Assembly (NCBI GenBank): GCA_012026655.1
Contig: JAAILG010002328.1
Coordinates: 1-55,561 of the forward strand
Reading direction: 5' to 3'
Source of the DNA: Hydrolagus affinis
Taxonomy: Eukaryota
Length of the DNA: 55,561 bases
Below, piece by piece: positions 1 through 55,561 of the stretch. The translations under genes were made by a program, and so were the position numbers. The notes under the pieces were generated by a model. That model was not told where the DNA came from and did not search any database. It was given only the letters and a program-made list of their open reading frames with translations. The stretch's first letter is position 1. The number at the start of each line of letters is the position of its first letter.

Positions 1-54
1 ATTGCCTCTTGTATGAGAAAGATTCTGTGGCTAATTTGTTTCTCATGTGCAAAG

Positions 55-237
55 CCTGACAGAGGTGCAAAACGGCCCCGGGGTGTTGATGACGATGATG
101 AAGATTTAAAAGTATCGCACAAATATGGTTCAGCCAGGGACAGGAGAAGTTACTTTGAAGACACAAGCCTTCCAGTGGATGAAGAGGATGAAGAAGGAGG
201 CAAGAAGAAAATCCTAGATTTAATGGAAAATGATGAG
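55..237 (+). CDS. CTNNBL1: CTNNBL1 exon 2 (basic KRPR segment and acidic tract)
   Basis: aaag|CCT acceptor; [19 protein letters not shown]...[12 protein letters not shown]; GAG|gtaata donor; phase 0-0. Confidence 0.9.
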
Positions 238-3200
238 GTAATATTTCTGAACTGTGATGTGCTGTGGATCAACCACCTTTGAGAGTGGTGTGATTGCACT
301 TCAGAATTTTCCTTTAAATAGAACATTGTTTTCACCCATGAAGCTAAATGTTTTGTTTAATTTAATGCTTTTAATATTTTGACTATGCACTCTGCATACA
401 ATGAAATTCCTGAGGTTGGCATGGATTCTCAGCTGTCCTTTCTTGGGATGTCCTCCTGACGTGAAAGGCGCTATACAAATGTAATTTGTTGTTGTTGTTC
501 TGGCTTGAGTGGCTTTCCTTCACCTCTGCCACATTGCCTATTTCCACCCTACCTCAGGTCAAATATCACTGAAACCTTCATGCATGCTTTTGTTACCTCC
601 TACTCTGGCTTCTCAAACACCCTCCTTGCTGGTCTCCCAGTGGAGACCAGCCACAAGCTTGTGGTAATCCCAAACTCATCACTCACATCAAAGCTCCCAT
701 GGGCAACCCAAATCTTTGCCAGACTCCAAATGGATTGGCTTCAATGTCCTCACCTTCATATTAAAGTCCCGGCATGCTCCCTACCTCCCTGCTCTCATAC
801 CCCACTCCTACTCCCTACCATCAACTAACATTGGCCCATTGCTCATCCCAGACCTTTCCATGTTACTGTGGGTGCCTGCACTTTCAGTATTTACTCAATC
901 ACCCAATTCTAGAACCCTACATCTCTCTACGTCTCTTATCAACAAATCCCACGTGAAAACCTACCTCTTCTGCTAGACCTATGGTCACCTACCCCACTGC
1001 CTTCTTTGAGGCTCATTGTCCAATCCCACCACTATGTGGGGCTCTGAGATGTGAAATGTGCTATGTAAATGCAAGTTGTTGTTCGTGTGAAATTGTTGTT
1101 GGGAGCTAAGTGCTATTTTTTTCCACTCAAATATCCTTACTAGTTCATCTATCAATGCAATTCAACAAGCATTCTTTAGTTTTATTTTGTCATTGCATTT
1201 ATTATTTAAAACTGCATTATATTTATTTGTAAATTGAGCAGGAATACATTGGCAGATCTCGCTGAATAGAGCAAAATGTCTCATATGAAAGAATTGTATG
1301 TATGGATCATAGCAGCTGTTCTATAGACGTTAACGATTCCATGGCGCTATTTGAAAAGCAAGTTTCTCCTATTATACTGGCTAATAATCCCACAAACAAA
1401 ATTCTTCATTCACTTAATGAAAATTTGGGATTTTGCTATGCAAACTGATTGCCATGTTTCCCTACAAATGCATTGTCGCAGCACTTTACATGCTGTGAAG
1501 CACTTAGAGATGTTTTAGTGATGTGATACGACATTATATAAAATTCAAGGATTAATTTATGATTATTTGCACTGTTTCCCAAGAATGTACAATTTCCATT
1601 TGGAATATATTTGTTTGTAGTGTAGAGCTTTTACCTTCTACAGTAAAAGCCTGTTTATCTGGCACCTGATCAACCGTAACTTCCGTATAACCGGCATCGC
1701 AAAAGAAAAGGTCCGCATTCGATTAACGGAATTTATCTGGAAAAACGCATTAATTAAAAAAAAGTTTGCGTTTTCGGTCGAATATTCGGCCCGCGCTTTT
1801 AATCGGTATTGGCCACGTCCCGAGGGTGCTAGATAAATGGGCTTTTACTGTAGTATGTTTTATTTTAAGATCCTTATTTTCATGCAGCGAGCATCTGTTC
1901 TGTGCCACTGCATTTTATACAACCAAGTTGAAAATAAAAAAAATGAGTAAGGCTCAATGCTGTCTTCAAGCAATGGCTGTTTCCATGCCGATAGGAAGCT
2001 GTGCTTTGTTTATTCAAAGTGGTACTGATTTAGAGTATGTTTCCCCAAAGATTTGGCACTGTTGATTTGTACTGCCAGCATACTGTGTCTCCAAATAACT
2101 AATCTGAATCTTTGCATTTCATATCTGTTTTGAATCTTGTTGCTTACTTGTGGGTCGTTCTTCCTTTTTTCACCTTTTTCTTAGACTCGAACTGCTGCTT
2201 TTTCAGACTCTGTGGCATACTCTAATGAGATTCTCATCTGATTTCTAACTCCTGAAACCTCTTGCTGTTGAATAGAACTCTTTCAATTCCCAACTGAGCT
2301 ATTCAGTAAATGATCTTGCAGCAGAATCTTTGGGATCATTGACCCCTATAATACAGTTTCAATCCTACCAGCAAATCTTTTGCTAGCTGTTAAATGGTAT
2401 ATTTCAATTTTTCAATGTACTGTACAGAAGGTTCCTTAAAATGAAAATGGATAGCAGGCCTGCCACGTTTATTTGTCTCTCTTGGGAGTAACTCCTAGAA
2501 GTCTTGTCGGTCATCCATTCTTCATGGTGTATCGTTTATGATGGATAGTTGGTGGTGGGGGCAGGGAGATTCTCATCATGGATGATTATTTGACATCAGA
2601 TCCAAGAATAGTTTACATTTCTCCCAATAAGATCCTTAGGAGTTGAGCAGTTTTATTTTTTTCCTCTAATTCAGGCAACGTATGCAAATGTTGCACACAA
2701 ACATTTATAGGTGTGAACAAAACACAAAATACTACAGATGCTGGGAATCCAAAACAAAAATAGAAGTTGCTGGGGAAACTCGGCAGGTCAGGCAGCATCC
2801 ATGGAGAAAGGAAAAAGAGTCAACGTTTCGGGTCTACAACTCTTCGTCAGAACCGAAGAAGGGTTGTGGAGCCGAAGCGTTGACTCTTTTTCCTTTCTCC
2901 ATGGATGCTGCCTGACCTGCAGAGTTTCCCCAGAAACTTCTGTTTTTGTTTCATTTATAGGTGTGATTTTGATGGAAACTAGTACATTTGTACGCAGGCC
3001 CTTTGAACATGAATTTCAGTGCAGCAATTCAGATAGTGAAAGTAGTAATGATATATTTCAGATGGGAAAGATGATGTAATTTATACGTTAGCACTTAGAA
3101 ATAAATCATCTTGGACCTATATTGAGAAGAATTCATTTTAGGGCAATCTACCTTGAAAGAAACAAATGCATTGGAGATGGTTTATAGATGAGCAAGCATA

Positions 3201-6200
3201 ACAATTTGAGATATTGAACTTTTTAATTTATGAACAGGAGATTCCTAACACAAACTAATCAGGGTTTGGTTATAGGGTCCATGATGGACTATGTGTTCTG
3301 TATGTAAGTTTTTGAAGTTAATGGGCTTAATGAGTCAAATACTTCTTCTTAATCCATATTGTCTTATGTTTGAATGTGTGAAATAGTGTTTCTTATTTTA
3401 TGTATCTGGCTCAGCATTTATTACAATAATAATCCTTACATTTCATATGGTGCCTTTCACGTTGGGAGGACACCTCAAAGTGCTTCACAATATATATGTA
3501 AAGGGGCTTCAGGAGGACTTGAGACATAATAAAGAATACTCATTTTTGTCACTAAATCCTACCATACTTTCAATAAGAAGTTATTTATCACTACATTACA
3601 TTCACAGTCAAATTTTTTTAAGAGTGGGTGCTCGATATGTAGGATGTAATTAACAATTATACATGTGAACCAAATCAGCAGTTTACTTTCTTTTCCGAAT
3701 TGAATTTTGTGATATTGCCTCCTCTCACTTGTATCTTATTTGATTATCTAGTTTGCTTATTATAGCTCACAGTTCATATTTTGAGAAACTTTTTTTCTCT
3801 CGCTATTTTGCAGTTTTAAATATGATATTTCTTTGAAATTTTTACGGTTATCTGTTAATTAGCTTTGCTAAATATTGTGAAGTGTCAAATTAGAGCTGAA
3901 AATACACCCAGAAAATTAGTTCATTTGTAATATCATGGAGAGAAAATGAGACTCGTTCTGTTTTAGGGATTGTGGTGCAGTTCATTTAAGCTTAAGTAGG
4001 TAATGAGGTATTTTAAGTAGGTAATGAGGTATTTCAGAATGGTGCACGTTTGGTTATGGAACTTCAATTCCATTACTAGATTGGTAGACTGAAAAGTCTT
4101 TATTTCTCAAGCTCTTCATTTTAAGCAAAGTGTACAGGAAGTGACAATATTCTGCCATGTAGATATGAGCCATGATGCACAGAGCTTGTCGATGTTCACA
4201 CGTTGTCCAAGCTGGCTTGATGAGATTGGGTGTTTGCAGTGCATTAAACTGCAAGGGTCACACTTTTTATCTGACGGCGCTGTGGATACCATGTAAGTTT
4301 CTTGCTGGCTTAGGGCAAGGAGAAAAAGGCTTGAACTTGACCTGTGGTTTTGCCAACCTAACTTTGTGTTCATGTTGTAACTGGGTACTGTACAAAGAAT
4401 AAAAATGTTCCCCTTATGAGGTTGTTCAATATTGTTTTGTTTGTTTCAGGCTGAACCTTTAGATGAAAGCTCAGTGAAGAAGATGATCCTGACGTTTGAG
4501 AAGAGAGCCTATAAAAACCAGGAGCTACGCATTAAGTTTCCAGAGAATCCAGAGAAGTGCGGGCCTTTGCATTTTGCCAATTCTCCCAAGAATTTTTGTT
4601 GTTTTCTTTCGCAAGAAAGATGTCAAGGAAATTGGATGCATTTCAATCTTATTCTAAGACTATTTTGTATGAACCTTCTTTGCTCTGGGAATGAGTTTGA
4701 AAGATTACTTTATTATCATGTGAATGTTATAACAACAACAACAATTTATATAGCGCCTTCCACGCCGGACGGCGTCGCAGAGCGCTTATAAATATTTAAG
4801 ATGATACCAAAAGGTCCCCTGACTTTCATTCCCTAAACTTAGTGGGATATTGTAATCAATCTGATTGTCTTGCAGGTTCATGGAGTCAGAGTTGGATTTA
4901 AATGACATCATTCAGGAGATGCATGTGGTTGCTACTATGCCGGATCTCTATCATTTGCTTGTGGAGCTGAATGCTGTGCAGTCCTTGATTGGTCTCCTCA
5001 GCCATGAAAACACTGATATCCTTTTAATCCAATAGCAACATGTTAAACACATTCAGAGAGAACTGAATGCTAGGACTATGAGACTTTGTACATCGCTTGA
5101 CATAAGTGACCTAAAACTGAGTTGTTCATGTGTGTTCAAAGTATTTGCATATATTGCAGAAATCCAGTTAGGTCTTTATACCCATTGTGTGTCAGAGTCA
5201 ATTGAGGCTGCCTATTTTAAGATCAGCTAACTCAGCTCAAAGCTTAAACTTGTATTGGTGACCAATAAAATCTTCTGTAGCAATGTTTGTCCACATTGTG
5301 TTGCGTGTAACTTTGCCAGCTTGATCCTTAATCATTCTACATGTATCCATTGCTGTGGTCGACCTACTGCAAGAGCTGACAGATATAGACACACTGCACG
5401 AGAGTGAAGAGGGAGCAGAGGTTCTTATAGATGCTTTGGTGAGTGTGCAGCACTTCCGTATTGATGCTTGAAGTTTATTACAGTAAAAGCCTGTTTATCC
5501 GGTACCCTTGGGATCTGGCCAATGCTGGTTAAAGTGCCTGCCGGATATTTGGCCGAAAACGATAAATAAATAAATAATGTAATGCATTTTTCAGGATAAA
5601 TTCCGGTTAATCGAATGCGGACCTTTCTTTTGCGATGCTGGTTTTACGGAAGTTACGGTTGATCGGGTGCTGGATAAACTGGCTTTTACTGTACATTGTC
5701 TTTCACTTGACTACAATCTGGATTGAACAGTGGTGTGTGTGTCTGACTGCTTGTGTCAAGAATTGTTTCCTCTCTTTAAGTACTAAGCAGCCGAAATTTT
5801 CATGCATGTGTTGTCACCTCTCGTCTGGATTACTCAAAAGCACTGCTCGCCAGTTTCCCCAGCTCCACTATTCAAAAGATCCAGCTCAATTGGAATTTCG
5901 TCACCCGCATACTTACCCAAACCAAACTCTGTGCCCACATCTCACCAGTTCTTGTCCTAGTCCCCACTGGCTCCCCATCTCCGAGTGGATCGCCTTCAAG
6001 ATCCTCACACTCGTGTTCAAATCCCATCACTCCCTGGCACCTCCCTACCTCTCCGACCTACTCACTCCCCAATACTTCACTCGGCATCTTCTCTTCACTG
6101 GCACCAGCCTCCTGCTCATCTCTCGCACAGAAGGTTGTTAATAAGAATCTAAATACAATTTATGGCCATTATATACAAAATGTGAAGTACTTGTGTGAAA

Positions 6201-9200
6201 TAACACAAAAAGAAACATGGGAGTCAAATGATGTCTCTTAACTGAGCCGTTTTCTTGCCCGTCAGCAGATTCTGGGCTGTTTGATCATTTGTTGGCTCAG
6301 TGTATCTGCTTGGAGACTGAATTACTAAAAAAAAAGGCAAACTGAAATTTGCAGATGGTTGGTAATTTATTATTTAGATCTATTGGGAGAATTCATACAT
6401 TCATTTAAATAATGACCCAGTTAGGGGCTGCAAGGGAGACAGATCATCTAGAACTCTGCCGCTCATGTCCTCTCCCGCACAAGATCCTCTTCCTCACTTT
6501 CAAGGACATTTCAAGGCCATATCTCTTCGACCTGCTGACTCCCTATCAACCTGCCAGCCCCTCCGTTCAGCGGGCTCCAATCTGTTCCATGTCTCCCACC
6601 TGACCCGCCCTACCATCGGTAGCTGGCCTTTCAGCCTCTCTGCCCTTATACTCTGAAACTCCATCCCACAGTCCCTTCGCCTTGCCTCCTTCAAGGCCGG
6701 TCTTAAGATCGTTCTTTCTGCCGTCCTCCCACCTCTCTCCCTCCCCCTACCCTGCCCCATCCCTGTGCTCGGGTTCTGACCTGTGACTCTTCAGCACCTT
6801 GGGCCGTCCTCCCGACGTGAAAGGCCCTCTATAAATGTAATTTAGTTTTTGTTGTTGCAAGTAGTGATAGTTACAGCAGCTAATTAAAGAAGCAAAAACA
6901 GGTCGCTGGGAACACTCACCAGGTCAGGCCACATCTATGGAGAGAGGATATATTTCCAAATAGCCTATCTCCATAGATGCTGCCTGATGTGCTGATGTTG
7001 CCAGCAACTTCTGTTTTTGTTTCAGATTTCCATCATCTGCAGTATTTTGCACTTTGTGGTTTTAATTATAAATCTAGTTATTTCTGTCACTAACATCCAA
7101 AAACAATGTGTTTCATTTCATACAAAACGCAAAAGTTAAGAATCTTCCCATCCCCTCAAAACCAGTGTAGATAAACATCAGTTCAAGGGTAGAACTGTAC
7201 TGTGCTGTTCCCTAGGCACCCATGTGGTATAATGAAAGACGCAATAACGTCAGTACAATTACTATTACAAGGTGATCTTTAATTGCTGTTAAGCTTTGTC
7301 ATTTAAAGGTGTTCTCACTTAGGTATCAGAATAACAAATGATTAAGGATAAATTCTTTTTTTTAAAAAGCAAATTATTCTGATAGTTTCAACCTTTTCTG
7401 CCCTATTGATTCTTAAATGGGCAGCAATTATTACCATAGCTTTATATCACTGTCAATATCCAGTAAGTTTCTTTTGAATATAAATAAGGCTTATTTTTGT
7501 GACTGTGAAATTTAATAGTGGTGTTTAACTGAAGAGAAAAGTTTTTGTTTAAAAGAAAACTGTTCTAGAAGAAGTTGCATGTTACTGGTTTATGGTTATT
7601 CGGAATAGCTTTTAAACTTTTTTGAATAATTAAATATTTTGGGATCAGGTTTCTTAACTTGCCTAGATTTATCTTGTTTGGCGAATTATAATGATTTCAG
7701 AAATGCACAATATTCGTACAAGTCTTACAATTTGACCTGTTTTATGCATTGCTAGTTGAAATGGAAAACATTATGGTCCACAAGAATAGTATAAAATATA
7801 GTTCCAAGCTGTTGCTTTGTTACTTTCTTTTGAGTATTCAAGCAAATTTGCCAGAAAGTGTTGCTTATTGCATTAAAAAATTTCAATTACCGTTTGTAGA
7901 TAATGTGTGTTCTCTGAAGGTCTCAATAGACCATTAATGAGAAAATCAATTGGATACCATCACTTTGAAGATAAGCTTCTGTATTTTAGTTCTTGCATGT
8001 ATATGGTTTTATTATTTTTAATTTTTTTCTGGTCTCACAAGGACCCCTTTGCTTCTTTCACAAAAAAATTGCATTTCTGTCTTTTAGAAAGCAAATGCGC
8101 AATTTGGAACTTTATTTGATATGCGATTAACATTTAGATTCTTGAAATGTTGAAAGATTCTCGGTTTTTCATTCATTTTAAAAAATATTAGGGTTCCTTT
8201 GTGAAATGGTTAAAACCTGTCAGAAGAAACCTTTCCTAAAACAGGACTAAATATATTTTAAGAAAATCACTGACTAACTTGAGATGCACAAAGTAGCAGG
8301 GCTCAAATGGAAGTTGGATGACTTGTTTTGGAATATTGTTTGACCACATGATCCAGAGCAGCACTAACCAGGCTAGAACCATCTGCACAGAATTTAGAAT
8401 AATTCCCACAGAGCAGCCGAAAGAGCTTTAAAAATTGACAACTTGGACAACTGCTGCAGGTGCAATAATTTAAAATTCATCTCTGTGCCTGAGGGTGTCA
8501 GCAACTCCAGAACGAAATGTCTGTGTCAAGAAGATCACAGGGAAGTTGATGTGGATGCCGCTTGACTGCTCGTTCAAAATAGAACTGTCTCATAGCATCC
8601 CTACTCACTAGCCTTATCGGCTTCAAAGGCTTCCAGTTCGGCTTTTCAATCTTGGTGCTCATTGATCTGATTGAATTGGGGGGATGGTGTTGGGGGATGG
8701 GTGGGTACATTTTGTGCAGGCTTATGGAATGTAAGATTTTTGATGGACAGAAGCAAAGTATTGAGAACTGTCATCTCCAGATTTGGTCATTGTTGTAGAT
8801 AACATGAGCTGCCAATCTGGAGAAGGGAAGAAAATTTGGCTGGACAATCTCCACTGTCTCTTATCTTAAGGATTGAGTTTATTGTTTGAAAGTGTCTAGC
8901 TCAAACTACAGCTGTACAGTTTGAAAAGTTCCTAATTGTGAGATGTGGAATTTGTGCAATCTAACCTGATACTCCAATGCAATGCTTGAGATGTGGGGTA
9001 ATGGAGATGCCATCCTTCAGATGAGATGTTAAACCAAGCCCTATACGTTAAAAAGCCAATAGTACTATTGGAAAAGAGAAGAAAATTTCTCCTGACCAAC
9101 AATCTTCTAAATGAAATTGGTTGTTCTTCACCTTTTTGAGGGAAATCAATGGAATACTGTGACAAAGACAAAGTGTGCATCTTCTGACTATTTTTCTTGG

Positions 9201-12200
9201 AATACATGGGGGAATAATAGTGGTGCTTTGAACCTGAGTTTTGATCTTTTTTATAAAAATAGGTTTTCATTTGCTGATATTTGAAAGAAGGCGAAACTGT
9301 TACTAATTGCTAAAGAATTTATGCCCTCAAATGTAGTACCATGGGAAAGTCCAGGGCTTTTCTTCTTCGGCAGTTAATGGTTATCTTTGCTTCTGAATTT
9401 CACACCAGGGACATGGCTATAGACAACTAATAGCTCTAGCCTGAGAAGCAGTGACTATTCCAGGTAGATTTGATTGTATTGGTTTCATAATTGGTTCATC
9501 CAAATCTACTGCAATAAGATATTTGTTTGGTTCAAAATACATCTTCAAATATAGGTATTTGAAGACTGACCAGATTTAGCAGGTTTCTCTTAGGGAGCAC
9601 CAGTCAGCATTTGTTGTATACTGGCTATTGTTTAATGTAATCTATTTCGGTGCTTTTTATAGCCTAAAATAAAACAACAGATATGTGTTTATTTCCTTAC
9701 TCTAAAACCCTCTGTATAATGGGATTCTGGTTGTAGTCAATTGGCAGATCGCATTTCTGGGGGTAATAATTCCCTTTTTAAAAAAAAATTGCTCACTTCT
9801 GTCCACAACTGTTTGTGGGATACTGCTGTGTGTAATTGGCTGCTGTGTTTCGCCCACCAAATATACAGTTAATAAACCTTGCAGTGTATTCTGTGAAGCA
9901 CTTTGAGACATCTCGAAGACGTGATAAAGTGCTACATCAAATGCAAGAATTATTATTATTATAACAAAGCGCCTATAATAAAACAGGCTCTTTGTTGCTT
10001 TGTGCTCACTTTTGTGGCAAAAACTTCAAACACGCAAGCGAAAACTTTGAAGTTTGGATTGAAGGAAAATGGAAAATTCATTTGACAGGACATTTGAATA
10101 AAAATAAGTTGAAGGGAAGGGCAGAAATTGACTAATAAATGTGCGTTGAAACTGCCCTTTACGCCTTTGAATCAAAATGGATTGATCAAAGTCTGGAGAT
10201 TTTTAGAATTGTTTAAAATGGAAGCAACATCTGGATTTCACTCCTGGTTCGTCGAGGTAACTTCCTATAAGAAAGATAATTTGAGGATTAATTCAACGAG
10301 CACAGAGGCATCTAAGAACAATTGGTATGGCTTTAAAAGTAGCTGGCCGTGCTTCACAAATATACTGGAATCTTTGTGAGGTGGTGACTCAGCTTGTTGA
10401 CTGAGTCAGTCTTGGATACCTTTTTTATCATTTGATGAAATTCCACAGATGATGTTTATAAAGCAGGTTATAGTTCATCGAACTAATGAATTAGCTAATT
10501 GAATTTAATGCCAATTTAGCAAAATAAGCAAGGTATGATAAATATCTGGGGGAATTGACTAGCACCATTCAAAAGGATTGATTACCTATTCTATGCTGTT
10601 AATAGTGGAGTCCTGTAGCTCAGTGGTTAGAGCACTCACCTTGCAAGCGAGAGACCTGGGTTCAATTCCTAGTAGGGCAAAACCTTGAGCAAGTTTCCTT
10701 ACTCCACACTGATATAGCGCTTTATCACGTCTTCGACATGTCTCAAAGTGCTTCACAGAATATACTGCAAGGTGAATTGACTGTATATTTTGTAATCCCT
10801 CAAGAAAAAAAAATTGGTCACTTCAATCAATGACTGTTTGTGGGACACTGCTGTGCGCAATTGGCTGCCATATTTTCGCCAACAAATATACAGTCAATTA
10901 ACTTTGCAGTATATTCTGTGAAGTGCTGTCTAGAAGACATGAAAAGCGCCATGTCAAATGCAAGGATTATTATTATTATTGGTACAGGAGGTTGATGCCA
11001 TAATAGGTTAAACTGTGCTGATGGCACAAGGCTGTATGGAATAGGCACACACTGGCTTGAGCCTAACAAACTGTCAATGAACAAAGGTGGAAAACAAAAA
11101 ACCTTAGGGAATCATAAACCAAACTAATGATACTGTAAAGGATATTAAGTGGTGGGTGCATCTTGATTAATAACTTGAAACATTGTTATCTTATCTAGTT
11201 TAGACATTATGAGGTTATATTTAGAATATTGCATGCATGTTGCAGACAATGCCTTCTTACAAGTATTCATACATAAAGTAGGTTTTGGAGAACACGTGAG
11301 AGTTGAGTACTCAGTGTTATTAAGGGAGACCCACAGAACTGAACTTGTTAGAAAAAGGTTAAGAGAAGACATCATCAAGGTTTCTAACAGTATTTTGAGG
11401 AATGATGAAATGCCACCAGGTTATTTAACTTGGACCATCAGTGCAAAACCAGACAGTGTGAGTATGGAATTCACAAGCCTAAGGCAAGACTTGAGATTTA
11501 AAATAAAGTTTTTTTCTCCTATGGTGATGGCTAGGTGAAGGAGATTCTCTGATAAGGTTGTAACGCACCATTGGTTGACCCCGATTTAAAAAAAAGACAG
11601 ATTCATATTTGGCTAAAAATAGGATTGAGACTTATAAGGATAGCGATCATCAAATACTATATGGAGCATGGAGGCTCTTAATCTGCTGGGACCATGAAAA
11701 TGTTATGTCAAAGATGAATAATGTTCGAGGGATTTCGCAGTTCTGCTTAATTTCCCTTTGTGTGAACAGAGAAACTGGAGAACGTAAAGTCCATGATGTA
11801 CAGTCCACGTAAATAGTGGGCTTAATGGTCTGTCTCACTCTTTGTCTTTCCATGCTTGCTAATGTTTTGCTGTAAATTTGAAGGATATTACTGCATTGAA
11901 GAACAAGAAATACACAATAATAATCCTTACATTCACAAATAGCAACATATATAAAATTGCCAGCACTACAGTATTACTGTAAATACAATCACACCAGATA
12001 GTCTTTAGTGCCAGGTCGACTCGGCCTGAGTCATGCTCATCCAGTATATTAAGGTGAATTGACTTCAGGTATAGCTTCTTGCATCATTAATATTAGTTAG
12101 CAAACCACTTGATAGCAAGCAGTCTACCAGCACAAAACATTGTGTTCTACTTACTCATTTATGAAAAGGATTGATATTTTTCTTGTGTTAATTTTAGCTG

Positions 12201-15200
12201 GATGGTCAAGTGGTGGCACTGCTGGTTCAGAACCTGGAACGACTGGATGAATCGGTGAAGGAGGAAGCAGATGGAGTTCATAACACCTTAGGTAATATTA
12301 CTGTTCATTAAATAATTAGTATTTTTGTATATTAAACAGCTTCTTGTGGTAAGTTTTGTGACTAAGGGACAGTGTTGCTGGTTCTACTTGTAATAATTCT
12401 ACTGCTGGAGTTTAATTGTACGGTACCTTATTTAAAAAAAAATATAACCAGCAGCCAAGTAGAACATAATTATTGCAAAAAAAAATTCCATCTCTAAAAG
12501 TTGAAGCATTGCAAATGGCTGAAGGACTCCCTTCCAACTAGCACATGTAGAAAAATGCTCATGTTGTTCAACAGTTGTGATTATTTTGGAAATTTAGACA
12601 GTTCTTGTATGACTGAATTAAAATGTTTCCTGAGATATTAAGTTTTTGAACCTCGATTCCTAACCATTTTCTGTTACATTGCATCAAGGGACATCCACAG
12701 TAACCTTGAGAATAAAGCAAAGCAGCAAGCTTAATTCAAATGGTTTAGATACTCGTGCTCCTGTTATAAGAGAAAGAAATGTGCGTGAAAGTCACTCAAA
12801 CCAATCTACCAACAAGTCAAGCCTTAACTGAACAATAATTTGTAGATCGATTTGATTATACTGTCAGCCAGCTGGCTTATTGACAAGATGTAGTTTAGTT
12901 TTTCAGAAAGACGTTCTGTGCTTTACCAATGATCTCATCCAGCTTACAAAACTGCATGGTTCTGTCAATCATTTAGTGTATATAAGAATCGTTAATTCTT
13001 TTCTGTCTCTAGTCAGAATGCAAAAGTAAGGCAGACAGAAGGAATGTTCAGAAGCAGCACCAGGGTTTATGAGAAGCAATTGCCTGATCTTACAGTCATT
13101 GCGCAGTTGAGTTCCTAACCTTTAAGCTTTATTAGTGTTTTCCTAATTTTAGGATTGCAGATAGATAATTCACAAAATGCTACCAGCAGCCACATAGTGA
13201 TTGGGAATAGTGGACCCTGTGCAGCTGATAATTCTGAATCGTTTCTGTCCATTATTTCCCCATTGAGTTGATGCTCAACAAGCCAGTGTGCAATGTGCAA
13301 AATCACTGTCAGTGGGTTCAAGACCCAATCAGGAGGAACTGGTCAATCTGTAGGTTTAATTGTTTTTTCTAAATCCCATTACTGTCCATGGAAAACCTGC
13401 TCCCATAGTATGTTTACTTGTTTTGTGTTGCAATGTCGTATCTTGGGAAAGAAGCAAAGCAATGCGGTTGTCAAGTCCACTTAATAATTTCAGACGGAAG
13501 ACCCAGTTGTATTATAAATGAAACCCACCGGTGGGAATACTAATGGGGATACTACCTGGGGACGCTAATTGTCTGTGACACCAGTTCGGCTGTTTGCACA
13601 CTTCTATTACCTTTTAATTTATTTCATTCTGAACTCTATATATCAGAACGTTTCACCTGCCTTGGCCTCATTTCAGTTGAATGTTGAGAAACCTTCGCTG
13701 ACTTGCAGCCTTGGTAAAAGGTTTCGGGCTGAGTTGCTTGTATGTGTAAAAAGCAAATCCAAGTTACAAAGAAGAAATCGTCTGTAAAATGTCAATCTTT
13801 AAAAATAGGTAAGAAACCAAGCTGTTAACTTTTAACATGATCATCCATGATCCGGGAATAAAATCTGTCCAAGTCTGTTGCGGGACTTCAAAAAGGAATT
13901 TGGAGTCCAAAAAATCCTAGAAATTTACAGCACAAAAGGCCATTTTTTTGTCTATGCTGGCTCTCTTTCAAAGCATTCCTTTCAGTCCCATTGACTTGTC
14001 CTTTCCCCATACCCTTGGTAACTTATTCCTTGAAAGATATTTGTCTAGTTCTTCTTTGTAGACTAATTTGGAGCTCAGTGGCTGAGGTTTAGAGCACGGC
14101 AGGCGTGGATGGAACAGTGAACCAACAATAACAACAACTTGGATTCATATAGTGGCCTCCAAGCTGGATGGCGTCTCAGAGTGCATTACCAAGCAATTAC
14201 CAACTGACACTTTACACAACTGAAACTGAGTCTTAAACCGTTCCCTATCATTATTCAGTTTTCTCTGCTCCAAACTTTGAACAGTACCCCTTTTCAGTAC
14301 TCGCTTCACTACTGTGCATGATTGGTCTTTTGTGTCAATGCACAACTGAGCAGTGTTCAATTTCATGAGGAAAAACTCTCAGTGCGAATCCACCTGTTTG
14401 GTCAGATAGAATTTTAAGCATGCATCATTTTTACATTCATTTTACTTCATGAACATGAGTGAATGAATGGTCTCTGCTTTGCAACAGCTGTTCACAATGT
14501 ACAGTGGCATTTTGTTATGATTTTGAATTAAAATTTCTCTAGGATAGATTCTAAACAGTGAGGTGCACCATGTTTGTGAGCTTCGTCCATCGTAGACTAC
14601 CTCCATCAGTGATAAAAGATGCTTGAAATCTGAAATAAAAATAAGTTGTTGCGAACACTCAGCAGGTCAGGCAGCATCCCTGGACGTTGACCTGAAACTT
14701 TAACTCGCTTAGATGCTGCTGAGTGTTCCCAGCGAATTTCTTCTTATATTTCATCAAAGATACTTTATCAGCATTTGGAAACATGTAGCTTAGTGGTCCT
14801 TTGATGTTTTTTGAGCCTCAGGTTTCAGTGTTGAAGAGCTCCCTTTAATCTACACTCTCTAAATCTACCTGAATGCTGCTTTCTTGTCTTCACTCTTCCC
14901 TATCCCCACCCCCCCACCCCCCAACCCCCCGCAACACCTGCCATTGACCTTGAGAAAATTGCTGAGTGAGAAGATTTTGGAGATCTATTATCTGAATATT
15001 TCCATAAGGAACTGCTTACATGAAGCAATATTGAAAAAAAGCATATAATTTAAAACCAGTTTAGCCTCATTGCATAAATGCAAGTTGTTATTGCTTGTGT
15101 GTCATTTTCTCTCTCTAATCCTGTATTTTATCTGGATCTCATGCTTTTGGTTTAACACTCCTGCTTGGGTAAACCGTAAACCTGAATTGTACATAAAGAT

Positions 15201-18200
15201 AACTAATGTGTTTCAGAGACCTTACAGCTCCACGTAACTCCTGTCTTCTTTGTGGGTGCATGAGCGTAAGGATAGAGATGAGATAGTGTGTGGTTTATAC
15301 AGTGATTCTACTTGTTGTTTTTAAAATATGTACTTATGACGAAAAACGTGCTTGAATGCTTTTGTTTACCCTTTAAAAAGAGAAATGGCAGAGGGAAGAA
15401 GCCTCATTTAAATGTTCAGTTTGAAAGAAGGAGACTCATGCTTCCACATGCTCTGCTGCATGCAATAGGTCAGCAAAAGGGTTATTGTCACTTTTAATTT
15501 GCTCCTGAATTTTGCACTCACCATGGATTTTCTTTCACCACAGCAATCATAGAGAACCTGGCTGAATTCCGCCCAGAGATGTGCACTGAGGCAGCACAGC
15601 AGGGTCTTATGCAATGGATGCTGAAGAGAATAAAGGTAGCTCTTGATTAGAATAAAATACTGTTAAAAAAAGCCAGAGTTCAAAGTGTCCTTTTGACTAT
15701 TGTCAGAAATTATGAAATAATGTATCTGTTGTTTTAACATCCTTTCTGCTTGGTCCATACAATTGACCACACATGTATTTTTGTGGAACTTTTTTTTAAT
15801 AGATATTTAGTGTTAAAACTGGATTGTCTTGGTGAAATTGTTTTGAATTCTTATTGAATTGAAAAAGTGCATTAGAAGTAGCAAATTGGAAGTGGCAGGA
15901 AGGAGAGGTATAGCAGTTTAACAAAAAAAAGTAACAGTATAAAATGTGATTCAAAATGCTTTGCTTCGGGATGTAATATCTCTTCTCCGTCCCCCAACCC
16001 CCATTTAAAAGAAGTGAGTTTCTCCCAATATCCTGATATTCGACCAATATTCAATATTGTTCCAATTCTACTAGTTAAGATGTCATGATTGTTTAATTTG
16101 ATGTGGATCTTACCGAAATTGTTTCCTGGGAGACAACCTGAACCATAGCGTTTTGTTTCTGTGGAAGAAATCATGCCTTCGGCTTCCAACAACAAATATA
16201 TGTAGAACAGACTTTACATTGTATGTTCCTGAATTGTTTGTGTCTTGCATACATTCTGTTCTCTGCGTATCTTCTTTCAGCGACTTCTAATCAGTTTGAT
16301 TTTTTTTTAATTAGGCCAAGATACCTTTTGATGCCAACAAACTTTACTGCAGTGAAATTCTTGCAATTCTGCTTCAAAGTAATGATGGTAGGTTTATATT
16401 CTGTGAATTAACCACTTCTGGAGGAAAGCTACCATCATAAGAGTACTGTATAATAGCCAGATGGTAAATGTTTCCCTTCCTCTCCCCTAGCCATGATAGT
16501 TTTGTCCATCTGGTGGCTTAATCTGTACATCTGCTCATCCATTCATCATCCTGCTGTCTCTATGTCGCAAACGGTAACTTGTCACCTAACAACAGTTCAC
16601 AAGTTACTGTATCATCTGGCTTTGGGTTGCTTTCAAAACTGTTCATGGTCAGAATCCTAATGTGATTGTTAACACTGTTGTTGTGCATTACATCTCACTG
16701 AGAACCACTCATAATTGATCTGAATCATACAAACTGTCTAAATTAATCGTGCACCAAATTTCTTCTACATTTGCTTTATTTTCTGTTTTTATTTTAAACA
16801 AAATTATAGTCCTGTCTTCCACACTCACCTTTTCTTTAATAATATCTACTGAATATATTGAGTTGTTCGCCGTAACTGACATCCACCATAATCACCTTGC
16901 CTAACGCCTTAACTCTGAGGAAGGCATGCAGGTTTGTACCTGAAACTTGACTTTGGCATCACAGTAAAGCTCAACTTCCTACAATACCACCTGAAGGAAG
17001 GAGGAAACTTAAAAACGGTGGGAAAAAAGAGGTGTATCCAAAATCCGCTGGTTTCTCTGAGTCTAACACATTATACATCACAGATCGTATAACAAAAAAT
17101 AGCAGTTGTACTTGCAGTGGGGTGGTAAAGTTTCACGATAAGGGTGCTGGAACTTGGTTTTTGACAAGCAGAGGAGCCTTAGACTAGACTTGCATGTGCT
17201 GCAATCCACTACTGCATGAATCTAATTCCATTAACATTAACATCCATTCCATTGAAATCAGAGTTTCTTTCTCTTCATTTTTTGCCTATACATATTTTGG
17301 GCACGGTTCACATTTGAAATTACTTCGAATTTAATCTCATTTTGGTCTGCTCTGCACTTTATTACTTTAAAACTTGTAAATGAATTGTGCATAAAGATTG
17401 AGTACAGCAATAGCTTAAGGTATAGCTACCTGCAGTACAGTTAATCTTTGGGTGAGGTAATTCCTCTTGTTTGATGAGAATCCGTTAAGACGTTCACATC
17501 TTCAAAATGCAAGAGCAAGCATTTAAGCAGGAATGCAATGTCAAGCATTCGTTGATAAAAAAAAAATACGAGATAAATCTCTTATCCTGATGGAGGGTTT
17601 GCATCCCACTAATTATTGGCAAATTCATAGCCTGTCTTTCTAGTTTCTTTGTATATCTTTTGTAGTATGTCGCGCCGTATTGATTCCAGGTGATGTATCC
17701 ATGTTTGATGCTGTAAGATCTGACAGCGGCTCCACTTCTTTCAGCCAACAGAGAATTGCTTGGCGAGCAGGAAGGGATCGACGTGTTGCTGCAGCAGCTG
17801 TCAGTGAGTATCTGTAGTTGCCTCCAGTGACTGACCAGGCCTGCATCTTAACTCATTGTGATGCTTCACAAGATTTCAGTAAATCACTGTACAGTTGAGA
17901 GTGTGTGGGGGTGGGTGGGGGAGCGGGGGAGAAGCTTGTTTACAATGGAGTGGAGCAACATCTACCATTACTCAGGATTTTCATTTATAATTTTGACCAA
18001 TATAGCAGTATTTTGAAATGAGCAAAATGGAAATTAGATTCCTACGGTTTACCTATGTAACAATTCTGAGTGTTAAACAACGAAAGTGTTAACCACAGGG
18101 TTCACAGTGATTTACAGAGTTTAATTTGTTTTCTGATGCTTCAATCACTGTTCAATCCAACAAAGGGAACAATGCCTGATCGCAAATCTGATCTGGAGAT

Positions 18201-21200
18201 GATCAAATCTTCAGACTTGAAAATTGATGGCAGCATTTTACTGAATCTTGGATTATTATAGATCTAGTGCAAACATTGTTGAGTTGTTAAATTGTGAATC
18301 ATTGCAACTGAGTGCAACGAAAATGGCAGGGGAATGAAACCCCAAGCACTCTACCTCCAAAGCTCGACAGGACATTTAAAAGCTGGTACTGTATTTACTG
18401 TTAAATCCAAAAGATTACTTTGATCTAAGGGATTGGTGTAAATTGCTGTGCTCTTGAGTATTTTGAAATCTTGTTGCTTGAAGAAGCAAGACAACATTGA
18501 ACAAGAAAAGGCCATTCAATCCATTTAGTCTGCTCCATCCAAAGACTAGTCAAAACCAACATAGTTTGGCTCATGTCTTTTCATTCCATCACCTCAGTTT
18601 CTTGGGGAAACTTTTGCTTGATACTTAGATTTGTAAAGGGTTAAGTAGGAATTGCAGATATTTTCCATCTTCACTGTAACAAAACTATATTCTATATCTC
18701 TGCAGGCAGCATTTCATCCTCTTCCTCCTGCACGAGTAGCTGAACCTTTTAGTTAGAAATATAGTTTATATTTATACAAAGTCCTTTATGCCAAAGAGGA
18801 CGTGCCAAAGTGCTTGACACAACTAAATGGGCAGATGGTGCTGAGTCGGTGGTGGTAATGGGAAAGATGACTGAAAGTGCAGTCAAAGAGAGACACCTTT
18901 TGAGACTTGCCTTGAATGAGGCAAGGGAAGGAAGGAGCTGTGATATGAATAGAAATATTTTAGTTTCCATGAAATAGATCAATGCACATTTAGTTAATCT
19001 GAAAGTGTCTGATTTGTTAAGAAGATTGTTTATACTGAACCAGCAGTTCTCTGTTCTAGCCATTGATTGTTTGAATACTGAATCATTCAGTTTCAAAATA
19101 TGTACCTCATTTATTCAAGCTTCACATTTTGATAGGATATTACTGTTATAATCTTGAACAAGAGAATCTGCTTGAGATACTGCCCCTTTGAAATGATTGC
19201 ACTACTGTTTTGAATACCTGCTCCTTACCACCACTGTATAAAGGAGTAATTTGTGATAATAATAATAATCCTTGCATTTGATATGGCGCTTTTTACGTCT
19301 TCTAGATGTCTCAAAGAGCTTCGCAGAATATACTGTAAAGTGAATTGACTATTATGTGGGTGAAACGCAGGAGCCAATTGCACACAATGGTGTCTCACAA
19401 ACAGTCGTGGATTGAAGTGGCCAATTTATCTTTTTTTTTGGTGAGGGATTATTATCAGGCTTGTGGAGTAAGGAAACTTGCCCAGGGTTTTGCTAAGCCG
19501 GGAATCGAACCCAGGGGTCTCACTTGCAAAGCGAGAGCTCTATAACCACTGAGATAAAGAACTCCACAATTTGGAATCGCGTGTTTTTTCTTCTTGTTGC
19601 TTGTTGTTGTCCACACAATTTCAAAATGGTTTTGGTTCCTACATTGCCAGCCACTCGGTGAAATTTTGTGCTAAAGCGTTCTAGCTATAGATCTGTAATA
19701 GTCTTTTTGAAGACTCGCAGATGGCACTAATTTGGCAGGACTATTATTTGAATAGCCGGGTATCCAGAAAATCATAATAACATTTCCAACAAACAATTGC
19801 TGCGATAATGCAGTCAGGATAGAGAATACAGTGATTCTCAACAGATTGTACATCTGTTAGAATATAACATTTTGTATTTTCGGTTAACAGCAGTAATCCG
19901 GTTGGAGAAAACTTATGCCTCCTCACTTTAACCTTGATGAACAAATTAAGAGTATACAACATGAGAATTGCCAATGAAAAGAGAACAATTTGTGCTTCCA
20001 GCACCTTGGGACATCCTCCCAACGTGAAAGGCACTATACAAATGTAATTTTTGTGGTTAATGTTTCAAACAAAGTAGCCCAGAAGACCCATAGTCCTCAG
20101 CATCCTGTGCTGTCAAATCGAGACACAGACGCTGGTAACTGCCTTATAGAAAGCTCCACGTTTGCCTGGAGGGCGGCCATAGTTTGACTTTCTCTTCCTT
20201 GTCCTACAGTGAAAAGAAATAATACAACAAGGTGCATTTAACTGTACATTTGCTGACCTTGGTTTATCGATGGGTTTACCCAAAGCTTTGGAAACTGACA
20301 GTAGCCTAGGTTGTGTTTACATCCAATGCCAAAATTAAATTCTTTGCACATCAAGCAAGTGATGCTGCTTTTCAGAGTTAGAAATATCAGGTGGCAACAT
20401 TGACGTATTTCTTAAGAAAAATTACTTAAGCAAAACTGCAGATGTATTTTGAAGAATTCCCCTATCTGCACGCCACGCCAAATTAGATATAGCTAATCGT
20501 CTCAGTGCCCATGGACAGACCTGTTTCATTGACCTGATCAGGTTTTGGCATTGTTACTTTTCCAGATGCAAAGAACCAATTATCTCACTATCATTGCCTG
20601 TAGTCTGTCCGACTTTGATAGACAAAATAATATTGTGTTTTATATTTTGTGGTGTAGTAAAGATTCAGAGAAAAAGTATTGTTGAAACAAAACACAGTTC
20701 CTCTGCCACCAATACACTTCCCAAATATTTAAGATGGTCAGTGTACTCGAAAAAATATAGCTATGTTTATATTGATTTATAGATTGTATATTCTGTTCAA
20801 GTGTTGTCCTCTTCCGTGTTGAATAGATTGATTGCTGATGAAAAAAGAAAGACTGCTGAGTTAAAAGATGTTCTTGAGTCTACAGAAAGTGTGACCAGTG
20901 ATAAGTATCCTTGAAATGAAGTGGATCGATGGCTGAGAATCATGATTAGAATTGAACCCTGTTTGGAAAAAAATGGTCAATGACCAGATGTCACTTTTGC
21001 TTTTCACACCTGGAAATTGGCATTGTTCGTCGGCCTTGTGCACCATCATACCCTCAGGCAAATACAGTACTCGCATCTGAGTCTAGTTGCTGGCTTAATG
21101 AATCCTGTAGTAATGACTAAGAACAGTTTCAGTTCTGGTCAAGTGTGTTTATTTGTCCAGTAAAACTTTCAGCTGGTGTGGAATTCCTCGTAGAAGTAGA

Positions 21201-24200
21201 CTAAAGTTTCATGAGTAAGAGATTGTACTTGATGTTCTCAGGAGTTAGTGCTATAGTTCTTATCTGAACTATTTTGTCTGCTGGCAGATAAATGTTTTAG
21301 CTTCAATTTTTTTGAGCACTGAACAGTTTCTGCAATGTTCAGAAAGCAATTGTGGTACCTAACATGCAAAAATGATTTGTGCATCTTTTTAACTGATCAT
21401 TGGAAAGAAGAAATTAATTTTATTCAGGTTATAATTTTGTTATTAGTACATAATTTTGTTGAGGTAAGTGCTAGGGTTTGTGTGAAGGCGGTTTGTTTTG
21501 AGCTGCTGCAGTAGTGTTATTTTTGGCTGATGAAACAAAATTGGGCAGCTTAACCTTTACATGAAGGCATTAAAATAAAATATTCTTTATCTGCAGCCCT
21601 GGTTGTTTTGTTTAATTTTTCAATAACTGAACTGAAACAATACACCTGTGTATTTGAGTTCTGTAATGGAAAAATTAAACAAAACATTAAAATAAAGTTG
21701 GGTATACAGTGTCTTATGGTGAGCAATGGTAAAAATACCATCAGGTTATCATTGACAGTGGTGTGACTGTTTTTTTTAGAAAAGTAGGTTTGTATTAACT
21801 GTTGATTGATGTCGCTAAGCAAGAATATAAAGATAGTGTAATTTAAGTAAAATAATATTTCAAAGTGATTAACTATAGGAGCAATGACACTGAACTTATT
21901 TCAAAATCACCAAAGCCATGGTCAATGATATAAGCTTGTTTGGAAAGTATTGAAATAGGCAAAGAAGTAGTAAGGCAAAGTGATTTTTGAAAGACTAGGC
22001 CAGGGACAGAAAATGGTCTGATGGCTTGATTTGTTCATTTATTCATTATAATGTGAGTGAGAAATGATAATGCCTAAACCTCATCCACTACAACTACATT
22101 TTTACTCACTTTGGGTATTTTCCCCTTATTTAATATTCTTGTGTGCTTGAAATATAGAGCTTCACTGCACTTTTCTCATCAGTGCTTCTTGGCAAGAAAT
22201 TCTGCATTTTGGCCTTGGATGTGCAATTCATTGAATGTGAAGTAGTACAGTAATAGGTTCTTAGTTGATTAATTGTAGACAGATGCTCTTTCACATTAAG
22301 AATGTTGAAGATAATTTGCTTATATACAAATTACATTCAGTAATTGGACCTTGTGTAGATTAACACTTCAGGATGAGGGATCTCTTCCCATTTTGGGAAG
22401 CAGCCTAGGAATTGTTCTTGTTAATTAAAGGAGCCAATTCTGTGACAAACTTGAAATAGTGCGAAGCTGATATTATACTGGAGTAGCACTATCCTGATTT
22501 CATGGCAAAGATCATGGCGAGCTCTGAGACAGCCAAAATATTTATTCTCTGGATGGAGTGGATTCTATAAAATCTAATGTAAAACATGTTTTATATCCTC
22601 TTAAAAATAATGCTTTGTATTTTACTGATTTGCGACAATAAAATCAAAAAGAGCCTGGCACATGAGGGTTTGCAATCTTAATGAACGGCCAGCTGTTTGT
22701 TGATTACGCAGTTGGATATCATACAAGAATCAGGGGTTGTTTAAAAACCTGGCCAGAGCACTGCTTTTTTATTCAGATATTTTTTATTCTAAAATAATCC
22801 TTGTATTTTATATCGCACTTCACTGAAACTCAAAGCACTTCACAGGATTTTTTTTACTGTAAGAAGTAGTGGCTGTGTATTTGCATGCGAGCTATAGCGA
22901 CTGTTACATCTTGTGAACCTCTACAATTTATCAGGTAAACATGAAGCACAGATGTCCATCACAAATTACTTAGTGTGGATTACATGGTCTGATTGTTTCT
23001 TGCACTGATTTTACTGGAGTCCTATAGTGGTTAGAGCATTCGCCTCATAAGCAAGAGACCTGGGTTCAATTCCTGGCAGGTCGAAACCTTGGGCAAGTTG
23101 TCTTACTCCCAATGCCTGATAGTAATCCCTCAACCAGATAAGTAAATAAAATAACAATTCAGCCATTTCAATCCACAACTGTTTGTGGGACTCTACTGTG
23201 TGCAATTGGTTGCCACGTTTCCAGTATATTCTGTGAAGCGCTTTGAGATGTCTAGAAGACGTGAAAAGTGCTATATCAAATGTGAGGAGTAATAAAGGGT
23301 TGAATATGGCATAATTATGAGACATTTGTTTCTGGTTCGCTAAATTCAGATTGTTCTCCTCGGTAACATCATTTAACAACAGTTCTGTATGACCAAGTAC
23401 ACAGAAAATCATGGCTGTGTTTTACACTTAAAATGTCATAAAACGACATGAAAACATTGATGCATTTGGAGTACACATTTTCTATCCCTGACACTTGTCC
23501 CTCTCCACAATGCTGCGGGATCTTGAAGAGGCAGCAGTGAATGAAAAGATAAAAGCACATTACCCCAAATACAATTACATTGACATATTATACAGCATTT
23601 ACTTCCCTACGACATGACAATAGCTTGTTGTAACCCAGTAAAGATAAATTGGTTACAGTACACAGCAAATAAGAGTGTTGTTGCACTGGCTGGCAGTGTA
23701 AATGGACTCCTAGTGCAGTTTGAAGTCTTGGTGGCAAGGTAACTTGTTTAATGAATTTTAGGTTCTGAACCTACTTTAATGAGATGCTAAGACATATATT
23801 GGACTGAATGAAAAACACAAACAATGGAGCAGCAATTTGTCAGCAGTTGATGATGTGAACTGAATGGTTCCCTGAATGTCCCACCGATTTTATGTACCAA
23901 AGCCTCTCCCATACCATCATTTTATCCACTGGTTTTCTCTTCACATTTCTTAGTTCGTTAAACCAGGGACTGGTGGTAATTTTGATGAAGCTTTATAAAA
24001 ATTGCTGTTTTAATTGCAGTTATAAGTAATCGGAGTTCCCATGTGGTAATTGTAGTAAATAATACAATGAAATGGATGCATTAGTGGACCAATGTGAAAA
24101 TTCAGGGGAAAAAATGATCTTTTATTTACCAATTTCAAGCATTGGACATTAAAACTTCAGTTTCTCTCTTAAATGCAGCTGAATTATTGAATCAAGCAAT

Positions 24201-27200
24201 ACAGAACTTTGCCATGTATTGTACAGTATTGGGACATCAAGTACATTACGGAGTCTGATTGAGACTCAAAGTGATGGACCCAATTTTTCAATCCAGTAAC
24301 TACCCAGACATACTCCATTCCAGGGATGGCACTTACAGCATTGCGTTGTTGACTTGCATCTGCTTTAATTGGAATTTCATCAAAAGATTGCTGTAAAATT
24401 ACCATATGGCACAAACGATAGCAGTACACACAGGAAACAATCCATTTGCCTCCAGGTTTGTTAGGTTAAAAACTTAATTTCACCGGATCTTCTTTTACCT
24501 AATGTTCATTTTTCACTTCTGCAACGTGTTGATCTCTTGAATTGTGTATATAAATGTCTTAACTTTTTGTTATTTATATTTTGTGGCATACTTGCTATAT
24601 CCAAACCACAGGCCTTCCAACACTTTATCCCCTTGAACTTTTTTTATTTTGTATTTGCTTTGATTGGATATTGATCAAACAATATCTTCTTTAGAGTAGG
24701 CAGGTCAAAACCTTGGCAAGTTTCCTTAATTCCTTAATAATAATCCCTCCAAAAAAAATCCACAATAATAAAATTGATCATTTCATTTCACAATTGTTTG
24801 TGGGACACTACTGTACGTTGCTGCCTTTTGCCCACAAATATACAGTCAATTCAGTTTACAATATATTCTGTGAAGCGCTTTGAGATGTCTAGAAGACGTG
24901 AAAAGCGCTATAGCAAATGCAAGGCTTATTATTATTTAAATTTTGTTATCGTGGGTGAAAGCATTAAACAAATTCCTTTGATGGTTCTAGGTATTCAAAC
25001 GTCATAATCCAAGTACCAATGAAGAATTTGAGATGATGGAAAACCTCTTTGACAGTCTCTGTTCATGTCTGATGCTGAGCTCAAATAGAGACCGATTTCT
25101 AAAGGGGGAAGGACTGCAGCTCATGAACCTAATGCTCAGGTAAGCACACAGTTTCATTAAACCTACCCAAATTAGGCTTGGACTAAGACATCTAACATTT
25201 AGATGTCACCAACTTTACACCTATTGAGGTTTCAGTTTTAGGTCAAGTGATCACAGTAACTGAGTACCAGTCAAACTCAAGGCAATCCAGCTACCAATCT
25301 CACCAAATATAGTGCCAGAGTTATGGTTCAGTGAGAAACTGAGACATACAGATTGTTAAACATTTGGATTTTGTTTGAACCTGGATTTGAAACCAGAGTT
25401 CCTCCTGTTTGGTACCCGAACCCCAGCTGGACGGTGCATGTCTGTGGCCTTCAAGTGAAGCCAGAATCAGACCCCATCAGAATGGATCGTAGCAGTATCA
25501 TTGCCACTTGGAATACTTATTGGAGGCTCCCGACTGCCCAGAATTGAATGTAAACACTTTCAGGAAGGAAAGAGGAACAGTATCTGAACCATGAATCAAA
25601 CAAAATAGTGTAGTGACTATAGGATCTGACAAGTTCAATTATGTGTTGCTACTATTAGGATAAAGAGCATGAATAATATACAATTGGACATCTTGAATTA
25701 TTATCGCGATTGAGAGCAGTTTCAGTTGGGGTCTAAGACCTGGCAGTTGTGAAAACAAGGCATTTGAAGTTGTTTTTAAGACTAGCTGTTCATCTTGATC
25801 CATGTCTTTGGCTCACTGAAGTTGAAAGCTTCTTCATTTCTCTGGGAGAGTGGTTACAGACAGTTTAATCAGCTTGCTGAAACTTGAGAGAATTGGCTTG
25901 AGGTCCAGAGAATAAATATTTCTAAAATCAGCTGAGGACAGTCTAATCAACTCGTTATTGATTTCCGAAAGGCTAAACACTAATAGAATGAATATATCTG
26001 CTATCAGTAAGGAACGGTCTCTGAAACCCAGAAATCGATTGACCAGCCAGCTTGTAGGTAATATGGTAAATATTGCTAAAATTTGACAACAGTATAGAAG
26101 GTAATTTTCTCCCTTTCATTGATTTCTAAATGTAATCTTTCTTTCATTTAATACTACGTTTATCTAGGTTTAGAACAAATGCAGGGTTGGCACTGTAAAA
26201 CTTGATTTTAATCATCTTGTAGTATTTATGCAATCCAAAATGCAAGTCTTCTGGCATTTATTTAAGTATATTGGAGGCAATTGAGTGCAGAATTTTTCTG
26301 ATACAATACCTTTTTTGGTTGGCATACATTACCTGTTGCGGTTTTCTGCATTAAGATTGTAGGATTAGTGTTCATTGCTACCATTTTTATGGCGTGTTTA
26401 ATGAGCAGGCAAGATTGCTATTAATGACAAGCAACTAAAATGACGGTAAGAGTCACTTCTATGGTGCCATTAACGCTGTTCAGTCCTAAAAACATCCATT
26501 ACGCATGCAAGCGCAGTAATACTACAGATACTGTGGAAGAGATTTTATTATAATGTGAATAAACCTTGCTATTCATGTCGCGTTTTATCACATCAAAATG
26601 TTTCAAGGCACTTCACAAAATTTCCTGTCATATCTGGTATTCATTCGTATATTTTCTTAAATTGGGGTATTGTTGACTGGACACTGGAAGAAAATCCTTT
26701 TACTTTTCAAATTCAGTAATGCAATCCTTAATATCCACCTGACTAGGCATCCCAAGAGGATATTTTAGGGCAATTTTAAGGAAGGCTAAACTTTGATAAA
26801 ATCTAGAAATGCAAAGATTTGACGTGCTTATTATCTGTTACGTTGTCATGAATTGCTGTTGTGCTGGGCACAAGGGAGTACTGCAGTAATGCAATGAAAA
26901 TTTGAGCTCATTTTATTTTTCACCCTCAGGAATCAAACCTAATAAAGATTAATGTTTGTTTATTTTTAATAAATTACGATGCATACCTGAAGAATTCCTT
27001 GAAAGAAACTAAATTGAACTTTTAGATTAAACCTAATCTTCAGTAGTTTATAACTTGTGCACAACAAAAACTATTTGAAAAGACACTGCAGTGTTGTGTT
27101 GGTATAACGAACGCCTGGAAACTGTGGTCACCAGATAGAGAATGATTCAATGGGTAAGTTGGCTGCTTTCCCTCAGGATGGAGGAAAGCATATTCAGTGC

Positions 27201-30200
27201 TTTGGGAAGGTTGATCAGGATTTTGGAAGGTTAAAAAGATAATTAGAAAACTTGTTGGATTTCAATTGTTGTGTTGTGAGCTTGATGAGAAAATCTCAAG
27301 TACCTTGCTGGTGTTCAGAACTAATAAATTTGCGAGTGCAGCATTGTCAGATTTTTAATTAAATTATTTCAACAATTCTCCTGACTCAGATTTATATTTC
27401 GTAGAACTTTTGTAACTGCAGAGGCATGTCTGCACCAGTATGAATAAGAAGTTCTGGACCCAGAGTGCAGTTTAAGAAATTCAATTAGTAAACAAAGAAC
27501 CTTCTTTGTTATTCATATTGTCTGTGGTTTGTGGAAAATGGCATTAAAATATTACAGCCCGGACTATAGATCTCCTTTCTGCTTACTCATGCAGCCAACG
27601 CATTCAATTTGAAATGATTTTAATGACTAAAGTATAATTTGTCTTCCAGAGAAAAGAAAATGTCTCGAGCCAGTGCCTTGAAGGTTTTGGACCATGCCGT
27701 GATTGGTCCCGAAGGATCTGATAATTGCCACAAGTTTGTGGATATCCTCGGACTAAGGACAATATTCCCTCTCTTCATGAAAACACCGAAGAAAATGAAG
27801 AAAGCTGGTATGACAGAAAAAGAACATGAAGGTAAACTGTGAGATACTTAGATACACAGATGTGTATCTAAATGTCTCAAAGCGCTTCACAAACTATACT
27901 GTAAAGTGAATCGACTGTATGTTTTTGTGGGCGAAACACGGCAGCCAATTGCGCACATGAATGTCCCACAAACAGTTGTGGATTCAGGTGGTCAAATTAT
28001 CATTGTTTTGGGGAGAAATCTATATTCAAGTCCACTCCTAGAATAAATTTACGAATGAATCTTCTAAATAAGCTTCTCTTGTGGCACCGGTTGCTCAACA
28101 GATCCAGTTTGCTAACATGTCAAAAGCTCCAGTGCTATTCTTGCACAAAAATAAAATGAGATCAGTATTTAGCTCTTTGAGGTTAGTCGTTGCTATAGTT
28201 TCTTCTTGTACAAGTGTATTTTAAGATTACATTTTTGTGGGCAATGAAACTTTTTGCTTTTAAATTAACGAGTTTTCTTTTCTTCGGGTCTCTGGTTTTG
28301 AAATTCAGGACGTGTGTCCTGGTGTGCATCTGCCCATTAAAATGTGAGCCAGAATCGTTACAGTATAATGTTCTGGTGTGATTTCCTCAGGCCCCATACC
28401 ATTGCTACTGCTGTCACAGAAGAGCAGCAGATAAATCTGTATTCGGAAGGAGTTGGCTTGAAAAGTTGAGACAAATCTAATTAGAGTTTGTTAAACAAGG
28501 CTGAAAATTGATCAAAGCCTTCCCACCGGATAGGATAAAGCAATGGATGTTTTCAGACCATCCTCATCTGCTTTTAGCAAGCACGCATGGCTTTAATCAG
28601 AAAAGGTTCAGAAGTGGAATGCTAAAGAAGTTCCATTACTGATTGATTATAAGCTTTGAAAGTTATTTTTCTTAGCTGCTGCTATGAATGTTGAGCCACT
28701 TTGTGATTTTATAACTGCAATTTTGCCTATACTGCTGTTCATTTTTCAACTCTTGAGACATTTCTCACAGGCTTTTGTTTATGTTATGAGGCATGTTTTG
28801 GTGTGGCCCGTATATAGGTTCCAACCTAATAGCAAAATTCCATTTGTATAGTGCCTTTCATGTCGGGAGGACATCCAAAGGCATTGGAGAGTCAGTGTTT
28901 CGAAACCGAGCTGGGATCAGGACGAGGGGAAACAGATGGCATGATTGTAGAGGAGGGTCTTGAGGCTGGATTTGAAGGAGGCTAGGAAGGGGGCTAGGCA
29001 GAGGGATTGCCTGTGTTTGCCTCTGCGAAAACTTCTTTTGAAATTTTCAATCCAAAGATATGAAATCTGATGCATTTCCAGTGGCTGGTACATTTTTGAA
29101 TCCATTAATCCTTCCACCTCGCTAAATAAAATATCTTACATTGGTTATTCCATCTTCAAAACATTCTGCACAGAATAGTCTTAGAGATGCTGCTTCGGAA
29201 GAACTGTAGCACTCTGCATTTTGTGGTTGTTACGCCAAATCTACATTGAAATAACACTAATGTAAAACAGAGTTGGATTACATTGGGTAATGTTGTGCTT
29301 GTTTCCTTATTATTCTCCAATTCTGTGATCTGTTTCATGGGTTGTGAAATGATAATGATCTTTATATTTTGGATAGCTCCATTCACATAGAGAGGATGCC
29401 CAATGTGCTTTGCAGAATATACTGTAAAGTATAGTGACTGTGTGTTTTGTGGGTGAATGTGGCAACCAATTTGTGTACAGCAATGCCATACAAGCAGCCT
29501 TGAAGTGAATGACCAATTTCATTTGGGGGAATATTGGCCAGGACACCGAGAGAGAAGACACACCCTTCTCTTTTCAAATAGTGCAATGGGATCTTTAACA
29601 TCCACCTAAGTAGTCAGACCTAAGTTTACCTAAGTGAACATCTCATATGAAGGCTGACACCCATGCCCAAGCATTACATTGGAGGTCCTGATGTGGGGCT
29701 TGAACCCACAGCCTTCTGACTCCGAGGTGAGAATGCTACCATTAAGCCAGGCTGACACATATACAATTAGTAATAATAATTATGCGCATCTGTAATTTTC
29801 TCTGCCTTTTAAACAACTCATGTAATACACACTGTTTAATAAACTCTTTACATTCCAGACAAATGGAAAATTCCACGCTTATGTGACAAAAATATGAAGT
29901 TCTGAGGCTGGTTTGGATATTCTTTAAGCAGGGTGGCAGGTTTCCATCCATGTCAGAAATCCAGCTACCACAACACAAAACTACTATTTGTGAAAATACA
30001 GAGAAATAGGTTGATATCTTTATGGAGTGTGTTAAGCTAGAAAACCTGGCAAACTGTTTTATTTTTAATGTAATGCGCTTCCTTTATGAAATAACGGTTT
30101 GGACAAAGAGTACCTTTCCTCTCTCTTTCTCTCTCACTCAAAAGCTCATGTTGAAAGCTCATAGAAATGTAGCATTTTTGGCTGGTGTTTTTGTTAGGAG

Positions 30201-33200
30201 ACTTGCTTTGTGTGTGATTGTAATTCCCAGATAGCAGATTATTGGATATTTAAAGCTACAGTCAAAACAACAAGATATTCATTTTTCTAAACAGTTATTT
30301 GGGAAGCAGCTTGGAGTAATGATGGAGGGATTGAAGAGAGGGGAGAAAAATCCTAATTGATACTGAAGATAGTGGGTACATGAAAATGTTCCTTGGACAG
30401 ATGGATGCAACAGTTTCTGTAATTATTTTCAACTTGGACTTTTTGATCTCCTTAGTTTCCACATGAATTTCAGGGCAACTTCTGGCAAAAAAAAGTAAGA
30501 AAAGTGCATGCCGCCTCTCAAGCTGTATTTGCATGTAGGAATCGTAAAGTGAAACGGCCCTCATATAAATTCATATAATTTACATTTATATGAAATAAAA
30601 CAGCATGGAAAATTTCACTGTCAGCTTTTTGTGCATCTGTGCTTTGATGAATATTGATGGGCACCAGCATTTATTAAGCTTTTAGGAGATGAAAAGATAC
30701 CTTGGTTGATGGACAGGGATTGCTGCACAGAGTTGGGGTCTTACAAGGCCAGACACTTTTGCTTTCGAATTTCATTTCTGTGGCTCTGGAATTATTAGGT
30801 TCTGTTTACTGTACGATAGATCAAAAGATCAGATTTCGCAACTGGGTAGAAAGTGCTGTAAGAAAGACTGGATGATCGGAGACCAAAATATGCTTATGGT
30901 GAAATGGGGCATTTGAAGCTTTAAGTTTTAGCTTTTGGAGTTTTGTCACATTTTAAGTTCTCTTCCGTGACAAATTAATCTGGAAATAGTTTCTTGGCAT
31001 AGTAATGATCTGTGGTAAATTAATGGTGTTGTATAGTACATATCTTGGAAATCCTCATCCATGACTTGTCTCTTGGCATAGTAATGATCTGTGGATTTTG
31101 TGTATGGTGCACACTATACATATCCAGGAATCCTATCAATTGTTCCTCTTCTGGTTAATGTATCCATGATTGTTTGAATGGCTATGAATTTCTTTTGTTT
31201 TCATGCACTAATGCTATGGATTTCTGCCCGTTACTGTTGATAGACAAGCTGTTTATTTGAAGAGGAAATTCTTTGGATTCATTTATTCTAGTGGGAGAAA
31301 TCTGCCCACAAGGTGGCTTCTCTCAACCTACAGCTATTATTTTTGTTGCATTTGCAAGGCCAAGCTCTGGTTATGTTTCCAAGGATCCTCTCTTGCTCGT
31401 GAGGTTCACTAACTGAATATTAGGTCCACAACTCAGCTCAAATCAAAATTAAATAAATTCTGTGCATCCGATATAGCACTTTCCAATTTTTTATTGTTTT
31501 GAGTTTTATTCTATATTATCTATAAATTAAACAACAACTTGAATTTATACAGCACCCTTCAGTATTAATTTCACCTTTTAACACAAGAAATGCAGGAGTT
31601 TCATTTTTAAAATCCAGAAAGCAGTGAATCTTAATTCTTGCATTGTTGCAATCACAAGCAGAAGCTCAGCTGTTAGTTTATTTCAAGTCTGAATTTATTT
31701 GTTCCAATGTAACAAACCTAGCCTAAGAAACAATAATCAACCATTTATAAACCTTAGGAAAACTTGCTGTTTGTAGAAGATTGTGACTTTCTTTCTTGAC
31801 CCTTCCAATGCAAGGCATGTTCAAGACCATCGGTTTCAATGTATGTAAAGGTTGACATTAATTTGATAATATCTAAATAGAATATCTTGCCGTCTACTTC
31901 CATTGGTACATAAAAGTGAATGTTATTGCATTTGGGGCGTTATTTAGGAAGCATTTAAGTTCATTCAGGGATACAAAATTCCCACTAAAATATAATATTT
32001 GAGGAAAGTGGAATGATAGATAGTATTGGTTTTAGTCAAACACTGATATAATTTATGTGTTGCATTGTTATGTTTCTTTCCTTGTCTTCATGACAGAACA
32101 AAAGCAGCTTAAAAATAAACATTACCTGTTGTCAGATGATTATATTTCCTATTAAATCTTTGCGATTTGTTTTACACACACAAGTTAATGGACATATCGG
32201 GCTACTTTTCAATTCATCTTTTCGATATTTATTTCACCATTTACAGCTAAACACGGGATTACGGCCTATATTTATTTTGTGTTGGTTCACTGCCAACACT
32301 GTCGGTTGACGATACATTCTATGTCTAGATGTAAAACCTCCATATGTTTTCGAAGCTACCAACATTCAGTACTTGACATGTCTTAACAATGATGGGGCCT
32401 GCTGGATGCCTTTCAACTTATTGATGGAATATTTTCTGTATTGGAGCATTTTAAGAAGATGCCATTATTATTTATTGCATAGATGACTAAATTCATGATA
32501 ATGACTATTTACTTTTAGTTTGATCTTTCTCAGCACCTATAAATGTCATGACATCATAAGCTTGCAGTAATTTATTCAGAACGTATGAGTATCATACATT
32601 TTTAAAGGAACTGTTCAATATTTTAAACTAAAATGTAGATAAATTATGATTTTTCCATCTCAATAATTTGGCTCAGAGGCCTTTTGATTTTATAGTGCAC
32701 TGATTCATAAAGTAGCTTGATGCAGTTTAAACAAAAAGAAAGCTGTTGCCAATTTCACCTTTTCAGGAATCTTGGAGTTGGGTAAGAACCAGCTATCCTT
32801 AATTTAGTTTGGGGAGAGGGTTTGAGGAATTACTATAAAATCATTTTCATTCACATGGGTTAAAGCCAAACTTGTAACGCAGGTTTTGGGGAGTTTTTTA
32901 TTTGATCTGTTTCTCTAGAGTTCTATGGTACTGAATTATTCCAGCTGTTTAAACACTTGGAAACAAAACCTGGTGCCTTAGCTGTAAACTCATTCTATCC
33001 CCTTTCCTATCACCAGTAATGAAACAAGGATAATTCATTGCTCAGATGAGATATTTGGGATTTTTTTCAGTTCTTTAGCAAAATGTTCAGATCACCCATG
33101 TTTAGTTTCCTATCCTGGAGTATTGGTGATTAATATACTAATAATGATGATATTATTTTCTCATTGTAGAGCATGTTTGTTCTATCCTGTCATCCATGCT

Positions 33201-36200
33201 ACGGAACTTGAAGGGACAGCAGCGAACTCGGCTACTCAACAAATTCACTGAAAACGACTGTGAAAAGGTAAAGGCATGTCTGTCTGTCTTTCCAGACTAT
33301 GGTTAATCGCTGGGTGGAATTGCTGTATTGATTCACAGCTGAAAAATATGCATTACTGATAATCTGTCCTTCGCTTGGGCTTGCATTTATATATTGCCTG
33401 AGTAGGATTGCTGTATTGGTTCATCTCCTGATCTGTTGATTCTGATTAAATGTGATCCATCCAGGTGCATCCTTAATACATTGAATTGCAGCTGTGTACT
33501 GTTTGACAGTAGATCAAAATTTCTACATCATATAGAGGCGGGAGGGGTGGGGGGGTATGGGGGGAAGCAAGCACCAGCATTTTATAGTCTGTTATCACTT
33601 CAAAACATTTCACAATAATTATTGTCAACTGTCATAACTGATTTTGAAGCAAAAAAACAGAAACTTATGTACGCAAAAAAAGTGAAAGGTGTTAATGTTT
33701 GCATTTGATACACCGCCTTATTACTCTTTTTTTCTGTTCGTATAATTTTGTTATTATTCAGCCATTCGACAACATCCCAGTGGTTAGTCGATTGGCGGAT
33801 CACTTTTCTGGGGGATAATAATTCCGTTAAAAAAATTGGTCACTTCAATCCACGACTGTTTGTGGGACACTGCTGTGTGCAATTGGCTGCCACGTTTTAC
33901 CCACAAAGTATACAGTCAATTCACTTTACAGTACGTTCTTTGAAGGGCTTTGAGATGTCTCAAAGACATGGTAAGGTGCTACATCAAATGCAAGACTTAT
34001 TGTAATTAATGTCATGGTTTCAGTGACATGCATAAGCAAGTGGAATCATGGTTTAACACCTCTTGTTAGTGCAGATGTATTGCTGTATTCTGTTTCACTG
34101 AATGATCCCAACACTTCATTGATTCATTGCTCAATCCAGTATACATTATTTAGTAGTTGTATGTTTTTGGAAATCTTATAATATTTGTGGATGGCCATTG
34201 CCTTAATGCTAGTTTTGAGGTATATTTTGTGCTAAAAGATGGAAGCTCGCCGAGATTTCTGTATAGGGTTAACCAATTTTTGTTTGCGTATCTACTGCAA
34301 CGCACACAAAACTGGATCATAAATACAAAAATCTTTGCCTTTTGATATACTGTTTTATCTGATTATCACAATGACTCAAAGTGCCTTAAGGATTTGCTCT
34401 AAAATTAGTGCCTTAAATTTACTCTAAATATTTGTCGGGTATGCTGCCTATTGTACATTAATACCACCAGATGAGCTTGGTTTAGGTCATGGGATTCTTT
34501 TTTTCTCTTCTTAGTAGTCATGAATCCTCTTTACCCTTCCCCACCCAGAAACTAAGACAGCCCCGATCCATTGAATAAAAAGGGATATCTCATGAATATT
34601 CTGAAGGATTGATTTTTCTTATATGACAATATAATGCTTCACTGAAACTGCATTTATTGCCCCGTTTCTTGCAGAGCATCACATCATGCAAACTTGTGCA
34701 CCACAATATAGCCTTCTCGCTACTGAGAGATGCTTACACTGATGGCTACATAAATTCTAGGCTGTAAAGTCTGGTTCTGTGACACAGTTTGCGTTTAGCA
34801 ACGAGATACTGTCGGCGATGGAGCTGCCAGCCTCTGCTTGGTTTGTGGTTAATGGTTGTTTGTGTTTCCCACAGGTCGACCGACTGATGGAGCTGCATTT
34901 TAAGTACCTGGAAGCCGTGCAGGTGGCTGACAAAAAGATTGAAGGAGAAAAGCATGTAGGCATCACTTAAAAACCCTGAACAGCCTGGGTTTCTGTGCCT
35001 ATTTAATGCTTGTATTTAGCAGAGAAGCTTGCATGTATTCTGCATTGTTGAAGGATTTAGAGATGCAGGTTTGGGGGGAATTGGGATGTCAAAATAAATT
35101 GTGCTAAAACTTTCCTATCTTTTTTAAAAGGTAAATATGTAGAGCTGTGAGAAGAAGGTCAGATCACAGTTGATAATTCGTAACTAAAATGCATTGCGGG
35201 CAACTCAGTCCTGCCATGTATCAGATAATAATTTTGAATTGAGCTGTTCAAATAATGTGTGCGCGGGCAGTATAGTTACTGATTCCTTGCACAGTGTAAG
35301 GAGGGAGCTGTAGCAATGAAAGATCATTGCTTTATTGTCTGAATGCAAAATGCCTTGAAGGAGGAAGAAAGCTTGGGGGAATAGTTCAACTACCAAGTAC
35401 TTTCTACATATATTTTTTGAAATCTTCAATTCATTGACATATGTTCCCTCCTGGAGAGAATCAGTATGTTGGATCCTCTCCACAGTTCAGCTTTATCTGG
35501 CATTGATGTTTACAGTAAAAAAAAGAGTTCCATTCTTTAATGTGGTGTATTTAATTTGAAAAGTATTAATATACCAATATGTGGGGAGCTAAACTGGGCA
35601 AGAATAGTACTGTACTGCATGAGTACTCAACTAGCATTAGTTTCTTAGCTCACATGCCTTTGCATTGCTTCTGCAGTTGTGCGGATGACTTGCTTCCATA
35701 TTGGTGACCATAGTGCTCCAGGTTAAAGTGCTCTGGCCATTAAACGACTGAATTGACTGAATACACTGGGGGCCAAAGATTAACAATTTGATGACTCATT
35801 CTACCATCTTACAAATATATTCCTTTTTCTTAACAAAAAACTTAGTGGTGTAGTTTATACTGGAGGCACCTCTCAGAGATGTTCCTTCAACATATCTTCA
35901 CCTGCAGGAATGAGATTGTGAACTAGTACTTCCTAATTGAAATTGCTTATCTTAGCTCATTGGCTGTCTTTTATGGAATAGCAAAGTCATTGCCTTTGCA
36001 AAGAGGTTGCTATTAGATTTGAGTGTTACTCTTTAAGGTGGAGGGGAGGTTTCTCTGATGCAATGCATGTTCTCAATGTGAGGTTTCCACTTCAAAGTAG
36101 TATAATGCAGTAAAAACCTGTTTATCCGGCACCCTCGGGAACTATCCAAAGCCAGTTAAATGACGGGCTGGATATTCGGGCTGGATATTCGGGCGGATCC

Positions 36201-39200
36201 GACGCCGAAAACCCAACACAATTTTTTTTAACTTATTTTAAGACATACCATACTAATAAAGACTAAATAATGACATAATAACAGATGTTTGTTATTCACC
36301 TAAAAATTCACCTGAAAATCACCTTTGCTGGTAGATGCCTGGTTTGAAATCATGATGCTGGGGTAGAGGTGTACAGTCTATCTTCTGGCCGACGCAAGGA
36401 AAAAAAATAGCAGCACGACTTTAAAGCTCTACTAGCGGCAAGCTGAAATCCGATGCGAGGGAAAAAAACGGCAGCGCCACCTTCAGACATTAATAGCTGC
36501 ATTCCGAAATACCAATACGCGGGGAAAAAAAATGCGCCACCGTGTTTGTGCTGGATAAGATCCGGTTATTCTAATGGGGACCTTTTTTTTTAGAGGTGGC
36601 AGTTATATGGAAGTTACGGTTGATCGGGTCATGGATAAACAGGCTTTTATTGTAGTTCTTTCTGACTATTGATTTCAGTTGAGTTCAATCATAGAAATGT
36701 ATAATGCACCAAGGCTACAATAATGGATATTAGAGGCTCAGTTGCATGGCTATAATCACAAGGTACTCAGGTCTCCCAAAGTATCAGATTAAGCAGATCC
36801 GGTACCATCTGACAATCCCTACAAAAAGCATTTGATGATAGCATTGAGTGGAGTTGAGAAAATTGATGCATTAGAGTAGAGTATGTATTTAAGTTTCTGG
36901 TCAAGTTCCAGTATCGTTTTAAGATCTGCTGAGAGATGTACACTCTTAGAAGTTAATGCTCAGTTTTATGATCTCTTCTAAGGTGACTTTACCTGGAAAT
37001 TGAGACTGTTTAGGGCACAGCCATCGATAGTGCTGCAGTCAACTGTACTGAATATCGGTCAGTTTTTCAAGTAGACTTTGATAGAGAACAAAACCAAACC
37101 TTTCTCTTTACCTCGTTCATGTTTTCACCATTTTAAGAGGGCAGGTCTGTTTGAGAGCATAGGCGGAGGGGCATATTTATGAAGTTAAACTAGCATTAAG
37201 TTATTTCTTGGTTTTGTTATTTAATATACTATATGGTGTTTCAAAATTTTGTAAGCTCAAAAACAACCTTGTTTTTTCAGGACATGGTCCGTCAAGGGGA
37301 AATAATTGATGACGATATGGAAGATGAATTTTACCTAAGGCGCTTGGATGCTGGTCTCTTTGTCCTTCAGCTGGTTTGCTACATTATGGTAGAGATTTGC
37401 AATGCGAATATCCCTCAGGTAATTAAGAATCGTTTCTGTAATGTTAAGGCAGTTCTCTCCCTGGGTACGTTTATGAGGCCAGTATTTTATTAGTCTAAAA
37501 GAAACGAAGTTATCTGCAAAGAAAATAGACTGCAATGGTTCTTTTAATACGTGAATTATGTAAGAATTGAGTAGAAATATAGTCGAACAACTTCATTTGA
37601 ACTTAATAATCTCTTAAAAAGGAAATAAATAAACCTTGCATGTGATATAGCGCTTGTCACGTCTTCTAGATGTCTCAAAGAGCTTCACAGAATATACTGT
37701 AAAGTGAGTTGACTATATTTGTAGGCGAAACATGGCAACGGTTGTTGTAAATCAGAAGATTAGTTCCTATAAAGAAAACATTTTTTCCTCTTATTTGAAT
37801 TAACAAGTTATCATATGCTCTTGGGAGTAGAGATTTGGAACAGCATTCTGGCCAAGGATAACGTGATTGTTTCATTAGTTGTGACCTTTGTTGGATTTCC
37901 TAACTTTGTGCGTTGTTGGAGCTCATGCACTCAAATGATGCTCCTTCCTACACTTTTGCTTTCCCTTACTCTCCATAGTGTTCATCCCATATTCAACATT
38001 AATCACATCCACAGTGATTACTAGTTTCCAACATTGTGTCACAAGTTTCTGTCCTGAATTTCATATTACCATTATAAAATAGAACTAGTCCACGTACCTC
38101 ATAATTAACATTAATTACCGTGTAAGATTTCCTGGGCAGTTTGCCTAAGGTTGGGAACCCAAATGCTTTTCTTTTAGTGGAACATTGTACAAATCTCTAC
38201 AAATAAAGGAGAAGAATACATGATTACATAGCTTAGTTTTTCTTTTCCCTATGGAAATGCAGCTGATTTTGTTGCCTCCCTAAGGTTAGTCAGCTTCAAA
38301 AAACTAACCAAATTGTTTGTGAATAATTCCCTGATTGCCAAGTAAATAAAGTTTGGAAAATGTAATTGTGGTTTTGGGGGGAATGAATGACCAGTGACAA
38401 AAAAGTGTAACGGTTCCTTTTTATTACATTGTCTTTGGACTGTATGGACTGATCTTGTGATATGCGTTCTCATTGTTTGTTTATTTAGATATTAGTTGTG
38501 CTAATATATTGCAGCTGGAGTCCAACAGGCAAAACAGAGATCACCTAGAGTCATAGTTTACATGTGATTAACTCTGTCTTTAAACTTTTGAGTAGAAATG
38601 GTACAGCGTTCCAGGTGGCAACACACTCTATCAGGAAATCCACAGGCAAGAAAAGTGATGTGTATAAATTTGCTGCCAGTGTTCTGTGCAGACCTTTTGA
38701 ATTAATAAAGAGTTTTTGTAGCAGCTCATAATTTACTCAGCTGAAACCCCGATTTGAAATGTGGGAGGTGTTGTTGACTTGTAGTTTAAAGTGATCTGAA
38801 GTTCTAATGGTTCTACTTGTTCTGTCTTAAAATGAGAATAAAGGAAGATAAAATTGCTTCTCGACTCTAAATTTTAAATTGTCATGTATCCTAGATTATG
38901 TATTCCCATTAGTGGAGAAAGACGAATAATGCTCAGAGGCAAAGGGAAACAAACTTGTGTAGTAGAATTAAGCAATGTACACTTATTGAAAAATAGTGCA
39001 GAAAGATTTCCTTTTGGGACTTCATTTCTTTAGCTCATTAATGTGTATAGAGAGGGGCATCATTTGAAAATCAGATCTTCTACACTCTGGATACCATCTG
39101 TGCATGTATGCAAGTCCATTTTGGTTTCTGATTACTGCTGCATTCATACTGCATAATTTGCCCCCAAATGTGCAGTTTAAACGTAGGTTGGGTCGTCGTT

Positions 39201-42200
39201 GCAATTCATTGTTGAAGTGACCTGAAGGAGGTAGTTTCAGGAGTAGCTTGACTTGTCTATTGCATTCATAAATAATGCAATAGATTAAAAAATTGAAATT
39301 GGGCGCTGTGCCACTCATGGTCCTTTGAAGACTTTGGAATTGCTAAAGAACTTTCAAAGGACTGTGTCTTTAAATGTTTAAAGTTGTAAGTGCAACGGCT
39401 CATTAATAACATTAAAACAGTAACTTCTGGTTGGGCATTCTGTATATACCTTAAGATGTGCATGACTAAAATTTCAACATCATTATTGAGGGTATCTTTA
39501 AAAAGTGAGTCTTCATTTTCTCACGTTTTAAACCAAAGTTAAACTAATACTGTATTAAAAGTTTCTTATGCATCAGGAACAACCATAGTAATTTAATATA
39601 ACTCAAACTACACAAGTATTAATAATAATAATCCTTCCATTCGATAGAGCACTCTTCACATTTTACTGATGTCTCGCAGCGCTTCACAGAATATACTGTA
39701 AAGGGAATTGACTGTATATTTGGGCAAAACTCGGCAGCCAATTGCGCACAGCAGTGTCCCACAAACAGTCGTGGATTGAAAATGAACAATTTTTATTATT
39801 TTAGGGTTTTTTGGGTAGGAGGGTGGCAGAGGGCACGGTCAAAGAGGAAGTTCTGGAGACAGGCCTTGAAGGAAAAAAGTGAGGGATGGAGGCGGAGAGA
39901 CTAAAATGTGATTGATCCGTTTGGGTTTGGAGAATCTTAATACCCTAAACATTCTCTTAATTGAATGCTTTTAACTGTTTAAAAAAAAAGCATTTTAATT
40001 TATTCTTGCCAGACCTTTCATCGCTGATCCTTTCTTATTCTTCCAACTGGTGACATGATCTTTCCCATGCCACCATCAATGGGTGATCCTTCAACTACTT
40101 TGCCTCCAGCCTCTGGAACTCCCACTCTTCGTTCTCTCTTTATCTTAAATCCCGAGTTCTTTAACCACGCCTTCAGTCTACGACCATAAAGAGATCTTGA
40201 CATTTCAATGGTGACTCACAAAGCCCAAAGTGGTTTATTTTATAATTTATCTTAAGCTTGCTTCTTTTCACCTAGAACATAACCAAACACCTTCATCAGT
40301 TATTTTGCCGTTTTCTAATGGGATTTCTCTATCGGACTAGTGTTGTACTAAATTAACATTTTTTTTTATATACGTTTACTGCCAGTAATAAAAAAAAATG
40401 TGTTCCTTTTTTATAGGCTTATCTGTAGTATTGTCATGTCGCATGAAGGTCTGTGATGCTCTGCAGAGCTGCTAATTTAATCCTTCGTTGGCATCAATAC
40501 GTATGTAGGTTTCAGGAAAAGCTTGGCACGTCTCCACATTAAAATTTTAACTACCTGGATGTGCAGAAAGTTGGCACATCTATATGGCATTCTGTGGGGA
40601 GGGAAAAAACGAGCATGAAAAGATGTGGCTCCTTAGGTGGGAACATACCTTGGATATGCTTGAGCCAAATCCAAGAAAATTCTACGAGTTTTTTTTTGCC
40701 AATGTGATGTTTGTGATACTGAGACTGTTAATGTGTTTGTTTCTAGATTAGGCAGCGGGTGCATCAGATCTTGAATATGCGAGGTGGTTCCACTAAAGTG
40801 GTTAGACACATCATGAGAGGTAAGTTATGGCTGCATTTGATTAATCGACTTTGAAGCATTTAGTGCCAGGTTGTGTCAACACAGCACTAATATGTAAACG
40901 TTCTATTCCAGCAAAAGAGTAACAGCACCCTGTGTTTGCAACCAGCTTTACACAAATGAATTACAGTTGAATCGCATAATGCAGCAGATTTGCACAAACT
41001 TCCTCAGTCTTCTGACTTCCTATTGTTCTATTCTATTCTGTTTAATTTGGGGGGGATCATCCGGGCACTGACACGTGAGCACACTGAGAATGTGCCTGAC
41101 ACCTACACATGAAAATTCCCATGTTTGGGGTAGAATACACATTCCCTGGAGGAACGCATCCTTATTACCCAATTATGGAGATATTAGCTGCGAGTTGGTA
41201 AGACCCAAAGCTTGGGGAACCCAGGGTGTGCATCGGGGATAGTGTTAAAACCTCCCGCTCCATTATGTACAACAATTTAGAACAGTATTATATAAATTGG
41301 TAAAACTTCCCCCATTGAGAAACGGTGGTTATGAGTTATGTGAAAGGCATTATACAAATGTAATTTTGTTGTCGTTGTTTGTGCAAGCCAGTCTGCACGC
41401 ATATTGTGGCTAGATAATGTAGATTGTACGCAGTCAAGCAAATGTGTTTGTGTTTGGGAGTCCCTCCACCATGTGCCCTACCTCCCCATCTTCAAAACTC
41501 ACCTTGAGACATATTTTCGACTGAACTATTAGCCCCCTCCCCTCCAGCTCAAGCTGAGCCAGCTGTGTGAAGTACTTTGAGAGATCCTCCCAACGTGATA
41601 TAAATGTAAATTATAATTGTTGAGAAGATTTAAGAATTTTATTCAGTTGTGAAATTATACCACTAAGCAATCAGAAGGCACTTAGTGACATTACTGATCA
41701 CTGATGCTTATCATTTGTGAAAAAAAATTAGAACCTGTGGTTCAGAATTCTTTACAAAAAATGAGTAAATTTGTACATGTTTTTAATTAAACCCATTTTC
41801 TTCCAGAAAGATGAGAATTTATCTAGTGCATTCCCCATAAACTATTGCCAAGACTTTTTTTTTGAAAGAAAAGTGATTCTTCTCTTTCGAGGCCATTCTT
41901 TAAGTCAGGGTAGTCTAACCTTTTGGTTGCTGAGGGTCGGAGGGTATTTTTATGTTTCCCATCCAGAAACATAACATTTAAAGGCGATGGAAGAAGCAGG
42001 TGGACCAGATAAAATGGGATGTGGTGGGCGGGAGGGTGGCGCCAGCTTTAAATCATTGTGGGAATACGCTTCTCAACAAATGTTAAAACATTAAAATTTT
42101 AATGTTACTGCTGCAGTCATGGTGCATGTGTGTTTGTAACTAAGCAACAAGCCTGCTACAACACATTTAAGTTTTTGAAGTGGAACGCTTTGGAAAATTA

Positions 42201-45200
42201 ATATACCCCTTTTCCTCAATATGATTCCTTGGAATTCCTTCCCTCTACTTTATGGGAGGGGTTATATAGCTTCAACAACATAAACATTGTTCATTCAGTA
42301 CTGGAGCAATTCTAAAAAAGTGTTTTAATCTTCAATTATATCAGCAGAAATGGATGCCTCCTCCTCGCATAGCATTGTCCTTCATGGAAGACAAAATTTG
42401 TCAAACACAGCAAAAAATCATATATAAACAGCCCACACTGGGACCTCATTCAGCTCCATAAGCTTATTTACTGGAATGTTCTTATTATTACTGCATGCAA
42501 ATAGTTGCTTGCGGTTTTATATTACACACGTTTGGGCTAATTTTCCCGTGACTGTGACAGTCTTTGGGCCCGAGGGGACTGTATAATGATGGAGATGCAG
42601 CTGAAGAATAGTAGATTGTGGGTTCATTAACTGCATATTCGCAGCCTAATAAGTTTGTTTTTGTTTTATTACGTTCCTCAAGCTATGTGTGAAGTTATAC
42701 TCCCATGACAAATGTGTTGAAATCAGCTGTAAAGCAGACCCCACTCAGTTCTCATTCTAGTACAGAAGTGGTTCATTTCAGTATGAGCTATGCTCTCCAA
42801 GGAGCAGGCCTGTATCAGCAGTGGAAACTGCATCTATAACAAGGCAAGGATTTCTGAATGTCATCGCTGGAAATAACTGTTTAAACAGGCCTTGGAAGGA
42901 CATTGCAATTCGTGTGCAAATCATTAAGGGTTTTCCATCGAGTTAATCAACAAATAATAATATTTAACAAAATTATACCTGTCGCAAACACCCCCATCAG
43001 CCAATTTATATAGTCTGGCATACAAGCAGTAGGGAGCACGTCTCTCAATTGTGCTACAAGTATAAACTGTGGGATGTTGATTCCCTCACTTACGTTGATA
43101 TCTAGGGCTTTGGATACCTCTTGGCTTTGATGCCATTGTCTTAAAAATGTTAAGAAACAACAGAATTCTTTAGTATTCTTAAATCGTGTCTTAGTTTGGA
43201 AATCTATTGTATTTAAGAGCTATGGAAAAGCAGCTTCATAATTCAGATTTAATTATCTGTTTCAAAATTCTGCACGGTTTTAGAGGAGTTTATGGCCTCC
43301 AGTGCCTTAATTGAGACACAGGAAAATATGTTGCAAATTTCTAATATGTATGGAAGGGGATACAAACATTGGTTTGAGAAAAGCAGTGATGGTATCTGGA
43401 ATACTTATTTGTGTTGTAAGTTGCCTGCCATTTTTTTTAACTGCTGTGTGTTCAAATTAGTACTCTAGTGAGGCCTGCTCTACACATAGCTACAGTACAA
43501 TGAGGAATATTTGGATTTAGAAATAAATACTGGGCAGGCTCGAGTGGAATTCTTGCTTGAATCTGATCTTTTTGCCACTTTAAACTGGGTAAATCATTTG
43601 ATTCTACATTGCTTAGAAAGGCTGTATCTATCATTCTCTCTTGAGTGGGAAATCTGCCTTGTTTGACTTGTCCTACTTGCCACCTAGGAGTTGATGACAT
43701 CTCAGCATTGCTATGATTGAAGACAAATTTAGTACCAGCGCTGTTCCACACTGAAGGGGGTTGTGCATTGACTGGTTGGCTGCAATGGATGGAAAAATGG
43801 TGATGCTCTGGGGGAGTAAATTGCTAAGGAACTTTCTCAGATGCTGCCAAGCAGATAGTTGTTCATGTTGTGACAGATCAATTTGTGTCAGTTACTTTAA
43901 GAATCTAATCACACTATAGGACAGAAATTCAAATCAGAGTTGAGCTGGTTGAACGTGGCTCCAGAAAATAGTTCTTCACACAAATTGCGATGAGAATGTG
44001 TAATAGTTGGCTTTAAGATGCAGAATCAATTGAAGAATTTAAGTCAGAGTGTTAAGGATATAGAAAAGAAATTGAGGAAAGGGGATTAGACAGGAGCTGC
44101 CATGAATTAATAAAATGTGAAGAAGATTTGATGGGTCCAATGACTAGGTTCTGTGAGCATTGTCCTGCTCACAGAACTGACTATCTTGTTGGTCAAATGT
44201 GGGATAGCATTGATGGTGGCAGTGAGGAAATCCTGTGACTACCAAATTGATTGGATGAAGAGACATTGGTCAAGGCAACTGGAGGAAGCTAAAGGGGGGG
44301 TGGGGGAGAAGGAAAAAAAATGAATGGCACATCTAAATTGTTCAGGAAATTGCCAATGACACTGATCAAACTTTTGCAAAAGCTTAACTAAATGTGCATA
44401 TAGAAAAAGTAAAAACTTTGCTGATGATAATAATGATCCTTGCATTTGACAGAGCTCCTTATCGAGTCTTAAAGGCATCTGGAAGTGCTGCACAGAATAC
44501 CCTGAAAAGTGAATTGACTCTATATTTTGTGGGCAAAATTATGACTATAGTTGCAACAAAAGTGGGTGTAAATAGTCCAATTTAATCACTTTAATTGTTG
44601 TACATTAAAACGCTTGAGTTGTGCCCAGGGGAAAAAGGGATGTGCATATCACTCATCAACGTACGGCACAGTTCCTTGGCAATCAGCACTTTTTTTTCTT
44701 TGAGAGCAGTTTTTGGGGCTTTAAAAAACACATGATTTTATTTTACTGGCCCAGGGCTGTCATGACATTATAATTTTGCAGCCAATAAAAAATTAATGGC
44801 TTGTTAACCAGGTGGTCTGTCAAACTCTCATGTCTAATCGTGTGTCTCAAGCAGGAAGTGAATGAATGGGAACGCATCTCAAATGTGCCGAAGTAAAGAT
44901 TTTTTCATGCTTTTTAAAGCGAACTAATAAAAGTGGCATATAGTCAAGGGATCTGGTTTTTGACACCATTATTATTGGGTACTCCTCCCTGAGGAAGAAG
45001 GACAATGCAACTTCTTCGCCACCACTTTAGTCCTCAAGGAAAACTACTGTTATATCACCATCATTCCAGGCATTTTCAATTCCATTTCAAAGGTTGTAGG
45101 AATCATTACAGAGTATTCCTTTCAATTGCCTGTGTATTAACAAAAATGGACCTATCCATACTGGTGGATTTGAGTGAAGAATTTGAGCAGGTTGCTCGGC

Positions 45201-48200
45201 TGCCATCTTAAGTGCAGTTGCTGCATTATCGGGGAAATCAAATGATTTAAAGTAAAGTTACATTTTCTATCAGAAGAAACAATTGGATCTTATACTGATG
45301 GATTTTAGTAAGATTTCCAGTGTCAAATGATTGCAGTGTTGCAAAAGCCAAAGGAAATGTCACATCTTGTTTCAGGTTGAGTTGAGTAAATGATGAGTAC
45401 TGCACTTCACTTTCCTGTATCGTGAAATTCTACGACCGCTTGGCTGAATTTGTTTACCCAAATTTGCATTGAATGTATTGTGTGTGCATAAAACAAATAG
45501 CCACGGCAAATGCAGAGAGACATTGGCATTTGTAAAAAAAAAAAAAAAATATGTATTGGGACATTACTTAAATGGGAAGTGTTTCAGTGCAATGTCATTT
45601 GCTATTTACAAAATGCTAGTCTTGAATTTGAATACAAATTGATATTTAGGTAGCGAGGAGTTTTGAAACAACATAGCTCCTGTGGCTTAGTGGTTAGAGC
45701 ACTTATCTTGCAAGCTGGGGAGATCAAGCTGGGAAGACCTGTGTTCGAATCCAGGAAGGTCAGGGCGAAACCTTGGGCAAGTTTCCTTACTCCACACGCC
45801 TAATAATAATCCCTCCAAAATAACCCACACTAATAAAATCGGTCATTTCAATCCACGACTGTTTGTGGGACACTGCTGTGTGCAATTGGCTGCCGCAATT
45901 CGCCCATAAATATACAGTCAATCCACTTTACAGTATATTCTGTGAAGCGCTTTGAGACGTCGATAAGACGTGAAAAGCGCTATATCAAATGCAAGGATTA
46001 TTATTATTATAATTTCAGATCACTAAACTAACAGATTTCCTGCTAACACCTTTATTCCTCTGACGGTTTCCTATTTGATTTTCTCCATTTACCAGAACAT
46101 GTTGTTTATTAGTCTTTCAGTTATTCTCGAGGTAGAATAGTCCAGGTCTTCAATGGACAGACCAGAAAGTTAACAAGGATAATTCTGAGCCTATTAAATC
46201 AAAGACATTGGTGTGGTGTGCTGTAGACTCTGAACCAAGAATGCCCCAAAAGAGAACTGGGGAAAAGTGGAAAACTGTAGATTTTCAGCTGAGCCAGCAC
46301 ATTGCCAGAATTCTTTCATGTTTAATCCATTTGGCCCAAAGTCAGAGCAATTTTGTAAATGGTACTTGATAGTTTTCCAGGTAGTTTTGAAGCTGAATGT
46401 CAAGAGTATTTGCAAAACCTGCTATTCGGACGAGTTGGGAAATGCTTTGTTATTTTTATTTCTGTAGATCTGTTTGATGTATCTTAAATGAGTGCTTATA
46501 TATAAAACTGATTTTGTTTTCTAAAATGAGATGCTGGAACTACACAACAGGTCAGTGGACATCCAAAAGAGGAAGGCAGCTATCATTCTGGGCACGACCC
46601 TTAAGACAACAGAACAGATTTTGATGAAGAAAACCTATCCTTTCAGATGCTGAGTGACTTGTTATTTAGTTCCTGGACCTAGTGTTTGTTCCCAAATTAT
46701 TATTTTTTTCCTTTGAGATAATACTTATTCTATTATTTGGAGCTTTTATATAATTGAACTAATTCCTGACTAAGCAACAATTAGCTCAATGTATAGAATC
46801 CCAAAACAATAGCGTGGCTAGTTTTCTTCACGTTGTATGACCACTTCATATCCATTTGGGCAGCTTTGAGCACTATTATCTATTATCGCCTTGGTACATT
46901 CTGTGTTAAAACATTTTTATAATAAATTACATAATATTTCCTAAATTCGTATGTCTACCTTGTATCTACGCTCTTGACTATAATCACATTATGTTTAAGC
47001 CACTGAAAATTTACAAATTATACTGTCTAACAAAGAGGAATGTATCAATGTGGAAGAGCCAACCATGCCTCACCTGACCTGTCCCCAAAGGTAAAAAAAA
47101 AATTCAGTCACTCAATCCACGACTATTTGTGGGACGCTGCTGTGCAAAATTGGCTGCCATGTATTGTCCACAAAATATAGTCAATTCTCTTTGCAGTATA
47201 TTCTGTGCTTTGAGATGCCTCGAATGCAAGGATTAGTAGTATTGTTATGTTTAATCTTAGGATGTGTAATCATGCGATCCATTAATACTCTACAGAATTT
47301 CAGGTGATTTTTATTGAAACAAAAATAAGCACAATCGAATAGTTCATCACTTGACAGATCTACCCATTAAATACCATTGCAAATGGATACCTAATTAGAT
47401 ATAAAAGACTGTAGTGTGTTAGAAGACAGTAATGCATCAAGAAATTAAAATGACGTAAAATGTGTTTTCTCCTTTGAGCTACTCTCCTGCCTGCTGTTTT
47501 ATATGGTAAATGCTGATGGAGGATGGTTTGATTCAATTTTTGCTAAGTATATTTTGCTTGCACCACTTACCCTGGACAGTGATAGATAACCCCATTCTGT
47601 GATTGAATGAAATCATTTGAACTGTATTGCTGTTCTATCACTTGACTTGAATTGCAACAATATCTATCCCGTCTGTCAGTTTTTCTCAGATTTTTGCTGG
47701 TGTTTGGTGTAGGGTTCCCTGCCTAGATTGAGACGTTAGAAGCGTTATAGTTATCGTGCCAAGAAATATGATTATATTGTAACAGCAATCATTGTTGACT
47801 CTTTATCTCTAGCCCTGTTGCATAGCCATTTCTAACACAGACTTTGTAGAACAATTCTTGCTGCCTTAGTTACTTGGCTCTCATTTATCTGGTTCTGGTT
47901 CATTGACCAATCCCACTTTACTTCCTGCAAAAGATTTGGAAGTAGGTCTTCCTTGTAAGATGTGGAATCCTGCAGAGTATTGGTTATAGAACTCGCCTCA
48001 CAAGCGAGAGGACCTAGGTTCAATTGCCAGGCAAGACGAAGCCTTAGACAAGTTTCCTTCCTTCACTCGGCTCTGTTTACCTAGCAGTAATTACAAACTT
48101 GGTAGCTCGTCGATTGGTGTGTCGTTTTTCTGGGGGTAACATGTGTTCAAATATATATATTTTGAAATAATTTGGTCACTCGAACCACAACTGTTTGTGC

Positions 48201-50472
48201 AATACTGCTGTGCGTAATTGGCTGCCACATTTCCCCACAAATTATATAGTCAATTAATTTTACAGTATATTCCATGAAGTACTTTTGAGACATCTTAAAG
48301 AACTGATAAGGTGCTATATCAAATGCAAAGATTATTATTATATATTCCATAGGCACTATCTCCCTTAAGAGATAAATCACAGTTACTGTGTAGCTGACTT
48401 TGATTTTCAGTCAGTTTCTATACTGTAGTCAGCTCATCTCTGCCATGGGACTATCTCTGGTTAAAGAGTGATAAGGTTGGGGAGGGCTGGCATGCCTGAA
48501 CATAATTCAGTGATAAGATACAATTAAACTTGTTAAAACTTGGGGTTTGGTTGCATTGAAAGCAATTCAACTGGAAAAAAACAACTCACTTTGTTGATTT
48601 GTTGCATGTGAGGCTGAGTAACGGATGAGTTCATGCCTGTCTTACTGGCTGTCAATTTAACAGCAATGATGTTCCACCAGTATCGCTGTGGCTCTCCAAA
48701 CTGAAAACCTTTCATTCCTACTTTTAGCCACAAATGAGTCTTATTTTCCTCTTCCCCCAACCTGTTCTCAAAGAAAGAGGTTACAAATCTCTGCAAAGGA
48801 CTTGCTTAGATCGGAGTAAATTAAGCAATGGAATTAAGCAATAGCATTTGAGTGAGAATGATAATCACCTTCCTTCCTGAAAGTTTTGTGCTGGAAAAAA
48901 GTTAGCAACTATAATTTCATTGCAGACTTGACGATTTGTGAAGGAGGAGAAATTTCATCCGGTATTGAATTCTATCCTACTGTGGCTTTCTGTCCTCCCC
49001 ATTCCCTCTGCCATCCAGCTTCTCATGAAATTCCATTAATTGTTGCTCATTAATATGCCTGTAAACTAGGTCTGTGCAATCAGAGTATGTTAATTACATT
49101 TCCCATTCAGACTTTGAAAGGTTTCGGTCTAAATCAGATTTTGTTATTTAATTTGACGCATATTTGTTATTAACTCCATGAAGTACCATTTTATTTCTCT
49201 CTAATTTTGCTCTCCTGTACTCCCAGTCCAATGATGACTTATGCTCAGATATGGTTTCAGAACTCGCAATATCCAAGTACTTTGGCCAAGTGCCTTTTTG
49301 TAAGTCAGGAGAGTGAGGATTGTCTGGCTACACCAAGGGTTTACCTCAATATTACAAACATGGGTCCCTAGTTAATCGTTAGGAGTGTTTTTTCCCCTCT
49401 ATAAAGACATTTAACTAATAAAGGGCCCACATCAAGTGCAAATGGGAAAAAAAAATGAAAAACATTACCGAGCATATCTGTATACTTTAGAAAATAAAAT
49501 TTTAACTCCAATTTCTATGTAAAAAATTTTAGTTAATGCACCAGAAATGTACAGAAAGGAAAAACAGCAACATTTAGACTGATTTGAGTCAAAGCATCTC
49601 AATTTAATTACCAACCAGAAAATGAAATTATTTTTGATATGGTTATTAGTCACAAGAGATTCAGATGAACACCATTTGATCTTGTCGTTTGAGAATACTC
49701 ACCCTACTAACGATCTTCTCATTGCTCATTATCAAACTTTATTAAGTGAGTCCATTCTATTGGCCTCCAGTACAGTTTCTGGTCACCCAGTCCAGCTGTT
49801 AATAACCTTCTGTAAAGTAAATTACTTCCTGAAATCTGGCCTGTGCTTCCTTTTCACATCCCTGAACTTGTGCCTCCCTTGGTACTGTACTTGAAAGCCT
49901 CTGGGAATTGCCACCATATATTAACTGATGTTTTTCAGAAGTGTCGCAAATTACCTCTTGATAAATTCTAAGACTGATTTATTTAGCTGTCATTTACATG
50001 AACAGAAAAGCGAAACAATTCAATGACTACTGAGGAATATTTAATTATTCATTATTTTCAAATATCAGCAGTAAAAGTATTGCATTGTATCTTGTAAAAA
50101 GATTTTATTTAAAAAAAAACTTTTTATTAAATCTGTTTCCAATTGTAATTGCCTCTTTGACTGCTTTCCTATTTGGTTCTGCTCATGTCAAGGCTTTGTT
50201 CATCGCATGACCCAAGTTGGTATTGTTTGCAAAATCATTCCTAAATGTTTAATAATTATATTTGAAAATGATTTGATTTGCAGATATATTTATTGCGCAT
50301 TTGAACACTGGAGAGTAGCTAGATCTATTAATAACTGGATGGTCAGTACCTAGCCCCTCACTTTGTTAAAATCTGTTTTACAGAATACACTGAAAACATT
50401 GGAGATGGAAAGACTGATGAGTACAAAGAAGCTGAACAAAAAAGGATTCTGGATCTGCTTGAACATTTCTGA
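55..50472 (+). CDS. CTNNBL1: Beta-catenin-like protein 1, spliced CDS of exons 2-16 (exon 1 outside window)
   Basis: 15 exons join in frame (183+107+140+98+94+92+73+59+149+182+98+81+138+73+89=1656 nt). The translation follows vertebrate CTNNBL1 from PDRGAKRPR through [18 protein letters not shown] and [25 protein letters not shown] to [12 protein letters not shown]. Confidence 0.98.
442..499 (+). mobile_element. L2-type 3' tail
   Basis: TTGGGATGTCCTCCTGACGTGAAAGGCGCTATACAAATGTAATT(TGT)n; same tail as at 6797-6857. Confidence 0.7.
528..1083 (+). mobile_element. L2 LINE 3' fragment (decayed ORF2 C-terminus and tail)
   Basis: Broken frames read [45 protein letters not shown]; tail GCTATGTAAATGCAAG(TTG)n. 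Confidence 0.8.
1326..1553 (+). mobile_element. Degenerate Deu-SINE 3' half
   Basis: GACGTTAACGATTCCATGGCGCTATTTGAAAAG..CTGGCTAATAATCCC..TGGGATTTTGCTATGCAAA..TGTGAAGCACTTAGAGATG. Confidence 0.6.
1641..1850 (+). mobile_element. MITE, Tc1/mariner-pogo (Tigger-like) type, copy 1 (210 bp)
   Basis: TA|CAGTAAAAGCCTGTTTATCTGGCACC...GGTGCTAGATAAATGGGCTTTTACTG|TA: ~26-bp TIRs and TA target duplication. Confidence 0.9.
2721..2952. mobile_element. Palindromic Penelope-like-derived element with hammerhead-type centre
   Basis: Arms 2751-2849 and 2854-2952 are reverse complements (about 10 mismatches in 99); centre carries CTGACGA...GAAACGTT on the - strand. Confidence 0.75.
2818..2854 (-). ncRNA. Degenerate minimal type I hammerhead ribozyme motif
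   Basis: - strand GGUU-CUGACGA-A-GAGU(UGUAG)ACCC-GAAACGUU-GACU: both core boxes, stem I GGUU/GACU with wobbles, stem II with one mismatch, palindromic ACGU in place of stem III. Confidence 0.55.
3425..3489 (-). mobile_element. L2-type tail fragment
   Basis: AATAATCCTTACATTT..GTGCCTTTCACGTTGGGAGGACACCTCAAAGTGCTTCACA. Confidence 0.65.
3992..4033. repeat. Perfect 21-bp tandem duplication
   Basis: TTAAGTAGGTAATGAGGTATT twice. Confidence 0.9.
4450..4556 (+). CDS. CTNNBL1: CTNNBL1 exon 3
   Basis: tttcag|GCT; [35 protein letters not shown](K); AA|gtgcgg. Confidence 0.96.
4731..4788 (-). mobile_element. Short L2/SINE-type tail in intron 3
   Basis: (AAC)n ATTTATATAGCGCCTTCCACGCCGGACGGCGTCGCAGAGCGCTT; related sequence at ~14124-14187. 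Confidence 0.55.
4876..5015 (+). CDS. CTNNBL1: CTNNBL1 exon 4
   Basis: ttgcag|G; [46 protein letters not shown]; ends G|atatccttt (U12 donor). Confidence 0.96.
5016..5340 (+). other. CTNNBL1: U12-type AT-AC minor spliceosomal intron (intron 4, 325 nt)
   Basis: 5' site ATATCCTTT, branch site TCCTTAAT at 5325-5332, AC terminus at 5339-5340, no long pyrimidine tract. Splicing here restores T-D-V-S-I-A-V-V-D in frame. Confidence 0.96.
5341..5438 (+). CDS. CTNNBL1: CTNNBL1 exon 5
   Basis: ctac|AT; (D)[32 protein letters not shown]; TTG|gtgagt. Confidence 0.96.
5481..5691 (-). mobile_element. Same MITE, copy 2 (211 bp), opposite orientation to copy 1
   Basis: TA|CAGTAAAAGCCTGTTTATCCGG...GGATAAACTGGCTTTTACTG|TA; its reverse complement aligns with copy 1 (GATCAACCGTAACTTCCGTA..GCATCGCAAAAGAAA..GGTCCGCATTCGATTAAC). 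Confidence 0.9.
5850..6130 (+). mobile_element. L2 LINE ORF2 C-terminal fragment
   Basis: [33 protein letters not shown], the typical L2 ORF2 end. Confidence 0.85.
6465..6857 (+). mobile_element. L2 LINE 3' end with tail
   Basis: [38 protein letters not shown]; tail TCCTCCCGACGTGAAAGGC..TATAAATGTAATT. Confidence 0.85.
6890..7056. mobile_element. Centre-deleted copy of the palindromic element
   Basis: CAAAAACAG..GCTGGGAACACTCACCAGGTCAGGC..CATCTATGGAGA ... TCTCCATAGATGCTGCCTGA..CAGCAACTTCTGTTTTTG. Confidence 0.7.
8935..9150 (+). mobile_element. Degenerate Deu-SINE fragment
   Basis: GGAGATGCCATCCTTCAGATGAGATGTTAAACCAAGCCC..TACTATTGGAAAAGAG..TTCTCCTGACCAAC. Confidence 0.55.
9692..9961 (+). mobile_element. 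tRNA-Ala-headed SINE family, long form, 5'-truncated
   Basis: CTGTTTGTGGGATACTGCTGTG..AATTGGCTGC...TTCTGTGAAGCACTTTGAGAC...CAAATGCAAG(ATT)n. Confidence 0.85.
10605..10980 (+). mobile_element. Full-length SINE (short form) with internal inverted tail insertion
   Basis: A box TAGCTCAGTGG, B box GGTTCAATTCC, TGC anticodon-like arm, family body and (ATT)n tail; 10710-10792 is the reverse complement of the family tail. Confidence 0.9.
11195..11690 (+). mobile_element. Decayed CR1 LINE 3' fragment
   Basis: RLYLEYC...[11 protein letters not shown] resembles CR1 ORF2 RPHLEYC...KRRLRGDLIEV. Confidence 0.65.
12198..12291 (+). CDS. CTNNBL1: CTNNBL1 exon 6
   Basis: ttttag|CTG; [31 protein letters not shown]; G|gtaata. 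Confidence 0.97.
13915..14055 (-). mobile_element. CR1-type 3' tail
   Basis: TAGAAATTTACAGCACAAAAGGCCATT..GCTGGCTCTC..AGTCCCA..CTTTCCCCATACCCT. Confidence 0.6.
14617..14753. mobile_element. Centre-deleted copy of the palindromic element
   Basis: GAACACTCAGCAGGTCAGGCAGCATC...GACCTGAAAC...GATGCTGCTGAGTGTTC. Confidence 0.7.
15544..15635 (+). CDS. CTNNBL1: CTNNBL1 exon 7
   Basis: ccacag|CA; (A)[30 protein letters not shown]; AAG|gtagct. Confidence 0.97.
16315..16387 (+). CDS. CTNNBL1: CTNNBL1 exon 8
   Basis: aattag|GCC; [24 protein letters not shown]; G|gtaggt. Confidence 0.96.
17578..17705 (-). mobile_element. Decayed CR1 ORF2 fragment just upstream of exon 9
   Basis: Reverse frame [27 protein letters not shown] resembles CR1 APYYKKDIEKLERVQ..IPGMxxLSYEERL. 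Confidence 0.5.
17745..17803 (+). CDS. CTNNBL1: CTNNBL1 exon 9
   Basis: tttcag|CC; (A)[19 protein letters not shown]; TCA|gtgagt. Confidence 0.96.
18762..18940 (-). mobile_element. L2 3' fragment
   Basis: Reverse frame [15 protein letters not shown]; tail-like GAGGACGTGCCAAAGTGCT. Confidence 0.6.
19256..19567 (-). mobile_element. Full-length SINE (short form)
   Basis: (AAT)n tail at left, family body, GGAATCGAACCC (B box, reverse) and ACTCCAC start at right. Confidence 0.9.
19998..20055 (+). mobile_element. L2-type tail
   Basis: CAGCACCTTGGGACATCCTCCCAACGTGAAAGGCACTATACAAATGTAATT. Confidence 0.7.
22791..22900 (-). mobile_element. Degenerate SINE tail fragment
   Basis: AATAATCCTTGTATTT..CTCAAAGCACTTCACAGGA..TACTGTAAG. 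Confidence 0.55.
23015..23294 (+). mobile_element. Near full-length SINE (short form)
   Basis: TGGAGTCCT..AGTGGTTAGAGCA..GGGTTCAATTCC..AAACCTTGGGCAAG...TTCTGTGAAGCGCTTTGAGATGTC. Confidence 0.9.
24699..24936 (+). mobile_element. SINE (short form, head mostly lost) ending ~54 nt before exon 10
   Basis: AAACCTTGGCAAGTTTCCTT..TAATAATCCCT...GTGAAGCGCTTTGAGATGTC..CAAATGCAAGG(TTA)n. Confidence 0.88.
24991..25139 (+). CDS. CTNNBL1: CTNNBL1 exon 10
   Basis: ttctag|GTA; [49 protein letters not shown](R); AG|gtaagc. Confidence 0.97.
26560..26745 (-). mobile_element. Degenerate Deu-SINE fragment
   Basis: CCTTGC..TTTATCACATC..TCAAGGCACTTCACA...GGACACTGG..CTTTTCAAAT..ATCCTTAATATCCACCTGA. Confidence 0.5.
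27650..27831 (+). CDS. CTNNBL1: CTNNBL1 exon 11
   Basis: ttccag|A; [60 protein letters not shown]; G|gtaaac. Confidence 0.97.
27872..27998 (-). mobile_element. SINE body fragment starting ~40 nt after exon 11
   Basis: TGTCTCAAAGCGCTTCAC..TATACTGTAAAGTGAA..GGCAGCCAATTGCGCACA..GTCCCACAAACAG. Confidence 0.88.
28829..29010 (-). mobile_element. L2 3' fragment with tail
   Basis: CATTTGTATAGTGCCTTTCATGTCGGGAGGACATCC; reverse frame [21 protein letters not shown]. Confidence 0.75.
29348..29754 (-). mobile_element. Full-length older Deu-domain SINE (SacSINE1/AmnSINE1-like)
   Basis: Reverse strand reads tRNA-like head (TGGCTTAATGGTAGC..GTGGGTTCAAGCCC), then GGTGGATGTTAAAGATCCCATTGCACTATTTGAAAAGAG..GGTGTCCTGGCCAATATT (Deu-like, from recall), then an L2-type tail. 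Confidence 0.75.
30992..31148. repeat. Imperfect ~79-bp tandem duplication
   Basis: TCTTGGCATAGTAATGATCTGTGG identical at 30992 and 31071, each followed by ATGGTG..TACATATC..GGA(A)ATCCT. Confidence 0.8.
33170..33267 (+). CDS. CTNNBL1: CTNNBL1 exon 12
   Basis: ttgtag|AG; (E)[32 protein letters not shown]; AAG|gtaaag. Confidence 0.97.
33776..34001 (+). mobile_element. SINE, long form, 5'-truncated
   Basis: GTCGATTGGCGGATCACTTTTCTGGGGG..AATTGGTCACTTCAATCCACGACTGTTTGTGGGAC...CAAATGCAAG. Confidence 0.88.
34875..34955 (+). CDS. CTNNBL1: CTNNBL1 exon 13
   Basis: ccacag|GTC; [27 protein letters not shown]; CAT|gtaggc. Confidence 0.96.
36108..36652 (-). mobile_element. Longer (545 bp) member of the same MITE family
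   Basis: CAGTAAAAACCTGTTTATCCGGCACC...GGAAGTTACGGTTGATCGGGT..GGATAAACAGGCTTTTATTG|TA; extra internal sequence with imperfect repeats. Confidence 0.85.
37281..37418 (+). CDS. CTNNBL1: CTNNBL1 exon 14
   Basis: tttcag|GAC; [46 protein letters not shown]; CAG|gtaatt. Confidence 0.97.
37624..37739 (-). mobile_element. SINE tail fragment
   Basis: CCTTGCATGTGATATAGCGCTT..CACGTCTTCTAGATGTCTCAAAG..CTTCACAGAATATACTGTAAAG. Confidence 0.85.
39620..39795 (-). mobile_element. SINE 3' half
   Basis: (AAT)n, GCGCTTCACAGAATATACTG, GGCAGCCAATTGCGCACAGCAGTGTCCCACAAACAGTCGTGGATTGAA. Confidence 0.88.
40747..40819 (+). CDS. CTNNBL1: CTNNBL1 exon 15
   Basis: ttctag|ATT; [24 protein letters not shown]; G|gtaagt. 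Confidence 0.97.
41455..41621 (+). mobile_element. L2 3' fragment
   Basis: TCTTCAAAACTCACCTTGAGACATATTT (FKTHLETY) and TCCTCCCAACGTG..TATAAATGTAA. Confidence 0.6.
43910..44155 (+). mobile_element. Decayed CR1 3' end
   Basis: CACTATAGGACA..TTCTTCACACAAA..GAGAATGTGTAATAG..GAATTTAAG..GCCATGAATTAAT..TTGATGGGTCCAATGACT. Confidence 0.6.
44426..44540 (-). mobile_element. SINE tail fragment
   Basis: ATAATGATCCTTGCATTTGA...CACAGAATAC..AAGTGAATTGACT..TATTTTGTGGGC. Confidence 0.75.
45678..46010 (+). mobile_element. Full-length SINE (short form) with a 14-bp duplication in the head
   Basis: TGGCTTAGTGGTTAGAGC, CAAGCTGGG(G/A)AGA twice, GTTCGAATCC, family body, (ATT)n. Confidence 0.9.
46530..46688. mobile_element. 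Old degenerate copy of the palindromic element
   Basis: GATGCTGGAACTACACAACAGGTCAG..CATC...TTGATGAAG...AGATGCTGAGTGACTTG. Confidence 0.5.
47095..47243 (+). mobile_element. SINE 3' half
   Basis: CAATCCACGACTATTTGTGGGACGCTGCTGTG..AATTGGCTGCC...TGCAAGGATTAG. Confidence 0.8.
47962..48340 (+). mobile_element. Full-length SINE, long form
   Basis: tRNA-like head, CAAGTTTCCTT..CTCTGTTTACCTAGCAGTAA..GTCGATTGG..TTTCTGGGGGTAA, body, (ATT)n. Confidence 0.88.
49650..49885 (-). mobile_element. Decayed CR1 3' end
   Basis: GCCTCCAGTACAGTTTCTGG..TCCAG..ATAACCTTCTGTAAAG..TACTTCCTGAAATCT..CTGAACTTGTGCCTCC. Confidence 0.6.
50384..50472 (+). CDS. CTNNBL1: CTNNBL1 exon 16, last coding exon (stop TGA 50470-50472)
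   Basis: ttacag|AA; (E)[28 protein letters not shown]. Confidence 0.96.
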
Positions 50473-50692
50473 AAACAAATGCTATCAAAAACTGTAAATA
50501 CTGCACTGGAGAATTTTCAAGAAACTCCCAATGAAAAACTTTCAATTGTAGGTGGTCCTTTCCATTCCTTTCTAATCTCACCGAGCTGGGAGAAGCAAGT
50601 TAATTGGAATCCACTGCATCATGTATTTGAAAGGGTTACCTCATCTTCAGCAGGAACTGTAGTGTTCATGGAGATGCAGAACACTTAGCTCA

Positions 50693-50698
50693 ATTAAA
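50693..50698 (+). terminator. Candidate polyadenylation signal (ATTAAA) of CTNNBL1
   Basis: First A(A/T)TAAA-type hexamer I saw after the stop, with T/GT-rich tracts downstream (50724-50776). A second ATTAAA lies at 50850-50855. Confidence 0.5.
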
Positions 50699-50984
50699 TT
50701 TGCTACTCTTACAGCAGAGGATCTTTTACTTTTGTACCACAGTTGTCCTATCAAATCACATTTGTTTGGTTTTTTGAAAGAAAACCATTTTCCAATCGTT
50801 TCATCCTCAGTTTTATAATATGGTAGCGTCACATTGTACCAGAAGAGAAATTAAAAAGTTTAGAAACCTGTAGGTAAATTAGGTATGCGGTGTGCTAATT
50901 ATCAATGATAGATTATTATCGTATGGATAGAAAACTAAATTAATTCTTGTAACCTGTTCTTGATTGATCTGTTAAAAATTGACG

Positions 50985-51323
50985 TGTAGCTTACTGGTGA
51001 GAGCACTCAACTTACAGGCGAGAGGACCTTGGTTTGATTCCGAGGAAGGACGAAATGCTAGGCAAATTTGCTTATTCCACATGCCTCTGTATACTTAGCA
51101 GTAAGTAGGAACCCAGTTATTTGTTGATTAGTGTGTCACTTTTCCGGGGGTAATAATCCCTTAAAAAAGTGGATAATAAGAAGAATTTGATCATTCAATC
51201 CATAGTTGTTTGTGGGACTGTGTGTAATCGGCTGCCGTGTTTCACCCACAAAATATACAGTTAATTCACTTTGCAGTATATTCAGTGACGTCTATACTAA
51301 ATGTGAGGGTTATTATTATTATT
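50985..51323 (+). mobile_element. Full-length SINE, long form, downstream of the CTNNBL1 stop
   Basis: TGTAGCTTACTGGTGAGAGCACTC..TCCACATGCCTCTGTATACTTAGCAGTAAGTAGG..GGGGGTAATAATCCC..(TTA)n. Confidence 0.85.
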
Positions 51324-54300
51324 AAATGAATCCAGTTCTGGTAAAGTATTGTGAAACCCTTGTGATCTTAAAGGCGACTCCCACTCCTTCTTAAGCTTAA
51401 GCAAAAGGCATTCCAGTTGAATTTTCCACAGGTAGTGGGGGTTGAACAAAACCATTTTCCTGAAATTGAGAAAGGTGATAATTAGCACATCATGTTCCAC
51501 ATTTCCATCTTTCCTCTCTTCTCCCTCATATGTAGTTACTGCATTTTTCCTGGAACCCGCAAATTCCCAGTGTAGTTAAATAGATATGTTTGGTTTGCAT
51601 TGTTTTGTTTTATTTTAAGAAATATGATTTTGCTATGAAGGAACTTGACTTAAGAGAGAGCTGCGCTTCCTGTGCATCTGAACTCCCATTTTTAGTTCCG
51701 AAGTTCCAACCTGCGCTTCAGTGAAGTGCTTATTCCATTGTGAATGTAAATGTTGCTTTGTAGTCCTGTACCAAATGTACATTTTAAAGCTCAAATGTGT
51801 TTTGTTTTCCCATGCCAAAAAGGAATGGATAACTTTGTGTAATACTGAGTAGGTTTCTGTGTACTTCTTCCGAGCTTCCAAATTTCCACACAGCTTCCAC
51901 TTCGCAGATCACTAGCTCCGCAGTTGGCCTGTGAATGTTTTATATACGGAATACGCTTCCTGTTATGTAGCAACAGCTGAAGTTCAATTACTAAGAAGAT
52001 TACACAATAAGCATTAGACACCAGCCAACAAGAGCAGATGGGATTATGATTCCTGCTACAGTTATAAAGTCAGAACTGTGACCACACAGAATAGGAAGAC
52101 CGTTGTCCATAGCAGTGGAGAATTATAATTCATTTGAATTTCATGCCATAAGCTGCTGCTTCTCGCCTTTGCTGAACTAAATCGAGAACCTGTGAACAAA
52201 TCTCACCATTCCTGATCTGCATTTACATTTGAATGTTTGGACCGTGATGCCAAATTATTTAAGAAATATCAAAAGAAGTTCTATTTAAATGAGAAAATAG
52301 GTGAATGGGGCAACTGAAAAAAAAACTATGGAATCATATGGCTATGGCTATCCACGTGAAAATGCATAAATGTCAAGTGGGTGCTCCCATTATAAAAGAA
52401 AATGTTTGCGGGTTCCAATGTTATCAAAACCTTATTTTTCAGAAGCATACCTTCTGCTACCCATGAGTAGGAAGGCTAGAGAGATTATATTTCACAGCAG
52501 TATTTGGATTTGGAAAATAACAATTGCGTAATACCATAGTTTCAAATTTAAATGTAAAAATCCAAGCTGCACTCTTCCAATACTGCATTGGGAGTGTCAA
52601 CATAGACTTCCAAGTTCCAAGTCCTAACTCGCCATCTTCTGACTCAAGAGGCAAGATTGCTACCATCTGAGCCATGCTGATTGCATGGACCATCCACACA
52701 GCATACAACTGAGACTAGAGGCTACCAGATTCCTGGTCGGCAATAGGATTTAATGTAGGTAATTAACCAATGAAGAAAATGAGTCAATGAAAAATGAACT
52801 CTTGTAAACGTAACTGCTACTTACACTTTATGATGACAATGACTCCTCTTGTTGAATTATGTTATTAAACAATTTACAGCGGTTAAAAAAGATTACACTG
52901 AAGGGATTTTGCACAATTTCGAACCAAGGATGTGATTTAAAGCACAGGAGCTTTTGAACAACTTAAGTGAAAAGGCTGAGCAATGGCTGGTGCATTTCAT
53001 CATGGCTATATGCCAGGTTAAGCATATTTTGTTCACATTTTATCATTCTTGTATCAATGAATAAGAATCCACACCACAGCAAAGGCATGGGCATTCACTC
53101 TAAAAGGATAGTCAGTGAAATTGCTACCAAGCTAATCAAGTACTGGAATATATCTCCAGGACATTTGATTATAAATTAGGCTGGACCAATGTAACAACAA
53201 AACCCTATGCAAATTTTTTTTTTAGACGAAGCTAAAATACTTTTGTGTTAAAGAACCATCAGAATTAACCCTGCCACCAAGAAGGAAAAAGAATAAGTTT
53301 CTGCACCCTCTATCCCACCCTACAAACACAAGCATTTTCCCCCTTTCCTGCTTTCCTTCACCTCCTAAAATACAGGCTATCAATACCGTATGGTCTGATG
53401 TGCTTGTTCAAGTGGCATATTGAAACGGTATGCCGTTTGAAAACCGTCATGACAGGGATGTGAGGAGTGGGTGTCTTAATTGGCAAGCTGCTGTTTATCT
53501 TTCACTAATCTCTTTCGGCATCTCGTATCTGCAAACATCTGCCTCCGACATCAAGCAGAACTGCAGATTCGTCCTTGGCACTGACGTCTACTCTGACACC
53601 TCTCAATAGTCCGGCAGGTAAGAATGTGCATCACATGTCTTCCCCTCCTTGTGACAAAATGCTCATGTGAATTTTTTGCTTACTTTTACCAATGAAAAGT
53701 GGTCTGGTTTATTTCCATTTTTGGATGAGTTTGGGCATGAGAGGTGTTATACAAGGTGTGTTACATAAGAAAAATTATATTCATTTTCACCAATGTGGAT
53801 CTGATAAATCTTCTTTGTTTCATCCCAAAAAACCCATTCGCTGGGCCGTGGGTTCGTTTGTGTATTGTGCCATGGTTCAGTGTCCATAAATCACTTGAGT
53901 AATTGCCGACAAAATTTCACCTTTTTCTGTACAATGAACGCGAGTGTCGGTGATGCAAGGTAGTGGGTTTCCGCTTGTGTCATAGACACCTTGGTGACCT
54001 AAAGAAAATTTGAACTGAGGTTAGATTTGGTAAGAAACCTTTTGAGCATTGTGACATTTCACCACATGGATGATGAAGAAAGTTTGGAAAGATTTCAAAT
54101 GATTGCAATAAACTATGCAGCATTAGCTATAAGAGTCAAATATGTTTTCACTGGAAAATCGACCTGGGTGGTGGGAGGGGTGGGGGAGAGATACATTGTG
54201 TGGAAACTTGAATCAAGTTTTTAAAATTCTAAAGGTGCTAGATGTGAAGAAGCCTAGGAGAAGAGAACAAGGAGGTCACGATTAAAAGTTTACAAAGCCA

Positions 54301-55124
54301 CACTCCAAATGAAACTGCATGTGTGAATTATGAAAGGCTAGTTCCAAGGTTGTTGTGAGTGGACTGGGAACAAGAGTAAGATTTACTTGCTAGAAACCAG
54401 GGCAGAGTTTCCTGAGTTGCTAAGTATTGCCAGGAGACTGGGGAAAAAGAAATGAATCATCTTTTGCTAATCACGGGAGTTTTAGGTAAACCAGATGCAG
54501 AACTAACTACATGTTAGCTTTGTAATGGTAAATGGCGGCATATCGGTGGATTTATATTCTCTGCACATCAGTAATGCATCTCCCTTTTTAGTTTCCCTGT
54601 GATATCCGAGTTCCTATTCATAACAGCAATAACACGTCTGCTCTCGAGAAGTTTACCTGAAGGTCCTACAGATTGTGTGATGGGATTATGGCTCTGGGAA
54701 ATGCTGATGAGTGTTGTTTTAATTGTAGCATTATACTGGCTTAGAAAGATAATTAAAATACACATGACAAGACCAGACTTTTTTTTTCTTCATATGAACA
54801 TATGGTGTTGTGGAAAAAAAACACTTTCCCTGATAGCTTGTGATTTCCTCTTGAATAAGCGACAGGCTAGTGTACTTATATATAGGTGCACGCACAGTGA
54901 TTTGTAACAAATAGCAAGGTAGCTCAGTCCTAAAATGCTGTTCAGTTTCTTCTATGAGAGTATACCCAGGTTAATACGTAGCATTGGAGGTTGAATACTT
55001 TTAACTCACTACACCTCACACAGCTTTGACATTCCCTTCTCCCTGGGGGAAAACATTATTTTGCACCCAAATTACTTTGTTATTACCTCTACTGAACCAA
55101 GTAAGTATTATATACAGTAGATAG

Positions 55125-55215
55125 TTTGGGACATATGTGCATGTGACCGCTAGGAAGGTGGAAAGTGAACTAGATGGACCTTGGGTCCTTTTTAAAATAG
55201 CATTTCTTATGTTCT
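55125..55215 (+). mobile_element. CR1-type tail
   Basis: GAACTAGATGGACCTTGGGTCCTTTT..CATTTCTTATGTTCT. Confidence 0.5.
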
Positions 55216-55561
55216 AAATTCTTTAAATCTGGTTTGCAGCATTCCTGAAACTCTTCCCCTGCCTCCTCACTGATTTTGATATGATTTATAAGTTGCCATG
55301 GCAATATGGTCTTTAGAGGGAGGGATTTGTTTGGTTGTTATTGCTGTTAATTTGGAAAAACATAATCCAAATGCTGTGAAGTTTCCCAAGAAGTTGAGGG
55401 TCATAATTCATTTGTTTTATTGAAAAAAAACAATCAATTGAAATACGGGTCTCGTTCAGAAAACATAATCTCAGCCTTTTAAAGCCCTATCTGGGAACTG
55501 CATTTCTCTCAGATACAGTGCAGAATTGCTCTGTCTTGTTCTGTTTAGTGCACTAAGCTTA

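What the first reader, a model, noticed from the sequence alone, without database searches (positions are those of the whole stretch)
10605..10980. SINE with an inverted family tail placed behind an intact Pol III promoter: a possible built-in antisense RNA
Seen: after the tRNA head and ..TTACTCCACAC, 83 nt (10710-10792) are the reverse complement of the family tail, and then the normal body resumes at TAATCCCT. The switch falls at TGATA, which is also present at that point in sibling copies (GCCTGATAATAATCCCT), suggesting a microhomology template switch. The insert retains bases missing from this copy's own tail. A and B boxes are intact, and the first T4 is at 10788-10791, at the end of the insert. 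Established: vertebrate Pol III can stop at T4, and the tail is the part recognised by the partner L2 reverse transcriptase. Inference: Pol III would make a ~185-nt RNA antisense to the family's mobilisation signal, a possible trans-repressor. Read-through or pre-mRNA would instead fold into a ~75-bp hairpin with 10883-10957.
Basis: partly seen in the sequence, partly recalled or inferred. Interest (0 to 1): 0.7.

Follow-up and report, generated by a model that had tools for sequence, protein, structure and literature searches.

The report
Backwards neighbour fragment inside old SINE
An old jumping-element copy (SINE) in an intron of the CTNNBL1 gene carries an 84-base backwards piece of its family's tail that occurs in this arrangement only once in the genome assembly and was likely copied by accident from a related copy 770 bases upstream, so it is probably an ordinary, harmless DNA-copying scar and not a built-in antisense regulator.

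Summary
The structure is real: a tRNA-derived SINE head (10605-10709), 84 bases of inverted family tail (10710-10793), then the normal body. A/B boxes and the first T4 (10788) are as described. Both junctions occur once in the 1.1-Gb assembly, so it has not spread. The insert is not from this copy's own tail (other subfamily type, 64/84 matches). It best fits a longer-form copy 770 bases upstream (76/84, no gaps; 5 of 6 derived bases shared, against 1 of 240 unrelated tails). It lacks the terminal repeat and a target duplication, and replaces 9 host bases. Best reading: a one-off template switch in replication or repair. The TGATA microhomology needs an extra 3-base loss (0 of 38 siblings). 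The repressor idea has no support beyond feasible pairing: both promoter boxes pass in 20 of 65 siblings, 5 of 105 other heads also run into antisense family sequence before a T4, the host gene already holds three other antisense tails, tails number roughly 580,000, and no young copies were sampled. Read support and expression stayed untested. The scan noted similar inverted templated pieces in SINEs of other genomes.

The parts
10605..10709 (+). tRNA-Ala-derived head of the host SINE (short form)
   Evidence: 7.6% from the family majority, 5 of 65 siblings as close or closer
10616..10626 (+). Pol III A box
   Evidence: sequence; pattern test
10659..10669 (+). Pol III B box
   Evidence: sequence; pattern test
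10710..10793 (-). 84-base inverted fragment of the family tail (long-form, type B), cut at both ends, replacing 9 host bases; no terminal repeat, no target duplication
   Evidence: junction patterns unique in G000
10788..10791 (+). first T4 run (possible Pol III stop)
10793..10881 (+). body of the host SINE, with a second T4 at 10873-10876
10882..10980 (+). host's own tail (type A), with a 7-base deletion in the 3' stem-loop, ending in TAT repeats
9691..9962 (+). neighbouring long-form SINE copy; 9856-9939 is the likely template of the insert
5439..12197 (+). intron of CTNNBL1 that holds both copies in sense orientation
   Evidence: PF08216 exon matches 5343-5450 (profile 99-133) and 12183-12296 (125-162); GT at 5439, AG ending 12197

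Best explanation
The insert is a single-copy, 84-base inverted fragment of SINE tail that likely arose once when a stalled or broken DNA strand briefly switched to the related SINE copy 770 bases upstream, copied it backwards and returned, and it is probably neutral. Shown: orientation, both ends truncated, 9 host bases lost, no target duplication, uniqueness of both junctions in the assembly, subfamily mismatch with the own tail, best local match to the neighbour. Inferred: the neighbour as template; a polymerase template switch (MMBIR, four-point template switch or theta-type repair) as the route; use of TGATA at one switch point with 3 further bases lost and of a single T at the other; an age near that of the host copy (insert and neighbour now differ at 8 of 84). 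Consequence, inferred: one more double-stranded stretch in the CTNNBL1 pre-mRNA (mostly insert with neighbour), and a host copy that cannot move again because T4 runs at 10788 and 10873 lie before its damaged tail.
For: Junction patterns with up to 2 mismatches: right junction 1 hit, left junction 3 hits of which 2 are unrelated non-SINE DNA. Insert vs 273 other tails (60 x 10 kb taken at fixed positions plus the window): neighbour ties for first (76/84, no gap), own tail ranks 142 (64/84). Two linked sites split tails into types (59C with 70T, p = 2e-13; 59A with gap, p = 1e-18, n = 240); insert and neighbour are type B, own tail type A. Insert differs from the type-B majority at 6 sites; the neighbour shares 5, against 1 of 240 unrelated tails with 5 and none with 6, and that one is not type B. 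None of 28 genome-wide best hits other than the neighbour's locus shows the full five-site pattern. Insert ends 20 bases short of the family's 3' end, unlike target-primed insertion. Inverted, nearby-templated, microhomology-flanked germline insertions are described (PMC8421209, section 10 part 1 and passages; PMC5453318, passages).
Against: The neighbour is not the top genome-wide match by raw identity: 9 other places score higher (91-94%) and 11 tie among 40 scored of 1986 candidates. Two of the five shared bases are CpG decays. Private changes are lopsided, 1 in the insert and 7 in the neighbour (p = 0.07). The neighbour now reads one base differently within the TGATA-adjacent stretch, and the microhomology needs a 3-base loss seen in 0 of 38 siblings. 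770 bases is beyond the 100-base reach used to define such events in PMC8421209. The own tail also shares two minority bases with the neighbour (1 of 128 random bodies scores as high), which this model does not explain without later local conversion. Neutrality is argued from context, not measured; the head is somewhat better kept than most (5 of 65 as close).
Confidence: 0.65

Rival explanations
1. A fragment of some other type-B copy (RNA, cDNA or distant DNA) was captured at a double-strand break without the element's endonuclease, as in non-classical L1/Alu insertions; the likeness to the neighbour is chance.
For: No target duplication, no terminal repeat, 9-base target loss, the marks of non-classical L1 insertions (PMC1920257, abstract and section 11). 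Type-B tails are 94 of 240. Needs no microhomology, so the missing GCC is no problem. Some distant copies match at 92-94%.
Against: Only 1 of 240 unrelated tails shares 5 of the 6 derived bases; with two nearby candidates considered the chance is about 1-2%.
Confidence: 0.17
2. The piece was written in while the host SINE was being inserted: the reverse transcriptase (or repair of the integration gap) jumped from the RNA to the neighbouring DNA copy and back.
For: Same donor evidence as the best reading. Half the insert-neighbour distance (about 4.8%) is near the host's non-CpG distance from the majority (5.0-5.2%).
Against: Needs two jumps and a return to the same RNA 9 bases on, in mid-element and not at the 5' end where such extra pieces usually lie (own knowledge). 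No target duplication round the host to tie it to one event (best 4 bases).
Confidence: 0.08
3. Fold-back onto the copy's own tail before that tail lost its 7 bases.
For: Arms only 93 bases apart, 95% complementary over 40 bases; both carry minority base 26G.
Against: Own tail is type A at both linked diagnostic sites, insert type B; rank 142 of 274; 0 of 28 short-form full copies with a scorable junction and tail have a type-B tail.
Confidence: 0.03
4. Assembly or library chimera.
For: Fragmented assembly (245,464 contigs); the junctions lie between high-copy pieces.
Against: Overlaps at the junctions are 5 and 1 bases, too short for a graph misjoin (inference); the insert is not an exact copy of anything found (best other 94%; neighbour 76/84), whereas a fold-back chimera would be exact.
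Confidence: 0.04
5. Whatever its origin, the copy is transcribed by Pol III into a 187-nt RNA that pairs with the 3' stem-loop of sense SINE or LINE RNAs and dampens their movement.
For: A and B boxes pass, first T4 at the insert's end; co-folding with the family majority RNA gains about 61 kcal/mol; the insert covers the stem-loop, which stringent LINE proteins need (PMC4176376, abstract and passages); a LINE with a related tail lies in 7 of 30 reverse-transcriptase loci; head divergence in the lowest tenth (5 of 65).
Against: One locus against roughly 220,000 heads and 580,000 tails (extrapolated from 128 and 344 in 655,561 bases). 5 of 105 other heads, 1 of 26 with both boxes, also reach antisense family sequence before a T4. 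The same gene's introns hold three other antisense tails (19259, 27867, 29401). Closest of 65 full copies is 5.6% from the majority and the seven LINE copies are 87-95% alike: no active target seen. Old tRNA-SINE loci are rarely expressed (1301 of about 600,000 human MIRs, PMC5381342, passages). Body divergence is ordinary (27 of 65 as close).
Confidence: 0.02

Closest known systems
Templated insertions from microhomology-mediated template switching (MMB-TI, PMC8421209; four-point template switch mutations, PMC5453318)
   Same: Short insertion inverted relative to a nearby template, replacing a few bases, creating an inverted repeat, fixed in the germline.
   Different: Template 770 bases away (their search used 100); one junction's microhomology needs an extra 3-base loss; template and target are both SINE copies.
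Non-classical (endonuclease-independent) L1 insertions, PMC1920257; the Alu counterpart is recalled, not read
   Same: Retroelement fragment cut at both ends, no target duplication, target deletion.
   Different: Here the donor seems to be local DNA; a fish SINE tail, not L1.
Inverted SINE pairs in introns (inverted Alu-type duplexes; own knowledge)
   Same: Sense and antisense family sequence in one pre-mRNA forms long double-stranded RNA.
   Different: The antisense arm is a small fragment nested inside one copy, behind its own promoter.
Hairpins and new miRNAs made by template switching (PMC10710096, abstract and introduction)
   Same: One event makes an intronic stem.
   Different: Arms here are diverged paralogues; longest unbroken helix 26 pairs with a loop of about 88 bases, not the 35-bp stem with short apical loop of a miRNA precursor; Rfam miRNA hits far below gathering score.
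tRNA-derived SINEs with a LINE-derived stem-loop tail (UnaSINE1/UnaL2, ZfL2; PMC1636434 listing, PMC4176376 passages)
   Same: tRNA head, body, stem-loop tail, short terminal repeat; related tail on a LINE in the same genome.
   Different: Family name and the LINE's clade were not determined; likeness of the body and tail to the Deu-SINE group is recalled only and untested.

Membership tests
tRNA-derived SINE (host) | tRNA-like head with A and B boxes | tested here: met
tRNA-derived SINE (host) | high copy number, dispersed | tested here: met
   128 heads, 188 bodies, 344 tails in 655,561 bases
tRNA-derived SINE (host) | 3' tail shared with a LINE | tested here: met
   7 of 30 RVT_1 loci carry a related tail (74-78% over 46-55 bases) about 0.7 kb after the RT match; loop differs, so the exact partner is not shown
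L2-partnered SINE | partner LINE belongs to the L2 clade | not tested
   no phylogeny against named LINEs was run
Template-switch / MMBIR templated insertion | insert is the reverse complement of a nearby template | tested here: met
   neighbour 9856-9939, 5 of 6 derived bases shared vs 1 of 240; statistical, not proven
Template-switch / MMBIR templated insertion | microhomology at the junctions | tested here: inconclusive
   5 bases only with a 3-base loss seen in 0 of 38 siblings; 1 base at the other junction
Template-switch / MMBIR templated insertion | template within about 100 bases (operational limit in PMC8421209) | tested here: not met
   770 bases
Nested target-primed SINE insertion | intact 3' end with terminal repeat and a target duplication | tested here: not met
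   stops 20 bases short; 9 bases lost, none duplicated
Non-classical retroelement insertion | no duplication, truncated ends, target deletion | tested here: met
Non-classical retroelement insertion | copied from RNA by the element's reverse transcriptase | not testable with these tools
   local DNA donor fits better
New chimeric SINE subfamily | several copies share both junctions | tested here: not met
   1 copy in G000
Functional antisense Pol III RNA | locus-specific Pol III transcript | not testable with these tools
   no small-RNA or ChIP data on offer
Functional antisense Pol III RNA | sequence constraint | tested here: inconclusive
   head 5 of 65, body 27 of 65 as close to the majority; orthologous insert not seen or excluded

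The most novel reading that the evidence does not exclude
A single template switch put the family's mobilisation stem-loop backwards behind a working Pol III promoter and ahead of a T4 stop, making in one step a 187-nt tRNA-headed antisense RNA that the host kept to dampen its most abundant SINE and the partner LINE.
Probability: 0.02. Interest if true: 0.7.

Novelty: new member of a known kind. Interest (0 to 1): 0.14.

Why it matters
As most likely true, it matters little: one more germline templated inversion, with the mild merit that the donor can be pointed to 770 bases away and that it shows repeats of one family trading pieces locally. If the RNA were made and active, it would show a one-step route from a retrotransposon copy to a Pol III-driven repressor of its own family; three searches (and the listing) showed no paper on such an element, but I read only listings for these and the library omits most subscription journals.

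Tried and rejected
Read support: no RNA holder listed; the best holders share 0.56 of the words and differ from the window by about 1-2% in the flanks, so they are other individuals or species. Two lays were swamped by family copies; no listed contig of X1, X5, X7 or X9 spans either junction, nor was a pre-insertion contig identified, but only 32 and 24 pieces were shown of about 289,000 and 14,900, records are filtered, and graph cleaning may drop rare paths inside high-copy repeats, so this is no evidence either way. X1 and X5 contigs run 23-24 bases into the head and tail from the unique flanks (below the 31-base bar), a weak hint that the host SINE is shared. Run X21 (poly-A single-cell RNA, organism B, 27% read) had no depth at 10715-10724; the library would miss a Pol III RNA and organism B may lack the insert: uninformative; editing could not be judged. 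L002, L008 and L032, which looked like further copies, are other head-to-head or nested arrangements with different junctions. L072 and L073 are chance matches outside SINEs. First tail ranking had faulty end gaps and was redone. The 5'-truncation tally failed and was not repeated. miRNA reading rejected. I found no paper on T4 context in this taxon (listing only). Rows dropped before counts: tails with under 58 of 84 matches (31 of 273); 27 of 65 full copies not scorable at the junction.

Full report
Observation. The window shows a tRNA-derived head at 10605-10709, an 84-base reverse complement of the family tail at 10710-10793 and the normal body and tail to 10980. ARAGORN and Rfam both call the head a tRNA. 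A and B boxes pass consensus patterns and T4 runs start at 10788 and 10873. The element folds far better than shuffles (z = -8.3), with 70 pairs between insert and own tail.

Setting. The copy lies in sense orientation in an intron (5439-12197) of CTNNBL1, whose exons match PF08216 along the window. The family is very abundant: 128 heads, 188 bodies and 344 tails in 655,561 bases made of 60 stretches taken at fixed positions plus the window, roughly 220,000 heads and 580,000 tails if scaled to the assembly (large contigs only, so rough). There are at least two forms: a short form like the host, and a longer form with about 65 extra bases between head and body. Seven of 30 reverse-transcriptase loci carry a related tail about 0.7 kb after the domain, which supports a LINE origin of the tail; its loop differs and its clade was not tested, so 'partner L2' remains an inference.

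Has it spread? No. With two mismatches allowed, the right junction has one hit and the left has three, two of them outside any SINE. A DNA search across the left junction found one other spanning hit among 40 scored, L032, a different nested arrangement. None of 105 other heads in the sample has the same sandwich, but 15 other opposite-orientation joints of family pieces within 40 bases occur in 655 kb, so such scrambling is common in this genome.

Where did the piece come from? Tails fall into two linked types. The own tail is type A, the insert type B, and the own tail ranks 142 of 274 by alignment (64/84): fold-back on itself is unlikely. The long-form copy upstream (9856-9939) ties for first (76/84, no gaps). 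The insert differs from the type-B majority at six sites; the neighbour shares five, against 1 of 240 unrelated tails, which is not type B. Against this: 9 distant places score higher by raw identity among 40 scored, two shared sites are CpG decays, and private changes are 1 versus 7 (p = 0.07). The own tail also shares two minority bases with the neighbour, perhaps from later local conversion; this is unexplained.

Junctions. Siblings read CCACAC-GCC-T(G/A)ATAA-TAATCCC; the host lacks those 9 middle bases. The other junction shares one T. The insert stops 20 bases before the family's 3' end and there is no duplication, so it is not a target-primed insertion.

Mechanism. Best reading (0.65): a polymerase at a stalled fork or break left the host copy, copied 84 bases of the neighbour in the opposite direction and returned. 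Such germline events are described (PMC8421209, section 10 part 1 and passages; PMC5453318, passages), though mostly from closer templates. Rivals are capture of a distant fragment at a break as in non-classical L1 insertions (PMC1920257, abstract and section 11), a jump during the host's own integration, fold-back, and artefact. An artefact is unlikely because junction overlaps are 5 and 1 bases and the insert is not an exact copy of anything found, but no reads could be shown across the junctions.

Function. For the repressor: boxes pass, a 187-nt RNA would cover the stem-loop that stringent LINE proteins bind (PMC4176376, abstract and passages), pairing is favourable, and the head is better kept than most (5 of 65). 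Against: both boxes pass in 20 of 65 full copies; 5 of 105 other heads, 1 of 26 with both boxes, reach antisense family sequence before a T4; the same gene holds three other antisense tails; the closest full copy is 5.6% from the majority, the best of 128 bodies 97%, and the LINE copies are 87-95% alike, so no active target was seen, though a short-read assembly may collapse young copies; in human cells 1301 of about 600,000 MIR loci were expression-positive (PMC5381342, passages). The hairpin with the own tail would need read-through of two T4 runs, and in pre-mRNA the insert is predicted to pair with the neighbour, which is made first (79 pairs versus 0). It does not look like a miRNA precursor (PMC10710096, abstract and introduction).

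Prior notes. Nothing near this place. A word search gave unchecked notes on inverted templated pieces in or beside SINEs in other genomes; one suggested the integration-coupled rival. They are leads, not support. No supplementary files were read.

Verdict. Real, single-copy, most likely neutral templated inversion inside an old intronic SINE; a new instance of a known kind. Interest 0.14; the repressor reading has about 2% odds and would merit 0.7.

Noticed in passing
window 4453-37409 (+): Exons of CTNNBL1 (PF08216) at 4453, 4874, 5343, 12183, 15534, 16321, 24955, 27648, 33166, 37299.
   Followed up: partly
window 47962-48341, 50985-51288, 9691-9962; L117, L109, L122: Long form of the SINE family with about 65 extra bases between head and body and a type-B tail; probably the older subfamily.
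   Followed up: partly
L156, L158, L162, L163 about 2940-2995; L137, L157, L164 about 775-830: A LINE family, copies 87-95% alike, whose 3' stem-loop resembles the SINE tail but has another loop.
   Followed up: partly
L002 1501-1795; L008 1480-1783; L017 971-1679: Head-to-head or 5'-inverted arrangements in which an inverted tail is joined to a headless body.
   Followed up: partly
L032 1460-1720: An inverted copy without its terminal repeat joined at almost the same point of a degraded head; that point of the head may be prone to breaks or insertions.
   Followed up: partly
window 10899-10906 and 9874-9881: Own tail and neighbour share two minority bases (3% and 6% in 128 bodies), one also in the insert; possible local gene conversion.
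   Followed up: partly
window 11070 and 11262: Runs X1 and X5 carry 12 and 5 extra bases relative to the window.
   Followed up: no
joints 10973-10980 back to 10605: Many contigs show tail-to-head tandem copies of the family, so copies often insert into the TAT repeat of another.
   Followed up: no
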